Part shown: piece after piece, positions 1 through 64,000 of the stretch
How the letters are laid out: every line of letters begins with the position of its first letter
Numbering within the stretch: position 1 is the stretch's first letter
IMG/VR virus record: IMGVR_UViG_3300042898_004347
Span: 1-64,000 of that record
DNA from: a virus
DNA: 64,000 nucleotides
Direction: 5' to 3' (one strand)
Notes under the pieces: model-generated
Databases searched by the model: none
Seen by the model: only the letters and a program-made list of their open reading frames with translations
Told to the model about the DNA's origin: nothing
Position numbers and translations under genes: made by a program

Positions 1-1709
1 GTAGTGCTGTATATTCTAAATTCTTTTGCATATAACAGTTGTCCATTTCCAGTGGATGGATTTCCACTGCCGTCAGACGAAACCATTTGTAATTCAAAAA
101 TATCTCCTGGTGTTACACTGGAAACTGTTCCAGCAAATCGTCTGTAGGCATGAACTTCAGCAACCTGACCAGTATCTAATCCACTACCGTAATTACCAGA
201 AGAGGCTACTGTTACGCTATTTTGAAGAAGTCTCCATGCCCAGTAATAAGATCCACTTTGAATGTAGCCCGAAAATTTAAATTTGAAACTGCCAGACTTT
301 GAAGCAACAAAGGTCTTCATTGTCTTGTAGTTTGAGTCTGCAGAACTATCAGCTATTGAATATTCTGGCTCATCGGTCCAAGCAATATAAGTTTCTCCTG
401 CACCATAACTAATTGCGCTTCCTGCACTTGTTGAGACGTTGCCTGTCGAAGTGATACGCATCCTTTCGGTTGCAACAGAATCTGCTGTCCCACTTCTTGT
501 GGCAAAATAAAGGTCTTTCGTGTTGTATCCAGAGGCAGAAGTAACCACGGCTCCAATGAGTACAGGGGAATATACTCCGCCTGTTGGCCCAGTCCCAAAT
601 CCAATCTCTGTCACGCGACTGACATTATTACCATCATCGCCTATAAGACGAAGTACTTCGCCTGAACCCACCGTATTAGTTGCAAGATTTTTATTTACTT
701 CAAGTAATTTACCGGGACTCGTCGTCCCAATGCCGACGTTGCCGCTGCTGTCGATAATCATTCGAACTGTTCCAGTAAGAGTCGTTTTATTTGCAGCAGT
801 ATAAAATGTATGAGAAGTAGCTGAATTTAATATCCCAGAACCACCACCATAATTTATTTCATTTGATGTGGTTAAACCTCTAATATCAAATGCCAAAAAA
901 TCAGTATCCGCATTTGTAGATTGCCTGCCAACAATTCTCCCAACTTTATTCGTTGCGTCTGTTGCATTATCAGCCATGCGTAAACTTCCAGATGTAGTTC
1001 CGATTATATCTAGCTTTACAACAGGACTCGTCGTCCCAATACCTACGCTACCACTACTCGAAATAATTAAACGAGCAGTATTGCTTGTCGCTAATACTAA
1101 TGGATACGCACCTGTTGTTGTAATCGCAGCGCTTTCTCCAGCTGGTCCACCTGTTATAAGAGAACCAGAATATGAACTTCCAGAATAGTCAATTTCTAAT
1201 GCGCGATATGCTGAATCTTGATCATTGTAGATTCTAAGACCTGCATAACTACCTGAACTATTTTGTTTGAGAGTGACTGTGGAAGTTGATGCATTAAAAG
1301 TTGCAGACGTAAACGCATTTGTTCCAGTAAAGGTATTGTTTAATCCAAGAATCGATGCACCTGAGATACCCTGAATACCCTGGATACCCTGTGTTCCCTG
1401 AGTACCTTGAGATCCAGTGATACCTTGTGCACCTAGAGTTCCTTGCACTCCTTGGATACCTTGAAGCCCCTGAGTTCCCTGCGTACCTTGGATTCCTTGA
1501 GTGCCCTGAGCACCAGTGATGCCCTGCAATCCCTGAGTGCCTTGCGTTCCCTGTGTACCCTGAGTTCCTTGGACACCTTGTATGCCTTGAAGTCCCTGAA
1601 CACCCGTGATGGTATTATTTTGCCAATGGCTTCCACTCCAGGACCATGTTCTGGAACCTGAGGTGACCTGCTGTCCGACTGTGGGTGATGTTGGAAAATC
1701 AATTGCCAT
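1..1709 (-). CDS. Tail fibre protein, collagen-like N-terminus plus GNVGIGT-repeat distal region (partial, runs off window)
   Basis: Absent from ORF track because no stop lies in the window; ATG at 1709 gives [26 protein letters not shown]..., paralogous to the N-terminus of 7713..9323, then G-X-Q triplets and VGIGTTSP motifs. Confidence 0.85.
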
Positions 1710-1720
1710 AAGGGTATTTA

Positions 1721-4700
1721 TTATTTAGATTCAAGAGCGGCAAGGCGAGCGGTCAGATTGCTGATCAGAGCTTGTTGTTCTTTGATTGCGGCTGTTAAAA
1801 GTGGAACTATATGATCGAACGCCATGCCTAACATTCCATCAGAATCTTCTGTAACCGCCTCTGGTAAAACCGCATTAACATCTTGAGCAAACATAAAAAC
1901 CCGGCGTTTATTAATATCGTCGGTCTTATATTTACCAATGACAGTTCTAAGGGTAGAAACCTTTTCAATTGCATTTTCAATTGGCTCAATGATGTCTTTC
2001 AAGCGTTCATCAGAATAGGTTGTCCAAGCATTATTCCCAGCGGTAAGACGAACACCGACAGCGGTCGAGCTTCCAGAATATACCCGCAACTCTCTTGAAT
2101 TGGAATTTTGACCTATGTAATAGGCTGTCGCATCAAGAAAATGGTAGCCAGTATATCCTGCACCAGTAATGTGAAACTGCGAGGTACTTTCTGTTCTATC
2201 GGTGGCGTCGGTAACATGAAGCCTTCCCGCAGGACTTGCCGTCCCAATGCCGACGTTGCCACCGTTAAAATAAGTTACTCCACTTGCTCTTAATTTTATC
2301 GGTTCTGAATATGTAGGATAAGAACTGTTATATTCGTTAGCAGTAAATGTAACTACCGTTAATTGATCTGCTGAATACCAGCCTCTATTATTATCAGCAA
2401 AAAATGCATTTACTCTTGTTGCACCAGCTGCTGTTTTTTGACCAAACCCCCAAAAGTATCCACTATTATCGCTTATATAACTATCAAATCTAACATATGG
2501 ATAATTATTAGCCATTGGCCCGATTCTTAGATTTGAAGAATTACTTGTGTCTTCGTATTTGAAAGATGCACCTACTACGTGAAAAAGCGCACTAGGACTC
2601 GTCGTCCCAATGCCGACGTTGCCTGTTTTTGAAATCGTCATCCTAACACCCATACTGCCAGCATCTGCGGTGCTAAACGATAGCTTTGTAGATGTATTAG
2701 CATCAATACGTGAGGCAAATATTTCAGCTAGACGAGTTCCCTGATTTCCAAACACCACTCGTCCCAAATCCGCATCAGAAGTACGGTAACCCGCCAACTC
2801 TATCATTCCCATACCCGCTGCACTATTACCTACACTTAGAACTGTGTGGTCAATTCCAATTCCTGTAAAGTTAGGACTCGCCGTCCCAATGCCGACGTTG
2901 CCGTTAGAAATTATACGAACAGCTTCATTAGTTGTGCTGAATGCCAAATAATTTGTTGAGTTGTTAGTAATACCGCTTGCAACAATAGAATTTTTATATG
3001 CGCCTTGCTGTAATACCTGTAATTGATAACCGCCACCTTCGCCGGTAGCAACATTAAATTCAACATTAGCAAACATCTTAACATAATCTGCTTTTGCAGA
3101 TGCTGAATTTAGTCCGCTAAATATAAGTCCAGATAATGCTCCAGCAGAAGCTGTGCTACCTATATCAAGTTTAGCGCTTGGACTTGTCGTACCAATGCCG
3201 ACGTTGCCGCTGCTGTTAATTCGCATACGCTCGGCACTGGCAATTCCAAACACCATATTAGTTCCGCTATTAGTCCAGATGAGAGCATTGCTGATGTTTT
3301 GGAAATAAAGACTGCCGAGACCAGCATTTGCTAATCCACAAGTTGTGCCAGTTGCTGAATTTCCATTTTGATAAAGAATGGAACTTGTATAACTTGGTAC
3401 GCTTGAATAGTCAGAGGCATTTAGATTTATTTGTGAAGCACCAGTAGCAGATGTCCCTGATACAGTAATTGCATTTGTGCTCGTTAGCGATGTGAACGCA
3501 TTTGTATTCGTGAATGTATTTGCTGTACCAAGAATTGATGCACCGCTAATACCTTGAATACCCTGAAGTCCTTGTGCTCCCTGTGTCCCTTGAATTCCTT
3601 GGACACCCTGAATGCCCTGGATACCTTGCACACCTTGAATACCCTGGACACCCGTGATGCCCTGAATACCCTGAATGCCCTGAATACCCTGTGTGGAACT
3701 TGGATCAATATCAACCCATTGTGAGGATGTTCCGTCATAATAATAAATGCGAAGCATACCCACACTTGAATCCCACCAAAGATCACCAGCATTCGGAGAT
3801 GCAGGAGCCGTGTCACTCGTGAGAACATTTGCATTCACACCTGTGATACCCTGAATGCCCTGACGACCCTGAGTTCCCTGTGTACCCTGGACTCCTTGAA
3901 TACCTTGTACACCCTGAGATCCGGTTATACCCTGAATACCTGCACTTCCGGAAAGATCGTCGACAAATGTATAGGAAGATCCGGTCCAAAGATAGAGGCG
4001 CGAGTTCTCCGCGTCTTCCACATTCGTCGTATTAATCAATGCAAATTGACCCGCAACAATTGATGTGGGTGATGTGTCAGCCGTCAATGCGGCAACAGAC
4101 AGATATGTCTTTGCAATGGTAAATGCAAGACCCGTAATACCTTGTAGTCCCTGAGTACCTTGAAGTCCCTGTGCACCCTGCGTGCCTTGAATACCATCAA
4201 ATCCTTGGACTCCTTGAAGGCCCTGAATACCTTGCGTACCCAATGCTCCTTGAATGCCCTGGACTCCTTGCGTGCCTTGAATTCCTTGAATGCCCTGGAT
4301 ACCCTGAACACCTTGGATGCCTTGGATGCCTTGCACTCCCTGAGTACCCTGAATTCCTTGAATACCCTGAATGCCTTGAGGTCCAGTAATACCAGAATTT
4401 GCAGACACCCATTGAGCCGAGGTGCCATCATTATAGTACACCATCAAAATACCAAGATCAGAATTCCACCAAAGATCATTGTCTGAAGGTGACGCGGGTG
4501 CAGTATCCGAAGGAGTAATCTTTGTTCCCTTGAGACCTTGAATACCCTGAGTACCCTGAGTTCCTTGGATGCCCTGTGCACCTTGTGCTCCATTCGAACC
4601 TACAAATCCAGCAAGACCCTGAGTACCTTGTGTACCCTGTGCACCATTCGATCCTACAAATCCCGCAGCGCCTTCTGTGCCTTGTACTCCATTAATGCCT

Positions 4701-7603
4701 TGAACGCCCGCGATGCCCTGAAGACCTTGGATACCCTGTTGACCCTGAGTTCCCTGTGTGCCCGTGATTCCCTGAATGCCCGCGGTACCCGAGAGGTCAT
4801 TCACAAATGTATAAGCGGATCCTGTCCAAAGATATAACCGTGAATTCTCTGGATCGTCTACATTTGCTGTATTGATAAGAGCAAATTGGCCAGCAACGAT
4901 GATTGTCGGAGAAGTGTCCGCAGTCAGTGCCGCAACGGAGGCATAGGTTTTTGCAATTGTAAATGCAAGACCCGTGACACCCTGAGTTCCTTGAACACCC
5001 TGTATTCCTTGGATACCCTGAATACCTTGCTGACCCTGAGTGCCTTGCAATCCTTGAGCGCCTTGCGTTCCTTGCACACCTTGTATTCCTTGAATTCCTT
5101 GAATACCCTGTTCACCCTGTGTGCCTTGTGTTCCCTGAGTTCCCTGGATTCCTTGAACGCCTTGAATGCCTTGTTGGCCCTGTGTGCCTTGCAATCCTTG
5201 TGCGCCTTGAGTCCCTTGAATGCCTTGAACACCCGTGATTCCTTGAATGCCCTGCGTACCCTGCACGCCTTGAATTCCTTGAAGACCCTGCGTGCCCTGA
5301 GTACCCTGCGATCCTGTAATGCCCGCGGTGGCAGATACCCACTGAGAGGTATCGCCATCAAAATAATAAATCATGAGCATACCGCCCACAGAATTCCACC
5401 AAAGATCGTTTAATGATGGAGAGGCTGGAGCCGTATCGGAAATTGTAATTTCAGTTCCTTTGAGACCCTGGATACCCTGTGTACCCTGAGTTCCTTGAAC
5501 ACCCTGTGTACCTTGCGTTCCCTGAAGTCCTTGAATTCCCTGCAGACCTTGAATACCTTGCGCACCCTGAGTTCCTTGCAAGCCCTGTGTTCCTTGTGCA
5601 CCCTGAATGCCCTGCAATCCTTGAATGCCCTGTGTACCCTGAGTTCCTTGCAAGCCCTGGGTTCCTTGTGCACCTTGCGTTCCCTGAACACCTTGTAATC
5701 CTTGGATGCCTTGAATGCCTTGTTGGCCTTGAGTTCCCTGAGTTCCTTGGATACCCTGAATGCCTTGAGTTCCCTGAGTTCCTTGGATACCCTGAATGCC
5801 CTGTGTACCCTGTGTACCTTGTGTTCCCTGAGTTCCTTGGATACCTTGTATTCCTTGAATGCCCTGAATACCCTGTTCACCCTGGGTGCCTTGTGCACCT
5901 TGTGATCCTAGCGTTCCTTGAATACCGGTGAGACCTTGGATACCTTGCGTACCTTGTGCACCTTGTAATCCTTGAGCACCTTGAATACCAGTAAAACCCT
6001 GAATGCCAGTGAGACCTTGAATACCTTGGATACCTTGGAGCCCCTGAGTACCTTGAGCACCTTGAGTACCTTGCCCTCCCGTCCCTCCTACAAATCCAGC
6101 AGTACCCTGAGTGCCTTGAGCACCAGCAGTACCGGATGTCGCACTCACCCACGCAGCGTTTACGCCGTCAGAATAATAGACCATCAACACACCATCAGTC
6201 GAATCAAACCAAAGATCGTCGATTGAAGGTGATGCTGGAGCCGTGTCTGAAGAAATTATTTTTGTTCCCTTGAGACCCTGAATACCTTGTGTTCCTTGAG
6301 CACCTTGTAATCCTTGAGAACCTTGAATACCAGTGATGCCTTGAATACCTTGAATGCCTTGCTCGCCCTGAATGCCTTGCAGACCTTGAGGTCCTTGGAT
6401 ACCTTGGATTCCCTGTGTACCTTGGACACCTTGAATGCCCTGTAGACCCTGAGCGCCTTGAAGACCTTGAATTCCTTGTGTACCTTGCGTTCCCTGAGCT
6501 CCAGTGATACCTTGAATACCGGCTGAGCCTGAAAGATCGTCAACAAAAGTATAGGCGGATCCGGTCCAAATATACAATCTTGAATTCTCTGCATCTTCGA
6601 CATTCGTCGTATTAATGAGAGCAAACTGTCCAGCAATAATTCCTGTTGGAGCCGTGTCTGCATTCAGTGCCGCAACTGAAAGATATGTCTTTGCGATTGT
6701 AAAGGCAAGACCCGTAGTTCCCTGCAGACCTTGTATGCCTTGCGTTCCTTGAATGCCCTGAAGGCCTTGTGCACCTTGAGTTCCTTGAAGGCCCTGTGCA
6801 CCTTGAGTTCCTTGGATACCTTGCACGCCCTGAGTGCCTTGTAATCCTTGTGTTCCCTGAGTGCCTTGGGTTCCTTGAACACCTTGAATTCCTTGTATGC
6901 CTTGGATGCCCTGGATACCCTGTTCACCCTGAGTGCCTTGAGTTCCCTGTGTTCCTTGATTGCCTTGAAAACCCTGAATGCCTTGGATACCTTGTGTACC
7001 CTGCGTGCCTTGAAGTCCTTGGGTTCCCTGCGTGCCTTGAATGCCTTGAATACCCTGCGCGCCACTTGTACCAGAAACTGCCGCAACCCACAATGCAGCA
7101 ACGCCATCATCATAATAAATCATTAACGCTGCATTTTCAGAATCCCACCAAAGATCATTAGCAACAGCGCCAGCTGGAGGAGTATCAGATGTCGTAATCT
7201 TTGTACCTCTGAGACCTTGGATACCTTGTAATCCTTGCGCACCTTGAATACCCTGAATCCCTTGGGTTCCTTGGGTTCCTTGTGTACCCTGAATTCCTTG
7301 GATGCCTTGAATACCCTGTTCGCCCTGAGTGCCTTGTGTTCCTTGTGTTCCCTGCGCGCCTTGCGTACTCTGAGTTCCTTGTACGCCTTGAACTCCCTGC
7401 ACACCTTGAACGCCTTGTAATCCTTGTGTACCCTGAGTGCCTCCACTCTGGTAGTAGAATGTCCCATCCGTATCTGAAACGAGAAAACGCGTGAGTCCCT
7501 GAACACTCTGCAGGCCTTGAACGGCGAGAGTTCCAGTTACGGTTGCGTTACCAGCCACATCAAGGCCGTTTTTGACTTTAAAGTTTTTATCGATAGATGA
7601 CAT
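1721..7603 (-). CDS. Long collagen-like tail fibre with C-terminal intramolecular chaperone (peptidase S74-like) domain
   Basis: 1960 aa; hundreds of G-X-Q triplets, 4 GNVGIGT modules, C-terminal [19 protein letters not shown]...coiled coil. Confidence 0.9.
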
Positions 7604-7648
7604 TCTGTTTCCTTATTTCCACAGAAGGTTACTGAGCAGTTATTTTGC

Positions 7649-7656
7649 TATTTATA
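7649..7656 (-). promoter_or_regulatory. T4-type late promoter TATAAATA
   Basis: Exact TATAAATA 46 nt upstream of the 7603 start. Confidence 0.8.
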
Positions 7657-7712
7657 ACATTCTAGGTGATTGTAATTGTATCTCCGTCTTTTACCTGAAT
7701 TTATTACGAGCC

Positions 7713-9323
7713 TTATGGCGACGGCATCAAAGCTTTCAATTCTTTTTTCAGTTGATCCACTTTATCGCTAAGAGCTTTAATAGCTTCTATTAGAACCGGC
7801 GTAAAGCGCGAATAGTCAATTGAATCTGGCTTTCCATTTTTATATCCCACAACGCTTGGTAATACTCGTGCCACATCCTCAGCAATGACTCCATGCTCTC
7901 GAGACTTATAACCGTCTTTTCTATCGTAGATGACTCCATTCAGATTTTTAATTAAATCAATTGCGTCTTCGATCGGAGTAACATTCATCTTGTATGCGAT
8001 GGATGATGTAGCATTAAAGCTACCAGCAGTGACACTACTAAATGTGACAGAATTGTATGTGTTTAAATCTTGATTGGCTCCGGGACCTGGAGAACCGTTT
8101 GTGCCATTCGTACCTGCAGTACCTTGAGCACCAGGCCCGCCATTATTACCATTCGTACCTGCAGTACCTTGAGCACCAGGCCCGCCATTATTACCATTCG
8201 TACCTGCAGTACCTTGAGCACCAGGCCCGCCGTTCGTACCGTTTGTGCCATTACTACCTGCTGTACCTATCGTACCTTGAGCACCGTTTGTGCCATTCGT
8301 GCCATTACTACCATTTGCGCCTGCAGTACCTTGAGCACCGTTTGTGCCATTCGTACCATTTGCGCCTGCAGTACCTTGAGCACCGTTTGTGCCATTCGTG
8401 CCATTACTACCATTTGCGCCTGCAGTACCTTGAGCACCGTTTGTGCCATTCGTACCATTACTACCTGCTGTACCTATTGTACCTTGAGCACCATTCGTAC
8501 CGTTTGTACCATTACTACCTGCTGTACCTATTGTACCTTGAGCGCCCGTCACACTTGTACCAATCGTACCCTGAATGCCCGTGAGGCCTTGAACACCCTG
8601 TATTCCTTGGATACCCTGAAGACCTTGAGTCCCTTGTGCACCTTGAGTTCCGATTGCACCCTGCGTTCCATTGCCTCCTTGAAGTCCCTGTATTCCCTGA
8701 AGGCCTTGAGTTCCTTGAGCACCTTGAGTGCCCTGAATACCAGTGAGACCTTGAATTCCTTGAGTACCTTGTAATCCTTGAGTACCCTGTGCACCTTGTA
8801 ATCCTTGTGCACCTTGAATACCTGTAAGGCCCTGTGAACCAGTGATACCTTGAATACCCGCCGAACCTGAAAGATCGTCAACGAAGGTGTAAGCTGATCC
8901 TGTCCAAATATACAATCGAGAATTTTCAGCATCCTGAACGTCTAGCGTATTAATAAGAGCAAACTGTCCAGCAATAATACTCGTGGGTGATGTATCCGCG
9001 GTAAGTGCAGCAACAGAAACATAAGTTTTTGCAATGGTAAAGGCGAGACCAGTAGTACCTTGAAGACCTTGAATGCCCTGCAGACCTTGAGTTCCCTGTG
9101 CACCTTGAATTCCAAGTAGTCCTTGCAATCCTTGAATACCCTGTGTACCTTGTAATCCTTGAATACCTTGGATGCCTTGCGCACCCTGAATGCCTTGGAT
9201 ACCCTGAACACCCGTTGCGCCGCCATTATAAGCTACCCACGAGGTTCCGTCCCAGATCCATGACGTGCCATTCGCGGAATAAACTTGACCGACTGTTGAG
9301 GGTGTTGGAAAATTGAGTGCCAT
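7713..9323 (-). CDS. Collagen-like fibre protein with C-terminal S74-like chaperone domain
   Basis: G-X-Q and GTN/GSN triplets; [30 protein letters not shown]...GVIAEDV. Confidence 0.85.
8095..8545 (-). repeat. Coding tandem repeats ([18 protein letters not shown] / [15 protein letters not shown])
   Basis: Near-identical 45-63 bp units visible in the DNA. Confidence 0.85.
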
Positions 9324-9355
9324 TGTGACGGAGTTTTAAATAGACCTTATTGGGC

Positions 9356-9363
9356 TATTTATA
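9356..9363 (-). promoter_or_regulatory. T4-type late promoter TATAAATA
   Basis: Exact motif upstream of 9323 start. Confidence 0.8.
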
Positions 9364-9378
9364 TAAACTCCGTTCACA

Positions 9379-10920
9379 TTAAAAGCCCAGATGCTTCGAC
9401 CGAACAAACCCTAGATCATAGGTCGTGGTGGAAAGTGGCTGATTCTCGAATGGTTGTTTTGATGGAGAACAATATCTCCAATTCGGACCCCACTTCGAAG
9501 TCATATAATCGATATTGCGAAGATTTACTCGATTCAATTTATCCTGAAGAATCGGATCACTCTTACCAGTTTGGCTTCCATGCTTGTGATATTCGTTCTT
9601 CTTTCCGGGCCCATGATAGTATTCACTCTGAAGTGACATAATCTTGCGAATCGGACGGTGAATGAATCTGAGGAAGTAATCCGCATCCTCGTTATATGCA
9701 GGATAAAGGTTCTCATCAAAGAGTCCATACGTTTGAATGATGTGATCCCGAATGAGAAAGAGATCCCAGCTGCCAATATTATGGTCTCCCGCAAAGCCAT
9801 GAACAATACCCGCAAGAGGATCACGAGTCGTGGCAAGATACATTTCAGAAAGAAAACCAGAACCAAAGGCAACATCATCATTCACAATGATCCAATAGGG
9901 ACAATTCATATAGGATTTAATCATGAGATTCCAGGAACTCGGAACACCAAGATTTGAAGGCATATGAACAACTTTGATCTTTGAAATATAGGGATGAGGA
10001 GTTGCAGCAATAGCATCCAGTTCAGCATCAATCTCTCCGCGGCCATTGTTATTGATGATGAAAAAATTTGTGACGGGATAATCAACACTCTCGACCAATC
10101 GTTTCACCCAATGCGTGTTTGTCACCACTGCAGTACCGATCATCGGAATCGGATCCGCAACATGATTCATCAACTCATATATCGAGGTCTTTGGACCATT
10201 CTTTTCCCACCATGCCGTCACACTTGCCTCGGATGCTGCATTATGCTCTTTCACTCCATGGAGAAAATTAGATGAAAAGGTATTCTTCTCTGTAAAGATA
10301 GGAAAGGTATAGACATTCGGTTCCGCAGGAAAGTAAATCAGATTCTCAACAATCGGTATTGCCTTACGATCACCCGATAACCAAAGGCGAGTATGGTCTC
10401 CGTTCACATACTCCGCAATAATCCGTTTTGCATAGTCACGCTTCAGCATATATGCCGTCACGGACCAATCCTTGTTATTACGATCACGAAGATTTACATT
10501 TTCAATAGGATCAGGACGAATACGACAGAACTGTATTGCCTCCCAGCCTAATGGAAGCAGAGGTGTCACCTGACTCCAGGTAAAATTCCAATTCTTGCAA
10601 TTCTCAAGGTTCACATCATCCTCGAAAAACATTGCTGTTTCCGAAGTTGAATTATCCAGCCAGTATTTAATCATCTCAATATGACCCACCGCAACAGCAA
10701 TCTCCTGAGACGACATATTGTGAAAATAATCACCGGATATGTTTGGATGGTTCTTGAGATCCCTTCCGCGACCGTCAACACCCTGCCCGCCACCGTGCAT
10801 TCGGACAGTCGTATTTGTGATACCGTAATTCTCGAACTGAGCCTTCATGTATTCATGTCTCTCGACAGAATCGTGAAGCGTCATCCAATAGACTGGAGGA
10901 AAATTCTCAAGCCTGCTCAT
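9379..10920 (-). CDS. Two-domain glycosyltransferase (GT25-like plus GT2-like)
   Basis: N-terminal L.DS.ER, G.DGR, H..MIKYW, FFEDD (GT25 pattern); C-terminal NLGVPSSWN, IVNDD, GLFDENLYPAYNEDADY (GT-A/GT2 pattern). Confidence 0.8.
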   Translation of the reverse strand: MSRLENFPPVYWMTLHDSVERHEYMKAQFENYGITNTTVRMHGGGQGVDGRGRDLKNHPNISGDYFHNMSSQEIAVAVGHIEMIKYWLDNSTSETAMFFEDDVNLENCKNWNFTWSQVTPLLPLGWEAIQFCRIRPDPIENVNLRDRNNKDWSVTAYMLKRDYAKRIIAEYVNGDHTRLWLSGDRKAIPIVENLIYFPAEPNVYTFPIFTEKNTFSSNFLHGVKEHNAASEASVTAWWEKNGPKTSIYELMNHVADPIPMIGTAVVTNTHWVKRLVESVDYPVTNFFIINNNGRGEIDAELDAIAATPHPYISKIKVVHMPSNLGVPSSWNLMIKSYMNCPYWIIVNDDVAFGSGFLSEMYLATTRDPLAGIVHGFAGDHNIGSWDLFLIRDHIIQTYGLFDENLYPAYNEDADYFLRFIHRPIRKIMSLQSEYYHGPGKKNEYHKHGSQTGKSDPILQDKLNRVNLRNIDYMTSKWGPNWRYCSPSKQPFENQPLSTTTYDLGFVRSKHLGF

Positions 10921-12092
10921 AGACCAAGAATATTCGCCTTCATGAACTTAAGGTTATTGATGACGGCACTCTTATGGGTTTCGTCCAATGGATGATTTTG
11001 ATAGAGTTCAATGAACATATTCTTGGAATCTTCACAGAGACCCACCCACCAGCCACTCACGGCCTTTTCAAAGAGCATGCCATAGTAACCAGGATATTCG
11101 ACCCAGGTGCGAAGCGGTCCGCAATTAAAATCGCAAATCTCGAGCGCCATTGCAGCATAGGTGTAACAGTTCACCCAGCTCTCAACTGTGCTTTCGCGTT
11201 CGTGATAACGAGCCAGAAGGAAATAAGCCTCGGGACGTTTTGGCATAATTGAGATGGCACGCTGGAGCAATCCGCGAACCGAAAGACCACGTGTGCCTTG
11301 CTTTTGAAAGCAAAGTGCAGCACGAATGAGGCACTCGTATTGATAGAACGGAATATCACTGCGCTCTGCTGAACGAATGTAATAGGAGATAGCAGAAGCA
11401 GTCTGTCCAATATTGTCGTACCAAAGGGCGAGGACGTAGTTATTGTATTCGTTTGATGGATCACCAACGTAGGCATTCATCATCTCGTTAAAACCAATGT
11501 CATGAGCCCACGCATGAAAGTTGACAAGATTCAACCACTTCTTGCGGTTCTTCTCAAGATTCTCATAGGTGATTTCTTCTTTTACTTCAAGGTATTCAAT
11601 TGGTTCAATTTTATTCTTACGACTAATGATACCGCAACCATGATCCACATCAACGACTGTGACGTCATATTGATAATTCTGTTTGCGGAATTCGACAAGA
11701 GCTTTCCAGCAATCGCCATTCCACATACCTTGTCCCGAGTACGGAATCTCCTGAGCGCGTTGCGTCAACGGATTCATATCATGACACACAATGTAACCAT
11801 CCGGGTTTAAACACTTTGTGGCATTCGTGAGGTCTTTAAGGACCTGATCCGCATGATGAAGGCCATCAATAAAGATGACATCAAAGGTCTCGGTATTCTG
11901 AGCAAAGAATTCATCCGAGGTCATGACCTTACAGAGTTCCGGATTCTTTAATTTCTCAGGAGAAGGATCAACGCCCACACGATTGGCGCAGACAATATTG
12001 TCAAAGTTATGTCCGTTCCAGACACCAATCTCAAGATAGGACTTTGCCTTGCACTTTGAAATTAAGTAATTAATGATTGTGGTGCGGTTCAT
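10917..12092 (-). CDS. Class I SAM-dependent methyltransferase fused to TPR-like domain
   Basis: YLEIGVWNG motif I, FDVIFIDGLH, G.IVCHD; helical C-terminus with PKRPEAYFLLA. Confidence 0.8.
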   Translation of the reverse strand: MNRTTIINYLISKCKAKSYLEIGVWNGHNFDNIVCANRVGVDPSPEKLKNPELCKVMTSDEFFAQNTETFDVIFIDGLHHADQVLKDLTNATKCLNPDGYIVCHDMNPLTQRAQEIPYSGQGMWNGDCWKALVEFRKQNYQYDVTVVDVDHGCGIISRKNKIEPIEYLEVKEEITYENLEKNRKKWLNLVNFHAWAHDIGFNEMMNAYVGDPSNEYNNYVLALWYDNIGQTASAISYYIRSAERSDIPFYQYECLIRAALCFQKQGTRGLSVRGLLQRAISIMPKRPEAYFLLARYHERESTVESWVNCYTYAAMALEICDFNCGPLRTWVEYPGYYGMLFEKAVSGWWVGLCEDSKNMFIELYQNHPLDETHKSAVINNLKFMKANILGL

Positions 12093-13084
12093 TTGCTGTT
12101 CTCCTCAATGAAGTTCATAACTGTAGAAATTGGGCAACGAAGCACATATGCCGCATTGTCCTGGAAACCAAAGGTAATAATCACGTCATCATTTGATTGG
12201 CACATACCAATTGCAAATTCAACCTGTGCATCAAGAAAGAAGAATTCCTTCGAGTGTTTCACAATGTTCCAGTTCTCATCCCACATGACCCAGCGATGAT
12301 GATAGACTGCATCCTTACGACCCACATCCGATTTGAAGAGATCCACCTCATGAGTAATGGCAATATAATGATTACCCATCTTAATTGCCTGAGTACCGCC
12401 GCGAAGATCACGTCGAACACTCGGATGATTCTGTGCGAGCAATACTCGTTCACAGCCTTGAGTTTCTGGAATTGCTTTTACAATCTCTGTGGGACCACAC
12501 CACTTGATGTAATGATAGGGCTGATCAAGGATGGGCATCCAATTCTTTTCGCAATATGCATTCGGATCAATCGGAGTTGGAATACGAAAGCGAGAAATTT
12601 CCTTGACCGATTCAGGAGTTACAACTATCTCAGAGAGTTCCATGCGACCCTGACCATTTGTGGTTGTATCGCGACGAACACCAGTGATATACAGTTTACC
12701 ATCCCAACGAACGATTCGAGCATCTTCAAGACCCACAAACTCCCACTTAGGTTCATAGGTATCACCAAAACTCATATCAATCTGTGTGACACGAGTAAGA
12801 TCAAGATCCGAGGCGTTATTCAGTTCACCATAATAATTCGTGGTGCGAAGATGCTGGTCATTCTCCGGGTGCAGATATGTGAGTGGTCCCCAAGGATGCA
12901 AAAACAGTTTGTTCTCGGAATGATAAAAGGTGTAATTCACGTGGCGAATGACAACTCGCAGAACTCCATCGTCATTCAGAATCGAGGGATTCATAAGTCC
13001 AGTACCCTTCGTGAGGTTTGCTGGCACAATTAACGGTTTGATGGCACCGCCATCCTGCAGGGCTAATTTAACAAAGTTTTTCAT
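12089..13084 (-). CDS. Putative beta-propeller glycoside hydrolase-like protein (GH130/DUF377-like)
   Basis: NPSI, GLEDARI, EKNWMP, LRGGT, VEFAIG, ITFG motifs. Confidence 0.6.
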   Translation of the reverse strand: MKNFVKLALQDGGAIKPLIVPANLTKGTGLMNPSILNDDGVLRVVIRHVNYTFYHSENKLFLHPWGPLTYLHPENDQHLRTTNYYGELNNASDLDLTRVTQIDMSFGDTYEPKWEFVGLEDARIVRWDGKLYITGVRRDTTTNGQGRMELSEIVVTPESVKEISRFRIPTPIDPNAYCEKNWMPILDQPYHYIKWCGPTEIVKAIPETQGCERVLLAQNHPSVRRDLRGGTQAIKMGNHYIAITHEVDLFKSDVGRKDAVYHHRWVMWDENWNIVKHSKEFFFLDAQVEFAIGMCQSNDDVIITFGFQDNAAYVLRCPISTVMNFIEENSK

Positions 13085-13095
13085 AATATGCTTAA

Positions 13096-13125
13096 ACTAT
13101 ATATTACATTCGTTTGAATGTAAAT
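13096..13125 (-). promoter_or_regulatory. Sigma70-type early promoter for glycosylation cassette
   Basis: ATTTAC-18-TATAGT upstream of 13084 start, matches promoter family seen at 46-63 kb. Confidence 0.5.
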
Positions 13126-13200
13126 TCAATTATTACACTTTCTTCATCATTATCCTATTTACATCATTCCCGCGAATGATTAAAATCTATCTCTAATCTC

Positions 13201-13695
13201 TTAAATAACAATACCAATCCGCTGACCCTTCACCGTGGTGTTTGCATTCACGGGAGAAACTCTGAGTACAAGAGATGATCCAATTAGAACGGCCGAGACT
13301 GTTCCAAGAGTTGCACTTGATGCAATTGTGGCATACTCTGTAATATAAACATCAGTGCCATCATGCATGACTAGCACTTCGGTTGACTGATAACTTGATC
13401 CCGCAGTCATTTGAATTAAATACTTGGCGGTACGATAATCCGCATAAGGAAAGGAATCAACGCTTTGATTCGCGGATGTTGTAGTGAGAGCCGTACTAAA
13501 TGCAATGACCTCACCTCCACCCACGAGAGGGTTGGCTCGAATTCTGACAATCTCATCAACTCCGCCACTTACAAACCTGCGTAGATACACATATCCATCC
13601 GCAGTATTCAGTGCAATCTCGCCGACTTCAAGTGATGCGGTGGTAGGAGCCGTTCCCGCAACCGCATTTCTCTTATGTTTTAAAATAGTTGGCAT
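13201..13695 (-). CDS. Tail fibre-associated structural protein
   Basis: LKHKR...PTTASLEVGEIALNTADG N-terminal fibre module; YRTAKYLIQ...EVLVMHDG...TEYA domain. Confidence 0.65.
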   Translation of the reverse strand: MPTILKHKRNAVAGTAPTTASLEVGEIALNTADGYVYLRRFVSGGVDEIVRIRANPLVGGGEVIAFSTALTTTSANQSVDSFPYADYRTAKYLIQMTAGSSYQSTEVLVMHDGTDVYITEYATIASSATLGTVSAVLIGSSLVLRVSPVNANTTVKGQRIGIVI

Positions 13696-13740
13696 AATTA
13701 TACTTATACATCCACTCCACCATCTAAACTAAAGATTCAA

Positions 13741-15945
13741 TTAGAATGTTCCGCCATCAAGTGAATTTGTCCAGGCGGGTACTCCAGCATTTGAAGAGAG
13801 GAAGAATCCAGAGTTACCAGCTCCTGCAGATGCAACTGCCGTGACCTGAAGTGCGCCGGAACCATTACCATATAGAATACCATTTGCAGTAAAGCTCGAT
13901 GCTCCAGTGCCGCCATCCGCCACAGTGATATCGGTAATTCCCGTGACTGAACCACCAGTAATTGTAGCATTCGAAGAACTAAGAGTGACATTCGTGACTG
14001 AACCACCAGTGATTGTAGAATTAGTAGACTCAAGGTCAGCAACAAGTGTGGCAACAGCATAACCAGTACCCGAGGTGTTAACCGTTGTTGTTGGTGCTAC
14101 CTGAAGGTCTTTAAACAATTTCCATTTGCCATCCGTCGCATCACGATACAAACCAGCATATTGATCTTGAGTTCCGCTAGAATCGTAGAGACCAAAGAGA
14201 CCGATATCGATCGCATCTGTTGCATCATTATCTTTCGCAACAAATACCAATGGATCCGTGACAGTAAGAGTAGTAGAATTGACCGTTGTAGTATTACCGG
14301 AAACCGTAAGGTTACCCGCAATCGTCACATTGTTTCCTGACATTGTGATTGCAGTAGAACCGTCCGATGCAAGAATGTCATTACCACCAACCTTAAGGTC
14401 ACCCGCAATCGTAACATTTCCAGTCGCATTTACCAGAGTAATTGCTGTCGTGCCATCCGATGTGAGAATGTCATTACCACCAACTTTTAGATCGCCCGTG
14501 ACTGTAAGGTCATTGCCAATCGTCGTTGTTCCAGTTGCAGCACCAATTGCTGTTGCTGTAGATGCACCGAATGCTGATACCGTTGTTGCAGTTGTATTAA
14601 AGACCGCAAGAGTTGTACTGTTCGTGAGTACCGATGTTGTGAACGTTGGCGTTGTACCAAATACCAGAGCGCCGGTTCCAGTTTCATCGCTAATAACGCC
14701 TGCCAATTCAGCAGAAGTTGTTGCAGCAAACTGACTCAGTGCTGAACCAATGATTGCCAATGTACCACTCGTTGGCAGTGTCACATTTGTTGTACTCGTC
14801 GTATTCAGCGTCAGCGAGTTTGAACCCGTCGTGACGAGTGCACCAGCCAAAGTAATATTTCCGCGTAGGTCAATTGTGCGTGCCGCATCGTTGACCGTGA
14901 GCAGAAGAGTACGTCCAACCGATAAGTTTTCCGTATTGCTTAAAGTAAGATCAAACGGGCCCGTGCCCGTGGAACGAATTCCGAGAGATGTGAGACCAGT
15001 ATGAGTACCACCAGCAATTGATGGCGTGACCAATGATGGGCTGTTTGTAAATGCAACTGTTCCTGTTCCACCTTCATCAGTTAATGCTGCCGCAAGATTT
15101 GCAGAAGATGGTGTTGCCAAGAATGTTGCAACGCCGGTACCGAGACCACTAATACCCGTTGATACTGGAAGACCCGTGACATTGGTAAGTGTACCTGATG
15201 CTGGAGTTCCAAGCACAGGAGCCGTCATGACCGGCGCAGTGAGCGTCTTATTTGTAAGAGTCTGCGTATCCGTCAACGTTGCGACTGTGCTATCAATACT
15301 AAAGGTAACTGTATCCGTCGTTGCACCGGATGTAATGACACTGTCCAAACCATTACCACCCACAAAAGCAAGAGTATCCGTCGCAAGAGCAACAGAGGAT
15401 GTTCCTGTATCACCACTAATACCCAGAGTGGTTGTAATCGATGCGGTCGTTACACTTGTAATTAAACCCTTCGCATTGACCGTAATGATTGGAATCGATG
15501 TGGTTGAACCAAATGCGCCAACATTTGCATTAACAGTGGCAAGAGTAAGTGCTGCTGAGACTGCGGCTGATCCGTCAACAGATGCGAGAGAGGCGGTAGC
15601 ATCACCCGTGAGTGAAAGAGTACGAGGTGTCGCCCAGGTCGTGGCGGTTGTCGCATTTCCACTTAACGCCGCGCTAATTGTACCCGCGATAAAATTACCA
15701 GAGGCGTCACGTTTTACCAGAGTTGATACTGTATTTGCACTTGTTGCTGCATTGACGATATCGGTGTAGTACTTACCACCGATCTGAACCGCCTCAACAT
15801 GCCCCGAAATAAGCTGACCGATATACAGCCTATCACCGGTGCCTCCCGCAAGAAAGGAATATGCTTGCTCGCCAACCGAAAGTACGTCGGATGCCGGAGT
15901 AGCCGTTGCTGTGCTGAATTTTGTTTTGATGACTGTGCCGGGCAT
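13741..15945 (-). CDS. Tail fibre protein
   Basis: 734 aa Thr/Ser/Gly-rich; [32 protein letters not shown], terminal LDGGTF. Confidence 0.8.
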
Positions 15946-16190
15946 TAGAATGATCCTCCGATGATACTTGTGTTAGAATTATTAATCTCTACATTAGAGA
16001 CAAATTTATGTGTTGTGTTATTGTAAATAAGCATTGATCCGTCTCCGAGATTGGTAAGATCGACGTCTGTTAGCTGACCCAAGGATATATTATTCGTCGC
16101 CGTAACGCTATTCGCTTGAATACCGCTCGCGCTCTTGAACTTGGCTTTAACTGACGGATTTAATGAAAAATTGGCTCTGATTGCACTCAT
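15945..16190 (-). CDS. Small virion structural protein
   Basis: LGQLTDVD...DGSMLIYN module, terminal GGSF; overlapping neighbours. Confidence 0.6.
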
Positions 16191-16525
16191 GGTTTGGTGA
16201 CTCCTGGAGAGATTTCAACCTGACCTTCAACGACGCGAGTGACATTGCCAGTCGATGTCTGTACCACCTCAACATCATACCGATATCTTCCCGCCGCAAG
16301 GGCGAGAGTTTGCTGGGCAGTGAGGCTCACGGTAATCGTTCCATTGACTGCGCTTAAAACTGTTGCAGTAAAGGCGGTAAATGATGTGGATGAGTAGCTT
16401 TTACGAATCTGACCTCGCACGGTATATCCTGCAAGGTTAAAGATAAGACCATCAGATCCTTCTACGGTAACCGTGGAAGAAAACGTAGATCCCTGATCGA
16501 TTGAGATGTTAGCATATACGGCCAT
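16187..16525 (-). CDS. Virion structural protein (fibre adaptor-like)
   Basis: ISIDQGSTF...GRYRYDVEV...RVVEG pattern of T4-like fibre-region proteins; late promoter upstream. Confidence 0.7.
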   Translation of the reverse strand: MAVYANISIDQGSTFSSTVTVEGSDGLIFNLAGYTVRGQIRKSYSSTSFTAFTATVLSAVNGTITVSLTAQQTLALAAGRYRYDVEVVQTSTGNVTRVVEGQVEISPGVTKP

Positions 16526-16534
16526 GAGTTGTTC

Positions 16535-16542
16535 TATTTATA
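16535..16542 (-). promoter_or_regulatory. T4-type late promoter TATAAATA
   Basis: Exact motif 9 nt before 16525 start. Confidence 0.8.
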
Positions 16543-16583
16543 ATAACACGGCGATATGCTTTTAGATGGTATAGAACGAAAGA

Positions 16584-16817
16584 TTAGTCGCTATACTGTA
16601 TTGTATCTCCCTCTTGAAGAGGAATTAGCTCTCTTTGTTCGTTCATAAGCCAGAACATATCTCCGACTAAAATTTCTTCGATGATACGGTAACCATGGCA
16701 CGTAATTCTCTGATCTCCGCGAACTAGAATGAGAGTACCTTTAGAAAGGCCACCCTTCCTTGAAGCAACGAACGCTTCGGGTAGAGTTACCCGAGTAATA
16801 TTTGTTAAAGTTTTCAT
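16584..16817 (-). CDS. Hypothetical protein (77 aa)
   Basis: Start reassigned to ATG 16817, TAATG-coupled to the upstream stop. Confidence 0.55.
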   Translation of the reverse strand: MKTLTNITRVTLPEAFVASRKGGLSKGTLILVRGDQRITCHGYRIIEEILVGDMFWLMNEQRELIPLQEGDTIQYSD

Positions 16818-17230
16818 TAGCATGCTGTAGATCCACCAATGGTTGCACCTGAGTAAAGACTCACAGTCCCATCCCAAGCACACGTTGTTGAAAATGCAGA
16901 CTGGTATGCAGCGCCAGGATCATTTAAATCGTCATCCTGGGTAGCAAACCCGCCATAGCATGTTGTCCAGGAAGCCCCTGCATTTCCACCCGGCCCTCGT
17001 ATAATGTCGTACGTATAGCAATTGTGCTTCTCCATAAACGCATTCGAAATATCAGAGCCGTTTGTCGAATATCCAACGTCTCCAATCTTTGCCGTCGATC
17101 CTCTGGGCTCATAACGGTCATTTAAATCTGTTCCGCTAACGTTATAATTTGTTGCACCGCCCGCGCTACCGGATCGGGCCATAAATTTATTGTCCAGATC
17201 AACACCGTTAACTGAAAAATTTGAAGGCAT
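16817..17230 (-). CDS. Fibre-tip/adhesin-like small protein
   Basis: Three N(F/Y).V.G.DL...(F/Y) repeats then Cys-containing C-terminus; follows chaperone-bearing fibre. Confidence 0.55.
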   Translation of the reverse strand: MPSNFSVNGVDLDNKFMARSGSAGGATNYNVSGTDLNDRYEPRGSTAKIGDVGYSTNGSDISNAFMEKHNCYTYDIIRGPGGNAGASWTTCYGGFATQDDDLNDPGAAYQSAFSTTCAWDGTVSLYSGATIGGSTAC

Positions 17231-17235
17231 TGTGA

Positions 17236-20163
17236 TTATTTAGATTCTAGTTTTTCAAGGCGAGCAAGGATATCTTTCACAGCCTCGATGAGTACTGCTG
17301 AAAGACGACCGTAATCAACTGAATTTGCCATACCTTCAGAATTGAGGCCCACGATTGCAGGAATCAGTTGCTGAACTTCTTCCGCAATAACACCCACGTC
17401 ATTCTTTACGGTACCATCTTTACGGTCATATGATACACCCCGAAGTTGTTTTACTAAGTCCGAAGCACCTACAAGAGTTATAACATTGTCTTTATATCGA
17501 AGTGATGATGTTGCATTGTAGCTGCCAGCAGTCACCGAAGCAAACGTTGGACTATTTCCAGTTCCTACCGATTGGTTAATTGTGTAGGCTGTAATGTTGC
17601 TTGCGGTACCGGTCGTATCTTGATTCCATGTCGGAACTGTTCCAGTTAGACCGCTATATGCAACATTCGTTGCAGTTGCTGCATTACCTGTGCAAGAGCC
17701 GGATGATCCCGTTGTATTTTGATTCAGAGTTCCAATCGATCCGCCCAAAGTTAAAGTACCACTTCCTGTAATTGATCCAGTGAGTGTAATTCCGCTTACA
17801 GTTCCCGTTCCAGAAACTGAGGTGACCGTGCCTGTATTTGTAGTATAACCAGAAGGATTTGTTGAGTTGTATGGAGTAAAGCCCAACGCAGTCGTCACAT
17901 TGCCCGAGTTGATCCCACTGATGTAGCCGCTTGGATTTGTTGCGTTATATGGCGTAAATCCTAACGCAGTCGTCACATTGCCCGAGTTAATCCCGCTGAT
18001 GTAGCCGCTTGGATTTGTTGCGTTATATGGCGTAAATCCTAAACCAGCCGTGATCTGACCGCTCGATACCGTATTGCCAGAAATGCTTGAGACAGTTGCC
18101 GCATTACCAGAACAGCTCGATGAAGTTGATGCATTGCCACTCAGTGCTGCTGTAATTGTACCCGCACTAAAATTGCCCGATGCATCTCGTAATACAATCT
18201 GATTTGCTGTATTTGTACTTGCCGCTGTAATTGTTGCACTGTTTGCTTGGCTTGTAATTGTGGCAGCATTTCCTGTGCATGAACCAGATGAACCGGTTAC
18301 ATTTCCCGTGACGTTACCCGTGACGGCTCCAGTTAAAGGTCCCACAAATGATGTGGCTTCTATACTACGATTGAATACAAATCTATTCGTGCCATTTACA
18401 TATAGCAGTGTTGGACTGCTATCGTATGAACCAATCGTGAAACCCGCACCATTTGCTGCAGAAGCCGTAGCAGCATCTTTTGCAATATTGATATTTAAAT
18501 CCGCGATATTTAAAGTACTAGAATTTACTGTAGTAGTTGTACCTGAAACCGTAAGATTGCCTGAAACCGTCAAGTTTCCTGCAACTGTGCCTCCGCTGCT
18601 GATCTGAAGATAACGACCATCTAAATCTACTGATGCTAATCCAGTAATATGCCCATATGTATCCAGCGTAATATCCTGAATTACAGTTCCAGCCGAATTG
18701 TCAACTGAAGCCTGGGATGACGTATTATTGTGCGCAATGCTAACAGTTTTTGATACATTATCCGTAGTGATTACAATTCCGATAATGCTATCAACAGACG
18801 CCGCTGCAAGATTCAGCGTTGCCGTATTCGTTTCGGCAGTAACTGTTGTTTGTCCTGAAACTGCAATATTCTTAAAGATATTCTGCGATGAACCTTTATC
18901 CGTATTTGCAAGAGTAATCGTGAGAGGGTCAGGAGTATTCACTCCAAATGCTGCTGAACCAGCCTCAGTAGCATTCACGCTTAGACCCGCTGTACTGGCT
19001 ACTGTGATCAAACCGTTATTACCCGGAGCAGTTGTACTCGTAATCGTAATTGAATCTGTGGCCGCATTCGTTGTAATTGCGATATTACTACCCGCAACTA
19101 GATTCACAGTGTCGTTATTTGTGTTGGCCGACACTGTGGATTGACCAGTGACTGCAAAGTTCTTAAAGATATTCTGCAGTGAACCTCTATCACTATTTGT
19201 AATTGTAATTCCTGCATTTTCCGACCCTGATCCAGATACCGTAATACCATCACCAGCCGCTGCGGTTGCAATATAATTGCCTGTTGTATCAGTTCCAAGA
19301 GCAACTGAGTTTGCTCCAATTGTTGTGGCGAATGATGCGGTAAATGGGCCCTCAGTACCTAAAGCACCTAAATTTGAGAGAGTGGCAGATCCGGATCCCG
19401 TTACGTCACCCGTCAGAGTGACTGTGATAACGGGCGAAGGCTTGTTATAAAGCGTATTAAAGTTGGCAGATACATCACTTGAACCAACAAGTGTCGTGGT
19501 ACCTAATACCTGAAGATTTCCAGAGATAATTGTATTACCCGTGGCATCATCAATAGTAAATTTGTCAACCGCACCTGAGGTCTGAACTTTAAAGTCTGCA
19601 CCTTTTACGGTCAACGATCCGTTTACCAAGGTTGAATCATCAGTAGCATTACCAAGAGTCGTACTACCCTGAACACCAAGAACACCTTGAATACTTGCAG
19701 TTCCCTTAACGCCTAGATCTCCGCTTATTACGGCAGAAGCTAAAGATAGAGGACCCTGAATATCAACGGTGCCCTGTAATGTAGCTGCACCTTGAACTCC
19801 GAGAGAACCTTTAAGTGTTGTTGCTCCCTGAACGCCTAATACACCCTGAAGATCGGTTGCGCCCTGCACCCCGAGAGTACCTTGAACCAAAACATTGCCC
19901 GAGAATGTTTTATTGCCATTAAAGGTAATACTACTGTTTCTGATTTCATTTGCTGCACCACGAAGAGTTGTTGCAGTGAAGTTAGAAAGAGCCTGTACAC
20001 CAATATCACCCTGCAATTCGTTCACTGCGGCGGTCACATTTGTACGATCCACAGTGATCCCAGCATCGAGTAGAGCAATATCTCCTAGCTCAGTAGATAC
20101 TGTATTGGTTTTTGTGCGCCAGGCCTCAAAGGTATCTGTACGATTGACAATTGTTAATGACAT
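17236..20163 (-). CDS. Tail fibre with C-terminal S74-like chaperone domain
   Basis: N-terminal TDTFEAWRTKTN baseplate-binding motif; LGVQG repeats; SSLRYKDNV...GVIAEEV. Confidence 0.85.
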   Translation of the reverse strand: MSLTIVNRTDTFEAWRTKTNTVSTELGDIALLDAGITVDRTNVTAAVNELQGDIGVQALSNFTATTLRGAANEIRNSSITFNGNKTFSGNVLVQGTLGVQGATDLQGVLGVQGATTLKGSLGVQGAATLQGTVDIQGPLSLASAVISGDLGVKGTASIQGVLGVQGSTTLGNATDDSTLVNGSLTVKGADFKVQTSGAVDKFTIDDATGNTIISGNLQVLGTTTLVGSSDVSANFNTLYNKPSPVITVTLTGDVTGSGSATLSNLGALGTEGPFTASFATTIGANSVALGTDTTGNYIATAAAGDGITVSGSGSENAGITITNSDRGSLQNIFKNFAVTGQSTVSANTNNDTVNLVAGSNIAITTNAATDSITITSTTAPGNNGLITVASTAGLSVNATEAGSAAFGVNTPDPLTITLANTDKGSSQNIFKNIAVSGQTTVTAETNTATLNLAAASVDSIIGIVITTDNVSKTVSIAHNNTSSQASVDNSAGTVIQDITLDTYGHITGLASVDLDGRYLQISSGGTVAGNLTVSGNLTVSGTTTTVNSSTLNIADLNINIAKDAATASAANGAGFTIGSYDSSPTLLYVNGTNRFVFNRSIEATSFVGPLTGAVTGNVTGNVTGSSGSCTGNAATITSQANSATITAASTNTANQIVLRDASGNFSAGTITAALSGNASTSSSCSGNAATVSSISGNTVSSGQITAGLGFTPYNATNPSGYISGINSGNVTTALGFTPYNATNPSGYISGINSGNVTTALGFTPYNSTNPSGYTTNTGTVTSVSGTGTVSGITLTGSITGSGTLTLGGSIGTLNQNTTGSSGSCTGNAATATNVAYSGLTGTVPTWNQDTTGTASNITAYTINQSVGTGNSPTFASVTAGSYNATSSLRYKDNVITLVGASDLVKQLRGVSYDRKDGTVKNDVGVIAEEVQQLIPAIVGLNSEGMANSVDYGRLSAVLIEAVKDILARLEKLESK
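17845..18045 (-). repeat. 78-bp coding tandem repeat (LGFTPYNATNPSGYISGINSGNVTTA, about 2.5 copies)
   Basis: Direct repeat visible in DNA and protein. Confidence 0.85.
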
Positions 20164-20171
20164 AGTATGTT

Positions 20172-20387
20172 TTACTTAGAAGAGGTGGACGCTGATAATA
20201 AAGATGAAACGAGAGCTTTAAGCTGGTATACTTCGGATTTTAAATTTTCAAATTCTAGAGCTTTGCTTTTTTCAGACTGTTTTGCGGAAATTCGATTCAG
20301 ATATTCGTTTCTATTGGTATTTATAATGCCATTCGAAGACATATCTCTCTGAAGATTTTCGTGATCAATGACGGTTGCTCTTGGCAT
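20172..20387 (-). CDS. Conserved T4-like hypothetical protein
   Basis: LQRDMSSNGIINTN..Y plus coiled coil; typical position after the large baseplate protein. Confidence 0.65.
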   Translation of the reverse strand: MPRATVIDHENLQRDMSSNGIINTNRNEYLNRISAKQSEKSKALEFENLKSEVYQLKALVSSLLSASTSSK

Positions 20388-20391
20388 ATTA

Positions 20392-23300
20392 TTACGTCAA
20401 TGCAATTGCTCTGAAGTTTCTAAGCGAAGGAACCTTGGATGAATTAGTAGAAGTCAACGATATTTTTACCGCAAATGCAGTAAATGCTGCAGGATCCACG
20501 TTGTATTCAACTTCCGAGAAGCTATTGGGATTGTCGGAAATTTTAATAGGTGATACCGGAGTAACGGGTCCAACCCATGGAAGAGCATCAAAGTTTTGAT
20601 CCAGAGATGTTTGAACCTTATAATAAAGACCGATTCCCGCCTGAGGAGGATTATTTGCGAGAACGATGATACGCAGTGTTTCGGCAGGTTCGTTTAATTC
20701 AATTTTGCGAGTAATGTATTTCGACAGAGTAGATCCTCCTGAAGAAGCAGTTTCTGCAACAAAGGAAATTCCATGGCCATCCACGTCATTAAATCCACTT
20801 GCACCAGTTGCGTCAGGATTGTCAATACGATTTGCAATTGTAATCACAGACATACGATCTAGATCAATAACAGGACTCAGATTATCACGCGGCCCAGAGC
20901 GAAAGAATTCACCCTTCAGGAAGTAACTTTGACCGCCTGCTGGGAAACTTGCTGCAATATTTGGCGCAGAAGTAATTACTTGAGGAGTGCTAAATTCTGA
21001 TGTGGCATTCACTCTCGTTTCAACATATGCTGCCAATGTATGCTGCGATTCTGTACCAGCCAAAGATTTACCCGAAGTAACTCGAGTTGACCATTGAATG
21101 TCCGTTGAAGGAAGAATAAGATCCTGAACAATTGGATTGATGTAGTTGAATGTTTTATTCTCTGTTGCACGTACTGCAGAGCCTCCAGCTCTTCCAGTTG
21201 CATTTGCCGTGGCTGAATTGCTTACAATTACATCAATCGTATAACTATCCATGGTTACTGACTGAATTGTATGCGTTGCATTTAAATCAGCAATGAGAAT
21301 GTTATTCAATGCTGAGCTTGCGGTTGCTGCAATTCCAGAGAATGTGACCTTTGAGTTTGCAAAATGGCCATGATTCTTGTGGAATACTCGGATCACCTTT
21401 GAACCTGAAACAGTATAGATTGCATCAGTTCCGAGAAGTCTTGTTGGAATTTCAGCATTGTGAAAGACTGCAACTCCAGGTTGATCCGTAAATACGCACC
21501 GACGAATTACAAACTTAATGTCTTTTGTTTGTTCCGGAGTCCACGTTGAAGCGTTTGCCGATTTAAACATGACACCATTATAAGGTTGTTCAGTGATTCG
21601 GTATGTTGTATTCGTGACATCATTCTGCCCAAGTTCTGCCACCCACAATTTATATTTGTCCGAATTAGTCATGACAACAAAACAGTATTCAACACCACCC
21701 GTAAGATACACGGGTGATTCAAAGGTGAAAGTTGTTGCTGTTGCCGCGGTTGAACTGAGTGACACTGCACTTGCAGCCTTTGTCACCTTCGAGAAAGGTA
21801 CGACAGTCTGCGTAGGTGCGCCATTCATCATTGTTCGAATTTCTACAGAAACTGGAGCAGGAGATGTTGCAGATTCATCTTTTTCTTTAAAGTATAAATC
21901 AATACCGGATAGGAAAATACCACCCTCGGTATCAATTAAAATTGATTGGGCAAGAGGGTCTGACCAACGGATCCGACCGCCTTGCTCTTCATCCCATGGA
22001 TCCGGTTCTGGAAGTGTGAAAACCTCTTCAGGTGGCGGCTCTACTGGGGCTGGTGGCTCTACGACAACTGGAACCTCGACGTCAACAGGAGGAACAGTGC
22101 TACGATCCCACGAATTAGTCAGTGATGTTATTCTATGCGAAACAGACTGAGTTGTATTTGAGATTGCAACAGGAATATCCGATACGGCTGAACGGCTAAA
22201 CACCGGAACTTTTGTTGAGACGACCTGATTTTCCACTGTATTCATTAGCCCCTGCGCAAAATATACACATTCTGCGGAAGTGTCGCAGTGACGAGTGTCA
22301 TTCGTTACGCTGTCCGTGAGTCTAAAATTCCGTTGGCCCGTCTTAAACTTAACAGCGGCTGTATTTGGAATAATAAAAGAGCCAATGATCTCGCCAACGC
22401 TATCACTAACCAACGTTGTGGCTCCATCCGGATGAGCAGTCTGATTTAAATAATTTGCTGTATTTGTTGCTGTCGAATATTCAACGAAAGAACTTTCCTC
22501 GCGAATATAATCTGCAAGACTAATACCATCAAAGAAAGCATAGACTCGAGTATTTGGCTTTAACCGGGTCGCCTTAAAGTAGATTTTCCGTGAGCGAATG
22601 AATGGTACAAAATTAATTTCAACAACACGATCTCCCATATTCGTAAGAACCGTATCGGGTACCACTGAAGTACGAACTCCAGATCGATTCAATGTTCCTG
22701 TTTGTGTGGCCGTGATTGTTGTTGCAACGTCTGTAATTACTGTGGTCGAACCGACGATACCATCTCCTGAATTTACAGCATTTGCAGTAACTTCATTGGC
22801 AGAAGAAGTGGTCTCTCCTGTCCAATTTGTCTGCCATTCATTCCAGACAGTACCAATTGCACCCGCAGCATCCGCCATCTGTATGAGACTGTCGTAAATT
22901 CCGGTTTGATCGATAACGACATCAGGCGCACGGAGTGTTTCTTTCCATTCATCCGAACCAGGTGAAAGAACTACGTCTCCGGTCCAAGAAAACACCATGT
23001 ATGGATTTACATTCTCTGCGTAAGAAGCGTATGGCTGAGAAATATAGTTAGCGGTATAATAGTTTAATGTTAAAAGCGATCCAGTCTTTCTTACATTTGA
23101 TGAAACGCCGGAATTAAAAATAAGGCGAAGATTGTCTTCATAGAACATTGGACGCAGGCGCCCTGCTGAACGATCCATTGATACGCTATAGTCGTTGTTT
23201 GTGACTGCACCTACATTTGAACCATAGAAGCTGTCTACCACAAATCCATTTTTAAACCGATTTCCGGTGGCATCAAAGATTTGAGTACTTGCTGTGTCTT

Positions 23301-25926
23301 TTTCCAGCAATGAAAGAGAGGTATAATATTCTAAATTTGTGACTCGTTTTTCAATTTTACCAATATCTCGCATCGTATAGCGCTTATTGTCAATCATTGT
23401 CGGAATCGTATCCGCATCGCTGAATGTATAAGCACCAAGACGAATGATGTAAAGAACCATTGCATCTTTCGGATCTTCTGGTGCAACTGGATTAATAGCA
23501 GAAGTACCCTTTACAACACCGAACTGTCCGTCTCCCGTAACATAAATCTTATCAACTCGCGGAAGATAATGTTGAATATCCGTGGTCATAATACTATTGG
23601 TCTGGAATAGCGTTACGAGCGAGGAGTTTGTTCCTGAAAAATTTGCACCATCATTTCCCTTTGTGGGTCTAAAATCGATGGCATCGCGCAGCTGAATAAA
23701 TCCATTTGAAGACTGATACGATGGAATTGCACCGTAATCAACACTATACGAATTAACAGAGAAATAGTCTCCGCCGCCATGAGTAAAATTCTTCAAAACA
23801 ACTAATAACTGACCCACCGGAGCTGGGACGTTGTACTTTAATTGAATTCGAGCTTGATCGTAAAAATTATCACGTTGACCATTATCGACAATATAACGAT
23901 CCGTCACATTTAGATGCTCATTTGTTGCAGCTGTACCTAAACCTGGAGACATATAGATTGCACTTACTTCGAACAAATCTGTTACTCCAAGAAGATCGTA
24001 ACTACCCGCAGCTGTGTTTGGTGTTGCAAAGGCGACATTTGTATTTGCAGAGAGAGTTTTAGTCTTTTCAACAATATTTCGGCGAGTAGGAGCAATAATG
24101 TTTGCGGTTATACTTGTTACGCCACTGTATGTGAGGGTGACGCTTGAACCGCCACCCACAAGGGCGACTGCGCTTGGTACAATGAACTCACCGCTATTAC
24201 CACCGCTAGCGCGTACTGTTATGTAATCCGCGGGTGTTGTTGATTGAAAAATTTCGTTTGTAATTGCCGAAAGTGTGCATACAGAACTACCGTTAATGCT
24301 AACTGCATCAAACTTACGTTTTACATAGTATAAATTGTCATTCGTAATGTCATCGAGACTGCGAAGTGAATTTACAGTATTGACTGGTAATGCAAACACG
24401 AGTGAATTGTTTGATGTATCCTGTAAACCAGATCGTAACGAACCGGAGGGTATAACATCAGCCACATTTGCAGTGAAAGCAGCACCATATCCACTCTGCT
24501 GCAGAGTAACAATATCATTGTTAAACGTATAGCCAGCATTCATCTGTATATCGAACAGATACAGTTTGTAAATTGCTGCTGAAGTGTTGACTGTTCCACT
24601 TACATATTCGATGGCTCTTGCACGTGCAGTACCACGAACGGTCGTACCGCTATCTTTAAGATTGATTGTGCTAAAATTGACGATGTCGGGAAGACTTACA
24701 ACTGTATCAATGTAAATATAATTTCCAAGAGGTAAAAGAGTCGAAGCTGCATTCAGGAAGTTTTCGTCACGAGCCTTTTCAACCTCAACATAGACAGTTG
24801 ATTCACTTGCAATTCGATATCCCTTTACGTATGCAACAGAAGGTTCAAGACCGACTGCCAAGCGAGCATCTCCAAAGGTGTTGGCTGCGCCATCAGTAGT
24901 TAATTGAAGAGGATAGAGTGCTCTGAGTTGAGCAGTTGTATAACGTCCACCATTGCTTCCGGTATTGCGTAATTCACGCACATTCACCTGAAAAGGACGT
25001 ACCGTGTAATTGCCAGATTCTTCAAAGGTTCTTTGGGCAAGAATATCTCCAAGTTCAGAGTATTCTGTACGTGCGGTTGCTTTAACGTCACCATTCTCGA
25101 TCACGAGCAACTGAATGATATTTGCCTCGACTCGTGAGGAAAGTAATAATGGTTCTTTTGCTAGTGTCAGAGTAATCTGATAACGATGAGCTCCTGGAGC
25201 TGAAGCATTTGGAGAACCTGCCGCATTGTCAGTGAGGGTTGAATCTGTTGAAGATGTGACAACTTGTTCAAGGACCTTATATACGACACGAGCATTTACG
25301 TTCGTGGTGTATTTTTCTAGAATAATACTTGCAGCTGGAGTATAAACAAAATTGCCCGAAACGAAGAACACGCCTTCATTTACTGAAACCCGAGTTCCGA
25401 GGCCAGTCGGAAGAACTCCAGATGCAGTGGCCTTTACTTTAAAGAGCGTGGCTCCACTATCGCTTGCCGTAAGAACTTCTTCCGGAGCAAAAACGAGTGT
25501 TGTATTATTTGTTCCGGCCTTTGTGTACTTTACAAAAAGCGTAAGAGGATCCGGTGACGCTGTTGCAGTCACATCAAGAACTGTTGCCGTGACACCGCTT
25601 GTTCCGCCCGTGAGAACTTTGCCAATGACTGCGGCGCGTCTTCCAGCGGTGTCGGATGTGTATGACGCACCCGCATTTGAGAATGTAGTTTCACATTTAA
25701 CATATGCAAATCCGGTATCCAGAGATGCAAGACCCCCGATTGCAGGAGAACCATCCTTAAAAATATGCCGACCAAATCGATCGATCTGAGCCTGAAGCGC
25801 GGTCTGAAGTTGTGTCAGTTCTCGAGTTTGTACCGAGACGCCTGGACGAAACAAAATCCTTTGATAGTTTTTTGTTTCATCATAATCATCATAATAAGGC
25901 GCAACATTGTATGTTTTAATTGGCAT
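20392..25926 (-). CDS. Large virion structural/baseplate protein (DUF4815-type)
   Basis: YNVAPYYDDYD..KNYQRILFRPG..VQ.RELTQLQ, NKRYTMRDIG, DPLAQS motifs. Confidence 0.85.
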   Translation of the reverse strand: MPIKTYNVAPYYDDYDETKNYQRILFRPGVSVQTRELTQLQTALQAQIDRFGRHIFKDGSPAIGGLASLDTGFAYVKCETTFSNAGASYTSDTAGRRAAVIGKVLTGGTSGVTATVLDVTATASPDPLTLFVKYTKAGTNNTTLVFAPEEVLTASDSGATLFKVKATASGVLPTGLGTRVSVNEGVFFVSGNFVYTPAASIILEKYTTNVNARVVYKVLEQVVTSSTDSTLTDNAAGSPNASAPGAHRYQITLTLAKEPLLLSSRVEANIIQLLVIENGDVKATARTEYSELGDILAQRTFEESGNYTVRPFQVNVRELRNTGSNGGRYTTAQLRALYPLQLTTDGAANTFGDARLAVGLEPSVAYVKGYRIASESTVYVEVEKARDENFLNAASTLLPLGNYIYIDTVVSLPDIVNFSTINLKDSGTTVRGTARARAIEYVSGTVNTSAAIYKLYLFDIQMNAGYTFNNDIVTLQQSGYGAAFTANVADVIPSGSLRSGLQDTSNNSLVFALPVNTVNSLRSLDDITNDNLYYVKRKFDAVSINGSSVCTLSAITNEIFQSTTPADYITVRASGGNSGEFIVPSAVALVGGGSSVTLTYSGVTSITANIIAPTRRNIVEKTKTLSANTNVAFATPNTAAGSYDLLGVTDLFEVSAIYMSPGLGTAATNEHLNVTDRYIVDNGQRDNFYDQARIQLKYNVPAPVGQLLVVLKNFTHGGGDYFSVNSYSVDYGAIPSYQSSNGFIQLRDAIDFRPTKGNDGANFSGTNSSLVTLFQTNSIMTTDIQHYLPRVDKIYVTGDGQFGVVKGTSAINPVAPEDPKDAMVLYIIRLGAYTFSDADTIPTMIDNKRYTMRDIGKIEKRVTNLEYYTSLSLLEKDTASTQIFDATGNRFKNGFVVDSFYGSNVGAVTNNDYSVSMDRSAGRLRPMFYEDNLRLIFNSGVSSNVRKTGSLLTLNYYTANYISQPYASYAENVNPYMVFSWTGDVVLSPGSDEWKETLRAPDVVIDQTGIYDSLIQMADAAGAIGTVWNEWQTNWTGETTSSANEVTANAVNSGDGIVGSTTVITDVATTITATQTGTLNRSGVRTSVVPDTVLTNMGDRVVEINFVPFIRSRKIYFKATRLKPNTRVYAFFDGISLADYIREESSFVEYSTATNTANYLNQTAHPDGATTLVSDSVGEIIGSFIIPNTAAVKFKTGQRNFRLTDSVTNDTRHCDTSAECVYFAQGLMNTVENQVVSTKVPVFSRSAVSDIPVAISNTTQSVSHRITSLTNSWDRSTVPPVDVEVPVVVEPPAPVEPPPEEVFTLPEPDPWDEEQGGRIRWSDPLAQSILIDTEGGIFLSGIDLYFKEKDESATSPAPVSVEIRTMMNGAPTQTVVPFSKVTKAASAVSLSSTAATATTFTFESPVYLTGGVEYCFVVMTNSDKYKLWVAELGQNDVTNTTYRITEQPYNGVMFKSANASTWTPEQTKDIKFVIRRCVFTDQPGVAVFHNAEIPTRLLGTDAIYTVSGSKVIRVFHKNHGHFANSKVTFSGIAATASSALNNILIADLNATHTIQSVTMDSYTIDVIVSNSATANATGRAGGSAVRATENKTFNYINPIVQDLILPSTDIQWSTRVTSGKSLAGTESQHTLAAYVETRVNATSEFSTPQVITSAPNIAASFPAGGQSYFLKGEFFRSGPRDNLSPVIDLDRMSVITIANRIDNPDATGASGFNDVDGHGISFVAETASSGGSTLSKYITRKIELNEPAETLRIIVLANNPPQAGIGLYYKVQTSLDQNFDALPWVGPVTPVSPIKISDNPNSFSEVEYNVDPAAFTAFAVKISLTSTNSSKVPSLRNFRAIALT

Positions 25927-25937
25927 ATTCGGAAATA

Positions 25938-27398
25938 TTAAAATTCGGTGATAACCTTGATATCTTCAATCTGTGAGGCAGAGCGGTTAATCGGTGCACG
26001 ATTTTCAACAAAGATGATTTTTCCAGAGAATCTATCTACTTCAGGATTCTGTAATGAAGCAATGACTCCCGTTCCAGTGCTGCTCTGGCCCGTGATTGTT
26101 TCCGTTGTTATAAAGGTTCCATATCCAGTTTTATCATTTTGATGATAACGAACAACACCAGTTGCACTATCCCACGAATCAAGGTATGCAACGGCTCCAC
26201 TTGTTCCACCTGTAAAATAATTACCAACCACCAGAGCAGAAGAACCCGTGAGAGTCATGCCTTTCAGAGCCTTTAGCGTTGATGCTGTTGCGACTGTTGT
26301 AGTTCCGTAGGTGAATGGATTTTTCACAATTCCCAATTGGCGAAATGAGTTATTAATGATAAAATCAGAACCTTCTGCACCCGTGAGGCTTATGCTCAGG
26401 CCGCTATAAAATCCGCCTAATTCCTCAACTGGATTTGATCCATGACCATTTGCAGGAGAGAGAACCGCTCTGACTGTGGCCGCAGTTGTAAAACCACCAC
26501 CGCTCAATACTACATTTGCAACACTGTAGTTAGATCCAGCATTTGTATTAAAGCCCGAACCAGTTGTTGTAACTGTTACTCCTGTTACAACACCACCAGC
26601 AATTGTTGCTGTGGCAAGAGCACCGGTACCATCACCAACTACTGTAACTGTTGGAGCAGTAGCGTATCCTGTACCGCCACTCGTGACAACATAACGATAA
26701 ATTTTACCTTTAAGAGCTGCAATATTTGCATTTTGATTTGCATATTGCGTTTGATCAGCTTCACTTAGATCTCCAGCAACACCAACAGTCTTCGTCACGG
26801 TCGTCACTGAACCAGACGTTGACGATGTTGTGACAACCGGAAGTGTTACTGTTTTGACAGGAACGTAGAAATTAGTAAGGAACTTTACAGCATCCACCGT
26901 TGGAACAGTGTACATGTATTTCCAAAGATATCCATCACCCAGCAGAACGGGTGCAACTGTTGCGGTATCTACTGGTTTACTTGTGCTTGTTCCTGCACCA
27001 GCCCTAATGCACTTGTAGACCTTATACTCGTCGGTAATAATGTAATATGGTTTCGAATAGATGTCAGGATCTTGATCATCCCATGCAACATATGTGGCCC
27101 CCGATACCCATGTGAGTGAAATATCAACATTTGAAACGGAAGCATACCGTGGCATAACATTACTAACATCACCAGCACTAATTTTCTTTAATGCGGACAT
27201 ATTCTGATATGCGTCATTGATTTCAACGACAGTATCTAGAGGTGTGGGTGATTCTGAATCTGCGGTGGTTGCAAGATTGGCTGACCACGCATCTGATTTA
27301 CCCAGAAATAGATAATAGCTGTTTGCAAGATCCGCGACGGAATCCTTGAAGTTATTTGCGTTGAGCGTACGGAAATGAGAAGTGATAATAGCAGCCAT
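25938..27398 (-). CDS. gp8: Baseplate wedge subunit gp8
   Basis: YLFLGK, KVYKC, DGYLWKYMY, ENRAPINR...QIEDIK. Confidence 0.85.
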   Translation of the reverse strand: MAAIITSHFRTLNANNFKDSVADLANSYYLFLGKSDAWSANLATTADSESPTPLDTVVEINDAYQNMSALKKISAGDVSNVMPRYASVSNVDISLTWVSGATYVAWDDQDPDIYSKPYYIITDEYKVYKCIRAGAGTSTSKPVDTATVAPVLLGDGYLWKYMYTVPTVDAVKFLTNFYVPVKTVTLPVVTTSSTSGSVTTVTKTVGVAGDLSEADQTQYANQNANIAALKGKIYRYVVTSGGTGYATAPTVTVVGDGTGALATATIAGGVVTGVTVTTTGSGFNTNAGSNYSVANVVLSGGGFTTAATVRAVLSPANGHGSNPVEELGGFYSGLSISLTGAEGSDFIINNSFRQLGIVKNPFTYGTTTVATASTLKALKGMTLTGSSALVVGNYFTGGTSGAVAYLDSWDSATGVVRYHQNDKTGYGTFITTETITGQSSTGTGVIASLQNPEVDRFSGKIIFVENRAPINRSASQIEDIKVITEF

Positions 27399-27409
27399 AG
27401 TGAGGATCT

Positions 27410-29032
27410 TTAGGGGATATTAGAGAGAGTAATGAGAGAACCTACGTTACCCCAAGGTATTTGGTTATTTATATCAGTTGAGTCCGCCTGTTCAATCGTA
27501 TAATTTGCATAAGAGTGCATTTCTGTACCTGGATCAAAGAAATGAGCAATACTCTGGTATCTTTTTACTAACATTTCGGGATGTGCAGAATTAGCCGGAA
27601 CAATTGGTATTTGATCAAACAGAAGGGTAAAGTGAGTTCCCTTGAATACTGTTGAATCATAAACCGCAGTCATAACGCCAAGTTTATGAGGACTGAGCAG
27701 ACTAGCACCAGTAAAGATACTCCGAAGATATGCGGTATCAGCGTTCTTCTTTGGAAACGGGATCATTGCCTGAGGAACTACAAAAGACTGATTCCAGACC
27801 ATCGTGGCAGTGTCAATGGTACCAGCCTCAATTGTACATAACCATGCAGTATTTCGATTCTGGACGGACCCGTGAGGAATAAACACAAATGCTGAAACCA
27901 GCTCATCACGAGTATCAGCGTCGGTGGTACGAGTCCATGCTCCGGCGTTTACTTGATAGATGCCATTCTCAGAGGTAGTTGTTTGATTCTTCACTAAAAC
28001 ACGATCTCCCGCAATTACAGCCAGACCGTCAATTGTCTGAGGGCCACTCAAAGTAATATTTGCTGTTGTTGCCGCAACACAACGTTCTTTTCTACTAAAT
28101 GGCTCGCCGGAAATGCCATCGGTAAGACTCTCGGCAAATCCAACAAAAACCGGTACTGCCAAATCTTCATCTGAAATTAATCCAGGTTGATGAGTATGCA
28201 TCGAACTATAGATTCGAACATCGTCTCTTCCATCAATGATATCTAAAAGTTTAATGTTTAAATTTTCGAGTGTGAGAGGAACGGTAATACCATTTATTCT
28301 CTGATAGCCAGATAACCACAGATCTAAGTCCTGAATAATGTCAACCGGAAAGGCATTTACGTTTTCAATAAAGATAACGATCTGACCAAAGAAGATAAAT
28401 CCAGCAGGGTGTACTAAACGATTAAATTCATTTTTCCAGGTATCCGTGTTATTGCCCGTCTGAATCACGTAAGAAAATTGTTGATAAAAATACGAATCCT
28501 GAAGCTTTATGGTGTCCGAAAGAAATCCTTTGTTATCGACATAACCGCCCGAAGAATATCCCGTAAGCGTATTGCCGCTATAGTTTGGCCTCAACGCATT
28601 TGGATCCCAATTACCTGAAGATGGTATCAGCATATCCTCACGAGGGTAATATATCTGTACATTATCCTGAAAGAGGATTTTAAAAAATAAACGAATGGAA
28701 TCAACCGAACCTCTTACGGAATAATACTGGAGTAAGCTTTTGTATAGTTTTACCTTGTCAATCTGTACGTTTTTAGGAATTGCAGCAGCAATTTCTTTTT
28801 GTAAAAGTGTCAAATATTTTTCGTCGACAAGGTCAATATCACGAGCATTGTTAATCGAATTAATCTCATAACTTGGATTCCCGGACAAATTCATGTAGTC
28901 GTAATAACTCTTCAGCAACTCAATGAGTGCTGCTGACTTATCGCGTAGACCCGAAGGAATTAAAGATTCTACGCGAGAAGTCTCTTTTCTTTTCCGACGA
29001 GTGCTAGCAAGAGTTTCGATTGAATACGCCAT
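27410..29032 (-). CDS. Baseplate wedge initiator, gp7-like
   Basis: LQDSYFYQQFSYVI, LVHPAGF; between gp6 and gp8. Confidence 0.7.
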   Translation of the reverse strand: MAYSIETLASTRRKRKETSRVESLIPSGLRDKSAALIELLKSYYDYMNLSGNPSYEINSINNARDIDLVDEKYLTLLQKEIAAAIPKNVQIDKVKLYKSLLQYYSVRGSVDSIRLFFKILFQDNVQIYYPREDMLIPSSGNWDPNALRPNYSGNTLTGYSSGGYVDNKGFLSDTIKLQDSYFYQQFSYVIQTGNNTDTWKNEFNRLVHPAGFIFFGQIVIFIENVNAFPVDIIQDLDLWLSGYQRINGITVPLTLENLNIKLLDIIDGRDDVRIYSSMHTHQPGLISDEDLAVPVFVGFAESLTDGISGEPFSRKERCVAATTANITLSGPQTIDGLAVIAGDRVLVKNQTTTSENGIYQVNAGAWTRTTDADTRDELVSAFVFIPHGSVQNRNTAWLCTIEAGTIDTATMVWNQSFVVPQAMIPFPKKNADTAYLRSIFTGASLLSPHKLGVMTAVYDSTVFKGTHFTLLFDQIPIVPANSAHPEMLVKRYQSIAHFFDPGTEMHSYANYTIEQADSTDINNQIPWGNVGSLITLSNIP

Positions 29033-29040
29033 ATAAAATA

Positions 29041-30867
29041 TTACCGATGACGTGACGTTGTTGTATAGACCACAGCGCCAGAAGAGCCCGCAACCGCAAT
29101 CGTATCATTTTCACCCACCACAACGACTTCTTGCAAATCAATTGAAAGAAGCTGGTTTCTTTTTGGAGCAATGTCATTTGAGTTCGGAACCACAGTAAAC
29201 CGAATTGGCGTAGTCGTATCTGTTATAAACCCAGAAATCGTAATATTGCCTGTTGCTGCATATAACATTCCGACTTCCTTCACTTTTTCCACAGCTCCGT
29301 TCACAAGTTTGCACATGAAGATTTTTCTATCGTATGATCCTTCAACCACAAAATCTCTAAAATAATGTTCAATGCCACCCACCAAAAAGGCATTTGTTGA
29401 GAGTACAAATGAATCAGAAGAACTCTGATAAATCGGACCTGAAAAATTTAAATCAAAGTAATTGTTATTTGTATTGGATGGAGTGGCTTCTTTATACATG
29501 TAGACACGAATCGTAGAATTCAGAATTGAAGGTTCCGAAGTATCAATTTGTCTTAAGAGTTTTGAATGACGAAACACTCCATCGAATTTTAAAAGATCGT
29601 CATTGTTATACGCAATTATTGCTTCGCGTACTATTGTCTGCAATTCAACAAGAGCTCTATCTGTTAGATTGCCATTGTATTTAAAAAATACATCCAGCTC
29701 GAGGTAGGTATATTCTGGATCAACTAGAATAGGAGTGATCGAAACGACGTTTTTACCCGCAAGAACAGAAGATAAAATTGTAGTTTTCTCAGCGGTTGTA
29801 AGAGTTTCAGCTCCAATGGGTTTTACAGAAATATAAACCTTTCCGAAATTTGGAACAATATCATCTTCTCCACCCCATACTGAAATTGCCTCAACGTTTG
29901 CTACATTCTTTAAGATGATTGCACGATAGTCATCCGCCGTGACTGCGCGGTTCTGTGCAGTAAAGGTAAGAGGTGCATTATAGCGAATTGATTCAATTGA
30001 TTCACGTACTCCTCCACCATATGAGTCTACGGCAACAGTCACCGCAATATTGCTATAGCCCGAGATGGTATCAACGGAAGTAAATAGATTGGCTCCGTCT
30101 GCAACTGTTCCATCTGTATAGACGTATTCGATCTCGACAATGTTATTTGCGGTTGGCATCTTGCCCAGAATACCGTCTCCAAAGTAAATCTCATAGAGTC
30201 CCTGAGGAGTTTCCTGTAAGTAATAAATCTGAGAATTCTCGTTGATATTTACGAGTGATGTAAATTGCGTATAGATTGAATATGAATCGGATTCAGTGTT
30301 CGCCTTTAATCTGACGCGCATTGTACTTGTATCAATATTTGCATCTGGAATTTCAAATTTCTGATTTCCAAGTGAGGTATCAACTCGATAGATCATTCTC
30401 TTGAGCGTACCCTGACGAACAGGAATATTTGTAAAAGTGTATTTACCTCCATTTATTGGTTCAACATGCGATTCAAGAGCAACAAAGTAATAGCGAACTT
30501 GATCCACAACAGTAGAAAACCGAGTTCCGCGTAGGATTGTTGCCTGATTTGCAACTGTAGATCCTGGAGTGACTACAACATTAATAACTGCCTTTGATGA
30601 TGCCAATGATCTTGGAACATATCCTAATAGCTTTGCATGAGAGACTACATTTCCACGAATCTGTGCTGAATCTAAAAACGTCTCATTCAAAGAGAGATGC
30701 GCCACCATTGCATTATAGTGAGTATTATATGCGAGCACATCAAGAAGAACGGAAAGACCCGAGCCATTAAAATCCCAATCATTGTATTTTGATTGTGACC
30801 GAAAGTGGGCTTTGATTGAATCCTTGATTGCGGCAAAATCAAGTTCGGAGACGTTGAATGAAGACAT
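29041..30867 (-). CDS. gp6: Baseplate wedge subunit gp6
   Basis: ELDF..IK, LLDVLAYNTHY, QNRAVTADDY, VWGGED. Confidence 0.92.
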   Translation of the reverse strand: MSSFNVSELDFAAIKDSIKAHFRSQSKYNDWDFNGSGLSVLLDVLAYNTHYNAMVAHLSLNETFLDSAQIRGNVVSHAKLLGYVPRSLASSKAVINVVVTPGSTVANQATILRGTRFSTVVDQVRYYFVALESHVEPINGGKYTFTNIPVRQGTLKRMIYRVDTSLGNQKFEIPDANIDTSTMRVRLKANTESDSYSIYTQFTSLVNINENSQIYYLQETPQGLYEIYFGDGILGKMPTANNIVEIEYVYTDGTVADGANLFTSVDTISGYSNIAVTVAVDSYGGGVRESIESIRYNAPLTFTAQNRAVTADDYRAIILKNVANVEAISVWGGEDDIVPNFGKVYISVKPIGAETLTTAEKTTILSSVLAGKNVVSITPILVDPEYTYLELDVFFKYNGNLTDRALVELQTIVREAIIAYNNDDLLKFDGVFRHSKLLRQIDTSEPSILNSTIRVYMYKEATPSNTNNNYFDLNFSGPIYQSSSDSFVLSTNAFLVGGIEHYFRDFVVEGSYDRKIFMCKLVNGAVEKVKEVGMLYAATGNITISGFITDTTTPIRFTVVPNSNDIAPKRNQLLSIDLQEVVVVGENDTIAVAGSSGAVVYTTTSRHR

Positions 30868-30882
30868 ATGGCAAAAATTAAA

Positions 30883-31332
30883 TTAGCGGAGACGTGAGAG
30901 ATAAAGCGTGATATCTACTTCAATGTTTTGGGATATCACTCGAAATGATAAATTTACGTGATATCTGTTTCTGTCCGAATCATCTATCACCTCCGCAATA
31001 ATTGAATCGATTCGAGGTTCATTTTTTTGAAGAACTTCAAGAATTGATTGTTTTAAACGGATGATTGTAATGATATCAGCAGGTTCAAACAGAATGTTAC
31101 TTAAATTTGATCCTAGATTTGGCCGAAATGGGCGTTCATGAAAATTAGTGAATATCAAATTTTTGACTGCATTAATAACAGCGTCAGTATCTGTTAAAGG
31201 CATAATATCATGAAAAATAGGATGGAGAGTCAATGACAGATCCAGGTCAGAATACAGACGCTTGCTCGAAACGACGGATGCTTTCTGACCCGATGTGTTA
31301 TAATCCGAGAAGGTTTGAACAGAATTTGCCAT
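30883..31332 (-). CDS. gp25: Baseplate wedge subunit gp25
   Basis: YSDLDL, ERPFRPNLGS, EPRI. Confidence 0.9.
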   Translation of the reverse strand: MANSVQTFSDYNTSGQKASVVSSKRLYSDLDLSLTLHPIFHDIMPLTDTDAVINAVKNLIFTNFHERPFRPNLGSNLSNILFEPADIITIIRLKQSILEVLQKNEPRIDSIIAEVIDDSDRNRYHVNLSFRVISQNIEVDITLYLSRLR

Positions 31333-31345
31333 GAAGAGTGTAGCC

Positions 31346-31353
31346 TATTTATA
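31346..31353 (-). promoter_or_regulatory. T4-type late promoter TATAAATA
   Basis: Exact motif upstream of gp25. Confidence 0.8.
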
Positions 31354-31361
31354 TGAATTGT

Positions 31362-31976
31362 CTAGACTCTAGGTTTATTGGCCTCTGCGCCATTAGCACT
31401 TGCAACTGCCGGAGTTACTTCTGTGGTTAATGTTGCTGATGCTGCTGCAGTTGCTGCTGAATCTGCTTCAAGTTCCGCCGCCGAAGCTTTTGCAAAATCA
31501 AGAGCAGCTCCAGCATTCGACAGAAGCGATCCTGGAGACTGTACTAATTGCGTGAAGGCATATGCCTTCTTCACCTGAAGAAAAATGCCTGTTTGTGGTA
31601 TTGCTGGAATAATGCTATCCAGCGTCGGCAGTTTTATATTTCGACAGTCTAATTTGGCCAACTTGTCTTGTATTGCAGTGAGTAGTTTTGTAAAAGCAGC
31701 AACCGTCCTCATGTATAATTCTACCAGTGCTATATACTTGGCATATGCTCCGCCAGCAATCTTTTTTGCCCATTTAATTAGTTTTTTAAGACTCGTTGGG
31801 GGAATTGCGAGCTCGGCCTGACGCGCAAGTTCTTCTAACATTGTTTCAAGCTGTAGTTTAATCATCGCCTGAATGTCTTTTATGAGTTCCTCGAGTGCAC
31901 TGCAATCTGGAATTTCTACAATTTTATCGGCCAATTTGTTAATCTGATCAATTGGATCATTTGATGCGTTTGTCAT
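31362..31976 (-). CDS. Hypothetical helical protein between gp5 and gp25
   Basis: 204-aa ORF in operon, amphipathic helices, Ala-rich tail. Confidence 0.6.
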   Translation of the reverse strand: MTNASNDPIDQINKLADKIVEIPDCSALEELIKDIQAMIKLQLETMLEELARQAELAIPPTSLKKLIKWAKKIAGGAYAKYIALVELYMRTVAAFTKLLTAIQDKLAKLDCRNIKLPTLDSIIPAIPQTGIFLQVKKAYAFTQLVQSPGSLLSNAGAALDFAKASAAELEADSAATAAASATLTTEVTPAVASANGAEANKPRV

Positions 31977-31988
31977 AATTTATGTTTC

Positions 31989-33176
31989 CTATATTGGTGT
32001 AATTCCGGTAATGATGCCGTTCGTAATTTGAACAACACTGTTACCGCATGTCACAGTTCCAGATGCGCCATTTCCGCATCTGACAGATCCATTTAGATCT
32101 ATTGTTGCATAGTTTAAATTGATTCCATTGGATGTGAGACTCACAATTGTTCCATCCGTATTGTTTGCGGCTAAATTTCCATTCGATTTAAGTTTATTAG
32201 TGTGAGTATTTGCAATTGTTTTTGATGAATTTATACCTCGCTCAGCATCAATGTGATCGGACTGCGCTATCTTTGATTGGCGATGACCGTGAATATATTC
32301 GGTTTTATCTCCCCGCACCTCGAGATGATAATTTCCTCCAACGTACTGCCTGAGATTGCCATCAATTGTCATGTTAACATTACCTTTGCCTCCGCCATCA
32401 GTTGACGAAGCTCTTACGTGTATGTAATCATCACCAATAATTACTGTTTGATTAGATCCAACGACCGTTGTTATTTTATTTCCCTTCTTATCAATTTCTG
32501 TATATGTTCCTGATTTATGATAATCAAGTAATCGTTCATGGCCCGGTGTATCATCAACTTCAAAAACATGGCCCGATTCACTTTTAAAAACGTGATTTTT
32601 AGGATATTCTGGTTTTACAGTATCACCGATATTCCAATTGGTCATTTTGTATGCTTCTGGTTCTGACGCCTGTCCCGTCATGGGAGGACGCTGAGCAACT
32701 GGAATGTCTGTGCCTAAATATTTTTCTCTGGACTTATACGCCTCAGATTCGGCAAATTTAGTTCTGGCCTCAAGCGGAATATCAGGAGTTCCTAATTTAG
32801 CTGGAAGAGGATACTTTCCGGCGGGATCAGAAAACCCCTTTGTTTTATCCGGCTGTTGTTCCGTCATTGATGGAATTGTACCAAGAACAATTGGATCTTG
32901 AGCAGATGGTCCGTCGCGGAAGAAACCAATTACCCAAGAACCGGGCAGTACTCCTGTTGCGGACATTCCAATTCCAGACATTGATGCAGAATTTACAGGA
33001 GTCATAACTGAAGCCCAGGGTAGGTTTTCTGTTTTAATGAGACCCCGATCATCTGTATGATAACCAATGCAACGAACTCTTATGCGTCCCATCTGCAAAG
33101 GATCATTCACATCTTCCACGACACCGGTGAACCAGGAGAAGACGCCACCTATAAAACTATCTGGGGAGTAACTCAT
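31989..33176 (-). CDS. gp5: Baseplate hub/spike protein gp5 (no lysozyme domain)
   Basis: WFTGVVED..DP...GRIRVR, LPWA, YPKNHV..SESGH..E.DDTPG.ER; start moved to ATG 33176 (ATGA overlap). Confidence 0.9.
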   Translation of the reverse strand: MSYSPDSFIGGVFSWFTGVVEDVNDPLQMGRIRVRCIGYHTDDRGLIKTENLPWASVMTPVNSASMSGIGMSATGVLPGSWVIGFFRDGPSAQDPIVLGTIPSMTEQQPDKTKGFSDPAGKYPLPAKLGTPDIPLEARTKFAESEAYKSREKYLGTDIPVAQRPPMTGQASEPEAYKMTNWNIGDTVKPEYPKNHVFKSESGHVFEVDDTPGHERLLDYHKSGTYTEIDKKGNKITTVVGSNQTVIIGDDYIHVRASSTDGGGKGNVNMTIDGNLRQYVGGNYHLEVRGDKTEYIHGHRQSKIAQSDHIDAERGINSSKTIANTHTNKLKSNGNLAANNTDGTIVSLTSNGINLNYATIDLNGSVRCGNGASGTVTCGNSVVQITNGIITGITPI

Positions 33177-34618
33177 ACACTTAAAACATCCATCGAATAT
33201 GCATCGGTATTTGCACGAACCTCGCAATAATATTGTTGTTCAAATTTATGAACGACCGAAGTGATTAAATAGTATCCGCTAAACATTGCCTGATTCTCAA
33301 CGATCTCCTTTTTATTTGGATCTTTTGTTGGCTTAAAGGTTGATCTTAATAACAATTTGACAATTTTACCCGAATGAAAATCAAGGTCACCCGTAATAGT
33401 AAAGTCATGGGATATAAATTGCATGTTTTCGTTCACTGAATTTGCAATATTTATAAATTTATTTTTTGTTGCACTATGGTAATTGTTACTGGTTCCAAGT
33501 GATTTTTCGTTTAACGAAATGTAATTGATATTGGCATTACTAAAATCTGAAAGTGCTGATCCAATTCCAGTTTCGAATAACTTTTCCTGTGCATTAATAA
33601 TTTTACCATCGAATCCGGATGTAGCTTCATTTATTTTATTAAACGGTTCGCGTGTTTCCGGAGTAAATGAATCGGAAAGCGAAGAATTTGCTCCAATTTT
33701 TGCCATCTTTGGAAATTCTACACGATAATCAAAATCAAGAGTTTCAATTTTTTTTGACGAAATATTTACATAAACAGATTTTGAAGCATAGGCTCCATTT
33801 ATACTAGACAAATATTTTGATATTCCGACGTTTGAAGCCAGATTTAAAATGCGGCCCTTTCTCTGATTAAAATCTTCAGTGGTTCCAACCTTGTACTGAA
33901 AGAACTGTCCATCAGTATATTCATTAATATTATTCTCTTTGGCTTTTGCATTAATATCCATATGCGATTCGATATGAATTTTTCCATCAAGCGTTTCATA
34001 GCAATACCATGGGCTTCCATGAGAATCATAGCAGCGGCGAAGGACCCACATAATAGCGTCTATTGGGTTTAAATTTGGAACAATAAATGAAACTAACGGT
34101 GAAGACTGTTTACTCTGAACAATATCTAATGTATTTACTTTTAAATCCTCGGTTAACGTAGTCTTAATAAAATCAGCCATAGTGCCACTAAATGCCCGTG
34201 AAATCTTTTTAAGTTTTGATAGGTAAATATGTCGAGATACTCCCTTTATAGTATAAACCTGAATTCTATTCTCCATTTTTCCATAGAGCGGATATTCAGT
34301 AACAAAAAACATTCTACTTATTGTTTTAGGCTTTTGATTAGCATCGTCTAGCTGACTACCCTGTGTTAAATTTACTGTAATGGTTTCTTGGCCTGTTAAT
34401 TCGCCAATTTCGAAAAAATTAATAGAATCTTTTATACTAATTGAAAGAATCAATCCTGCATGATATATGCTCTCGGTAATTGAAAAATCAGTTTGCATTG
34501 AAGTCAAATCATATGTTTGACCATAATGATTTTCAAGAACAATACTTGTAATTCGATATGCTTCCGGAACGTGAAGTTCGTTAGCATCTCTTTTTTCTAA
34601 ATTTGCCGTCTTACTCAT
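33173..34618 (-). CDS. Baseplate hub protein, gp27-like
   Basis: Position between gp53 and gp5; ITESI, SGYYLITSVVH C-terminal motif. Confidence 0.65.
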   Translation of the reverse strand: MSKTANLEKRDANELHVPEAYRITSIVLENHYGQTYDLTSMQTDFSITESIYHAGLILSISIKDSINFFEIGELTGQETITVNLTQGSQLDDANQKPKTISRMFFVTEYPLYGKMENRIQVYTIKGVSRHIYLSKLKKISRAFSGTMADFIKTTLTEDLKVNTLDIVQSKQSSPLVSFIVPNLNPIDAIMWVLRRCYDSHGSPWYCYETLDGKIHIESHMDINAKAKENNINEYTDGQFFQYKVGTTEDFNQRKGRILNLASNVGISKYLSSINGAYASKSVYVNISSKKIETLDFDYRVEFPKMAKIGANSSLSDSFTPETREPFNKINEATSGFDGKIINAQEKLFETGIGSALSDFSNANINYISLNEKSLGTSNNYHSATKNKFINIANSVNENMQFISHDFTITGDLDFHSGKIVKLLLRSTFKPTKDPNKKEIVENQAMFSGYYLITSVVHKFEQQYYCEVRANTDAYSMDVLSV

Positions 34619-35808
34619 GAGGCATTTTTATTAATTAAACTGTAGTACAGCTGAACAAACTTATAGATGTAATTAGGATGGATGATTCGAATCTTTGATC
34701 TTTGTTCATTTACTTCAATTTCATATGCTCGGTTTGAAACTGCAGTAAGATCCGCATCGCCTGTTCCAACTTGATTTCCTGGGCCGACATCATTGATTCC
34801 TTGTTCATCAACATGCACACTATTATAGGATATTAATCCCTCACTATTTAAATAGTGATGCGGGGCATCCGGAGAACTATAAACTTTATATGATGTAATT
34901 TTATCACCTGAATTCTGGCCAGTAATGATTTCGGTATCCTGGAACAACCTCTCAACCTGAGTAATTGATACATGCGCTCTGGAGCATTTTGACGTGGCTC
35001 CAATGAGAGAAAGACCTGCCGTAAAACCCCCAGATACGTATCCAACCATGAGACTTGTTTGTGATTCAACTTCAAAAATAAGAGCGGATCGAATTGTTCC
35101 GTTTGGCAGAGTCATAGAAATACTTTCTCCCACAGTATATGTGGGATGAGCAGTTCCAGTTCCAGTTCCAATTCCAGTTGCTGTAAAAACAGAGCCAACA
35201 GTGTTTATTACTGCCCCTGGAAATGTTGTATTCCCAACTGTTACAATTTTATAATTTGCCCCTATAACGAAGGAACCCGCAGTTACTGCAACAGGTGCAG
35301 CAACAGTCAGGCGAAATTGAGCAAGAGTAACTGCCTGAAGCTGACTTTGTTGGATATTTTTACTTATTACAATCCCGCGTGCACTAGAGGTACTTCCAAA
35401 AATCGTTTCACCAAACAGAAATCGATTGGCTAAAGAATTTGGTTGGTCAAAAATTAAGCCATCGCCGGTTCGAGATATGTATGGACGAGTTTCAATTATA
35501 ATTCCTGGATATTCCTCCGCAATATATTCAATTAATTCTTGGTCTGGCATTGGCCAACCTGAGATTCCATTCTTTAGATGTTCGTTTATCAGAAAAAACA
35601 CCCAGTAATATTCCGATGTACCATAAAGCGAATTAGATACAATGTCTGGACGTTCACCGTCTCTAATCTGATAATTAATATACGTTGTAATCTCATCGAA
35701 ATATTGTTCATTCGCCTTTACAAATCTAAACAAATCGACGATATTTGTATCGATGCCGTTAGAATCAAAATCGTATGGTATCTTAGGGAACTGTTGAAAG
35801 AATGGCAT
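34615..35808 (-). CDS. gp53: Baseplate wedge subunit gp53 with internal insertion
   Basis: FFQQFP, GERPDIVS..LYG...YYWV, YEIEVNEQRSKIRI. Confidence 0.85.
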   Translation of the reverse strand: MPFFQQFPKIPYDFDSNGIDTNIVDLFRFVKANEQYFDEITTYINYQIRDGERPDIVSNSLYGTSEYYWVFFLINEHLKNGISGWPMPDQELIEYIAEEYPGIIIETRPYISRTGDGLIFDQPNSLANRFLFGETIFGSTSSARGIVISKNIQQSQLQAVTLAQFRLTVAAPVAVTAGSFVIGANYKIVTVGNTTFPGAVINTVGSVFTATGIGTGTGTAHPTYTVGESISMTLPNGTIRSALIFEVESQTSLMVGYVSGGFTAGLSLIGATSKCSRAHVSITQVERLFQDTEIITGQNSGDKITSYKVYSSPDAPHHYLNSEGLISYNSVHVDEQGINDVGPGNQVGTGDADLTAVSNRAYEIEVNEQRSKIRIIHPNYIYKFVQLYYSLINKNAS

Positions 35809-35817
35809 GAGAATAAA

Positions 35818-36987
35818 TTAGGATTTTCTTCCTTCGGACAATTTTTCAATATCCGCAAGAGTAAGCGCTCTGGTTTCTTCGAATGTTAACTGAACATCTG
35901 TTTCGACTGGATGTCCATCCGCGTGAAACATATTACCGCTACTGTTATACACCGAGCTCATTCCTGTAAGGTAACAGTCATATATCCCTGGAAGTTTTGT
36001 ATTTTCTGAAGCCGTGGATCCATCGTAAAAATGTATATTCCATATTGGAGGATATGTTAAAATTAAATCATTTCCCATCGGATACATATTTTGCCGAAAT
36101 CTTTTTATAATTTCAGTAATTGCATCTGCTTCTTTTTTATCCTTTGGCATCATTTTAAATGAAAACTGAAACTGTCTTATTGTACTATTCTGAAATGCCG
36201 TATTTGTATTTGGAGCAACAACCTGACGAGAACCAAAATCTATAAAATTGCTAACATTGTCAAATCCTGTAATTTTAGCCGCAAGTGATGCAACTGCAGC
36301 ACCATTTGCGCTTCTCATTTTATTCATCAGTGTTCCGGCAGCAGCACCAATTGCTCCGCCAGCTCCAGACATAAATCCACCTTCATTCACGGCTGCCGTT
36401 GTTGCTTTTGCGATTGTGGAACCAATAATTCCAAGATCAATGGCGGAATACTGCATATTGTCCGAAAAGGAAATACCTGGAGGAATTGGAAGATAGATAG
36501 ATCTTTCTCCAGAAGCACCCTTTCGGGCAACAAAACCTATAAAGGGAAGCGCGCGAGCGGTAGTAGTAAGGTTAGATGGAAATAGAAGAGGTGGTTCTGA
36601 TCTTGTCCATATCTTTGGGTCGCCCGCATATTCTGAAATTGATGTTCCATTCTGTTGTCGAAGCGTCACCCCGTCAGTATTCTGTCGTTCTGTTAATGCG
36701 GCAGGTGACGCGGTGTTTGGTGGGTCACCTGCTATATTGCCTTCATTTTCGTAACTACGGTCATCATTACGATTAATCTTAGACTCATTAACACTTGGAG
36801 GCGGTGCCTCTGCAATTATAGGGGCCGTTTGCGCAGCTTTTATGGCCGCAGTTTTGTTTACCATCGCCTGAGTATTGCTTGTTGCATCTGCAATATTTTC
36901 AAAGAAGTTACCCAGGGATTTGACCAGAGCTCCAGCAGGATCCGATGGATTCGTGGTACTAACTGGCATGAAATACAAGCCTGGCAT
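35818..36987 (-). CDS. gp48: Baseplate tail-tube cap gp48
   Basis: IYLPIP, RQFQFSFKMMP...EA, LTYP, LTFEE. Confidence 0.8.
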   Translation of the reverse strand: MPGLYFMPVSTTNPSDPAGALVKSLGNFFENIADATSNTQAMVNKTAAIKAAQTAPIIAEAPPPSVNESKINRNDDRSYENEGNIAGDPPNTASPAALTERQNTDGVTLRQQNGTSISEYAGDPKIWTRSEPPLLFPSNLTTTARALPFIGFVARKGASGERSIYLPIPPGISFSDNMQYSAIDLGIIGSTIAKATTAAVNEGGFMSGAGGAIGAAAGTLMNKMRSANGAAVASLAAKITGFDNVSNFIDFGSRQVVAPNTNTAFQNSTIRQFQFSFKMMPKDKKEADAITEIIKRFRQNMYPMGNDLILTYPPIWNIHFYDGSTASENTKLPGIYDCYLTGMSSVYNSSGNMFHADGHPVETDVQLTFEETRALTLADIEKLSEGRKS

Positions 36988-37019
36988 TAGAGTGCACTCC
37001 TAACTTTAAATTTGGTTTG

Positions 37020-37045
37020 CATAAATAGCATTTTAACTATTTATA
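37020..37045. promoter_or_regulatory. Face-to-face late promoters for divergent genes (CATAAATA + at 37020-37027 for gp4; TATAAATA - at 37038-37045 for gp48)
   Basis: Both motifs lie in the short gp48/gp4 intergenic gap. Confidence 0.7.
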
Positions 37046-37485
37046 TGGCATACCGAGGTCGATTCAGCCCAAAGAACCCAAGTAAGTACAGAGGTGACGT
37101 GATTGGCATTGTCTATCGCTCGCTCTGGGAACGACAACTTTTTCGGTGGTTAGACGAACAATCTTTTGTTGCATCATGGTCATCCGAGGAGGTTGTAATA
37201 CCATACCGATGCAAAACGGATGGTCGAATTCATAGGTACTTTGTGGATGTCAAGTTTGAATTTACGGATGGTCGCATTATGTTAATTGAGGTGAAACCGT
37301 CAAAGGAAGTGAGTCCGCCAAAGAATACTGGAAGAAAGACTCGTAGATACATCACAGAGGTTATGACGTATGCAAAGAATATCTCAAAATGGGAGGCGGC
37401 CACTGAATATGCTGCGGATCGGGGATGGATCTTTGAAATCTGGGATGAAAACATGTTAAGGAAACTGGGTATGAAGATCCTTTAG
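37045..37485 (+). CDS. gp4: Head completion nuclease gp4
   Basis: MAYRGRF.PKNP.KY.GD, YRSLWE, WSSEE, HRYFVD, IEVKP; start at ATG 37045. Confidence 0.92.
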   Translation: MAYRGRFSPKNPSKYRGDVIGIVYRSLWERQLFRWLDEQSFVASWSSEEVVIPYRCKTDGRIHRYFVDVKFEFTDGRIMLIEVKPSKEVSPPKNTGRKTRRYITEVMTYAKNISKWEAATEYAADRGWIFEIWDENMLRKLGMKIL

Positions 37486-37493
37486 GATTGTGA

Positions 37494-37501
37494 TATAAAT
37501 A
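37494..37501 (+). promoter_or_regulatory. T4-type late promoter TATAAATA
   Basis: Exact motif 8 nt before gp2. Confidence 0.8.
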
Positions 37502-37509
37502 GATGATCT

Positions 37510-38109
37510 ATGGCAGTCTCACTCTTCACTACTCTCGAAAAAGAGTTCACCACGACGGGATTCGAAAAGCGTTCCGCCCAGGCTCGAGCCTGGTTCACTG
37601 AAAGAGTTAAAGAACTGAATGGTAGAATTAATAGAGTTAAACTGTTAAAAGATGAAAATTTAACAGTTCGATCGATGCCAATATGGGGATCAATGTACAT
37701 GTTTGCATATGATCCCAAGCTAAAGAAAGAATTACCCTATTACGACCGTTTTCCTTTAGTATTAGTCATTCAGCCAGCAGAAGGCGGGTTTCTGGGTCTC
37801 AATCTTCACTATCTACATCCAAAAATCCGTGCAAAGTTTCTGGACAAATTGATGGGAACAATCTCGGATGATAAACTCACAGAGAAAACTCGTTTAAAGG
37901 TTCGTTATAGCCTCCTTGCTTCGGCAAAGAGACTTCGTGAATTTGCGCCATGTTTAAAGCATTACCTCAAGAGCCACATGAAAACCCGAGCTTCCCAGGT
38001 GTTTGCTCCGGAATGGGAGACGGCAATATTTCTTCCAACCGAACACTTTAAAGGTGCCACGAAGAATAAGGTATGGCTCGAATCACGCAAACAATTTCAG
38101 AAAATTTGA
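37510..38109 (+). CDS. gp2: DNA end protector protein gp2
   Basis: YDPKLK..LPYYDRFPL, GLNLHYL, PCLKHYL. Confidence 0.92.
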   Translation: MAVSLFTTLEKEFTTTGFEKRSAQARAWFTERVKELNGRINRVKLLKDENLTVRSMPIWGSMYMFAYDPKLKKELPYYDRFPLVLVIQPAEGGFLGLNLHYLHPKIRAKFLDKLMGTISDDKLTEKTRLKVRYSLLASAKRLREFAPCLKHYLKSHMKTRASQVFAPEWETAIFLPTEHFKGATKNKVWLESRKQFQKI

Positions 38110-38114
38110 TCTAA

Positions 38115-38819
38115 ATGGCAACACTAGTCGACAATATTCTTGGATCCAAAATCGGTAACGCCATTCTTGGTAACTCGATTGACAATTTAAAGACCTCGCT
38201 CATTAAACATGGGGGAGTTGCTCATGAAAATCGGTTCACTGTAAATTTTTCTCCGCCAAAACAGTCCTTGTTTAATTTAGATCTACGTAATATTGTCACA
38301 TCCGCTCTTTCTGGGACATTTAATGCAAAGAATCTGATTAACGATTACAGAGACATTACAATCCTGTGCGAATCCTGCTCATTGCCCGGAAGACAAATCA
38401 TGACTTTGGATTATCAGTTAGAAAAACACGCGGTAAAGCGGCCCTACAGTTTCTTTAACGAAGAGGTCAATTTTACCTTTATTCTCACTGGCGATTATTA
38501 CATGAAGAAAATTTTTGATAAGTGGTCTGAAGAAATCATGGGATTTAATAATTATCGTCTTAACTACATTAAAGACTTTGCAGTTGACGTTACAATAACC
38601 CAGTTAAATAAGAAAAATCTTCCCATCTATACTGTGGTCTTGCACAACGCATATCCAGTTACATTTAATTCAATTGTACTTGACAACACCGCGGAAAATT
38701 CAGTTCAAAAGTTTTCCGTGACCATGGCCTACGAAAACTTCTTCGTGGACAAAGTTCCTACAAGCAAAAACGCAAGCGTAACACTTGGACCTCTTAAGGT
38801 TTTAGAACTTGGAGTGTAA
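38115..38819 (+). CDS. Tail tube-like protein (gp19/gp54 family)
   Basis: CESCSLPG, FDKW, L.NAYP, FSVTMAY. Confidence 0.75.
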   Translation: MATLVDNILGSKIGNAILGNSIDNLKTSLIKHGGVAHENRFTVNFSPPKQSLFNLDLRNIVTSALSGTFNAKNLINDYRDITILCESCSLPGRQIMTLDYQLEKHAVKRPYSFFNEEVNFTFILTGDYYMKKIFDKWSEEIMGFNNYRLNYIKDFAVDVTITQLNKKNLPIYTVVLHNAYPVTFNSIVLDNTAENSVQKFSVTMAYENFFVDKVPTSKNASVTLGPLKVLELGV

Positions 38820-38873
38820 AAATTTTACATTTTATAATACTTTTCGATTGATTAACAACTAAATCATACCTAT

Positions 38874-39614
38874 ATGCCACTACCGATTATTGAAACACCG
38901 AAATATGAAACAAAGCTTCCTTCCACCGGAAAGAAGGTTTTTTACCGTCCATATCTCGTCAAAGAAGAAAAGATGCTCATGATTGCACTTGAGTCTGCTG
39001 ATTCAAAGCAGATCATGCAGGCAGTCAAAGATACGATTTCAGCATGCACATACAATAAGGTGGATCCGGGTGAACTACCTATTTTTGATCTGGAGTATAT
39101 GTTTCTTCGGCTTCGGGCAAAATCTGTGGGAGAAATCTCGAAGCTCAATCTAAAATGTACCAGCTGTGAAAAGAACACTCGTGTTGATGTAAATTTAGAT
39201 GAAATTAAGATTGATGTAAAGAATCTTCCTTCTAACACAATTCAACTGACTGACACAATTGGAATCACAATGAATTGGCCCAAAGTTGATTTAGTTGCTG
39301 AGTTTAGTGGTGAAGGTGATCTGGAGAAACAGAATAAAGCAGAATTGGCTTTTAATATCATTGCTGGATGTATTGAATCTATCTTTGATAGCAAGAGGGT
39401 CTATCCCGCAAAGGATCAAACCAAAGCAGAATTACACGAATTCCTCGAGTCATTGAATCAGAATCAATTCAAAAAGATTCAAGAATTCATTGAGGCTATG
39501 CCAAAATTAGAACATAATGTTGAGTTTGAATGCGCACATTGCAAGACTAAAAATTCTGTACTCATCAAGGGTATTCAAAGTTTTTTCTCATCGCCCTCTC
39601 CCACGACAGTTTGA
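38874..39614 (+). CDS. gp26: Baseplate hub assembly protein gp26
   Basis: MPLP...PKY...LPST, YRPYLVKEEK, FDLEYMFL.LRAKSVGE, two CxxC. Confidence 0.9.
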   Translation: MPLPIIETPKYETKLPSTGKKVFYRPYLVKEEKMLMIALESADSKQIMQAVKDTISACTYNKVDPGELPIFDLEYMFLRLRAKSVGEISKLNLKCTSCEKNTRVDVNLDEIKIDVKNLPSNTIQLTDTIGITMNWPKVDLVAEFSGEGDLEKQNKAELAFNIIAGCIESIFDSKRVYPAKDQTKAELHEFLESLNQNQFKKIQEFIEAMPKLEHNVEFECAHCKTKNSVLIKGIQSFFSSPSPTTV

Positions 39615-39701
39615 TGAATCATTATCAGACTAATTTCGCCCTTATGCAACATCACAAATACAGTCTATCAGAATTAGAACTGATGTTGCCGTGGGAGAGG
39701 G
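39581..39701 (+). promoter_or_regulatory. Candidate -1 programmed ribosomal frameshift signal
   Basis: T TTT TTC at 39581-39587 in correct phase; 6-nt spacer; 39594-39605 is the exact reverse complement of 39690-39701. Confidence 0.65.
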
Positions 39702-39778
39702 AAATCTACGTAGCGCTCTTAGTGGATCATGTCAAAGAGGAGAACGAAAAGGCTAGGAAGAGAACTACATCTAAGTAA
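39614..39778 (+). CDS. gp51: Baseplate hub assembly chaperone gp51 (54 aa, below ORF-track cutoff)
   Basis: MNHYQTNFALMQHHKYSLSELELMLPWEREIYV..., characteristic gp51 motif; -1 frame relative to gp26. Confidence 0.85.
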   Translation: MNHYQTNFALMQHHKYSLSELELMLPWEREIYVALLVDHVKEENEKARKRTTSK

Positions 39779-39792
39779 AGAAACATACCATC

Positions 39793-41676
39793 ATGGCTGA
39801 AGCAAAAGACAAAAACGAAACATTCAAGAATATCCTCCTTGAGCTCATGGTCTCGAATGAGACTCTTGATAAGATTAATGCGAACACACTCAATGCCTCT
39901 GAGATGGGACTTGAGGCTGCCGCTAGTCTTGAATCATTAGTCGCAAATCAGTCATTAAGCAACTCAGGAGGATCTGCAGCCAACGAGGGCGGTTCTCAGC
40001 CGCAGATGGAGTTTCTGACTGAGGGTATGATTTCTATTTTAAATCTTATTGCAACAGATTCGCTCAGAACAGTGGTTGCGTTAAATGCTATAAGCCAGTT
40101 AATGAGCGACACGTTTGAACTGAACAAATCTGAGGCTTTAAAAAACGAGGAAGCTCGGCGCGAGGCTGAAAAGAATAAAAACCGAAATGCTGTGGCTGAC
40201 GTAATTGAAACTCCAGAAATGGAAAGCAGCTTTGGAATAATGGGAACTCTTGCTGCAATTGCTGGACTTGTAGTTGGATTTGTTACTGGAGTCGTCAGTG
40301 CTTTAGTGAGTACCTTTACAAAGGTCATGACAGCAATTGGTAAATTCTTAAAATTGGATGTTCTTCTTGCTAAAATTGGTCTGAGTTCGGCTAAAATTGC
40401 TGAGTTTTTTAAGCCATTAACTGACGGTTTTAAAAAGATATCCACGAATATAAGTGAGGCATTTACATTTGTAAAAACTGCCATTTCAGAATCATCCTTG
40501 GTCAAAAATATCAAAAAATTCTTTGAACCATTAAAAGATCTATTTGCATTCTTCTCAAAGGAAGGATCAATCATTAGCAAAATTACTAGTCTGGGTGGAA
40601 AGGTGAGTTCTTGGTTTTCAAAATTAACAGAAATATTTGGTCTATTCTTCCGAGTTGGAAAGGTATTCGGTAAGCTTTTTGGATATGTTGGAATTGCAAT
40701 ATCAGTATTCGAATCAATCAGCAAGGCCTTTGAAGTCTTCCAAAAGACTGGCGATATTGGTGCCGCGCTTGAAGTTGGAGTTGTCGGTTTCATAAATGCC
40801 TTTACAGGAGAAATCCTAGATCTATTAAAGGATGCTGTCTCCTGGATCGCAGGTGCACTTGGATTTAAAGATGTAGAAAAGTTCCTTGATTCATTTAGCT
40901 TTACTGACATTATTGCGGAATTATTTCATCGGTTCATTAAAGCGGGCAGGGATATGTTTGAGAAATTCTTTCAAAATTTTGTCGACATATTTGACGATAT
41001 TTCGACAAAATTCAACGAAGGGGATATTATCGGAGGTATTGCAGAAATTTTTAGGGGGTTTTTAAAAACTGCGGCAACGCTCCTTCTAGATATACCAAAA
41101 AACCTTTTGGCCAGTGCTGCGGAAGGTCTTGGTTTTGCTTCATTTGCAAAAGATGTAAGAGATTTTAGTTTTTCTTCATTGTTCGGCGGCACAAACACAA
41201 AAACTGGAGGAGACGTTCAGACAGATACGAAAAGTATTACTGCTGCAGCGGGCGACACAACGGCAGCAAAGGCAGCAGCAAAGGTTCTTGAGAAAACAAA
41301 AGATCAGCAGAAAGGCGCGGCTGGGGAAAGCGCAGAAGAAAGCAATCCTCTTGTGAATCTTTTTGGATCCGATCCATTTGGTGATTTTAATAAAGCAGTA
41401 TTAGAAAACTTTAACAGGACGACAAATCCTTCAGGAGCTGCAATTACTCCAGCCACGGTCGAAAATGTTGGTGCTCAGATTGCTGCACTTGGCACTAATA
41501 CATCCGATATGGTACAGGATGCGGCAGGGCGAGCAGCATCTTCAGTCGTGGCTCCAGTAACTAATACTAAAAATAACACAACAAACAATAGCAGCGTTAC
41601 AATTCAGCAATCGAATCTGCCGGATAAGACTGCGCTTTCTCTTCGTCCATCTTGGGTATTCCCAGGCGGATACTAA
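39793..41676 (+). CDS. Putative tape measure / gp29-like protein
   Basis: 627 aa, helical with aromatic periodicity and hydrophobic segments, Asn/Thr-rich tail; follows gp26/gp51. Confidence 0.65.
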   Translation: MAEAKDKNETFKNILLELMVSNETLDKINANTLNASEMGLEAAASLESLVANQSLSNSGGSAANEGGSQPQMEFLTEGMISILNLIATDSLRTVVALNAISQLMSDTFELNKSEALKNEEARREAEKNKNRNAVADVIETPEMESSFGIMGTLAAIAGLVVGFVTGVVSALVSTFTKVMTAIGKFLKLDVLLAKIGLSSAKIAEFFKPLTDGFKKISTNISEAFTFVKTAISESSLVKNIKKFFEPLKDLFAFFSKEGSIISKITSLGGKVSSWFSKLTEIFGLFFRVGKVFGKLFGYVGIAISVFESISKAFEVFQKTGDIGAALEVGVVGFINAFTGEILDLLKDAVSWIAGALGFKDVEKFLDSFSFTDIIAELFHRFIKAGRDMFEKFFQNFVDIFDDISTKFNEGDIIGGIAEIFRGFLKTAATLLLDIPKNLLASAAEGLGFASFAKDVRDFSFSSLFGGTNTKTGGDVQTDTKSITAAAGDTTAAKAAAKVLEKTKDQQKGAAGESAEESNPLVNLFGSDPFGDFNKAVLENFNRTTNPSGAAITPATVENVGAQIAALGTNTSDMVQDAAGRAASSVVAPVTNTKNNTTNNSSVTIQQSNLPDKTALSLRPSWVFPGGY

Positions 41677-41707
41677 AAAAGAGGCTCCCTTTCGAGAGCC
41701 TCCTTTT
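41675..41707. terminator. Bidirectional intrinsic terminator
   Basis: AAAAAA GAGGCTC-cctttcga-GAGCCTC cTTTT between convergent genes. Confidence 0.8.
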
Positions 41708-41733
41708 GCATTATATGGTGAATGAATTTCGGA

Positions 41734-42669
41734 TTAATCTTCCTTTGCAAGTTTTGCAAAGTAGCTGAGGGTATCATCCTCTTTTCCTTCGTCATCGTCA
41801 CTGCCTGCCTCAACAGGCTTAAATGATTCCCTCTGCGGTGCTGCTGCAGGAGTTGCGGCATACCGAGGAGCAGAAGCAGTGGTATCAAGCTCAACCGATT
41901 CAGCGGTTGAAAGAACTTGACCTTCTTCACCCAGGACTTCAAGAAGCTTACGCTTCAATTCATCATAGGACTTGTAATTCTTTGCATCAGTGAATTCCTT
42001 CAGCTGATTCAATTGATTATAGATCTGTTCAAGCTTTGCTTCATCACCGCCAAAGAGGGGTGAAATCGAAGCGAATTCGGATTTGTCATAGTTACGGTAA
42101 CCTTCGACATTACGAATCTTCAGTTTAAAATCCGCACCGGCCCAGAAGTCAAATGGATTGACTGGCTTTTCATCTTGGAAAGATGGCTGCATAAGATCCA
42201 GCATCTTGTCAAAGATTTTCTTACCGAATTTGTAAAGGAAAACCTTTCCATCATTTGCAGGATTGGCTGGATCGGAGATTACCAGAATGTTTGTGACATA
42301 GTGGAGACGGCGCTTACGTGAACGTACGAGATCTTGATCTTCCTGACGTCCAGTTGCCCAGAGTTTAGTATTCAGCTCGCCAACAGGATCAGGCTGGCCG
42401 ATCGAGGTGAGAGAATTTTCGATGTACCAACGACCGCTTGGGCCTTTGAAGCCATGGTCCCAATAACGGACCCATGGAAGTTCTTCACCTTTTGGGGTGG
42501 GAAGGAAACGAATAACGGCATAACCATTACCCGCCTTGTCTACGACTGGTGACCAGAAACGATCATCGTTATAGGATTTCTTCTCTTGGCTTCCTCCAAC
42601 TTTTTGGGCCTGGGCGGTAAGCTTAGTGATTTCGTTTGCACGATTCTTTTTGAGATCTGCGAATGACAT
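41734..42669 (-). CDS. gp32: Single-stranded DNA-binding protein gp32
   Basis: DDRFW, GNGYAVIRFLP, GKVFLYKFGKKIFDK, acidic tail. Confidence 0.96.
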   Translation of the reverse strand: MSFADLKKNRANEITKLTAQAQKVGGSQEKKSYNDDRFWSPVVDKAGNGYAVIRFLPTPKGEELPWVRYWDHGFKGPSGRWYIENSLTSIGQPDPVGELNTKLWATGRQEDQDLVRSRKRRLHYVTNILVISDPANPANDGKVFLYKFGKKIFDKMLDLMQPSFQDEKPVNPFDFWAGADFKLKIRNVEGYRNYDKSEFASISPLFGGDEAKLEQIYNQLNQLKEFTDAKNYKSYDELKRKLLEVLGEEGQVLSTAESVELDTTASAPRYAATPAAAPQRESFKPVEAGSDDDEGKEDDTLSYFAKLAKED

Positions 42670-42718
42670 AGTATTTTTAGTATTGAGGTTGTATGAGTAA
42701 CGTATATGATAGTATCAC

Positions 42719-43339
42719 TTATTCCCTATTTGTAAACCCTAAAAGCACGATTTCTCGCAACTTTTTTATGTCTACTTTCTGTTTGAGGAATGGCTTAAAC
42801 TTCAGAACTTTCTTGGAAAACTCGGGCCATAGAATGGTCTCTGTAATCTTTGAGCGTTTCATAAAGCCCACCATAATGTCTAGAACTACCAAGGTTTCAA
42901 GCTCAATAGTTTTGTCCATCACCAATGTGGCAATTCGTGGATGAGCACCATTCTCAGACTTAAATAAGTCATCGAATGAAAGCCCACTACCCTTACATTG
43001 CCCCACCAGTCTGTCTACTTGATCCGCAAAGAAATAACTCATCGATTCTATCCTTTTCAGATAGAACTTGTAGTTATCCTCTGCAGACTGTTCGACTAGA
43101 TTGCCCGCCCAGCACTTACTCGTATCCAAGGATGCGAAGTTTGCGACCAGGAAGTCAATCAAAATCTGTTTGTCAGGATACTTCTTGGCCAATTTAGCAA
43201 AGAAGTATTTGTCCTTACGTTGAAAGAACGACTTCTGAGTTGCAGAAGTCTTAAAACTGTATTTGATCGCGTCATAAGAATCGCTCTCAAAATGTAGTTT
43301 GATACTATTATATATCAGGTAGGCGTCCCAGGGCTGCAT
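42719..43339 (-). CDS. gp59: Helicase loader gp59
   Basis: Y..IKLHF....YD..KY, RKDKYFFAKLAKKY; adjacent to gp32. Confidence 0.88.
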   Translation of the reverse strand: MQPWDAYLIYNSIKLHFESDSYDAIKYSFKTSATQKSFFQRKDKYFFAKLAKKYPDKQILIDFLVANFASLDTSKCWAGNLVEQSAEDNYKFYLKRIESMSYFFADQVDRLVGQCKGSGLSFDDLFKSENGAHPRIATLVMDKTIELETLVVLDIMVGFMKRSKITETILWPEFSKKVLKFKPFLKQKVDIKKLREIVLLGFTNRE

Positions 43340-43893
43340 TTTATTGGATTGCTTTCGACACTGTAACTTTTACTTGGGCTTTTCCACTTAAAATTTACTT
43401 CTGGGTTAATCCAGCTATTATCTGGCCAAACTGTTTTATTGTTAGGATAGGCCACCCATTGACCAGTATTTAAACTGATAATATGGTGATTTTTATGCTG
43501 ATCCGGTATTTCCGACCATCCATCTTTCGCCCAGTCAATTGTAAATATGTAATTGCCCCTACGAGTTATTTTATCTCTTCCATAACAATCAACGGGCATA
43601 TTTTTTAGAAAGTTAAACTGATGGACGGTACTGCATCTACTAAAACCATCCCACCATACGCATATATCCAGTGGTAATGGATCGCATGGTTTACTGCAGA
43701 TCATGTGCACTGGCACTCTGGCCCATTGTGCTCCATTTTCAAGCATGACCTGAAACACTGGTACGCCGTGCGGCTCTGCTCTAAATCCAAAAACAAAACC
43801 ACGGGTAAATTCACCATGACCTTCTTGCTCGTCAAAGAAGAATTGATTTCTTATAAAGCACGGAGTGTAAGGCGTGTCTAATAGAAAAGACAT
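43315..43893 (-). CDS. Conserved phage hypothetical protein
   Basis: 192 aa; Y.FTIDW, HK.HHII, GQW.AYPNN. Confidence 0.7.
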   Translation of the reverse strand: MSFLLDTPYTPCFIRNQFFFDEQEGHGEFTRGFVFGFRAEPHGVPVFQVMLENGAQWARVPVHMICSKPCDPLPLDICVWWDGFSRCSTVHQFNFLKNMPVDCYGRDKITRRGNYIFTIDWAKDGWSEIPDQHKNHHIISLNTGQWVAYPNNKTVWPDNSWINPEVNFKWKSPSKSYSVESNPIKCSPGTPT

Positions 43894-43895
43894 TG

Positions 43896-44126
43896 TTAAA
43901 TAAAACTCGAAAGTGAATTGTTCTTTGGAAGTAGATTTGCAGACATTGCTTCTGCCTCAATCTTTGCTTTAATTGTGGGACCAATCAACTTGCCAATGTC
44001 TAATGGATCAATGAGGCGTTCGTTACAGATATGCAGGACAGCCTCCATATAGGTCATCTTCTCGGTGTGAACAAGGTTCTCCACAAGTTGTGTTACGATG
44101 GCTTTTGTCAGGATGTTGTCGAGCAT
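43896..44126 (-). CDS. gp33: Late transcription coactivator gp33
   Basis: YMEAVLHIC....ID...IK.KIEAEA...NLLPK; synteny with gp59/gp32. Confidence 0.85.
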   Translation of the reverse strand: MLDNILTKAIVTQLVENLVHTEKMTYMEAVLHICNERLIDPLDIGKLIGPTIKAKIEAEAMSANLLPKNNSLSSFI

Positions 44127-44133
44127 GGTAGTA

Positions 44134-44481
44134 TTAGCGGTGAAGTTCTACGCGCTGAATTCTGTAAGTCCGAACGTCTTCTGGAATATTCATATCTTTT
44201 GCCATTTGAGTCATCTCGGGAGTTGATTCCGACTGATGGTAATACATAATGCCATAGACAAAATGACTATTCTTATACTTATTAAAGTTTAAAAGTTTAT
44301 TTAACTGAGCCTCAAAGCTCATATCGGAATAGAACTTCGGCGTTGGATTTGCGTCACTCTTGACTTCAAGAGGATACAATTCGTTCAGTTTTGATAGCAC
44401 CGATTCTTTACTACCGACGATCACGGATGCCATTCGAGCAATGGCCATAACGTCGGGTGGTTGTGTTACTGGAGTATCCAT
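44134..44481 (-). CDS. Hypothetical protein
   Basis: 115-aa ORF packed in operon. Confidence 0.6.
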   Translation of the reverse strand: MDTPVTQPPDVMAIARMASVIVGSKESVLSKLNELYPLEVKSDANPTPKFYSDMSFEAQLNKLLNFNKYKNSHFVYGIMYYHQSESTPEMTQMAKDMNIPEDVRTYRIQRVELHR

Positions 44482-44484
44482 AGT

Positions 44485-45732
44485 TTATAGTATTCTGAGG
44501 AGCACAATGTCGCCATTGATACGCCCATTTGGTTTTGCAATCTTTGTGGTGAGTTGAGTCCACGCCTTTTCAAGTTGTTTCTCTGTGCTTCCTACAGCAA
44601 TAGGAATGAATTCATCGGGCTTACGGAGACGGATACAGCGGGAGGCTACCTCATCATAGTTCTGGATTGTAGTACCTTTGATGATAAAACCACCTGTCAC
44701 AGTGGCAACATAGTCAAACAATATCCGAGTCTTTACGTTAAAGGCGAGGAGCCGGTAGGCGCCGACAATCCGAATAGGATTGATTGAGGTAATCTTGAAT
44801 TCCTCGCTATGCTTAAGGTACTGGAGCTTTGCAATCTGCTTTGTGGCAGCCGTGGGTTTCTTCTCACGCGGCACCTTGGCAGCCTTGACGCTCGTTTTAA
44901 ACATTGTGAGATCATCAATCATTGTGGCCAGAGCATCAATGCGCATGAGCAGTTGCTTCTTCGTATAAAAACTATACGCTTCAGCAAGATACTCACTGGC
45001 GCCCGTGTGGGCATCAGTCATTTCATTCAGCAACTTCTTAAGATAGTCTTCCACAAAAGTGCATGCTGCAGCAGGAAGTTCATACTGCTGCATCGTCTTA
45101 TAGACTGGAATGACTCGTACTTCATTAGCAGAGTCGCACCATTCGTCCATAAGCACATCAAGATCCATAATCATGGTCCTTGTGCATTTGGCCTTGAGGC
45201 GATCCATCGGAGAAATACCAGCTGGCTTTTCAGCAATAATAGTTTCCACTGCATCTCGATGTTTCAGCTTTTTGCCTTCAAAGATTGAAGTGGCAATTGC
45301 TTCTTTCACAAAGATGTCGCAGGCAATCTGAGGTAATGCATCGCTCCGAAGTGACTTAAGGTAGTCATTGATTCCAGGATGAAATGTTGGCATTCCTTTA
45401 TTCATGCAGGTACAAAGAGTACCTGCCGTCATACCAGGAGAATAATCTGGAGCAGCTTTCACTGCAGAAATATCTTCCTTCGTGTAACCATTGTTGACCA
45501 TCCATTCTAGCACGGCTGGCTTGCTGTCCTTTGCGGTGGAGTAATAGTTGTAGAAATTAAAGGACCGAGAATACTCCTTCCAGAATTGTTCTACTGGCCA
45601 GGTCTCCCAACCATCCCAGATTGGCTCCTCACCTGTGTAGCGGGAGTCGACCGCAGCAATGCCATGGTTCGACTTTCGACCTTTCTTACGGTTCTTTGCC
45701 GCAGCAGATTTGAGTATGTGATCGACGGACAT
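44485..45732 (-). CDS. Conserved T4-like hypothetical protein
   Basis: SINPIRIVGA, IKGTTI, LRKP, NGRIN C-terminal motifs; start at ATG 45732. Confidence 0.7.
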   Translation of the reverse strand: MSVDHILKSAAAKNRKKGRKSNHGIAAVDSRYTGEEPIWDGWETWPVEQFWKEYSRSFNFYNYYSTAKDSKPAVLEWMVNNGYTKEDISAVKAAPDYSPGMTAGTLCTCMNKGMPTFHPGINDYLKSLRSDALPQIACDIFVKEAIATSIFEGKKLKHRDAVETIIAEKPAGISPMDRLKAKCTRTMIMDLDVLMDEWCDSANEVRVIPVYKTMQQYELPAAACTFVEDYLKKLLNEMTDAHTGASEYLAEAYSFYTKKQLLMRIDALATMIDDLTMFKTSVKAAKVPREKKPTAATKQIAKLQYLKHSEEFKITSINPIRIVGAYRLLAFNVKTRILFDYVATVTGGFIIKGTTIQNYDEVASRCIRLRKPDEFIPIAVGSTEKQLEKAWTQLTTKIAKPNGRINGDIVLLRIL

Positions 45733-45733
45733 A

Positions 45734-45997
45734 TTAGAGGGTCTCAATAGAGGTAACTGAATCCACTCGGAAAGAGCGCCAGCCCTCATTATCGACGTCG
45801 TACACGCGAACTGTGTCTTCCGACAGATTCAGATTCAGTTTCTTCTCACCCTTGGGCATAAGGTCACCAGGAATAATAGAAGCATCCAGAGTTCCACGAA
45901 GTGCCCGAGCCGTACCATCAACCTTAGTAAAGTTGATCAGTACCAGATTATTATTTTTCAGCGTATCCTTGATTTCAGCGTATGTGTATTTTTTCAT
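45734..45997 (-). CDS. Sm/SH3-like barrel protein (WYL_2-like)
   Basis: FTKVDGT.R...GTL, VYDV...GWRSFRVD. Confidence 0.75.
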   Translation of the reverse strand: MKKYTYAEIKDTLKNNNLVLINFTKVDGTARALRGTLDASIIPGDLMPKGEKKLNLNLSEDTVRVYDVDNEGWRSFRVDSVTSIETL

Positions 45998-46006
45998 TAT
46001 GTAGAT

Positions 46007-46036
46007 ATATTAAAGTGAATTCAGTCAAATGTAAAC
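46007..46036 (-). promoter_or_regulatory. Early promoter GTTTAC-18-TAATAT
   Basis: T4-early-like -35, 9 nt from -10 to ATG. Confidence 0.6.
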
Positions 46037-46040
46037 AACA

Positions 46041-46165
46041 AAAGCATCGTTTCAAAGGAGCCTACTCAAAGAAGATTCTTTATAAGAGATAAACCACCAT
46101 GAGTGGTCGTAGTTGATCGATGATCTACTTCTGAGTGAAAGTAAGCTCTTTTGAAACGATGCTTT
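46041..46165. repeat. Intergenic long inverted repeat / candidate structured RNA
   Basis: 25-bp arms (46041-46065, 46141-46165) with 2 mismatches enclosing three small hairpins. Confidence 0.75.
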
Positions 46166-46178
46166 CAGAGGTTATTTA

Positions 46179-46616
46179 TTACTTTAGGTTTTTGTAGACC
46201 TTGGCCCAATAGGCTTCAAGGTTCTTTTGCTTGGTGTCGGACATTGGAGAAGCCACTCGGCGCCAAGAACCACCGCCACCGTTCCAGATGAAGCCGAGTT
46301 CTTTCTCAGTGGCTTTACGGTTCGTGGTTTTTTCAATGTGTTTCGAGTAAAAATTCAGAACCCCTTTGGCGACTTCACGAGATGTGATTTCGTCAAACAT
46401 GTCCGCATGCCTGTAATTCTTACCCGTGATGCGGTTGAAGTCCTGGACCATCACCGCGTGAATCTGAAGGATTCCAAGCGCCTTACCGCGGTCGCCGATG
46501 GCAGCAGCGTTACCGTTGCTTTCGGTACGAACCAGCGCTTCCACCAAGCGGTCAATATTTTGACCCGAAACGGTAGCGGTAAGGGCAAGAATTGCGACGA
46601 TATGTTTGACTTTCAT
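46179..46616 (-). CDS. Secreted lysozyme-like / lytic transglycosylase protein
   Basis: Signal peptide; ALVRTES.G...AIGD.G.A.G.LQI; WNGG; start at ATG 46616. Confidence 0.75.
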   Translation of the reverse strand: MKVKHIVAILALTATVSGQNIDRLVEALVRTESNGNAAAIGDRGKALGILQIHAVMVQDFNRITGKNYRHADMFDEITSREVAKGVLNFYSKHIEKTTNRKATEKELGFIWNGGGGSWRRVASPMSDTKQKNLEAYWAKVYKNLK

Positions 46617-46625
46617 TATGGTACA

Positions 46626-46680
46626 ATCATACAACACCCAGCGCGAAAGTAAATCACAAAGAATTACCTAAGTTGTTGAT
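46626..46680 (-). promoter_or_regulatory. Early promoter ATTTAC-17-TATGAT with conserved upstream box
   Basis: Repeated at 46970, 58498, 60022. Confidence 0.8.
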
Positions 46681-46684
46681 ATCC

Positions 46685-46960
46685 TTACATCGTCCAATAA
46701 AGTTCGCCGGAAGGGTCGCAGGAATGAGGAGTATCCACTGGAATCTTGACGATAGTACCTGTCATTAGATTTTTGACTTCCTTGTAATCCGTATGAGTCA
46801 CATTCCGCTTAAGCATTTTCTGCTGGCGAGAAGAGAATTCCTTGTAACTGACGATCTGAGTGCTGCCTTTCGCATCGCCCTTTGCGACGATGATCGTGAT
46901 GGCAATACCGTTGTTCTTGACGATTGGAGAATAAACTCCCTTGTAGGTGATGGCTTTCAT
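46685..46960 (-). CDS. Hypothetical early protein
   Basis: VKNLMTG...I..DTP..CDPS.E.YW.M C-terminal motif; start 46960. Confidence 0.65.
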   Translation of the reverse strand: MKAITYKGVYSPIVKNNGIAITIIVAKGDAKGSTQIVSYKEFSSRQQKMLKRNVTHTDYKEVKNLMTGTIVKIPVDTPHSCDPSGELYWTM

Positions 46961-46969
46961 TATGATACA

Positions 46970-47024
46970 ATCATACAACACCCAGACTAAAAGTAAAACA
47001 CTAAGAATGTCCTAAGTGATTGAT
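46970..47024 (-). promoter_or_regulatory. Early promoter TTTTAC-17-TATGAT with conserved upstream box
   Basis: Near-copy of 46626-46680. Confidence 0.8.
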
Positions 47025-47033
47025 TGACAACGG

Positions 47034-49073
47034 TCACTTTGAAGTAGCTCTAAAAACTCCATCCCAGGATGGTCCAGGATCCGCTTTTTCTAGGTCAGCA
47101 ATGCGTTCCAGCATCATGTCGTAGTAATCATTGAGGAAATCCATGTGAGCTTTTAAATCAACTCCCAATTCTTTTGCTTTTTTCCAATTGCGCTCCCGAT
47201 AGTAAGTCATGAAACTGTCATGGGATTTGCTGTAGACGCGTGTGCCCTTTTCAAATACCGTGTAAATCTTCACACCTTCTTTCTTACCCTTTACCGCGAT
47301 GCAATCTAGTTCTAGCGTGGGATACACGTCCTTCACATATTCTCGCGTGATGGGACCAATTACAAATTTGACGCCGTAGGGCTTCGACTGACCTTCCAAG
47401 CGAGAGGCAAGATTCACCGAATCTCCGAGGCAGGTATAATCGAACCGTTGAGTCGAGCCCATATTACCCACAACAACGGTACCAGTATTCACGCCGAGAC
47501 CCATTCCGAATGCAGGAATACCTTCCTTCGTCACCTCATCGTTGAATGCTTTCAGACTTCCTAGCATTGTGAGACCCGTTTCAACCGCATGAAGAGCATG
47601 GTCCTTGTCGTCGAGTGGTGCGTTCCAGAAAGCCATCTGTGCATCACCAATGTACTTGTCCAGCGTTCCCTGACTATCCAGAATGGCCTGTGTCATTGCC
47701 GTCATATACCGATTCATAATCTTTGTGAGACCCTGAACGTCCTTGCCATAGTGTTCCGAGATTGCGGTGAAGCCACGAACATCTGTAAACATGATTGATA
47801 GCTCTCGAGACTCGCCTCCCAACTGTAAGAGGTCGGGATTCTTTTGCAGTTTCTCAACCATGGCTGGAGATAGGTACGTTCCGAACTGTTTCTTGATCTG
47901 CTGCTTGAGTTTAAACTCCATGACGAACCGCATGAAGAGAGAACCAGTCCATACAAGGGATGCGGTACCCACAACCCAGGTATAGTCGGCAAGGAGTCCT
48001 TTATCGAATAAATGAAAGCCGTAATACACTGGAAGGCATACGGCAATAAGATAGATGCCAAGATTTAAGGCGTAGCCCAAAAAGGAGATTGCTCCGATTA
48101 GAATAAGTGCTGCACCCACACCAATTGCAATCTCGTAAAGATCGAACTCTGCTGGGCGTTCAAGTCGGTTACCATCGAGCAACATCTGAAGTGTTTGGAG
48201 ACTGAGTTCGTGTCCGTACGCCGTACCCAATGGAGTCGCAACGGTATTTGCAAGCCCCTCGGCCGTAAGAGCGATCACTACAATCTTGTCCTTCACGTGC
48301 CATTCATCATCGGTGTATGGAACTGATTTAAAGGTATATTTAAAGTTGATCCAGACGCGACCATTGCCATCAGTCTTAATTGGCGGCGTACCAGGGACGC
48401 GAATGGCAGACACTCCCGATTCTGTTACCTTAACCTGAAAGCTGGGTTGGTTACCAAAGACACGGAGGATTTCCAGTGGCATTGTGGGATACTTTTCTTT
48501 TTCAATCTGAATCATGAGCGGTAATCTACGCACCACGCCATCAAGCTCTGGAGCCGTCAATAACATACCCACGCCCGTGGACGCCTCACCAATCTCTTTG
48601 AGTGGTCCGATTGCAGCTGGGTAATCAAATAGCCAGTCATCCGTCGTGCCGCCGATTGTTGCAACGCCTCTTGGAATTGGAACGCCTTTACCCTTTAATG
48701 ACGCCGATTGACCCGTAATTACAGGAGCCTGACTCAGCATCTCAATAAATTCCTTATCTCCGCCAAGACGGTCGGGTTCCGCGAAAATAATAGGTAGCAC
48801 AACACCGGTGGCGCCTGACTCCATGGCTTTTCTGATTGCGCCTGCCAGTTCGGTACGCTTCCATGGCCACTGTCCGTTCTTTTCCAGTGCCTTTTCATCA
48901 ATTTCCACGATCACAATGTTATCCGATACCACCTTGTCCTGCTTTCTCTGATAGTAATCCAGACCTTTGAGACGCATTACCTCGATTGGATACGGGTTTG
49001 CAATGCGGAGACCCACGGCAACTGTGAGAAGCATAAGACCAACAAGAAGGATTCTGAATGTGTGTTTGTTCAT
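47034..49073 (-). CDS. CHASE2-domain membrane adenylate cyclase (class III)
   Basis: N-terminal TM, IVIVEIDEKAL...GQWPW.R and DGVVRR (CHASE2), three TMs, FTDVRGFT, DKYIGDA, YTCLGDSVNLASRLEG. Confidence 0.95.
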   Translation of the reverse strand: MNKHTFRILLVGLMLLTVAVGLRIANPYPIEVMRLKGLDYYQRKQDKVVSDNIVIVEIDEKALEKNGQWPWKRTELAGAIRKAMESGATGVVLPIIFAEPDRLGGDKEFIEMLSQAPVITGQSASLKGKGVPIPRGVATIGGTTDDWLFDYPAAIGPLKEIGEASTGVGMLLTAPELDGVVRRLPLMIQIEKEKYPTMPLEILRVFGNQPSFQVKVTESGVSAIRVPGTPPIKTDGNGRVWINFKYTFKSVPYTDDEWHVKDKIVVIALTAEGLANTVATPLGTAYGHELSLQTLQMLLDGNRLERPAEFDLYEIAIGVGAALILIGAISFLGYALNLGIYLIAVCLPVYYGFHLFDKGLLADYTWVVGTASLVWTGSLFMRFVMEFKLKQQIKKQFGTYLSPAMVEKLQKNPDLLQLGGESRELSIMFTDVRGFTAISEHYGKDVQGLTKIMNRYMTAMTQAILDSQGTLDKYIGDAQMAFWNAPLDDKDHALHAVETGLTMLGSLKAFNDEVTKEGIPAFGMGLGVNTGTVVVGNMGSTQRFDYTCLGDSVNLASRLEGQSKPYGVKFVIGPITREYVKDVYPTLELDCIAVKGKKEGVKIYTVFEKGTRVYSKSHDSFMTYYRERNWKKAKELGVDLKAHMDFLNDYYDMMLERIADLEKADPGPSWDGVFRATSK

Positions 49074-50224
49074 TTCTGAATGATGTTTACTTTAAGTTTG
49101 TCTCCGAAGTTGAGTGGATATACCGTAGTTCCATTCGAGTCGGTAATCTTAAACGTTGCGCTTGTGTCTGCTTTTAATTTATAGTGAATGACTCCTTTGG
49201 ATGTGGAAAGATTCATTATTGCGTTTGTGCCGTCCGTAGTAAATCCATTATTGACCGTTGACGTCACAATGAGCGATGGTAATGGACTTGCCGCTGTTGC
49301 AACCGTGACCTCTGGATTTTTAAAAATGACTTCTGCTACGGCCTGAAGTAGCTCGGGCTGCATTGCCTTTACATCGATGATGGCTGTTTTAGTTTCTTCC
49401 ACAGGCTTTTCTTCAGCCTTAACCTGAGTAGACGTACTAGGTTCAACCTGAGCAACCGCAGTAGCGGAATCACTCTTGCCGCTTGATTTTTTGTTTGGTT
49501 TATCATCGGCCGATTCGGATGTGTTTGCCTGTGTCTGCTTTTTGGCTTCCTTTACCGCACTTGTGACGGGTTTCGGAGTCTCAACAAGAATCAGGTTATT
49601 GATTTTGCTTTCATCTTGAAAGTTAAGTATGACGGGATTTGTAGGAGCGGACTGCATTGACGCAATAAAGGTCGCCTGATATGCCTGAGTCATAAGGACA
49701 CTTCCTGCTACATTTGACACCTCGATAACTCCCACGGTTCCAGGAGTTGCGCTATATTCGGGCCGCGAAGGAAGTAGAATGATGAGACTCTTACCATCCT
49801 CGGAGACGGTCATTGAAAAATCCGTACCACGAACAGAAATCTTTGCGGTAGGAGTTTGAACCTTAATGTTCTCTCTACTATTCTTTGCAATCATACCCGA
49901 TGCATAACGAACGGTACCGAATGCCGTCTTCATTGAGACCTTACCCTTACCGCTCGCAGGATCATACACGAATTCATCAATCTTGAGCTTCGAGAACTCA
50001 GTGATCTGCATTACTGTATGATCCTCGAATTCAATGGATACCCGAGCCTTTAAGGTCTCGATGGTATCATCCTGCTCTATCTCCGTGCCAACCTTACCTT
50101 CTAACTTATCCTTGCCACGAACAATCTGAGTGGGACCAGTAACCTCGGTCAGTTTCCCGACCGAGGCACTGGCTTCAGATATAAAAATAACCGCAAACAA
50201 AAACAGTGCTGCGGCTATGCGCAT
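49070..50224 (-). CDS. Secreted/periplasmic FecR-domain protein
   Basis: Signal peptide; D.IET, F.D.T, TPTAKISVRGTDF; low-complexity linker plus C-terminal beta domain. Confidence 0.88.
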   Translation of the reverse strand: MRIAAALFLFAVIFISEASASVGKLTEVTGPTQIVRGKDKLEGKVGTEIEQDDTIETLKARVSIEFEDHTVMQITEFSKLKIDEFVYDPASGKGKVSMKTAFGTVRYASGMIAKNSRENIKVQTPTAKISVRGTDFSMTVSEDGKSLIILLPSRPEYSATPGTVGVIEVSNVAGSVLMTQAYQATFIASMQSAPTNPVILNFQDESKINNLILVETPKPVTSAVKEAKKQTQANTSESADDKPNKKSSGKSDSATAVAQVEPSTSTQVKAEEKPVEETKTAIIDVKAMQPELLQAVAEVIFKNPEVTVATAASPLPSLIVTSTVNNGFTTDGTNAIMNLSTSKGVIHYKLKADTSATFKITDSNGTTVYPLNFGDKLKVNIIQK

Positions 50225-50227
50225 ACA

Positions 50228-51028
50228 TTAGGGAGTCGGAGGCGAAATCGTCGCTGTTGGATTTGCGGCGCCGTAGTTCGAGGATCCCGTAGTCATAATA
50301 GGAGCAGCAGCCGTTGTGGTCTGGATAATCTGAACGGTATTATTACTACCAGTTAAATTATAGACGAGCTTCTGCTGTTCTATTCCAGCTTGATAGACGG
50401 TGAGGTTATTCGTGCTACCCAGGATGGTAACATCTTGATAATGTCCGCCTTTCTGAGTTGATGCGCCAACGCTTCCGATCTGAGTTGATTTTACGATATT
50501 TGAACTACCGGTAATGTTATAATCAATCCAGTTGAATGAAGCATTTTCGAATCCGAATTTCATCGTGTTCGAGCTACCAACAACATCAATGGTGACATCG
50601 CTGTCCGCAATGGTCGCCTTTGACGTATCGACCTCGGAGGTATGATCCACGGTCACATCTTTATTCACGGTTATTGAATTCGTGCTTCCGACCAACGACA
50701 CGTTGAATGTGTTGTTGGCACCGTTCATGAAGTATTTCTGAGTGTTCGTATTACCCGTGGCAACAGCGAGCAAGCTCAGATTGTTGGCTCCGATAATAGA
50801 GAAGTCAGTACTGTTGCTATTTCCCATCTGACGCGTTTCAAAGGTAATGTTATCGCCAGTGATGTCGCTTGCAACTCCAGAGGAGCCGATTCGATTCAGG
50901 CTGCCGACCTGAATTAGGGTTGTGGAACCCGCGGTTGTGATTTGATTCACATATATCTGATTCTGGGCAAAGGCTGGAGTTAATAGCATAAGCCCAAGAA
51001 TGAATCCTAGTTTTAGTTTTGTTTTCAT
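50228..51028 (-). CDS. Curlin-like secreted beta-solenoid protein
   Basis: Signal peptide; repeated (I/V/Q)-x-G-x-x-N units at about 11-residue spacing; directly after csgG. Confidence 0.65.
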   Translation of the reverse strand: MKTKLKLGFILGLMLLTPAFAQNQIYVNQITTAGSTTLIQVGSLNRIGSSGVASDITGDNITFETRQMGNSNSTDFSIIGANNLSLLAVATGNTNTQKYFMNGANNTFNVSLVGSTNSITVNKDVTVDHTSEVDTSKATIADSDVTIDVVGSSNTMKFGFENASFNWIDYNITGSSNIVKSTQIGSVGASTQKGGHYQDVTILGSTNNLTVYQAGIEQQKLVYNLTGSNNTVQIIQTTTAAAPIMTTGSSNYGAANPTATISPPTP

Positions 51029-51840
51029 TTCTTTTTAGCGTTATTGTTGGTTGTGTCTTTGAATTGCCAAAGACCTGCTGTTTGCCCCTGTTTTACGATT
51101 TCGATGACTGCCTGATCAATAGCGCTCCGGACGGCAATGCCATTCGGTTCATTTGCAGTGAGACCAAGTTCTGACTCAATCGGGGTTGTTCCGTGATCAT
51201 AAAATTTAAATAGATTGCCCGAGAGGGCAATACTCGTAATTGTTTTAGTAACAGCTACGCTCAGAAGGACCTCTCCTGTTTGAACGCTTACAAGCCTCAG
51301 TGACACTGTTACTACGTCCTTACGATATTGAGTGCTGCTGGAGATGCCAAGAACACTGGCGCCCGCGCCTCCCGTAAGGATATTGCTATCATATCCGATA
51401 ATACCGCCCTGCGCAATAACGCCGGCAAATAACATCGGGGTGAGTTTCTCGGCGTCTTTACCGAGGAAAGTTTCTCTTGTCTGTGAAATAAGTTGGCGTT
51501 CCTTAATAATGTCGTCAAGGCTCGCACGTTCGAGTACCTGAAACCACGTGCCATTACTTGCAAGACGTAATGCATCAATGAGCCAGCTCTCTGCGCCCTG
51601 CGTGACGGCAGAAGAGAATGTGGCATACGCGTCTGCGGTCTTTCTCTGTCCCGTTTTATCCGCAAAACCATAGACTGCAATTGTCATCCGAGGACCATCA
51701 ATTGGAGGAAGTTCTAATAGCTGTTTCGCCATTGGAGACATTTGTACCTTCGGGGTCTCGAGGATGCCGGGCTTGGATGGAACCGAAGCACAACCCCCGA
51801 ACAACAAAGATAGTAAGAGTATGGAGAGGAATTTAACCAT
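51025..51840 (-). CDS. csgG: Curli secretion channel lipoprotein CsgG
   Basis: Lipobox FGGC; AVYGFADKTGQRK, FSSAVTQGA, WFQVLER, KERQLI, GGIIGYD, VTVSLRLVSVQTGEVL. Confidence 0.93.
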   Translation of the reverse strand: MVKFLSILLLSLLFGGCASVPSKPGILETPKVQMSPMAKQLLELPPIDGPRMTIAVYGFADKTGQRKTADAYATFSSAVTQGAESWLIDALRLASNGTWFQVLERASLDDIIKERQLISQTRETFLGKDAEKLTPMLFAGVIAQGGIIGYDSNILTGGAGASVLGISSSTQYRKDVVTVSLRLVSVQTGEVLLSVAVTKTITSIALSGNLFKFYDHGTTPIESELGLTANEPNGIAVRSAIDQAVIEIVKQGQTAGLWQFKDTTNNNAKKK

Positions 51841-51843
51841 TGA

Positions 51844-52302
51844 TCAGCCACCGCCTGGATTCAATGTTCCTACGGGAACTTGAATAGTTGTAGTATTGCC
51901 GGTTACAGGATCAACAATGTAGAGAGTCACCATATCGCCATTCTTTTGCCATGTGACGGTAGATCCGCCTTGAAGATTAATGATGCCAAAGTTTGCTCCG
52001 TTGGAGTTAAAGATGGCATCCGTGACCTGAGAAGCTAGTTGAGAATAGATTCGAGCCTGCAGGTTATTAATGAATGCATTAAGCGGGGTATTCTGTGCCG
52101 TAACTTTTGCAGTTTCAGCATCTGCTTTTGCCTGATCTTTGAATGATTGCTTTCGGGTGCGTGCAAGGTTCTCAATGGTGATTTCATGGGAAGAAAACCC
52201 AATGCCGTTAAACATTGGAGACTTAAAACCATGCACCATATCCGATGCAAAGACGACCTCAGGGAGGAGGCAGAGAAGTAGAAGTAGGAGCAGGTTTTTC
52301 AT
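51844..52302 (-). CDS. csgF: Curli assembly protein CsgF-like
   Basis: Signal peptide then SDMVHGFKSPMFNG (cf. CsgF F.NP.FGG); C-terminal DPVTGNTTTIQVP; upstream of csgG; start 52302. Confidence 0.8.
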   Translation of the reverse strand: MKNLLLLLLLCLLPEVVFASDMVHGFKSPMFNGIGFSSHEITIENLARTRKQSFKDQAKADAETAKVTAQNTPLNAFINNLQARIYSQLASQVTDAIFNSNGANFGIINLQGGSTVTWQKNGDMVTLYIVDPVTGNTTTIQVPVGTLNPGGG

Positions 52303-52573
52303 TGGTGATTGATGCGGGTGGCACAATATGTGGACCCCCGCGTTGCATTTCGATAGCTGTATTAATTTTTTGTTCTAGTCTAATTAAATCATTATCAAGC
52401 ATACGAATTCGGTCAATCAACGCAATCATAGTTTTCTTTGCTTCCGACAGCTCAGAATTAATGTTCTCCGTCACAAATTTCCAAACAAAGTAAATAAAAT
52501 ATCCCATACCAGCGGCAGCCATCATTGGCATACCGTACTGGTTGATCATCTGTTTTAGTTCAATAGGATCCAT
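52259..52573 (-). CDS. Small single-TM coiled-coil protein
   Basis: QYGMP...TM...LIDRIRMLDNDLIRL; paralogue of next gene. Confidence 0.7.
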   Translation of the reverse strand: MDPIELKQMINQYGMPMMAAAGMGYFIYFVWKFVTENINSELSEAKKTMIALIDRIRMLDNDLIRLEQKINTAIEMQRGGPHIVPPASITNEKPAPTSTSLPPP

Positions 52574-52575
52574 AA

Positions 52576-52860
52576 TTAATCCCTTCTTGCATCCGTTTTA
52601 CCATCACTGCGTGCTAGACGTTCAAGGTCGACACGTAATCCGAACCGTGATGAGATGAGTGCATCAATCCGAACAAGATCATTGTTCATTGTACGCACAC
52701 GGTTGTTCAACATTCCAGCAAGACCATTCAAAGATTTTACATCGTCAACAACTCCTGCAAGAATATACTTGAGGAGAATGACAATGAAGACTCCACCAGC
52801 AATAACTGCGGCAACTGAGAATCCAAGGTCTGCAAATGATCTAAGTGTTTCGAAACTCAT
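52576..52860 (-). CDS. Small single-TM coiled-coil protein
   Basis: DLGFS...TM...LNNRVRTMNNDLVRI. Confidence 0.7.
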   Translation of the reverse strand: MSFETLRSFADLGFSVAAVIAGGVFIVILLKYILAGVVDDVKSLNGLAGMLNNRVRTMNNDLVRIDALISSRFGLRVDLERLARSDGKTDARRD

Positions 52861-53123
52861 TAGCCGTTTACAATGCTATCGATCTGAGCTTCGAATTCCT
52901 CAACCTTTTTAATTCGATTCGGCCATTTAATGTATTCCTTCTCAGGATTCTTTTTGAGATTCTGAAGGAGTGGACGAATTGCCTGATATAAACGGTTTAG
53001 TTTATCTTCATGGTGAGCCGCAGCCCTCTCGGCTACGTCTACCTGTTTTGTAACGTCAAGTTCGTCTTCGTCAACGACAGTAAAACCGAAATCGAAGATT
53101 GGTGTAGAATTATTTGTGGCCAT
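52860..53123 (-). CDS. Conserved phage hypothetical protein
   Basis: FDFGFT.VDEDEL...PLL.NLKKNPEKEYI.WPNR; start ATG 53123. Confidence 0.7.
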   Translation of the reverse strand: MATNNSTPIFDFGFTVVDEDELDVTKQVDVAERAAAHHEDKLNRLYQAIRPLLQNLKKNPEKEYIKWPNRIKKVEEFEAQIDSIVNG

Positions 53124-53277
53124 ATTCAAAAGCAAGAATAATGATAGATGCGATAGTGGATCCCAGAAATATACCGGTTACTAAGCACCAGAACATATTA
53201 CAGTTGGTCCATATACGACCTTGCAATGAAGTAATCGCATACTTCTCAGCTAGACATGTTGATTCCGACTGTTTCAT
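53110..53277 (-). CDS. Small membrane protein (55 aa, below ORF-track cutoff)
   Basis: MKQSESTCLAEKYAITSLQGRIWTNCNMFWCLVTGIFLGSTIASIIILAFEYGHK; first ORF after the late promoter. Confidence 0.5.
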   Translation of the reverse strand: MKQSESTCLAEKYAITSLQGRIWTNCNMFWCLVTGIFLGSTIASIIILAFEYGHK

Positions 53278-53333
53278 AGGATGTAAATAAAAAATGCCGC
53301 CTCATCATAAGATAAAGCAGCATTCAGTATAGC

Positions 53334-53341
53334 TATTTATA
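53334..53341 (-). promoter_or_regulatory. T4-type late promoter heading the curli/cyclase operon
   Basis: Exact TATAAATA in intergenic DNA. Confidence 0.75.
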
Positions 53342-53417
53342 TAAAACTAGATATGGTAATCCTAGGAGTAACTGTCTATCCCTGACCCAAATAGTCTTTG
53401 TTGGTCTGCAGAGATAG

Positions 53418-53447
53418 ATTATACCGCTCCGCAGCCTAAAAGTACAT
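53418..53447 (-). promoter_or_regulatory. Sigma70-type promoter ATGTAC-18-TATAAT upstream of the curli/cyclase operon
   Basis: Consensus -10 and variant of the phage early -35. Confidence 0.55.
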
Positions 53448-53450
53448 CCT

Positions 53451-54035
53451 TTATTTGGTCTTAATGAAAGTACCAGCTTCTACTGGTTTGAATATGTTTT
53501 TGATACCGCGGGTTTGAATGGCACGGAAAACGAAATATGGCCACCAAATGATCTTCGGGACCTTGACGACCTTAATGTTAGAGTCCGTAATGTTTGGCAT
53601 TTCTGCATCCCATAGTTTGAGAACGAGCGGTTTACCGCTTACTGATTTAGTAAGACCGATTTTACCGTTACGAGTTGGTTTACGGCCGATGTACCAATAG
53701 TTGTCGTATTGGCCAAATTCCATATCACAGTCGGAACCTGATGTAATAAACGACACGGCGTTAATGAAGTAACCATCGACTGAACCCTTGATGGTGATGC
53801 CATTCTTATGTGGAGCCAGGATGGTATTTTGGAATGTGTAATTTGAACCTCTTACCGCGTCGATACAGTCTTCCTTGCCCCCTTCAATGGTGCAACCATC
53901 GACGGTAATGTTAGTGCAGTTAGAGAACTTAAGAACGTCGGAGGTTTGAGTCCAGTCAGCCGGCGCAATAACGCGGTCTGAAATTACTGTTCCATCTTCG
54001 CCCGCGTGGGATTCTAGATTTTTATCGGTTGCCAT
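53451..54035 (-). CDS. Short right-handed beta-helix protein
   Basis: DVLKFSNCTNITVDGCTI.GGKEDCIDAVRGSN parallel beta-helix pattern. Confidence 0.6.
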   Translation of the reverse strand: MATDKNLESHAGEDGTVISDRVIAPADWTQTSDVLKFSNCTNITVDGCTIEGGKEDCIDAVRGSNYTFQNTILAPHKNGITIKGSVDGYFINAVSFITSGSDCDMEFGQYDNYWYIGRKPTRNGKIGLTKSVSGKPLVLKLWDAEMPNITDSNIKVVKVPKIIWWPYFVFRAIQTRGIKNIFKPVEAGTFIKTK

Positions 54036-54043
54036 AGTGCACC

Positions 54044-54071
54044 TATTTATAATTTCCCAGTATTATAAATA
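54044..54071. promoter_or_regulatory. Back-to-back divergent late promoters
   Basis: TATAAATA on - at 54044-54051 and on + at 54064-54071. Confidence 0.8.
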
Positions 54072-54076
54072 GCCAT

Positions 54077-55036
54077 ATGCGTTTTGTAATTATATTCTGT
54101 ATGTCACTGATTTTGACTGGATGCAGCATGATGGGTGGCTTTAAACTCCCAAATCTTAACTCTAATAAGACAGGAGATAGCGCTGGAACCGTAGCCGCAG
54201 CAACCGCAACATCAGCCGCTGTGGATCGTATGGCAGAAATTAACAGGCGGAATGAAGAGACTCGGGCGGCAATGGAACTGGAATATGCCAAGTTTCGTGA
54301 ACAGCTCGCGGCTGCATATAACAATCGAGAGAAGCTCGATAACGATAACTTCGATCGGATCTCCGAGATTAATTATGGTATTTTTAAAGCCACTGAAGAA
54401 CTTGTAAGTGTGGACACTCGCGTCCTCATTGCAAATCTAAAGTCCAAGGAGAATATGGCTCGCCTTATGCCAATCACAGAGGCAATGAAGAAGACGATTA
54501 TTGCTGAAATTGAAGCGGACCGTAAGAAGCTAGAAGCAGACATTACAAAGAAATACGAAGCACGAGTCAAGGAAGGCGAAGCGGCTGCAGCTGCGTTTGA
54601 AGCTGCAGACAAACTCGTCAAAGAGAAAGAAGCGGAAAAGATTAAACTCCGAGACCAGCAGACTGAACTTCTAGCTAAGCTCAAGGCGAGTCAGGATGCT
54701 GAGCGAGCAAAGCTTCAGAAGGAAGCAGCAGATGCTGTGGCAGTTGCCAAAGAGAAGCAACGCCTCGAGATGGTTGGCTGGATTGTCAAAGCCTTATTAG
54801 GTGTGGGCATAGTAATCCTTGTGATCGGCTTTCTGATGAAGTCTCCCACATTTATCGTATCGGGAATTGCAATGCTAGGACTCGCCTACGTTGCAGCAAC
54901 CATTCCATTCTGGGTCGTGGCAAGTATCATGGGTGTCTTTGTAATCGTGATGGTAATGATGGATCCAAAGACGGGCAAGATCTCAATGCTTGGTAAAAAG
55001 AAAGAGGAGCCAGTAACGGCTCCTCCGAGTGCTTAA
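54077..55036 (+). CDS. Lipoprotein with long coiled coil and C-terminal TM helices (spanin-like)
   Basis: Lipobox LTGC; about 190 aa coiled coil; 2-3 hydrophobic helices at C-terminus; late promoter. Confidence 0.6.
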   Translation: MRFVIIFCMSLILTGCSMMGGFKLPNLNSNKTGDSAGTVAAATATSAAVDRMAEINRRNEETRAAMELEYAKFREQLAAAYNNREKLDNDNFDRISEINYGIFKATEELVSVDTRVLIANLKSKENMARLMPITEAMKKTIIAEIEADRKKLEADITKKYEARVKEGEAAAAAFEAADKLVKEKEAEKIKLRDQQTELLAKLKASQDAERAKLQKEAADAVAVAKEKQRLEMVGWIVKALLGVGIVILVIGFLMKSPTFIVSGIAMLGLAYVAATIPFWVVASIMGVFVIVMVMMDPKTGKISMLGKKKEEPVTAPPSA

Positions 55037-55055
55037 TTTATTACCTTTTGGGTAA

Positions 55056-55535
55056 TTATTTGTTGTCGACTAGTGCGGCAACAATCTTCTCTGCATTCTC
55101 CTGGATAGATGGATAGTGAAGAGTATTAAACGAGTCACCGTGTTTTGCAATGAATTTATCCCAATCTTTCTTTTCTTCGGGAGTAAGAGCAATTTTGGTA
55201 GGACGAGCCGCTGATGCCTCGCGAATAATTTTAATAAGTTTTTCTTCCATAAGACGAGCGGCAGCAGTAATTGCAGACTTTTCTGGATGAATTTGCTGAC
55301 GAATAGAAGTGCATCCTTCTTTAATATGAATGAGCCAAAAGCCTTCGCGCAGACCATCGTAGCTGTAAGGATCGTTTGCAGGAATGAACTTCTTGCCCAC
55401 CTTGCGGTAAAGGCGCTGATCTTCTTTGTTGGCTGCGCTTGCGGTTACAGGGTCAATCTGGAACTTATAGTTAAGCTGGAAACGAAGACGCTCGCATTCG
55501 TTCTTGTAATGTTCTAAATCTTTATTCTTTTTCAT
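55056..55535 (-). CDS. Hypothetical protein
   Basis: LYRKVGKKFIP motif; start ATG 55535. Confidence 0.6.
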   Translation of the reverse strand: MKKNKDLEHYKNECERLRFQLNYKFQIDPVTASAANKEDQRLYRKVGKKFIPANDPYSYDGLREGFWLIHIKEGCTSIRQQIHPEKSAITAAARLMEEKLIKIIREASAARPTKIALTPEEKKDWDKFIAKHGDSFNTLHYPSIQENAEKIVAALVDNK

Positions 55536-55539
55536 TTTA

Positions 55540-55749
55540 TTAAGTAAACATTGGCATTTTCGAGCGGTCATAATCACTCGGACCCTTAATGTAAGGTTCG
55601 TGCAGAGGGGTTATAATAGGCGTACTGTATGTAATTACAGATATCTTACCGAGTTCTTCTCTTAAAATATCAGTTTCCTTCGTGCAAAGGTAATCTTTGC
55701 CAGCAATAAAACCTCGAAGCCAATAGATGAATTGTTCTTGCGACATCAT
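55540..55749 (-). CDS. Hypothetical protein
   Basis: EQFIYWLRGF motif common in small phage ORFs. Confidence 0.6.
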   Translation of the reverse strand: MMSQEQFIYWLRGFIAGKDYLCTKETDILREELGKISVITYSTPIITPLHEPYIKGPSDYDRSKMPMFT

Positions 55750-55970
55750 TTTAAGTTACCTCCGTAATAGTCGAACACCTCTTCCATGGCATTCAAAGAT
55801 ACAATAAGCTCGGCCAATTCACGTTTTCGATAATCCTCAAGTTTCTTTGTTTTCTTAAGGACTGTAATGTCTTTGCGAAGGTATTCGATGGTTTGTTTTA
55901 AGGAAGCGCGAACAATACCGTCGGCTGTTTCTGGGTCAATTTCTACATTCATGTTGTTATTCTTTTTCAT
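55746..55970 (-). CDS. Hypothetical protein
   Basis: VEIDPETADGIV..SL...YYG; start 55970. Confidence 0.6.
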   Translation of the reverse strand: MKKNNNMNVEIDPETADGIVRASLKQTIEYLRKDITVLKKTKKLEDYRKRELAELIVSLNAMEEVFDYYGGNLK

Positions 55971-55971
55971 A

Positions 55972-56247
55972 TTAATTCCAAATTCTATGTGTTTCAGCGA
56001 CCCATTCGACGCCGTCATACTCTTCAATCTGCCATTGAACATCATCGGGAATCTTTACAACTTTAAGTTTTGCAAAACCCCCGTTAGCAGTTTCCCCTAT
56101 TTGCTCCACGATTTCTACTAGAATAGGATCGTTGCGCTTAATGTCATCTTCATTGGTAATAATCGCACCAGTGCGTTCGTTAAAAAGAGCAAGAGCAGTC
56201 TTAGAAAGACCAAAGCCACCATGGCAGGTATTAATTACAATTTTCAT
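55972..56247 (-). CDS. Conserved phage hypothetical protein
   Basis: MKIVIN.CHGGFGLS, R.DP.LV..VE, W.IEEYDG.EWV.E.HR.W. Confidence 0.75.
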   Translation of the reverse strand: MKIVINTCHGGFGLSKTALALFNERTGAIITNEDDIKRNDPILVEIVEQIGETANGGFAKLKVVKIPDDVQWQIEEYDGVEWVAETHRIWN

Positions 56248-56564
56248 TTTTTATTGGATACAGCTGATTTTATCGCGAGTGCAGCCGCGCACGGAAACTG
56301 TTCGCCTTTCTTAAAACTAAGTTTGTTAAGTTTAAATGGTTTCAGAACTCTATCTCCGTTCCAGTATGTAGGCTCGATAAAGATATAACCCAGCTCACAA
56401 AGTTTATTGCGCAACTTTGTAAATTCTGGATGATCCTTGCAGGCATACGAGTCACCTTGAACGATAATTTTACCAACCAGATCGCTCAGAACCAGGTACT
56501 TGTCATCGGGTACCGAACTCAGGTATTCTTTTTTGAGTCTAAATTGTTTAATTGGTTTCTTCAT
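56244..56564 (-). CDS. Hypothetical protein
   Basis: DHPEF..LR, WNGDRVLKPF; start 56564. Confidence 0.6.
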   Translation of the reverse strand: MKKPIKQFRLKKEYLSSVPDDKYLVLSDLVGKIIVQGDSYACKDHPEFTKLRNKLCELGYIFIEPTYWNGDRVLKPFKLNKLSFKKGEQFPCAAALAIKSAVSNKK

Positions 56565-57144
56565 TTTTAGGAATCTCCGAGTAAGGAACGTAGTTGCGGT
56601 CTGCCAAAGCCGTCTTGGCATGTTCTTTGCTCACAGTCTTTAACCATCCCATTCGAGTACCGCCTGTTGCGTGTAGCTCGCCGGGTTGACCAGTTTCTTC
56701 GCAGGTTCTACCAGAAGCAGTCTCGGCAAAGTGAATAATACCATTAATGTAATCCGAATAGCGATCGATAATCCTTTGAAGATCAGGATACTTTCCCGTC
56801 TCAATAAGAGACATGATTTCTTCATTATAATCTTCACGGTAATAAAACCGAAGTGTACCGTACTTTTCCTTGACCTGAGTGGCGATCACCTGTGGCGGCT
56901 CTACACAAAAGTAATAGCTGTCTGCGTATGGTTTAACACCAAGACGTTTACCATCTTCTTCATCTACCTGTACGCCTGTACTATAAGTGTAGGTAAGAGC
57001 TTGACAGAGGGTATCAATAAGATCGTACCAACCATCACCAACTTCAAGACCCCAGAACATACACGACTCGGTCTTTGGCTTGGTACGATCGGCGAAAATC
57101 TTTGGATACTTCTCAAATAGTTTTTGTTGTAGTTCTGTTTTCAT
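56548..57144 (-). CDS. Conserved phage hypothetical protein
   Basis: GDGWYDLI, QVKEKYGTLRFY, CE.TG.PG. Confidence 0.75.
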   Translation of the reverse strand: MKTELQQKLFEKYPKIFADRTKPKTESCMFWGLEVGDGWYDLIDTLCQALTYTYSTGVQVDEEDGKRLGVKPYADSYYFCVEPPQVIATQVKEKYGTLRFYYREDYNEEIMSLIETGKYPDLQRIIDRYSDYINGIIHFAETASGRTCEETGQPGELHATGGTRMGWLKTVSKEHAKTALADRNYVPYSEIPKNEETN

Positions 57145-57341
57145 TGGAATAATGTGGTGGTATTTAAAAATTTAGCAAGAGGTTTAATCCAAAATGGAAG
57201 AGCCAGTATAAAAAGCCAGATCATTTGAATAACGATAATATCTGTAAACCTATAGATGAATCCGTTATAGAGACCTACACAAAGGTACCCGAACGTAACC
57301 CAAACGGCGTAATGGACTAAAGAGCGTTGAAATAGTTTCAT
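57141..57341 (-). CDS. Small membrane protein
   Basis: Two hydrophobic segments; ATGA overlap. Confidence 0.55.
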   Translation of the reverse strand: MKLFQRSLVHYAVWVTFGYLCVGLYNGFIYRFTDIIVIQMIWLFILALPFWIKPLAKFLNTTTLFQ

Positions 57342-57343
57342 AA

Positions 57344-57556
57344 CTATTCCTCGACCTGATGAAGAGCATTTCCTGCTTCAGTGCGAATATATTGTGCTAG
57401 TTGTTCTACAGTTTTATAATCGCTGGTACCATGCTTCAATATATTGCGACACAAGGAATCAATTTCATACAATGACGCCCAAGCTTGATTGCAATGAACG
57501 GCTCGCATATGCTCATAGTTATCTTCGGGTAGGTTGAATTCCAGTATTGCTTTCAT
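57344..57556 (-). CDS. Hypothetical protein
   Basis: MKAILEFNLPED start at 57556. Confidence 0.65.
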   Translation of the reverse strand: MKAILEFNLPEDNYEHMRAVHCNQAWASLYEIDSLCRNILKHGTSDYKTVEQLAQYIRTEAGNALHQVEE

Positions 57557-57560
57557 AGGG

Positions 57561-57827
57561 TTATTCCAGTTCAACCATCCATTTTGAATCATTGTAAATG
57601 TAGTCCCATACGATGGTATCTTCTGGTTCTTTACCCAAGAATCCCATAGACTCAATGAAACCATCAACAAGTTTATCTTGCTCTGCGAGATGAGCAAAAA
57701 TTATCTTGCGAATCTTTGCGATTTCCTTCTGCTGCTTTTTAGTGAATTTGACTTTTAGTTTATGGTCCATTGCTGAAACGGAATACATTTGGTCGATTGC
57801 TTTTTGCTGGTTTTTAGTGGTTTTCAT
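57561..57827 (-). CDS. Hypothetical early protein
   Basis: 88-aa ORF directly behind early promoter. Confidence 0.6.
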   Translation of the reverse strand: MKTTKNQQKAIDQMYSVSAMDHKLKVKFTKKQQKEIAKIRKIIFAHLAEQDKLVDGFIESMGFLGKEPEDTIVWDYIYNDSKWMVELE

Positions 57828-57833
57828 AATACA

Positions 57834-57862
57834 ATCCTATACTGAAAGTGCTGAAAGTAAAC
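57834..57862 (-). promoter_or_regulatory. Early promoter GTTTAC-17-TAGGAT (leaderless)
   Basis: 6 nt between -10 and ATG. Confidence 0.75.
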
Positions 57863-57869
57863 AACAAAA

Positions 57870-58286
57870 TTATTCTTTCGGTGCATCAAATACCATTCCT
57901 CTAGCTTCTTTGATGATTTGATTCATTCTTTGACCGTCTAATGCGCGGCAAGAACCAATATAATTTGGACGAAACCTGTTGCCAGAGTCGCTTTCTTCTG
58001 TGATCTCAAGCAAATCAATAAACTCTTTCCAGAGTTTCTCCGCTTTCTCGGCGCGGGCGTTGGCTTCGTTGCATCGTGGTTCTTGTCTTTCAATGATGTC
58101 GTATCGGTGCGCCATAACAAATTCACAATCGGCAATTCGTTTCTTTGCGGCGGCGAGTTCAGCCTCGGCTTTCTGGGCGCGGGCAATTAAATCAATCTCG
58201 GCCATCCCTTGTTTGAAAGAATGAGGAATCTCATCGTCCGTAATTGTGTAATCGGTGTTTGTTGCCGTCAGTGGTGTGGTGCTCAT
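57870..58286 (-). CDS. Hypothetical coiled-coil protein
   Basis: RAQKAEAELAAA / RAEKAE repeats. Confidence 0.6.
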   Translation of the reverse strand: MSTTPLTATNTDYTITDDEIPHSFKQGMAEIDLIARAQKAEAELAAAKKRIADCEFVMAHRYDIIERQEPRCNEANARAEKAEKLWKEFIDLLEITEESDSGNRFRPNYIGSCRALDGQRMNQIIKEARGMVFDAPKE

Positions 58287-58287
58287 T

Positions 58288-58488
58288 TTAGTTAGGATTG
58301 TTTTTAGAGAATTCCATAGTGTCTTTATTCACCCGAGTAATTTCGTCGGCAATGAACTGTTCGAAGGCTTGGGGGTCGGTGATTTGCACACCTGGAATGG
58401 ACCAGCCATAGGTCATAGCCTTGAGGACGCCTTCCATGGCACCAGATTTGTAAGCGTAGTTGACTGAGTAATTAGTAGTGTTATTCAT
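58288..58488 (-). CDS. Hypothetical early protein
   Basis: Start ATG 58488 behind early promoter. Confidence 0.55.
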   Translation of the reverse strand: MNNTTNYSVNYAYKSGAMEGVLKAMTYGWSIPGVQITDPQAFEQFIADEITRVNKDTMEFSKNNPN

Positions 58489-58497
58489 TATGATACA

Positions 58498-58553
58498 ATC
58501 ATACCAAAAACACCTAGAAAGTAAATCACAAAGATACGCTCTAAGTGACTGAC
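58498..58553 (-). promoter_or_regulatory. Early promoter ATTTAC-17-TATGAT with conserved upstream box
   Basis: Third copy of repeated promoter. Confidence 0.8.
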
Positions 58554-58562
58554 CTTCAACGC

Positions 58563-59654
58563 TCACTCATAATTTCTGATAGAAGTAACGTACGGAAACC
58601 GCGGAACGCCGTCCGGAGTGAGATGAAAGTACTGCACCGTGGCTTTTTCGCCCATAAGTTTAAACTTATGGGTCAAGAGTTCTGTGAGAAAATCATGGCT
58701 CCCCTTAATGTTAGACTTAAATTGAGAACCATCATGATTTTTAAGAATGGCAAATCCTGCCATTCCTGTACGGTTACCCGAGCCTTCACAAATTTCAATG
58801 ATTTCGTATTCTGCATCCTGAAACTCTTTGCGCTTTAAAAGGGTCTTCGACCGCTTTTGCTCGTAGCATCCATCTGTACGTACCATCTGACCTTCGTATC
58901 CAGCAGCAAGAAAACCTTCGTACAATCGATCGAGTTGCTCGATTGATTCTACGCGTGCAGTCATGACAAGGCGAATCACCGTTGTTGTTGCAATACGGTT
59001 TTCAAGCCAATGCGACCGCTCAGGGAAGGCCTTTGATGTATCCACAATGTCGTAGATGTGATATTGAATCGTCTTCTCAGACTCTTCAAGATCTTTTGTG
59101 GATGGTTTGGTTTTCTTTACCAAAGAGGTGATCTTGTTAAAATCATTCGCAAGCTTATCGCAGTACAACTCTCCATCGAGAATTGCATCAGGATTCTCCT
59201 TGAAGAAATCCTGAAGCGCAACAGACACGTGAGGCACAGACTTAAACTGTTTGCCAGCACGACTAAAGAGACCTTTTGCAGTTGCGATACACCGAATGCC
59301 GTCTAGCTTTGGCTGAGTCCATACTGGCCATTCAATTTCATCCTTGCGGTCCTCATACTTCTGAGCAAGCATCGGTTCAATAAAGGCTGGACGATCGATG
59401 TCCTTGATGTTCTCGTAGTAACCAGCCTCCGACTTCTTTTTCCAGATGGCCTTTGCCTCGAACTCAGCCTGAGCGTTAATGTCACGTTGATTCGCTCTAC
59501 CGACATTGGTAGATTCGGCAACCATCCATTCCGTCGCGGTTTTCTTACCATCGATCTGACCGTATTCTGTACGGTACCGGCCACCATCAATTTCGATGGT
59601 CCAGGTCTGAGTAGCGCCCGTAGAGGTGCGGGAATAAAGTGTTGGAAGTTTCAT
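58563..59654 (-). CDS. ATP-dependent DNA ligase
   Basis: PMLA, QPKLDGIRC (motif I), LDGELY, YEGQMVR, LLKRKEF, PRFP; start ATG 59654. Confidence 0.93.
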   Translation of the reverse strand: MKLPTLYSRTSTGATQTWTIEIDGGRYRTEYGQIDGKKTATEWMVAESTNVGRANQRDINAQAEFEAKAIWKKKSEAGYYENIKDIDRPAFIEPMLAQKYEDRKDEIEWPVWTQPKLDGIRCIATAKGLFSRAGKQFKSVPHVSVALQDFFKENPDAILDGELYCDKLANDFNKITSLVKKTKPSTKDLEESEKTIQYHIYDIVDTSKAFPERSHWLENRIATTTVIRLVMTARVESIEQLDRLYEGFLAAGYEGQMVRTDGCYEQKRSKTLLKRKEFQDAEYEIIEICEGSGNRTGMAGFAILKNHDGSQFKSNIKGSHDFLTELLTHKFKLMGEKATVQYFHLTPDGVPRFPYVTSIRNYE

Positions 59655-59655
59655 A

Positions 59656-60015
59656 TTAAGCCGCGTAAGCGTTCTGTAATTTATAGGGAGCCTTGGTCGT
59701 TTCCTTGACCGAACCGTGCCACTCAACCTGTTGCTTCTCCTCGTGGGTCAGCTCGCCCACGGGAAGGAAGTACCAGTCAATGACGTACTCTTGCCACGAG
59801 TCATCGTTGCGGGTCACCGCGGTACGAAGCTCTTCCACAAAGGAATTGACCTTTGACCGATCCTGGACCTCGCCGAGGTCTAGAGCGATCGGATGGCGGT
59901 ACTCATAACCACCCTTGGCTTTCCAGTACTGAGGGCACTGGCCTTTGCCGTCCCAATCATGGGCTCCGTAGTTTTCGTGAACCTGAGTAGAAATAACGAT
60001 GTTGAACTTGATCAT
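59656..60015 (-). CDS. Conserved phage hypothetical early protein
   Basis: TQVHENYGAHDWDG.G.CPQYWK.KGG. Confidence 0.7.
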   Translation of the reverse strand: MIKFNIVISTQVHENYGAHDWDGKGQCPQYWKAKGGYEYRHPIALDLGEVQDRSKVNSFVEELRTAVTRNDDSWQEYVIDWYFLPVGELTHEEKQQVEWHGSVKETTKAPYKLQNAYAA

Positions 60016-60021
60016 GCATAT

Positions 60022-60076
60022 ATCCTACATCAATCCACTTAAAAGTAAATCACTAAGAATTACCTAAAACGTTGAT
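60022..60076 (-). promoter_or_regulatory. Early promoter ATTTAC-17-TAGGAT with conserved upstream box (leaderless)
   Basis: 6 nt between -10 and ATG 60015. Confidence 0.8.
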
Positions 60077-60107
60077 GGCCAACACCATTTAAGATATTGG
60101 CCATCAA
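60072..60107. repeat. 11-bp perfect inverted repeat
   Basis: TTGATGGCCAA-14 nt-TTGGCCATCAA; possible terminator or processing stem. Confidence 0.65.
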
Positions 60108-60127
60108 TGATTTAAAGAACTACAGGA

Positions 60128-60364
60128 TTATTCTGTAGATTCCGTCTGGTCACCTTCAACGAAGGCATACAGTTTCTTTGCAATCTTCAGAGCATCACGA
60201 ACTCGCTTATCCTCTGGGAGTTCGTATGGTCCTTTTTCATCTGGACGGGCAGACCGAATACGGTCAACCTCCTGATAGTAAGCGGACTCGGTTTGACCGA
60301 TTGCCATTTGAAGAACCTCGAGACGAATCTCGTAGGCGTTTTTGCCACTGTTGTTATTTGACAT
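60128..60364 (-). CDS. Conserved T4-like hypothetical protein
   Basis: KNAYEIRLEVLQMA...A.KLYAFV. Confidence 0.7.
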   Translation of the reverse strand: MSNNNSGKNAYEIRLEVLQMAIGQTESAYYQEVDRIRSARPDEKGPYELPEDKRVRDALKIAKKLYAFVEGDQTESTE

Positions 60365-60440
60365 GATGTTATCCTTTTCTTTGTGTCTGTGTGTGTTTGT
60401 GTGTAGATTCAGAGAGACAGACGTTCTCCCTGAAACAAAT

Positions 60441-60596
60441 TTAATTCCGGTCTTTCAATTTAGGCTTCTGTCTTCCATCAGCCGGTTCCGGATTTGCTTT
60501 GGGAAGTTTTTTAAAGATGTTATCCCAGGTCTTTTCAAACTCCTCGCGAGGTACCGAAAAGGGTCGCGTCTTTGATCCTTTGCCATTTGTGCTCAT
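60441..60596 (-). CDS. Small hypothetical protein (51 aa, below cutoff)
   Basis: MSTNGKGSKTRPFSVPREEFEKTWDNIFKK...; ATGA overlap with upstream stop. Confidence 0.6.
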   Translation of the reverse strand: MSTNGKGSKTRPFSVPREEFEKTWDNIFKKLPKANPEPADGRQKPKLKDRN

Positions 60597-60826
60597 TTTA
60601 GTTTCTTACCGTAAAAAGCCCCGACCGCGCGGATTGCTGGTAATAAGCCTTCAAGGTATTTAAGTTCTTCGATGTAAACCCGCTTTCCGGATTTCTTTAC
60701 TTCCTTGCGAAGTTTTCGGATGTCCTCCGACATTAACGTATAATGGTCTTGAAGGTCATCTGCCACAATGTTATCCCATACCTCAATCTTAAGCTCAAAA
60801 TCCATCTGTAAAATCTTCTTTTTCAT
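60593..60826 (-). CDS. Hypothetical protein
   Basis: 77 aa; weakly resembles 55746..55970. Confidence 0.55.
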   Translation of the reverse strand: MKKKILQMDFELKIEVWDNIVADDLQDHYTLMSEDIRKLRKEVKKSGKRVYIEELKYLEGLLPAIRAVGAFYGKKLK

Positions 60827-60831
60827 ATTAA

Positions 60832-61056
60832 TCAGTACATTCCATCACCGGGTACATTCATATCAAGGTACTCTTTAAGTTCAATGTTTTCATAATACAG
60901 TTCTTCTAATCTTTGCGCGGCTTCAAATATGGCTGCATTGGCTACACCATCCTCACTCTGTATATCTTTTACGAGTATATACATGGCCTTTATTAGAGTT
61001 TCTGTGGATGATTTCACAGCTTCGTCCACTTTGTGCCAAGAAATAATCGTTGGCAT
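60832..61056 (-). CDS. Hypothetical protein
   Basis: DIQSEDGVANAAI.EAA.RL motif. Confidence 0.6.
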   Translation of the reverse strand: MPTIISWHKVDEAVKSSTETLIKAMYILVKDIQSEDGVANAAIFEAAQRLEELYYENIELKEYLDMNVPGDGMY

Positions 61057-61232
61057 AGTCTACGGAACCAATTCGGCATATGCTTTTTTTCATAGATAAA
61101 ACAGACCATTGTCCAATTATCTCCAAACACATCGCACTTATAGATGGGCTCCTTTGGCTTTGATATCGGCACACTGGTACTGTAAGTATAGTTTACGGTA
61201 TTGTCTGCGCGAGTTTCAGTTTTGTTATTCAT
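61014..61232 (-). CDS. Hypothetical protein
   Basis: PNWFRR..Q....G.KW motif. Confidence 0.6.
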   Translation of the reverse strand: MNNKTETRADNTVNYTYSTSVPISKPKEPIYKCDVFGDNWTMVCFIYEKKHMPNWFRRLCQRLFLGTKWTKL

Positions 61233-61237
61233 AAAAT

Positions 61238-61360
61238 TTAATCATAAAAACCGTCATCCTTGAGATCTTTTTTCATCTTGTCCGAAATATAACCAACGCA
61301 TACTACGCATATCAGTGATACCAACAGTATGATCCCAAGAACTATCAGGACTATTTTCAT
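61238..61360 (-). CDS. Small membrane protein (40 aa, below cutoff)
   Basis: MKIVLIVLGIILLVSLICVVCVGYISDKMKKDLKDDGFYD; ATGA overlap. Confidence 0.5.
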   Translation of the reverse strand: MKIVLIVLGIILLVSLICVVCVGYISDKMKKDLKDDGFYD

Positions 61361-61596
61361 TGCATGGTTTCTGTAAATATTGGCTTAAAACAATTAATCA
61401 CGCTATCTAACTCACTCCGCTGATCGTTGGTAAGAGCAATCTTATAGGAAAGTCCTCTCAATGAGGTGTAGGCAGAAAATGCAGCTGCAATTTGCAATGG
61501 CGAAATCTCCTGGATATTTTGCTTAATATCCGCTACTCGCTGTTCAGTCAGCCGAGTTTGTTTGTTGGAAAATGACCAGTCCTGAGATGAGCTCAT
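61357..61596 (-). CDS. Hypothetical protein
   Basis: 79-aa ORF in operon. Confidence 0.5.
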   Translation of the reverse strand: MSSSQDWSFSNKQTRLTEQRVADIKQNIQEISPLQIAAAFSAYTSLRGLSYKIALTNDQRSELDSVINCFKPIFTETMQ

Positions 61597-61600
61597 ATTT

Positions 61601-62095
61601 TTATTCGGTTACAAAAGTCACAATTTCTTGGATCATTTCTAAAGTAAGGTCCTGAGATTCATAGCCGTAATAGGGCTTAATGTTAAAATACTTCGGAACA
61701 GAATCTACTTCACGAAGGAATTCAATCTTGGAACGATTCTCGTGTCTCGGAAGATTGTCAATCAGATATGTCTGAGCATTCGGAAATTTTGACTTTCCAA
61801 TCACGCGATCTGCGATGTCCTTTCTATGGTAAATTTCGAATTCATCAAAGCCGAGTTCGAACACTTTATTCCAGCCTTCTGCATAATTCTGAACTGCAGC
61901 AGTAAGGATGTAACAGGGAGCAATCGCTCTCAGAGCCTTCAATAGTTCATGAACTCCTGGGCGGAGTACCGCCCGATAGGTATCGTTATGCTCAAGAGTA
62001 ATAACCTTAGAATTTTCGACAGGTTCATCGTTCCATGGATTACAGTGAATCAGTGTCTCGTCAAGATCGACAAAAATGTATTTGTTTTTTTCCAT
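61601..62095 (-). CDS. HAD-superfamily phosphatase (NIF/FCP1-like)
   Basis: FVDLDETLIH, LRPGV.ELL, ILTAA...YA, LIDN. Confidence 0.8.
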   Translation of the reverse strand: MEKNKYIFVDLDETLIHCNPWNDEPVENSKVITLEHNDTYRAVLRPGVHELLKALRAIAPCYILTAAVQNYAEGWNKVFELGFDEFEIYHRKDIADRVIGKSKFPNAQTYLIDNLPRHENRSKIEFLREVDSVPKYFNIKPYYGYESQDLTLEMIQEIVTFVTE

Positions 62096-62101
62096 AAAAG
62101 A

Positions 62102-62131
62102 ATACTACATTACTTATCAAAATTTGTAAAC
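62102..62131 (-). promoter_or_regulatory. Early promoter GTTTAC-18-TAGTAT (leaderless)
   Basis: 6 nt between -10 and ATG 62095. Confidence 0.65.
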
Positions 62132-62172
62132 AAAAAAGGCTCAATGAATTTATTTTTTTCATTGAGCCTTTT
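62132..62172 (-). terminator. Intrinsic terminator after tRNA-Ala
   Basis: AGGCTCAATGAA / TTCATTGAGCCT stem followed by U tract on - strand. Confidence 0.75.
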
Positions 62173-62175
62173 AAG

Positions 62176-62251
62176 TGGTGGACCAGACAGGGATCGAACC
62201 TGCGACCTTCTGCTTGCAAAGCAGCTTCTCTACCAACTGAGATACTAGCCC
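62176..62251 (-). tRNA. tRNA-Ala (TGC)
   Basis: 76-nt cloverleaf, G3:U70, TTCGA T-loop, encoded CCA. Confidence 0.95.
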
Positions 62252-62258
62252 GAATTAA

Positions 62259-62927
62259 TTAGAACTTGAGGGTAACAGCCGAACGGAGACCAACCGTGGT
62301 CTTGTCAAGATTACCGTCCTGGAGGACAACAAATCCAGCCGAGAGGACTTTCCATGAAGCATCAAGTGAACCGCCGTAGTAGGCATTGGTGTACTTGATT
62401 TCCTTGATGGTACGTGGGAGAGCATCATTTGCGTCGGTATAACCGGCAAATACTGCACCCGTGAGACCGCAGTTCTTACCAAACTTTACAGCCTGGGAGA
62501 ATTTAGCTTCAAGGTTTGAAAGGTCAGATTCAACATCGTAACGACCAGTAACGGACAATGGTCCTTTACCGACCGAAACGAATGGACGGAAGTGTCCATT
62601 TGAATCCTTACCTGGGCTATTCAACATCGAATACTCGGAGCCAACTTTTACGTTAGCAAGAGTCGAGAAGAATGTGTAACCACCAAGGAATTTGACCTGA
62701 TAGAAATCAACAGAATCAATACCGTTGAGATGGGTATCAGCTGATGCTCCAACATTAAAACTACCGATGGAATAGTCGACTGCAGTCACAGCGGATCCTT
62801 TTGCATCAGTAACTTTGCCAAAGTCAATTCCCTTTTCCTGGTAACCTACTGTAAGGGTTCCTGCCGCAAAAGCGGAAACGGAAGCAGTTAGAATTGCGAG
62901 TAACGTTAGTTTGATTAGTTTGTTCAT
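62259..62927 (-). CDS. Outer-membrane beta-barrel protein (porin-like)
   Basis: Signal peptide (VSAFA), alternating beta-strands with aromatic ends, C-terminal Phe (VTLKF). Confidence 0.75.
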   Translation of the reverse strand: MNKLIKLTLLAILTASVSAFAAGTLTVGYQEKGIDFGKVTDAKGSAVTAVDYSIGSFNVGASADTHLNGIDSVDFYQVKFLGGYTFFSTLANVKVGSEYSMLNSPGKDSNGHFRPFVSVGKGPLSVTGRYDVESDLSNLEAKFSQAVKFGKNCGLTGAVFAGYTDANDALPRTIKEIKYTNAYYGGSLDASWKVLSAGFVVLQDGNLDKTTVGLRSAVTLKF

Positions 62928-63013
62928 ACTTTACTATTTATCTTATTTTTCTCCACTTGAGTATTGCCCTGACCCTTTGGGCGGTGGAGTAATGCTCAGG
63001 TCAAACCGAAAAA

Positions 63014-63108
63014 TGAATCACGTGTAAGGCTCGAACTTACATCTTCAGTTTCGTTCAGGATGTACTTGTCCTGTAACACTGAAATCTTATCCTTTAGACG
63101 AACGTGAT
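63014..63108 (-). ncRNA. tRNA-like RNA with 28-nt hairpin-containing anticodon loop
   Basis: Acceptor ATCACGT/ACGTGAT, D GTCT/AGAT, anticodon stem TCAGT/ACTGA, T arm GTAAG-TTCGAGC-CTTAC. Confidence 0.8.
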
Positions 63109-63300
63109 TTTTACTACTTTGTGATCTTCTATAGCCTCGTATTACTGATCTATTTTTAGTTGCACCGCGTTTCGTCGAAGCGCGCGAGGTTCAGTTGACA
63201 AGAAGCTTTTGTGCTATCCATGGTTTCGCTAAATTTCCTAGGGGATTATCCCACTAGGAAAGTCAAAATTAAATGTAAAAGAACTGAATTAACTATCTCT

Positions 63301-63329
63301 ATCCTAACAAAGCTGCATCAAAAGTAAAC
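63301..63329 (-). promoter_or_regulatory. Early promoter GTTTAC-17-TAGGAT driving non-coding region
   Basis: Same promoter family; no long ORF downstream. Confidence 0.7.
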
Positions 63330-63337
63330 AACAAAAA

Positions 63338-63574
63338 TCACTTTTTGTGCAATTCAATGAGTTTATCTAAAATGTAAAGAGCCAGTTGAAAACTTCCAGC
63401 ATCGATTGCTGCAATTAGTTCTTTTTTCAAATTGTGGACCTTTTCAGCGTTGGTCCACGCATCCATGCTATACGCAAGGGAATTCGGTGAGAGTGGAGAG
63501 TTATTTGCGTATGCCGTAGCAACCGTCTTCATGGACGGATTCATTGCCATTGGCTGTACAGGTGCTATCTCCAT
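63338..63574 (-). CDS. Hypothetical protein
   Basis: 78 aa; CATAAATA late-promoter variant at 63580-63587. Confidence 0.55.
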   Translation of the reverse strand: MEIAPVQPMAMNPSMKTVATAYANNSPLSPNSLAYSMDAWTNAEKVHNLKKELIAAIDAGSFQLALYILDKLIELHKK

Positions 63575-63606
63575 CTATCTATTTATGGTATCGTAACACT
63601 TAGAGG

Positions 63607-63683
63607 TGGTGCTCATTGTAGGACTCGAACCTACGACCTATTGAATGTAAATCAATTGCTCTAACCAACTGAGCTAAACGAGC
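63607..63683 (-). tRNA. tRNA-Val (TAC)
   Basis: 77-nt cloverleaf, ATTGA-TT TAC AT-TCAAT, encoded CCA. Confidence 0.92.
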
Positions 63684-63695
63684 ATAAATAACACT

Positions 63696-63875
63696 ATGAA
63701 ACTCAAATTTTGCGATTATACCTTTACCCTAATGTCGAATGGTGATATTGTCATGGATGACGCAATCACTGCAGATAAACTTGAAGTTAAATCTGGGGAT
63801 TTATTTGAAACTGTTATTACCCCGGATGGGGTCGTAGTATTTCAAAAGAAAAATGGTGGACCTGAGGGGAGTTGA
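63696..63875 (+). CDS. Small hypothetical protein (59 aa, below cutoff), possibly AbrB-like
   Basis: CATAAATA at 63683-63690 then MKLKFCDYTFTLMSNGDIVMDDAITADKLEVKSGDLFETVITPDGVVVFQKK... Confidence 0.5.
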   Translation: MKLKFCDYTFTLMSNGDIVMDDAITADKLEVKSGDLFETVITPDGVVVFQKKNGGPEGS

Positions 63876-64000
63876 ACCCCTGTGTTCAGTACTTTTCCGA
63901 TAATTTTCTACAAGCTTAGTATTACTTAACAGTCCCCATGATACCGTAATACTGTATCATGATTGTTTTAGTGAGGATACGCATCTTGTACACCACTTCA
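63854..64000 (-). ncRNA. ssrA: tmRNA, 3' portion (partial)
   Basis: TAAGCTTGTAG...AGGGGTTCAACTCCCCTCAGGTCCACCA matches the tmRNA 3' pattern (Ala-type acceptor, T arm, no D/anticodon arm at tRNA spacing). Confidence 0.85.

What the first reader, a model, noticed from the sequence alone, without database searches (positions are those of the whole stretch)
39581..39778. Predicted -1 ribosomal frameshift fusing gp26 to gp51 ahead of the tape measure gene
Seen: T TTT TTC heptamer in phase near the end of gp26; after a 6-nt spacer CCCTCTCCCACG (39594-39605) pairs perfectly with CGTGGGAGAGGG (39690-39701), enclosing a further hairpin; the -1 frame is open from the slip site (FLIALSHDSL) into gp51, with a stop at 39548 and no ATG before 39614. 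Established: lambda G/GT-type tail chaperones use such a frameshift between tail tube and tape measure genes. Inference: tube-like gene, gp26, gp51, tape measure here is a G/GT equivalent; to my knowledge this is not a standard annotation for T4-like phages.
Basis: partly seen in the sequence, partly recalled or inferred. Interest (0 to 1): 0.8.

Follow-up and report, generated by a model that had tools for sequence, protein, structure and literature searches.

The report
Frameshift in T4-like tail chaperone gene
One tail-assembly gene of this uncultured T4-like aquatic phage very probably makes a 246-residue and a 301-residue protein because some ribosomes slip back one base on a conserved TTTTTTC run; the signal is real, but the same chaperone pair and its poly-T site in T4-like phages were already described in 2022.

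Summary
The heptamer T_TTT_TTC (39581-39587) is in phase near the end of a gp26-like gene. A perfect 12-bp stem starts 6 nt downstream. The -1 frame runs open into the small gp51-like ORF.

The heptamer is in phase in all of about 50 related loci, down to 23% protein identity. The -1 peptide keeps its length and sequence from the slip site on and has no conserved start codon.

T4 gp51 is a gp26-like body plus this same extension. The N-terminal 90 residues of gp26 fold like the three solved phage tail assembly chaperones. The G/GT reading is therefore supported.

The 12-bp stem is limited to this clade. Other clades have different hairpins at the same place, or none.

This is not new. [quoted passage not shown] A later paper cites them for poly-T -1 frameshift signals in those genes. 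I could not read the 2022 paper itself.

This scan has noted the same thing in about 280 other genomes, and earlier follow-ups that reported "no published report" missed this paper. No GenBank record I looked at annotates the frameshift. Whether the slip is ribosomal or transcriptional is untested.

The parts
38115..38819 (+). Tail-tube-like gene (gp54/gp48/gp19 type tube initiator paralogue) directly upstream
   Evidence: phrog_3629 and phrog_45 'tail tube', E 2.5e-32 and 2.9e-29. The Pfam Phage_T4_gp19 hit is weak, E 8e-5, below the cut-off. The syntenic genes are annotated tail tube or tube initiator in Mosig, KVP40 and S13.
38874..39614 (+). gp26-like gene, the short chaperone form (TAC-N, 246 aa), zero frame, stop TGA 39612-39614
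   Evidence: PF12322 T4_baseplate E 1.8e-65 and phrog_150 E 1.1e-68. The AF2 model has pLDDT 84 and pTM 0.78. Residues 1-95 match the TAC structures 3fgx, 3klu and 2ob9 at Z 7.0, 6.8 and 6.8, the top 3 of 48,161 chains.
39581..39587 (+). Slip site T_TTT_TTC (AGT TTT TTC in the zero frame)
   Evidence: In phase. TTTTTT is invariant in 34 distinct junction sequences plus KVP40, Cr30, S13, RL38J1, Ps15 and Aeromonas G2.
39588..39593 (+). 6-nt spacer between slip site and stem
   Evidence: Sequence and MFE structure.
39594..39605 (+). 5' arm of the 12-bp long-range stem (CCCTCTCCCACG). It codes ALSH in the -1 frame and PSPT in the zero frame.
   Evidence: The arm is kept in the window clade, the L010 clade, Mosig and Melnitz, and partly in L021 and L023.
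39608..39689 (+). Inner hairpins enclosed by the long-range stem (39608-39631 and 39646-39689)
   Evidence: MFE structure. They are poorly conserved outside the clade (helices 2-4).
39690..39701 (+). 3' arm of the stem (CGTGGGAGAGGG). It lies on the codons of the conserved P-W-E-R-E motif of the extension.
39581..39778 (+). -1 frame extension (FF + 63 residues, stop TAA 39776-39778). The annotated small 'gp51' ORF 39614-39778 is its 3' part. The predicted long form (TAC-NC) is 238 + 63 = 301 aa.
   Evidence: phrog_634 'baseplate hub assembly catalyst' E 3.3e-23, and also the C-terminal end of the phrog_150 profile. It matches T4-type gp51 residues 200-244, E 3e-5. Rare in-frame fusions of 296-301 aa carry the same ..FFRIALSHDSL.. 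junction.
39793..41676 (+). 627-aa probable tape measure protein
   Evidence: The assignment rests on position and size. It has no Pfam hit, no PDB sequence hit, and no pairwise similarity to T4-type gp29 or the Cr30 TMP. The protein atlas gives a cluster with PF25671 T4_Tape_measure at score 0.94, which is a lead only.

Best explanation
The gp26-like gene is this phage's tail assembly chaperone gene, and it is decoded in two ways.

- **Short form.** Most ribosomes read the zero frame to TGA 39612-39614 and make a 246-residue protein (TAC-N).
- **Long form.** A minority slip back one base while the two tRNA-Phe sit on UUU_UUC in the heptamer U_UUU_UUC (39581-39587). This is probably helped by the very stable RNA structure that starts 6 nt downstream. 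These ribosomes continue in the -1 frame to 39778 and make a 301-residue protein (TAC-NC). Its last 63 residues correspond to the C-terminal tail of T4 gp51.
- **Inferred role.** By analogy with lambda gpG/gpGT, the shared body would coat the tape measure protein encoded just downstream. The rare extension would recruit tube subunits, and neither form would stay in the virion.

What is shown here: the signal, its conservation, the coding character of the -1 frame, the homology to T4 gp26 and gp51, and the TAC fold.

What is inferred: that the slip happens, that it is ribosomal, its efficiency, and the binding partners.
For: 1. The slip site, spacer and stem are present as described, and the fold has z -5.84.
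2. T_TTT_TTY (once TTTTTTG) is in phase at the end of gp26 in the 39 IMG/VR loci that reach the junction, and in Mosig, Melnitz, P-SSM2, Syn19, Sf-FR1, KVP40, Cr30, S13, RL38J1, Ps15 and Aeromonas G2. These span Kyanoviridae, Straboviridae and Pootjesviridae, and gp26 identity falls to 23%.
3. The zero frame stops 0-9 codons after FF. The -1 frame is always open for 61-68 codons. A 30-sequence alignment of the junction has no gaps.
4. In the 57 columns between the heptamer and the first fairly common Met, variation is three-periodic in the -1 frame (entropy 0.89, 0.73 and 1.45 at codon positions 1, 2 and 3). No start-codon position is conserved, and almost no candidate start has a Shine-Dalgarno match.
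5. T4-type gp51 (249 aa) aligns with gp26 over 161 residues (E 1e-5). Its residues 200-244 align with the window's -1 peptide (E 3e-5). T4 therefore makes the long form from a separate gene.
6. The held genome record (140 kb, 84% complete) has one gp26 locus and one extension segment, so it has no separate long gene.
7. Residues 1-95 of gp26 match 3fgx, 3klu and 2ob9 at Z 7.0, 6.8 and 6.8, the top three of 48,161 chains. PMC9603447 names these three as tail assembly chaperones.
8. There is a strong structure downstream of the run (z -5.84) and none upstream (z +0.45). This is the layout expected of a ribosomal stimulator.
9. [quoted passage not shown] Poly-T runs are cited as -1 frameshift signals in TAC-N genes of T4-like phages, with reference to Vladimirov et al. 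2022 (PMC12846349).
Against: - No protein or RNA data exist for this phage. The fusion product is predicted, not seen.
- The 12-bp stem has little true covariation. Both arms lie on conserved codons, RNAalifold finds no consensus structure across the 30 sequences, and several clades show no significant structure after the run (L025, L026, L029, L033, L039, L041).
- In this phage an ATG (39614) overlaps the gp26 stop as TGATG, so some free 54-residue peptide could also be made by re-initiation.
[quoted passage not shown] I could not read the paper to see whether that refers only to T4's two genes or also to the poly-T phages.
- A run of T could also support RNA polymerase slippage, which would give the same protein.
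Confidence: 0.7

Rival explanations
1. Transcriptional slippage. RNA polymerase adds one extra U while copying the T run. A fraction of mRNAs then carry gp26 and the extension in one frame, and the same 301-residue protein is made without any ribosomal slip.
For: The conserved element is a homopolymer. It is 7-8 T long in about half of the clades, for example TTTTTTTT in Melnitz, L026, L029 and L033, and several of those clades lack a downstream structure. [quoted passage not shown] Rare in-frame fusions in metagenome proteins show what one extra T produces.
Against: In this phage and about half of the relatives the run is only 6 T. From general knowledge, this is short for bacterial RNA polymerase slippage. 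The run always sits in X_XXY_YYZ phase. In the window a very stable structure lies 6 nt downstream and nothing significant lies upstream, which fits a ribosomal stimulator and not a slippage stimulator. PRFect's authors read the 2022 paper as describing two separate genes, not slippage.
Confidence: 0.17
2. No fusion in this phage. gp26 ends at TGA 39612-39614, and the 54-residue gp51-like peptide is made on its own from ATG 39614 by termination-reinitiation (TGATG). The heptamer is only the codons of a conserved Phe-Phe.
For: The stop and start overlap by one base. GenBank records of relatives annotate a separate small gene.
Against: The ATG is not conserved even at 72% identity, where the L010 clade has GTA, and it has no Shine-Dalgarno sequence. 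In Mosig, Melnitz, L033, L037 and others the conserved peptide starts well upstream of any start codon. Coding periodicity in the -1 frame begins at the heptamer. The codon before FF always ends in T and the first Phe codon is always TTT. T4 gp51 carries the extension fused to a gp26-like body.
Confidence: 0.08
3. A chance coincidence of a T run, an inverted repeat and an open frame, with no function.
For: T runs are common: the + strand of the window has 35 T6 runs. A 12-bp inverted repeat within 100 nt is expected about 0.4 times per 64 kb by my rough estimate.
Against: Only 1 of the 4 in-phase heptamers has a long -1 frame. The arrangement is conserved in about 50 loci across several phage families.
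Confidence: 0.02

Closest known systems
[quoted passage not shown]
   Same: This is the same gene family (gp26/gp51, PF12322) with the same short-form and long-form logic. A later paper cites this work for poly-T -1 frameshift signals in TAC-N genes of T4-like phages (PMC12846349). PRFect cites it for T4-like phages that carry a short gene plus a long fusion gene (PMC10885494).
   Different: The paper is not in the library. I therefore cannot say whether it covers this clade, the downstream RNA structures, or which mechanism it favours for the poly-T phages. This window adds one uncultured aquatic phage and a long-range stem specific to its clade.
Phage lambda gpG/gpGT and the conserved -1 frameshift of tail assembly chaperone genes (Levin 1993; Xu, Hendrix and Duda 2004; summarised in PMC5009743)
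   Same: [quoted passage not shown] Both lie between tube-type and tape-measure genes. The N-domain has the TAC fold.
   Different: The slip site is U_UUU_UUC, not G_GGA_AAG. The short form is 246 aa, with an extra split zinc-ribbon domain after the ~90-residue TAC core, where lambda gpG is a small protein. There is no detectable sequence similarity. The upstream gene is a tube-initiator paralogue, not the major tube gene.
Phage T4 gp26 (208 aa) and gp51 (249 aa), hub assembly chaperones (PMC3004832, Table 2)
   Same: The proteins are homologous. The window's gp26 hits PF12322, its -1 peptide aligns to gp51 residues 200-244, and gp51 residues 17-171 align to gp26.
   Different: In T4-type phages (RB14) genes 26 and 51 are separate, divergently transcribed genes with no overlap. 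Here one locus must supply both forms.
GTTTTT -1 frameshift in the TAC genes of Vandenendeviridae and Andersonviridae (Pseudomonas phage Adele, PMC12846349)
   Same: Both have a T-run slip site at the 3' end of TAC-N and an uninterrupted -1 frame through 'intergenic' DNA. Both were argued from comparative genomics alone.
   Different: It is a different protein family and a shorter run. The shorter-run type also occurs in PF12322 relatives: Kuja, an Ackermannviridae phage, and Vibrio phage K493 and Klebsiella phage KFM-TASP06, whose records give no family.

Membership tests
Frameshifted tail assembly chaperone (lambda G/GT type, TAC-N/TAC-NC) | [quoted passage not shown] | tested here: met
   T_TTT_TTC at 39581-39587, 31 nt before the stop. 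It is conserved in phase in all relatives examined.
Frameshifted tail assembly chaperone (lambda G/GT type, TAC-N/TAC-NC) | -1 ORF that overlaps the end of the gene, is open from the slip site, has no conserved start of its own, and is conserved as protein | tested here: met
   The -1 frame is open for 61-68 codons in every locus. Periodicity in the -1 frame starts at the heptamer, and no start position or SD is conserved.
Frameshifted tail assembly chaperone (lambda G/GT type, TAC-N/TAC-NC) | TAC fold of the shared body | tested here: met
   Model residues 1-95 match 3fgx, 3klu and 2ob9 at Z 7.0, 6.8 and 6.8 with 84-85 residues aligned, the top 3 of 48,161 chains. The next rows score 5.0 and below. 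The three are named as TACs in PMC9603447. Foldseek alone gave only weak local hits to the same entries.
Frameshifted tail assembly chaperone (lambda G/GT type, TAC-N/TAC-NC) | Position between the tail tube gene and the tape measure gene | tested here: inconclusive
   The upstream gene is tube-like. The downstream 627-aa protein has the size and place of a TMP and an atlas lead to PF25671 at 0.94, but no sequence match to T4-type gp29 or the Cr30 TMP.
Frameshifted tail assembly chaperone (lambda G/GT type, TAC-N/TAC-NC) | Two products made in a fixed low ratio; the long form is required for tail assembly; neither is in the virion | not testable with these tools
   This needs a reporter assay, proteomics and genetics.
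T4 gp26/gp51 family (Pfam PF12322 T4_baseplate) | Significant match to PF12322 | tested here: met
   E 1.8e-65, 221 bits against a cut-off of 24.5.
T4 gp26/gp51 family (Pfam PF12322 T4_baseplate) | C-terminal extension homologous to the tail of T4 gp51 | tested here: met
   BLASTP E 3e-5 to RB14 gp51 residues 200-244. phrog_634 E 3.3e-23.
T4 gp26/gp51 family (Pfam PF12322 T4_baseplate) | Short and long forms encoded by two separate genes (the T4 arrangement) | tested here: not met
   The 140-kb record has a single gp26 locus and a single extension segment. The record is 84% complete, so a second gene in the missing part is not excluded.
Programmed transcriptional slippage site | Long homopolymer run, usually with a stimulating hairpin upstream in the nascent RNA | tested here: inconclusive
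   The run is 6 T here and 7-8 T in other clades. There is no significant upstream structure (z +0.45). The length threshold comes from general knowledge and was not tested for this polymerase.

The most novel reading that the evidence does not exclude
The recoding is truly ribosomal, and each lineage tunes it with its own downstream RNA element placed 3-8 nt after the same invariant T run. In this clade that element is an unusual long-range 12-bp helix. Its 3' arm is made of the codons of the extension's most conserved motif (P-W-E-R-E), 84 nt away. Lineages with a stop codon directly after the run have no such structure. If the 2022 paper argued against translational frameshifting for the poly-T phages as well, this would correct it. 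If it did not, the stimulator turnover is an addition to it.
Probability: 0.3. Interest if true: 0.45.

Novelty: already known. Interest (0 to 1): 0.27.

Why it matters
T4 was long quoted as the one long-tailed phage without the G/GT-type chaperone frameshift. The gp26/gp51 locus closes that gap and shows that the two-form chaperone is universal in long-tailed phages.

For this window the practical value lies in annotation. The small 'gp51' and 'hypothetical' ORFs behind gp26 in hundreds of T4-like genomes are the -1 part of one gene and should be annotated as a ribosomal-slippage join. None of the 15 GenBank records I opened that carry the slip-site arrangement does so.

The biological point is already published, so the finding adds little beyond another instance and a stimulator structure specific to one clade.

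Tried and rejected
- **One conserved stimulatory structure for the whole family: rejected.** RNAalifold on 30 junctions gives no consensus. Other clades have different hairpins or none.
- **Sequence search of gp26 against PDB chains.** Nothing scored below E 0.3. Foldseek had no hit at E <= 0.001. Only the exhaustive VIA search showed the TAC fold.
- **Identifying the 627-aa protein as a tape measure by sequence.** There was no Pfam, PDB, T4-type gp29 or Cr30 match. Only an atlas lead remains.
- **Reading Vladimirov et al. 2022.** The paper is not held, whether looked up by DOI or by PubMed id. I relied on its title and on two citing papers.
- **Early literature searches.** Searches with gp26/gp51/frameshift terms found nothing relevant. 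This is probably why earlier follow-ups in this scan called the slip unpublished.
- **Second structure job.** I did not use it on the long form, because no solved structure of a T-type extension is known to compare it with.

Full report
**1. What is in the window**

The region lies in a late morphogenesis block of a T4-like phage record of 140 kb, estimated 84% complete. The gene order on the + strand, is:

| Coordinates | Gene |
|---|---|
| 37012-37485 | gp4-like head completion |
| 37510-38109 | gp2-like DNA end protector |
| 38115-38819 | tail-tube-like protein |
| 38874-39614 | gp26-like protein, 246 aa (PF12322, E 1.8e-65) |
| 39614-39778 | 54-codon ORF matching phrog_634, 'baseplate hub assembly catalyst' (E 3.3e-23) |
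| 39793-41676 | 627-aa protein with no family |

The 54-codon ORF also matches the last 40 positions of the gp26 profile phrog_150. This was the first hint that some family members carry it as a C-terminal extension.

**2. The observation**

All details hold.

- The zero frame reads AGT TTT TTC, so T_TTT_TTC (39581-39587) is a correctly phased slip heptamer.
- After a 6-nt spacer, 39594-39605 pairs perfectly with 39690-39701.
- The 146-nt segment folds at -46.1 kcal/mol with z -5.84. It is the most stable of 226 local windows.
- The -1 frame is closed at 39548 and then open to 39778.
- Of the four in-phase TTTTTTY heptamers in ORFs of 100 aa or more in the window, only this one has a long -1 frame.

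**3. Comparative evidence**

*Where the similarity lies.* A blastn search of the gp26-gp51 region against phage genomes matched mainly the junction segment (query 690-890). The hits were cyanophages, Pelagibacter phage Mosig and the Methylophilales Melnitz phages.

*The slip site.* I collected 44 IMG/VR loci and annotated loci from Mosig, P-SSM2, Melnitz, Syn19, Sf-FR1, KVP40, Cr30, S13, RL38J1, Ps15 and Aeromonas G2. Every locus has TTTTTT followed by C or T (G in RL38J1), in the same phase at the end of gp26. The zero frame stops 0-9 codons later. The -1 frame is open for 61-68 codons.

*The -1 peptide.* Thirty junctions align without a single gap. The consensus begins FF[LR][IV][AS]L[SCG]H..L..[YH]Y..NFALMQHHKYSL.E.E.M.P[WF]ERE.Y. 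Between the heptamer and the first fairly common Met, column entropy is 0.89, 0.73 and 1.45 at -1-frame codon positions 1, 2 and 3. This is the signature of translated sequence. No start-codon position is conserved, and almost no candidate start has a Shine-Dalgarno match. In Mosig the annotated small gene starts 30 nt after the gp26 stop, yet the peptide RIALSHDSL upstream of it is conserved. The window's own ATG 39614 is GTA in the clade at 72% identity.

*More distant relatives.* In Kuja (Ackermannviridae) and in Vibrio phage K493 and Klebsiella phage KFM-TASP06, whose records give no family, the run is shorter (CTTTTTC, ATTTTC). The -1 frame still continues into a homologous peptide.

**4. 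Link to T4**

In T4-type phage RB14, genes 26 and 51 are separate and divergent. gp51 residues 17-171 align with gp26 (E 1e-5). gp51 residues 200-244 align with the window's -1 peptide (E 3e-5). T4 gp51 is therefore the long form, a gp26-like body plus the extension, encoded by its own gene. The window's genome record holds only one gp26 locus and one extension, so both forms must come from this locus.

A search for longer proteins that contain the extension found only a few singleton in-frame fusions of 296-301 aa, with the junction ..FFRIALSHDSL... This is exactly the predicted frameshift product.

**5. Fold**

An AlphaFold2 model of gp26 built on 19 sequences has pLDDT 84 and pTM 0.78.

- Foldseek found nothing significant.
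- The exhaustive VIA search ranked 3fgx, 3klu and 2ob9 first, second and third of 48,161 chains. They score Z 7.0, 6.8 and 6.8 with 84-85 residues aligned to model residues 1-95.
- 2ob9 is the HK97 tail assembly chaperone. PMC9603447 states that all three are phage tail assembly chaperones, citing Pell et al. 2013.
- The rest of gp26 gives weak hits to zinc-ribbon proteins. This fits two CxxC pairs about 125 residues apart.

**6. The RNA structure**

The 12-bp helix is real and very stable in this phage, and it sits at the canonical distance from the slip site. It is kept in the window clade, the 72%-identity clade, Mosig and Melnitz, with a C-to-U change that gives G-U. It is partly kept in L021 and L023.

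Both arms lie on conserved codons (ALSH and PWERE), so conservation alone does not prove selection on pairing, and true compensatory changes are few. Across all 30 sequences there is no consensus structure. The other clades differ:

| Clade | Element after the run |
|---|---|
| P-SSM2, Sf-FR1, L043, L047, Cr30 | local hairpins |
| L032, L038 | GCTCTCG/CGAGAGC long-range helix |
| L028, L037, L046 | GCTGAG/CTCAGC helix |
| L025, L026, L029, L033, L039, L041 (mostly TAA or TAG right after the run) | nothing significant |

The slip site is universal and the stimulator is lineage-specific. Upstream of the run the window has no significant structure (z +0.45).

**7. Mechanism**

The best-supported reading is a programmed -1 ribosomal frameshift that gives TAC-N (246 aa) and TAC-NC (301 aa). 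It would work like lambda gpG/gpGT on the tape measure encoded downstream.

That downstream gene is a tape measure by place and size, plus an atlas lead (PF25671, 0.94). Sequence comparison gives no support.

Transcriptional slippage on the T run would give the same protein and cannot be excluded. The 6-T length, the strict phase and the downstream position of the structure argue against it here. Free initiation at ATG 39614 may add a small peptide in this phage but cannot explain the family-wide pattern.

**8. What is known**

- The review PMC5009743 states that the G-T frameshift is conserved among long-tailed phages 'except T4'.
- My first searches with gp26/gp51 terms found nothing.
[quoted passage not shown] PRFect summarises it as T4-like phages carrying a short gene and a long fusion gene.
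- The Adele paper (PMC12846349) cites the same work for poly-T -1 frameshift signals in TAC-N genes of T4-like phages.
- The 2022 paper itself is not held.

The chaperone identity of gp26/gp51 and the poly-T site are therefore published. What I cannot tell is how far that paper covers this clade or the RNA structures.

**9. Relation to earlier notes of this scan**

The same signal has been noted in about 280 genomes. Several follow-ups reported that no paper describes it. That statement does not hold. Their other points do hold: the conserved TTTTTTC, T4's two genes, the TAC fold and the 'except T4' quote. I checked each of these here.

**10. Verdict**

It is already known in outline and is still missing from standard annotation.

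Noticed in passing
window 38874-39614 (gp26 residues about 90-100 and 220-230): Beyond its ~90-residue TAC core, gp26 has two CxxC pairs about 125 residues apart (KCTSCEK and ECAHCK). In the model they come together, and the region gives weak fold hits to zinc-ribbon proteins (LysW, NrdR, ZitP; Z about 3). T4-type gp26 has the equivalent Cys pairs. Lambda-type chaperones have no such domain.
   Followed up: partly
L060 2150-2400, L061 2190-2450, L062 2040-2300: gp26 relatives in Vibrio phage Kuja (Ackermannviridae), Klebsiella phage KFM-TASP06 and Vibrio phage K493 have only a 4-5 T run (CTTTTTC, ATTTTC) that is not a full X_XXY_YYZ heptamer. The -1 frame still continues into a homologous peptide (..ITLSDHSLEEFF.., ..MPWHL..). 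This suggests single-tRNA P-site slippage in those lineages.
   Followed up: partly
P0002, P0003, P0005 (metagenome proteins of 296-301 aa): These rare singleton proteins carry gp26 and the extension in one frame, with the junction ..FFRIALSHDSL... They could be natural one-T insertions or homopolymer assembly errors.
   Followed up: no
window 39581-39778: The large protein database tags the extension with Pfam PF28602, which is absent from the local Pfam copy (the 54-aa ORF got no Pfam hit). A dedicated family for this segment therefore now exists.
   Followed up: no
L053 2711-2890 (Cronobacter phage S13) and L059 2193-2372 (Aeromonas phage G2): In these GenBank records the -1 extension is not annotated at all. 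About 165 nt of 'intergenic' DNA after gp26 is the conserved -1 ORF.
   Followed up: yes
window 37012-37485: The gp4-like head completion protein matches Pfam Tn7_TnsA-like_N (E 2.8e-16), a nuclease-type fold.
   Followed up: no

Follow-up and report, generated by a model that had tools for sequence, protein, structure and literature searches.

Organization of the locus

Why should a phage carry, in a single run of genes, a curli-type secretion pore together with a receptor-type adenylate cyclase, and do the two halves work together? This question is raised by a 64,000-nt stretch of viral DNA (IMGVR_UViG_3300042898_004347:1-64000; hereafter, the window), which belongs to a 140-kb record estimated to be 84% complete. 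An initial annotation, made from the sequence alone, had described nine co-oriented, tightly packed genes there and had proposed that the phage installs an outside-in signalling line across the envelope. The genes and an upstream motif are as follows.

53334..53341, minus strand: TATAAATA, a putative late promoter of T4 type lying 57 nt before the first ATG (motif match)
53110..53277, minus strand: 55-aa protein with a single C-terminal hydrophobic segment (ORF; close relatives only)
52860..53123, minus strand: 87-aa acidic helical ORF (orf87) without a TM segment (start shifted from TTG 53135 to ATG 53123)
52576..52860, minus strand: phrog_18771 paralogue A (8e-24), with an N-terminal TM segment, a conserved helix, and a ...DGK.DARRD tail
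52259..52573, minus strand: phrog_18771 paralogue B (2e-30), with an N-terminal TM segment, a conserved helix, and a Pro/Thr-rich tail
51844..52302, minus strand: csgF, secreted CsgF homologue (Pfam CsgF 2e-16, phrog_35372 9e-33; start shifted to ATG 52302)
51025..51840, minus strand: csgG, outer-membrane lipoprotein channel (Pfam CsgG 1e-49)
50228..51028, minus strand: curlin-type (CsgA/B-like) secreted beta-solenoid repeat protein (signal peptide by inspection, motif, model)
49070..50224, minus strand: secreted FecR-domain protein (Pfam FecR 9e-10, phrog_37870 6e-64)
47034..49073, minus strand: CHASE2 receptor-type class III adenylate cyclase (Pfam CHASE2 4e-40, Guanylate_cyc 1e-18, phrog_35576 5e-213)

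An ORF check found every ORF at these coordinates, and the nine genes abut or overlap from 53277 to 47034. With the preferred ATG starts of orf87 (53123) and csgF (52302), the junctions comprise, in order, overlaps of 14, 1, 44, 4, and 4 nt and gaps of 2, 3, and 3 nt. The operon structure was thus borne out, as were the gene identities and envelope locations that had been assigned to it, with which the Pfam and PHROG matches, signal peptides, lipobox, and TM segments agreed. Close gene spacing is ordinary in phages. The G+C content was about 42-47% across the module.

The phage context was confirmed by T4-type baseplate wedge, gp32, and gp59 genes. The module sits in a variable region adjoining gp32 and gp59, and an SLT-domain (murein transglycosylase) gene was located at 46179-46637, two genes downstream of the cyclase. 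Exact copies of the late-promoter motif numbered 12 in the window, where chance would give 2.7, and none of 100 shuffles reached 12. When its 10 minus-strand sites were compared with the ORF list, the majority preceded the start of a minus-strand ORF by no more than about 70 nt. The box at 53334..53341 is therefore a probable T4-type late promoter, a function read from the motif alone. Late promoters in T4-like phages need gp55/gp33, not CRP.

The secretion channel and its predicted substrate

The csgG product matched the CsgG family (PF03783) with 168.7 bits (cut-off, 20.8), and E. coli CsgG (3x2r) aligned with it over the full length (1e-43, aa 5-263). By inspection, it has a lipoprotein signal, MVKFLSILLLSLLFGG-C17, with the lipobox LLFGG-C17. 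The constriction loop of E. coli CsgG includes Tyr51, Asn55, and Phe56; in the 3x2r alignment the Phe was kept, the Asn was replaced by Thr, and gaps surrounded the Tyr position. CsgF matched PF10614 with 60.7 bits (cut-off, 25.8) and showed, on inspection, a signal peptide and the mature N-terminus ...GFKSPMFNG, which is presumably akin to the motif that E. coli CsgF inserts into CsgG. This likeness was drawn by inspection because a phmmer search against CsgF in the PDB found nothing. In sequence, the CsgG lipoprotein and CsgF have what is expected of the curli outer-membrane channel. An HMM search for CsgE (PF10627) found none in the 140-kb record, 84% complete, so that the lack of csgE noted for the window extends to the whole record.

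The curlin-like gene is present in a single copy in the record. Its product gave no Pfam match of its own at E<=10, and hence none to Curlin_rpt (PF07012). The identification as a curlin-like secreted protein was upheld by other evidence: 6 of 15 aligned homologues matched Curlin_rpt (best, 9e-8), a Q-x-G-x-x-N motif was periodic and invariant across the family alignment, and the best structural match of the AF2 model (pLDDT 77) was CsgA (8c50_A; Z 18.9, rmsd 8.7, 193 aligned residues, 21% identity). These results indicate a Sec-exported curlin-type beta-solenoid, the predicted natural substrate of the CsgG/CsgF channel.

The FecR protein and the CHASE2 cyclase

The FecR domain (PF04773; 39.3 bits, cut-off 24) occupies aa 53-146 of a protein that consists of a signal peptide identified by inspection, the FecR domain, a low-complexity linker, and a C-terminal domain of ~95 aa that matched viral FecR clusters only. 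We considered an anti-sigma iron regulator of the FecI/FecR/FecA type and rejected it: the protein opens with a cleavable signal peptide, matches the FecR domain only, and lacks an anti-sigma N-terminal domain or a TM segment. No ECF sigma factor (Sigma70_r2) was found in the 140-kb record, 84% complete.

The only cyclase of the record is that at 47034..49073. CHASE2 (PF05226) was matched with 138.4 bits against a cut-off of 26.3 at aa 17-317, and Guanylate_cyc at aa 423-605. Inspection gave a topology of TM1 (aa 7-24), a periplasmic CHASE2 domain, three TM segments at ~aa 314-383, and the catalytic domain, with which the catalytic domain of CyaB (3r5g) aligned at 1e-30. All of the catalytic residues were kept (D431, K473, D477, D545, N554, R558, and K595), so that the metal Asp pair, the substrate Lys/Asp pair, and the transition-state Asn/Arg of class III enzymes are all present. 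Judged from these residues, the class III cyclase domain is intact and predicted to be ATP-specific. Among cellular proteins, the enzyme is closest to alphaproteobacterial ones (33-38% identity).

The small 5' proteins

Both members of the pair annotated as paralogous TM proteins matched phrog_18771, and the ESM Atlas matches of paralogue A were viral clusters only. The pair adjoins the module in related loci, upstream in 39 modules and downstream of the cyclase on the opposite strand in 24. Small TM proteins at this place have been labelled histidine kinase ("HK") (PMC9599517). We rejected this label for the phrog_18771 proteins, which are 75-105 aa long with one TM segment and whose alignment has no invariant His; HMM searches detected no HK family at E<=1 among 18 members and none in the two window copies. 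For the 55-aa and 87-aa proteins, searches of Pfam, PHROG, and PADLOC returned no match. By tblastn, the former was found only in near relatives (L004, L005, L012, L087, and L088) and the latter was 74-95% conserved within the window's own clade. Both proteins are lineage-specific.

Distribution in phages and cells

The cyclase is encoded in more than 594 viral stretches, and the module is carried by hundreds of IMG/VR contigs as well as by HTVC008M and Melnitz. Modules of this kind occur in aquatic T4-like and some podo- phages. A failure of the cyclase and FecR genes to co-occur with csgFG had been named beforehand as refuting the proposed coupling, and no such failure was seen: among the related viral loci with enough flank to judge (91 in all), the genes occurred together in 52/52 CsgG-anchored and 39/39 cyclase-anchored loci. 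The adjacency withstands inversion of either the cyclase or the TM pair.

In bacteria, a FecR-domain gene was found upstream of the CHASE2 cyclase in 38 of 57 Bradyrhizobiaceae-type loci, in keeping with the annotation's statement that such cyclases are often encoded with FecR proteins; in one locus (L204), a 2556-aa FecR protein abuts the cyclase. Neither CsgG nor CsgF was found in 78 bacterial cyclase loci, and eight alphaproteobacterial csgG loci had no FecR, CHASE2 cyclase, or phrog_18771 gene within about 9 kb. Cells thus hold two separate cassettes, curlin-csgF-csgG and FecR-CHASE2 cyclase, which are fused and co-inherited in phages; we call the phage module a fusion because its halves are unlinked in cellular genomes.

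Possible targets of cAMP

No cNMP_binding protein or cAMP receptor is encoded in the 140-kb record (84% complete), and a cNMP-binding protein was absent in 9 of the 10 large relatives searched; both results weigh against the signalling reading given below. In five distinct modules of relatives, a divergent cNMP_binding protein with a hydrophobic C-terminus adjoins csgF; it is predicted to be membrane-anchored.

Interpretation of the module

We read the locus as one more copy of a viral "T8SS + FecR + adenylate cyclase" module in which FecR reports a curli-linked envelope state to a late cAMP output, and place the probability of this reading at about 45%. The module would be transcribed late as a single unit, a timing suggested by the promoter motif alone. 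Like its counterparts in the bacterial pairs, the periplasmic FecR protein would serve CHASE2 as a ligand or adaptor, and could report an envelope state tied to the curli apparatus, such as export load, fibre assembly, or entry through an ungated pore; this role is proposed because the FecR gene always lies between the pore/curlin genes and the cyclase. That state would set the cAMP output late in infection. So late, the target is probably not the host CRP regulon, and a membrane effector would be likelier: the cNMP-binding TM protein beside csgF in some relatives or, in the window, possibly the phrog_18771 TM pair. The outcome would be an effect on lysis timing or superinfection. Outside-in signalling by the phage is plausible and unproven, and the direction of the signal and its proposed inputs (superinfection, contact, or damage) are purely inferential.

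The same genes can be read as two independent cargo cassettes that share a hypervariable island with no information flow between them. The T8SS and curlin would then form an amyloid on the cell surface that promotes aggregation ("sibling capture"), shields against superinfection, or serves uptake, and the FecR/CHASE2 cyclase would raise cAMP and reprogram host metabolism via a host CRP-type regulator. The cassettes were unlinked in every cellular locus examined, so their co-location in such an island, here the variable region adjoining gp32 and gp59 (PMC7029224), could be packaging; the record also encodes no phage cAMP receptor. In addition, podovirus modules often retain the T8SS and FecR but not the cyclase (PMC9599517), and therefore the pore system can do without the cyclase, and FecR may serve the pore, for instance replacing the missing CsgE, rather than the cyclase. 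However, co-occurrence was complete in the 91 assessable loci, adjacency was kept after inversions, FecR always stands between the two halves, and a late promoter would leave a T4-like phage scant time to reprogram the host's transcription. We consider independent cargo unlikely, though likelier than the two readings that follow.

Two published readings appear improbable to us. Wittmers et al. (2022) suggested that an iron-responsive FecR, a "histidine kinase", and the cyclase regulate the expression or activity of the viral T8SS, as cAMP and CsgD do in enterobacteria. The conservation of these genes beside the T8SS genes, both there and in the loci here, and the cAMP-CRP control of csgD in Gammaproteobacteria cited there (PMC9599517) agree with this. 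It fits poorly, however, with a FecR that has a cleavable signal peptide and only a periplasmic domain, with the lack of Sigma70_r2, CsgD, and a cNMP-binding regulator in the record (84% complete), with "HK" proteins that have no invariant His and match no HK family, and with a late promoter dependent on gp55/gp33, not CRP. Equally improbable is the lysis device of Buchholz et al. (2022), in which CsgG/CsgF form a gated secretin- or pinholin-like pore that times lysis and curlin secretion is irrelevant. The upstream late promoter, the SLT-domain gene past the cyclase, and an endolysin near the module in one relative (L162) are consistent with it, and PMC9004378 reported no clumping among infected cells. 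The substrate conserved in the module is nevertheless curlin-type and carries an invariant amyloid motif, from which we argue that the channel still exports a curlin-type protein, and a lysis pore leaves FecR and the cyclase unexplained. Moreover, CsgG is an outer-membrane lipoprotein, for which depolarisation of the inner membrane is impossible.

Comparison with known systems

That csgFG are linked to FecR and the cyclase was already published in 2022: "HK-CsgF-CsgG-CsgA/B-FecR-(CsgA/B)-AC" was described in pelagiphages with distribution and metatranscriptome data, the module being expressed in ocean metatranscriptomes (Wittmers et al. 2022, PMC9599517). Added here are the complete co-occurrence, the unlinking in cells, the unsupported HK label, FecR as a secreted domain, and the cNMP-binding neighbour. 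Pelagibacter phage HTVC008M (KC465899) and Methylophilales phage Melnitz (MZ577097) share with the window the small TM protein(s), CsgF, CsgG, curlin repeat protein, FecR, and cyclase in identical order, near gp32 in a T4-like genome, and the window proteins are 43-47% identical to theirs. Both phages have a second curlin gene between FecR and the cyclase that the window lacks, whereas the window lineage is divergent, with a higher G+C content and two extra small 5' ORFs. The labels of PMC9599517 for the small TM protein (histidine kinase) and FecR (iron regulator) are not supported in the window.

Alphaproteobacterial csg loci without csgC/D/E (Dueholm et al. 2012, PMC3521004) resemble the pore half, with CsgG 39-48% identical, adjacent CsgF and curlin-repeat genes, and no CsgE, but the eight loci lack the FecR, CHASE2 cyclase, and phrog_18771 genes within about 9 kb. 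Pycsar was considered and rejected. The window cyclase, of class III type, matched PycC models (1e-25), and the cNMP-binding protein of related modules, with its hydrophobic C-terminus, matched the cNMP part of PycTIR models; these matches reflect generic domain homology. Unlike Pycsar, the window cyclase has a purine-type Lys/Asp pair instead of pyrimidine specificity, as well as a CHASE2 receptor module. A cNMP-binding effector gene is absent from both the window and the record (84% complete), and the module is phage-encoded, not in a defence island.

In Sinorhizobium meliloti, an extracellular signal activates the inner-membrane CHASE2 cyclases CyaK/CyaD1/CyaD2 only with the help of outer-membrane NsrA, and the pathway runs on to cAMP and Clr (PMC7529298, PMC13001267). 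This is an experimental precedent for an outer-membrane protein that feeds CHASE2 cyclases. Deletion of CHASE2 makes the cyclase constitutive, and SMc02177, a cAMP/Clr-regulated gene, has a FecR domain and is dispensable for signal perception (PMC5498481), a point against the role proposed here for FecR. The outer-membrane part there is a beta-barrel receptor, not CsgG/CsgF, with no amyloid substrate, and the output goes to a CRP-type regulator that the window phage is without. What the two share is an inner-membrane CHASE2 class III cyclase and an alphaproteobacterial setting, that of the S. meliloti host and of the nearest cellular relatives of the phage enzyme; the NsrA system serves here as a working analogy, and not as a claim of homology between the outer-membrane parts.

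Organization of the module and its putative late promoter

Genes for baseplate wedge, tail fibre, gp32 and gp59 are present in the window, which is a piece of a 140-kb T4-like myophage record. Nine tightly packed ORFs, the number given in the initial annotation, occupy 53277-47034 of the minus strand; neighbours either overlap by 1-44 nt or are 2-3 nt apart. Five of these genes matched viral families already in PHROGs. Two starts were reassigned: the most likely ones are ATG 53123 for orf87, the acidic 87-aa ORF in second position, and ATG 52302 for csgF, where a clear signal peptide follows.

In 2022, Wittmers et al. reported exactly this cluster, with the order HK, CsgF, CsgG, CsgA/B, FecR, an optional second CsgA/B, and AC (PMC9599517). 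In their data the cluster occurs in podoviruses and myoviruses, is present at every one of the 65 GOV2.0 stations and shows up in metatranscriptomes; they estimated its share of assembled viral proteins at about 0.1% and pointed out that bacterial curli operons contain neither FecR nor AC. Phage csgFG was also discussed by Zaragoza-Solas et al. in 2020 (PMC7029224) and by Buchholz et al. in 2022 (PMC9004378), with no mention of cyclase, FecR or CHASE2. Our literature search found no experimental work on the module later than PMC9599517.

Exact matches to the T4 late-promoter box were strongly enriched in the window (12 observed and 2.7 expected by chance). Ten of them are on the minus strand:

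53334-53341, minus strand: exact T4 late-promoter box TATAAATA, a motif match 57 nt 5' of the first ATG of the operon
7649, 9356, 16535, 20318, 27466, 31346, 33448, 37038, 53334 and 54044, minus strand: all exact TATAAATA boxes of this strand

Comparison with the ORF list placed most of these ten boxes directly 5' of the starts of minus-strand structural genes. Judged by motif and placement, the minus-strand boxes map the putative late regulon of this phage, and the position of the module operon under a putative late promoter is an addition to the published account. Between the box and the first operon ATG, at 53292-53325 (minus strand), a stem-loop of 15 pairs precedes a run of T; it could terminate the upstream gene or form part of the 5' leader. 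At the other end, two genes 3' of the cyclase, a 152-aa protein (46179-46637, minus strand) has an SLT (lytic transglycosylase) domain (9e-6). This protein may be a phage murein hydrolase, which would bear on ideas about lysis timing.

Secretion pore and curlin-like protein

Pfam searches bore out the products first named for the module, namely CsgF (2e-16), CsgG (1e-49), FecR (9e-10, aa 53-146) and, in the last gene, CHASE2 (4e-40) together with Guanylate_cyc (1e-18). By inspection, cleavable signal peptides were recognized on CsgF, the curlin-like protein and FecR, and a lipobox cysteine in CsgG. Structures of E. coli CsgG aligned with the window CsgG over the full length (1e-43); a phmmer search of the PDB with the window CsgF gave no CsgF match.

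The curlin-like protein itself had no match in Pfam. Curlin_rpt was matched by 6 of its 15 viral homologues, and a periodic Q-x-G-x-x-N motif is invariant across the family. The best structural match of its AlphaFold model (pLDDT 77) was CsgA of Pontibacter korlensis (8c50_A; Z 18.9, rmsd 8.7, 193 residues aligned, 21% identity), a match that came solely from the exhaustive VIA search; Foldseek against the PDB returned nothing at E<=1e-3. The signal peptide, the repeat matches and the CsgA match agree with the earlier description of a curlin-like secreted protein. No CsgE is encoded in the 140-kb record, in line with the initial annotation of the window.

FecR, CHASE2 cyclase and two small membrane proteins

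The FecR protein is secreted. Of the FecR architecture it has only the periplasmic domain, which a low-complexity linker joins to a small C-terminal domain. This last domain is known only from viral FecR proteins, and a search of the ESM Atlas led only to unnamed viral clusters. The protein lacks an anti-sigma domain, and no ECF sigma factor is encoded in the 140-kb record. PMC9599517 reads FecR as an iron regulator and mentions neither CHASE2 nor membrane topology; the most suitable reading of the window FecR is that of the periplasmic protein which usually partners a CHASE2 receptor, and not that of an anti-sigma factor in iron signalling.

The cyclase is matched end to end by phrog_35576 (5e-213). 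By inspection it has one TM helix, then CHASE2, then three TM helices, a layout that places the catalytic domain in the cytoplasm. CyaB of P. aeruginosa (3r5g) aligned with the cyclase domain (1e-30), which retains the two metal aspartates, Lys/Asp for purine specificity and Asn/Arg for the transition state. From these residues, the protein looks like an active adenylate cyclase. When FecR (aa 21-232) and the CHASE2 periplasmic domain (aa 25-320) were submitted as alignments to complex prediction, the score was 0.01 against a mark of 0.32, a value that counts neither for nor against their contact.

The two paralogous proteins of phrog_18771 (94 aa, 52576-52860; 104 aa, 52259-52573) each have one TM helix and one conserved helix. 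The label of histidine kinase in PMC9599517 is unsupported: no kinase family was found at E<=1 in 18 members, and the alignment has no invariant histidine. These so-called histidine kinases are small TM proteins. In the ESM Atlas, phrog_18771 gave unnamed viral clusters only. A likeness to Vipp1/PspA in a PDB profile search (0.013) consisted of weak coiled-coil matches and was taken as chance.

Conservation of the module in viruses

The same gene order was observed in Pelagibacter phage HTVC008M and Methylophilales phage Melnitz, with 43-47% protein identity, and the cyclase is encoded in at least 594 IMG/VR stretches. For the fetched loci whose flanks were long enough, CsgF, FecR and the cyclase accompanied CsgG in 52 of 52 loci anchored on CsgG, and CsgG, CsgF and FecR were found in 39/39 anchored on the cyclase. 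The co-occurrence of cyclase and FecR with csgFG expected from the initial annotation was thus seen in related genomes. In 39 of 97 distinct modules, the phrog_18771 pair was upstream on the same strand, and in 24 it lay 3' of the cyclase on the opposite strand; in the locus L162, the cyclase is inverted relative to the other module genes. These two positions and the inversion indicate that linkage of the module survives rearrangement. Four loci (L115, L116, L146 and L160) had a cyclase without FecR or CsgG nearby, with short upstream flanks or insertions. In L116, a GIY-YIG homing-endonuclease-like ORF (1559-2065) overlaps the start of the cyclase gene, and FecR was not found in the 2 kb upstream.

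The whole module was also found on contigs filed in Bacteroidetes and Luteolibacter MAGs (L161, RGCF01000015.1; L162, CAYWLC010000001.1). A bacterial origin of the whole module was rejected since L162 is a T4-like phage contig: it also encodes a T4-type sliding clamp, clamp loader, ligase and endolysin, which points to phage DNA binned with a bacterium (or a host hint). Both contigs appear to be phage DNA.

In a distant viral subgroup of CHASE2 cyclases (about 38% identity), Gly/Ser replaces the substrate Asp545 and Ser replaces the transition-state Asn554, which suggests altered specificity or activity. The substituted cyclases are:

L025:13186-15210, viral locus
L040:15786-17846, viral locus
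L037:11977-13929, viral locus
L057:3620-5626, viral locus

In five distinct related modules, csgF adjoins a divergently oriented gene for a 213-aa protein with a hydrophobic C-terminus, in which cNMP_binding was matched at aa 36-121 (5e-21):

L112:5709-6350, minus strand: cNMP_binding protein beside csgF
L117:3867-4484; L013:4373-5005; L122:513-1157; L095:5606-6259: cNMP_binding protein beside csgF

It was present in 5 of 13 modules without the phrog_18771 pair versus 0 of 65 with the pair, counts that are phylogenetically non-independent. In L112, this gene is the first of a series that continues with APS-kinase-like and glycosyltransferase genes. The 140-kb record of the window phage encodes no cNMP-binding protein; for this reason, and because of the purine-type Lys/Asp pair, membership in Pycsar was rejected.

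Cellular counterparts

The closest cellular cyclases were CHASE2 cyclases of Bradyrhizobium, Afipia and Methylobacterium (33-38% identity). CsgG/CsgF was found in 0 of 78 of their loci. A FecR-domain gene was upstream on the same strand in 38 of the 57 loci with enough upstream DNA, the match being 3.6-10 kb away. In a Bradyrhizobium locus (L204:2151-9821), a 2556-aa open frame whose sole Pfam match is an N-terminal FecR domain abuts the cyclase. CsgG 39-48% identical to phage CsgG was found in 8 of 401 sampled alphaproteobacterial genomes, next to CsgF and curlin-like genes; tblastn and viral-protein profiles found no FecR, cyclase or phrog_18771 near these eight. Since the csg and FecR-CHASE2 cyclase cassettes are separate in the cells examined, the phage module is a fusion of these two cellular cassettes made by phages.

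Possible function of the module

In the best-supported reading, CsgG/CsgF would export a curlin-type protein, FecR and CHASE2 would form a periplasm-sensing cAMP generator, and the phage would have tied curli export to this generator. From gene position and co-inheritance, we infer that FecR links the state of the pore or fibre to the cyclase. The trans-envelope sensing first proposed is thus plausible and agrees with the co-occurrence in relatives, but its coupling step is an inferred one and its core had already been reported in PMC9599517. Against coupling of pore and cyclase are the frequent absence of the cyclase from podovirus modules (PMC9599517), the dispensability of the FecR-domain protein SMc02177 for signal perception in S. 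meliloti (PMC5498481) and the lack of a cAMP receptor in the record.

A more specific proposal, which we consider improbable, is a receptor-gated second-messenger switch for the end of infection. The ungated CsgG/CsgF-curlin apparatus would be linked to some event in the periplasm or envelope, for example the arrival of a superinfecting phage, damage to the envelope or the load of export, and the FecR/CHASE2 cyclase would sense that event. Its cAMP would act directly on membrane effectors encoded by the phage and so control when lysis occurs, or exclusion. As effector, some lineages would use the cNMP-binding TM protein and that of the window the phrog_18771 pair, which is present only in modules without that protein. 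If true, the switch would mirror on the phage side the cyclase-effector logic of Pycsar-type systems and would be a new form of lysis inhibition.

Few accessory gene sets of ocean and lake myophages are as widespread as this module, and hosts such as SAR11 and OM43 gain from it an envelope machine otherwise absent from them. The value of the window lies in the corrections: FecR as CHASE2 partner, the "histidine kinases" as small TM proteins and the module as a phage-made fusion. If the cyclase reads the envelope via FecR, the phage would install a sensor spanning the envelope, and this would affect lysis timing, superinfection and aggregation in the most abundant marine bacteria. In S. meliloti, deletion of CHASE2 renders CyaD1 constitutive (PMC5498481), and activation of the CHASE2 cyclases by a protein signal requires NsrA, which is an outer-membrane protein (PMC7529298, PMC13001267). 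NsrA and these cyclases are the nearest tested analogy to the coupling in the phage module.

Follow-up and report, generated by a model that had tools for sequence, protein, structure and literature searches.

The locus and its setting

The tRNA cluster of an uncultured phage includes a 95-nt gene, here called X, whose body is that of a tRNA and whose anticodon loop is replaced by a hairpin. This raises the question as to whether X yields a decoding tRNA once the hairpin is removed, is a tRNA gene in decay, or specifies an RNA that keeps the shape of a tRNA without decoding. The window analyzed is the first 64 kb (64,000 nucleotides) of a 140,053-bp virus record of the IMG/VR type, which is 84% complete and has a G+C content of 42.8%. 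The features of the locus are as follows:

~62.1-69.9 kb, all minus strand: tRNA cluster, with 23 ARAGORN-called tRNA genes and tmRNA
62176..62251, minus strand: tRNA-Ala(UGC), canonical, downstream of X (ARAGORN and Rfam)
62259..62927, minus strand: 222-aa ORF between X and tRNA-Ala, used as the anchor to fetch relatives
63014..63108, minus strand: tRNA-shaped RNA gene X, 95 nt including the discriminator T (63016) and CA (63015-63014)
63109..63337, minus strand: non-coding leader of 229 nt, from the 78-aa ORF to X
63607..63683, minus strand: tRNA-Val(UAC), canonical, upstream neighbor of X (ARAGORN and Rfam, 75.1 bits)

The gene order is thus tRNA-Val(UAC), a 78-aa ORF, the 229-nt leader, X, the 222-aa ORF, and tRNA-Ala, and the cluster also contains a tRNA-Cys(GCA) that was found by Rfam and missed by ARAGORN. 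X always lies directly upstream either of the 222-aa gene (~30 nt before the start codon in loci of the L001 type) or of tRNA-Ala; the latter arrangement is that of contigs L008 and L011, where the intervening gene is absent and tRNA-Ala begins 36 nt after X. The 222-aa ORF has no Pfam match. The 78-aa ORF was considered as a partner of X and set aside, as it has no Pfam match and is missing next to X in L025. The leader contains no ORF, and a sigma-70 scan of it gave no promoter match; its last ~45 nt upstream of X are conserved among relatives, and the ORF-leader-X module recurs in L011 with identical spacing. The leader and X probably belong to one transcript, to which the sequence scan assigns no promoter position. 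The phage already encodes canonical tRNA-Val(UAC), tRNA-Arg(UCU), and tRNA-Arg(ACG), and has no tRNA reading CGG, a codon used at 3.8 per 1000 codons.

A cloverleaf with a hairpin in place of the anticodon loop

Read 5' to 3' from 63108 on the minus strand, X opens with a 7-bp acceptor stem (ATCACGT/ACGTGAT), followed by T8 and C9, and has the following parts:

63102..63108, minus strand: acceptor stem 5' strand ATCACGT, pairing with 63017-63023 (ACGTGAT)
63084..63099, minus strand: D arm, stem GTCT/AGAT and loop AAAGGATA, with A14, G18, G19, A20, and A21
63078..63082, minus strand: anticodon stem 5' strand TCAGT, preceded by T26 and pairing with 63045-63049 (ACTGA)
63050..63077, minus strand: insert of 28 nt in place of the 7-nt anticodon loop
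63075-63077 with 63053-63055, minus strand: insert helix 1, GTT with AAC
63074, minus strand: insert bulged A, on the 5' strand
63069-63073 with 63056-63060, minus strand: insert helix 2, CAGGA with TCCTG
63061-63068, minus strand: insert loop CAAGTACA, 8 nt
63050-63052, minus strand: insert 3-nt bulge GAA, on the 3' strand
63024..63040, minus strand: T arm GTAAG-TTCGAGC-CTTAC, with a canonical T54 T55 C56 R57 A58 loop

The variable region is AGAT (4 nt). The original prediction, of a tRNA-like RNA at 63014-63108 with a 28-nt hairpin for an anticodon loop and a 3' end reading TCA rather than CCA, describes the sequence correctly, on the minus strand; X ends in T-CA, and CCA is encoded in all 23 of the ARAGORN-called tRNAs of the genome. 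The minimum-energy structure given by RNAfold is exactly this cloverleaf, with the insert stacked on the anticodon stem, and it reproduces the insert fold that had been proposed (GTT-A-CAGGA/TCCTG-AAC, as helix 1, bulged A, and helix 2). X also has the tertiary nucleotides of a canonical tRNA (U8, A14, G18 G19, T54 Psi55 C56, and A58), and departs from one in its loop, which is 27 to 58 nt long across variants instead of the canonical 7 nt.

The canonical tRNA family of Rfam (RF00005) does not match X even at E <= 10, and ARAGORN does not call it in its default mode. With the intron option, which had been suggested as a check, ARAGORN does call X, but as tRNA-Cys(aca) i(32,13), a call that we regard as spurious, since it requires the stem to be displaced, the intron to lie at a non-canonical site, and the variable arm to reach 13 nt. 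A genuine tRNA-Cys(GCA) is encoded in the genome, a further argument against a Cys(aca) reading. ARAGORN labels for X vary, including 'Cys(aca)', 'Arg(acg)', and '???(tacc)', and standard tRNA finders overlook or mislabel genes like this one. The window's X scores 111.5 bits with the covariance model R1, and the true tRNAs of the genome at most 26 bits.

Relatives, covariation, and selection

As a single sequence, the fold of X is not significant (z = -1.9), and relatives were therefore collected for a comparative test. They were sought through the 222-aa protein in IMG/VR and its homologues in ENA, Logan, and JGI assemblies, with further relatives coming from DNA patterns in IMG/VR and JGI metagenomes and a pattern scan of GTDB genomes. 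Twelve distinct X variants were gathered, from related uncultured phage contigs.

Covariance in related phages, another check that had been proposed, came out in favor of the structure, and the four stems described as well paired are so across the family. In a model-guided alignment of the 12 variants (A3), 97.4% of cells are paired and 11 of 29 pairs have changed on both sides; taken with a MAFFT alignment made without the model (A2), the ranges are 97.4 to 97.6% of cells and 10 to 11 pairs. None of 500 shuffles did as well with either alignment, a statistic inflated by relatedness, the variants all belonging to a single phage clade. Sliding the partner by 1 to 3 columns reduced pairing to 24 to 43% (25 to 41% with A3). 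Acceptor pairs 2-71 (CG/UA/UG) and 4-69 (GC/AU) change on both sides, with 98.8% of the cells of this helix paired, as do three pairs of the T stem, where pairing is 100%. The anticodon stem is invariant and fully paired in all 12 variants. The D arm is invariant in near relatives, with G10-U25 becoming A10-U25 in L025, and in L024 the tertiary pair G19-C56 is replaced by A19-U56, a compensated change.

Among nine lineages the mean pairwise difference of the X body is 0.04 to 0.07, similar to that of true tRNAs at the same loci (Val, 0.087; Arg, 0.05; Lys, 0.033), and the non-coding flanks differ by 0.14 to 0.17, such that the body is 2 to 4 times more conserved than its surroundings. Purifying selection acts on the X body as strongly as on real tRNAs, and this conservation, together with the compensatory changes, argues that X is a gene selected for a tRNA-like three-dimensional shape. 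X is very probably a real, selected, non-decoding tRNA-shaped RNA.

A fixed base and a fast-changing tip

In the folds and alignments, a closed arm takes the place of the anticodon loop; it consists of a 3-nt bulge, a 3-bp helix, a bulged purine, a 4- to 5-bp helix, and a fast-changing tip. The base of the insert is near-fixed, with G32-C, U33-A, U34-A/G, the bulged A or G, and then C-G; the G32-C pair never covaries in the 12 variants, the bulged 'A35' is G in L027-L029 and L031, and position 33 is A in L024. Helix 2 is maintained by differing sequences (CAGGA/UCCUG, CGGG/CCCG, CCAAA/UUUGG, and CUGGG/CCCAG), and its pair 37 is AU, GC, CG, or UA among the 12 variants. The same architecture is present in the minimum-energy folds of four variants and of L025; for L024, RNAfold favors an alternative pairing of the insert, and this variant is therefore not counted toward the common architecture. 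The insert is 27 to 28 nt long in most variants, 47 nt in L024, and 58 nt in L025 and L026, and its tip ranges from a 7- to 11-nt loop to a 38-nt subdomain. Over the distal 16 insert columns the mean pairwise difference is 0.45, about three times that of the flanks, and the hairpin is retained nonetheless. The tip of every lineage contains a self-complementary tetranucleotide (GUAC, GAUC, UUAA, or CAUG).

A probable origin from a tRNA-Arg gene

The body of X is most like that of tRNA-Arg. With the R1 model, X variants score 86 to 116 bits, and the next matches are tRNA-Arg(UCU) of related phages (40 to 45 bits) and tRNA-Val (26 to 30 bits). A search with R1 of the 101 genomes in the family of a Flavobacteriia metagenome-assembled genome (MAG) returned other matches of 75 nt at 45 to 50 bits, and the one inspected is a tRNA-Arg(CCU). 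X shares with the canonical tRNA-Arg(UCU/CCU/UCG) of phages and Flavobacteriia the D arm (TC-GTYY-AAxGGATA), A20, the 4-nt variable region, and the T loop; A20 is an ArgRS identity element in E. coli. The insert is flanked by Arg-type loop nucleotides (G32 U33 U34 and C35 N36 A37 A38, with U33 U34 and C35 N36 A37 A38 as in tRNA-Arg), and the L025 junction GUU|CUAA is the phage tRNA-Arg(UCU) loop CUUCUAA save for nucleotide 32, where X has G32 in place of C32. X differs from tRNA-Arg in having 27 to 58 nt between U34 and C35, with N36 being G, A, or U, and in having a variable discriminator and no encoded CCA. The Arg-like body and Arg-type flanks point to a tRNA-Arg(UCN) gene, interrupted between nucleotides 34 and 35, as the probable ancestor of X. 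In some variants the T arm matches that of the neighboring tRNA-Val exactly, so the ancestry may be mosaic.

The same genome also has a tRNA-Arg 5' half gene that ends within the anticodon, at CTTC|; next come an intact tRNA-Arg(UCU) that replaces it and a 207-aa ORF whose matches to NUMOD3 and endonuclease I are sub-threshold. The break is one nucleotide from the inferred insertion point in X, and together they suggest that the anticodon region of tRNA-Arg genes is a hot spot for recombination in this group of phages.

Distribution

X is present in phage contigs whose 222-aa protein is 53 to 100% identical to that of the window, and in two contigs (L008 and L011) where it directly precedes tRNA-Ala and the 222-aa gene is absent. 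More distant relatives (L004, L067, L070, and L072; 42 to 47% identity) have tmRNA and tRNAs and lack X. A blastn search with a 2-kb region against 50,697 phage records matched only the flanking tRNAs, with no X in a cultured phage, and among the 101 genomes of the MAG's family the sole X is that of the binned phage contig itself, with no host-encoded homologues. As far as these searches extend, the family is confined to one clade of uncultured freshwater phages. The binning of one X-bearing contig with the Flavobacteriia MAG is the only hint of a host. Rfam 15 has no family for X, and no published description was found in the literature searched. X is an undescribed family; non-decoding tRNA look-alikes are known in outline.

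A proposed role

The explanation that best fits these observations as a whole is that X is a functional gene for a stable, tRNA-shaped, non-decoding RNA, and we put the probability of this reading at roughly one-half. X would be cotranscribed with the neighboring tRNAs, its 5' end released by RNase P and its 3' end by host 3'-end enzymes, and CCA would be added by a host enzyme. CCA is missing from a tRNA gene carried by a different contig of the MAG bin (L055); that organism must therefore add CCA itself, making CCA addition to X plausible. The mature RNA would then occupy a protein that recognizes the tRNA body, while being unreadable by the ribosome and uncuttable in an anticodon loop. The likeliest protein to be bound would be a host tRNA-directed nuclease, or another tRNA-binding defense or quality-control factor. 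A tRNA mimic, or a decoy with anticodon nucleases or synthetases as its candidate targets, was among the roles that had been suggested for X, and as a class it fits, with the L-shaped body conserved and the anticodon end sealed; the specific role is a prediction, and we suggest tentatively, at somewhat below even odds, that X acts as a decoy or inhibitor of a tRNA-binding protein.

There are partial precedents for an RNA of this kind. YrlA, a phage and bacterial Y RNA (RF02553), is a substrate of RNase P and of the CCA-adding enzyme (Chen et al. 2014, PMC4201824). Like X, YrlA is non-decoding, has a tRNA-like T arm, D arm, and acceptor-like stem, and is found in phages with many tRNAs and tmRNA. 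The topology of X is the opposite of that of YrlA, in which the acceptor end is closed and the termini lie at the 'anticodon' side. The YrlA motif GNCGAA(N)G is unmatched in X, where AACGAA, GACAAA, and AACUAA are only loosely similar. X has no Rfam match to the YrlA/Y RNA family. Docking to Ro60 as a permuted Y RNA was also considered and rejected, since the phage record has no Ro60/TROVE gene and only one of the 101 genomes of the candidate host family has one. In tRNA scaffolds, reportedly engineered by Ponchon and Dardel in 2007, and in mascRNA-type tRNA-like RNAs, a tRNA body carries a foreign or closed helix for an anticodon loop, as in X, and is stable and handled by tRNA-processing enzymes. 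X differs from these in being natural, phage-encoded, and evolutionarily conserved, and in having a fixed motif at the insert base.

Alternative explanations

Among the alternatives, one that we consider unlikely is that the tRNA body is a mere carrier, providing stability and precise processing, and that the effector is the fast-evolving hairpin, which would bind or imitate a variable host molecule such as a CRISPR repeat or a defense RNA or protein. This would account for a distal hairpin whose stem persists at about three times the rate of change of the flanks, for a tip that ranges from an 8-nt loop to a 38-nt subdomain, and for the self-complementary tetranucleotides in each tip, which could support loop-loop pairing. 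The 28-nt insert, which starts with GTT and has GAAAC running from its end into the anticodon stem, also bears a superficial likeness to CRISPR repeats. However, no array came to light when 185,579 species genomes were scanned for the window-type hairpin, the matches being one phage contig in a MAG and one chance match in a coding region, and CRISPR-repeat mimicry is not supported for that type of hairpin. The hairpin has neither a second copy nor a complementary site in the phage genome, which argues against the carrier and also against a dispersed palindromic element; a candidate antisense target, a lone 12-mer match inside a CHASE2-cyclase gene, is in the same sense and is taken as chance. 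Moreover, a carrier has no need of the conserved Arg-type body features, and template-switch mutation, which can also drive fast change in quasi-palindromes, is an alternative source of the fast tip.

A further possibility, which we likewise doubt, and a little more strongly, is that X has no role in trans. It could be a processing signal by which RNase P and the 3'-end enzymes free the downstream mRNA or tRNA-Ala, as its invariable position just upstream of the 222-aa gene or tRNA-Ala would suggest, or it could be a copy of tRNA-Arg that is disrupted at the DNA level and so immune to a homing endonuclease targeting tRNA genes. The broken tRNA-Arg half gene, with its replacement tRNA-Arg(UCU) and its 207-aa ORF, and the proximity of its break to the X insertion point, are consistent with the second version. 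Punctuation, though, requires only an acceptor/T minihelix and neither the tertiary contacts of the D arm nor a fixed insert base, and a scar at the DNA level leaves the selection for RNA pairing unexplained.

The alternative that was raised at the outset, a short non-self-splicing tRNA intron, fares poorly. X would on this account be an interrupted tRNA, either Arg(UCG) split at 34/35 or Val(UAC) split at 36/37, from which the hairpin would be removed by proteins (for instance, an RNase III-type enzyme cutting twice and an RNA ligase joining the ends) to leave a decoding tRNA. Several features are in its favor. When the insert is excised in silico, each of the 12 variants becomes a flawless tRNA of 73 nt; both the body and A20 are Arg-like; and an Arg(UCG) tRNA would be useful to a phage that lacks a CGG reader and uses this codon at the frequency given above. 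The cuts implied by the fold (after U34 and after the A paired with U33) would lie 2 bp apart and leave 3' overhangs, as in RNase III products; the tip varies in length and sequence over a fixed base, like known pre-tRNA introns; and the former loop nucleotides are more conserved than the helix requires, which would fit exon constraint. X also resembles archaeal and eukaryotic intron-containing pre-tRNAs, in that the anticodon arm is extended, a 3-nt bulge adjoins the anticodon stem, nucleotide 32 pairs with the insert side, and the distal part differs in length among variants.

The anticodons are not consistent with this account. The original prediction had noted that excision could give an Arg or a Val anticodon, and it does so for only some of the variants: keeping 3+4 loop nucleotides yields Arg(UCG) in 5, UCA in 6, and Arg(UCU) in 1, and keeping 5+2 yields Val(UAC) in 9, Ala(UGC) in 2, and Thr(UGU) in 1. 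Different would-be anticodons thus sit on near-identical bodies, no single one is obtained under any rule, and use of the canonical 37/38 site would place C or U at position 37 in L012, L032, L024, and L025. Under the first rule, opal suppression would be the outcome for half of the variants, in phages where TGA ends 19 of 38 nearby genes; TGA recoding in the UCA-type phages was rejected, as TGA is used as a stop and the alignable orthologues (0.4 to 0.9 kb of aligned protein per locus) have no in-frame stops. The A33 of L024 and the G32, which is unusual in a tRNA, also argue against a decoding product, as do the variable discriminator and the unencoded CCA, with the sequence past the acceptor stem being TCA, CCA, TTCA, CGTC, or CTAAA according to the variant.

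The motif and the gene content of the record also argue against splicing. A bulge-helix-bulge motif has two 3-nt bulges and a 4-bp helix, and every fold of X shows one 3-nt bulge separated from a 1-nt bulge by a 3-bp helix; X therefore differs from the archaeal and eukaryotic pre-tRNAs in having no second 3-nt bulge or 4-bp central helix, as well as in the pyrimidine at 37 of several variants, its inconsistent anticodon, and its bacterial setting, with no endonuclease or ligase gene found in the phage record. The suggested check for an RNA ligase or endonuclease elsewhere in the genome was negative: EndA (PF01974), RtcB (PF01139), Rnl1 (PF09511), and Rnl2 (PF09414) have no match among the phage genes of the 140-kb record, which is 84% complete. 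We know of no protein-dependent tRNA splicing in bacteria or their phages. A group I intron was rejected, because the insert extends 21 to 52 nt beyond a 7-nt loop, in comparison with a core of ~200 nt or more, ends in A rather than G, and has no Rfam intron match. Taking together the unstable anticodon, the TGA stops, A33, the unencoded CCA, and the missing splicing genes, a spliced decoding tRNA is quite improbable. Hardly more can be said for its most specific form, which we hold to be marginally fainter still, in which the hairpin would be a new kind of intron, a 20- to 50-nt insert splitting the anticodon of a phage tRNA-Arg at U34/C35, cut by a double-strand-specific nuclease leaving 2-nt 3' overhangs and resealed by a ligase. 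If true, protein-dependent tRNA splicing would be known from a bacterial system for the first time, and the UCA variants would give a conditional opal suppressor.

Least probable is a decaying tRNA pseudogene with a chance insertion, which would explain why ARAGORN (by default) and Rfam do not call X and why the 3' CCA is lost, but not why the helices of the acceptor, the T arm, and the insert, as well as a tertiary pair, show compensatory changes, nor why the body is as conserved as true tRNAs; the intact stems had been put forward as an argument against simple decay, and the relatives, in which the stems are kept by compensatory change and random degeneration is not seen, strengthen it.

Implications

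A non-decoding, tRNA-shaped RNA that acts as a decoy would add to what is known of phage tRNA genes, which are now understood in part as a defense against tRNA-cutting host nucleases. For a conserved phage RNA, retaining the tRNA body and sealing the anticodon would be a different tactic, in that the RNA could be bound but would be neither read nor cut. The X family is a clean comparative case, with 12 variants, clear covariation, a likely origin in tRNA-Arg, and a tip that changes faster than neutral, and it provides a defined object for pull-down and defense-escape experiments.

Tip of the hairpin insert

When the tip of the hairpin insert in the tRNA-shaped RNA (window 63061-63068) was compared with its equivalents in the related contigs L009, L012, L020, L024, and L025, a self-complementary tetranucleotide was found in every lineage (GUAC, GUAC, GAUC, UUAA, CAUG). 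By rough estimate, self-complementarity throughout would arise by chance less than once in 1000, for a pattern that was spotted post hoc. These tetranucleotides could support loop-loop dimers, or could be the product of palindrome-driven mutation.

The tRNA cluster and its tmRNA

Window 63854-64000, continuing to 64222 of the full virus record G000, minus strand: phage tmRNA.
G000:C1:64880-65650 (= L073), beyond the window, minus strand: tRNA-Arg 5' half and possible replacement cassette.
G000:C1:68155-68224 (= L046:1507-1576), beyond the window, minus strand: tRNA-Cys(GCA) whose D arm is unusual, found with the Rfam tRNA model.

The phage tmRNA encodes the tag GINKALSNFFGFAEEMPLAA, and variants in relatives include GIHKALSNFF…, GISNMLKSLF…, and DTYNSEYALAA. 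The tRNA-Arg 5' half breaks off within the anticodon (…CTTC). Next come a spacer rich in TATAAATA, a tRNA-Arg(UCU) that is complete though divergent, and an ORF of 207 aa that matches NUMOD3 and phage endonuclease I, both below threshold; this arrangement looks like a homing-endonuclease cassette carrying its own replacement tRNA. The tRNA-Cys(GCA), which lies between tRNA-His and a tRNA-Met, was not called by ARAGORN but passes the Rfam model (32.4 bits vs a threshold of 29); once it is counted, tRNA-Lys is the sole tRNA missing from the phage.

A 4.2-kb contig (L042; CAIYQV010000235.1) carries a tmRNA, tRNA-Val, a tRNA-shaped RNA identical to that in the window, and tRNA-Ala. Binning placed it in the MAG of an uncultured member of the Flavobacteriia from Lake Erken; this placement either hints at the host or is an artefact of binning. 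Another contig of the same bin (L055) has a tRNA-Arg(CCU) gene without an encoded CCA, whereas CCA is encoded in all of the phage tRNAs.

Protein-coding genes

L067:2493-4675, L070:466-2664, and L072:2480-4657: ~505-aa two-partner-secretion (TPS) domain gene plus homologue of the 222-aa ORF.
Window 47034-49073, minus strand: 679-aa phage-encoded protein with CHASE2 sensor (E = 4e-40) and class III adenylate/guanylate cyclase (E = 1e-18) domains.

Because its homologue immediately follows the TPS-domain gene in these more distant relatives, the 222-aa protein may be a member of a secretion pair. The tRNA-shaped RNA takes the place of the TPS-domain gene in the window's clade.

Automatic annotation

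ARAGORN names variants of the tRNA-shaped RNA in L020, L022, L035, L012, and L032 either 'tRNA-Arg(acg)', at 94-96 nt, or 'tRNA-???(tacc)'. With labels differing among variants, false and inconsistent tRNA names are therefore to be expected in automatic annotation of these phages.
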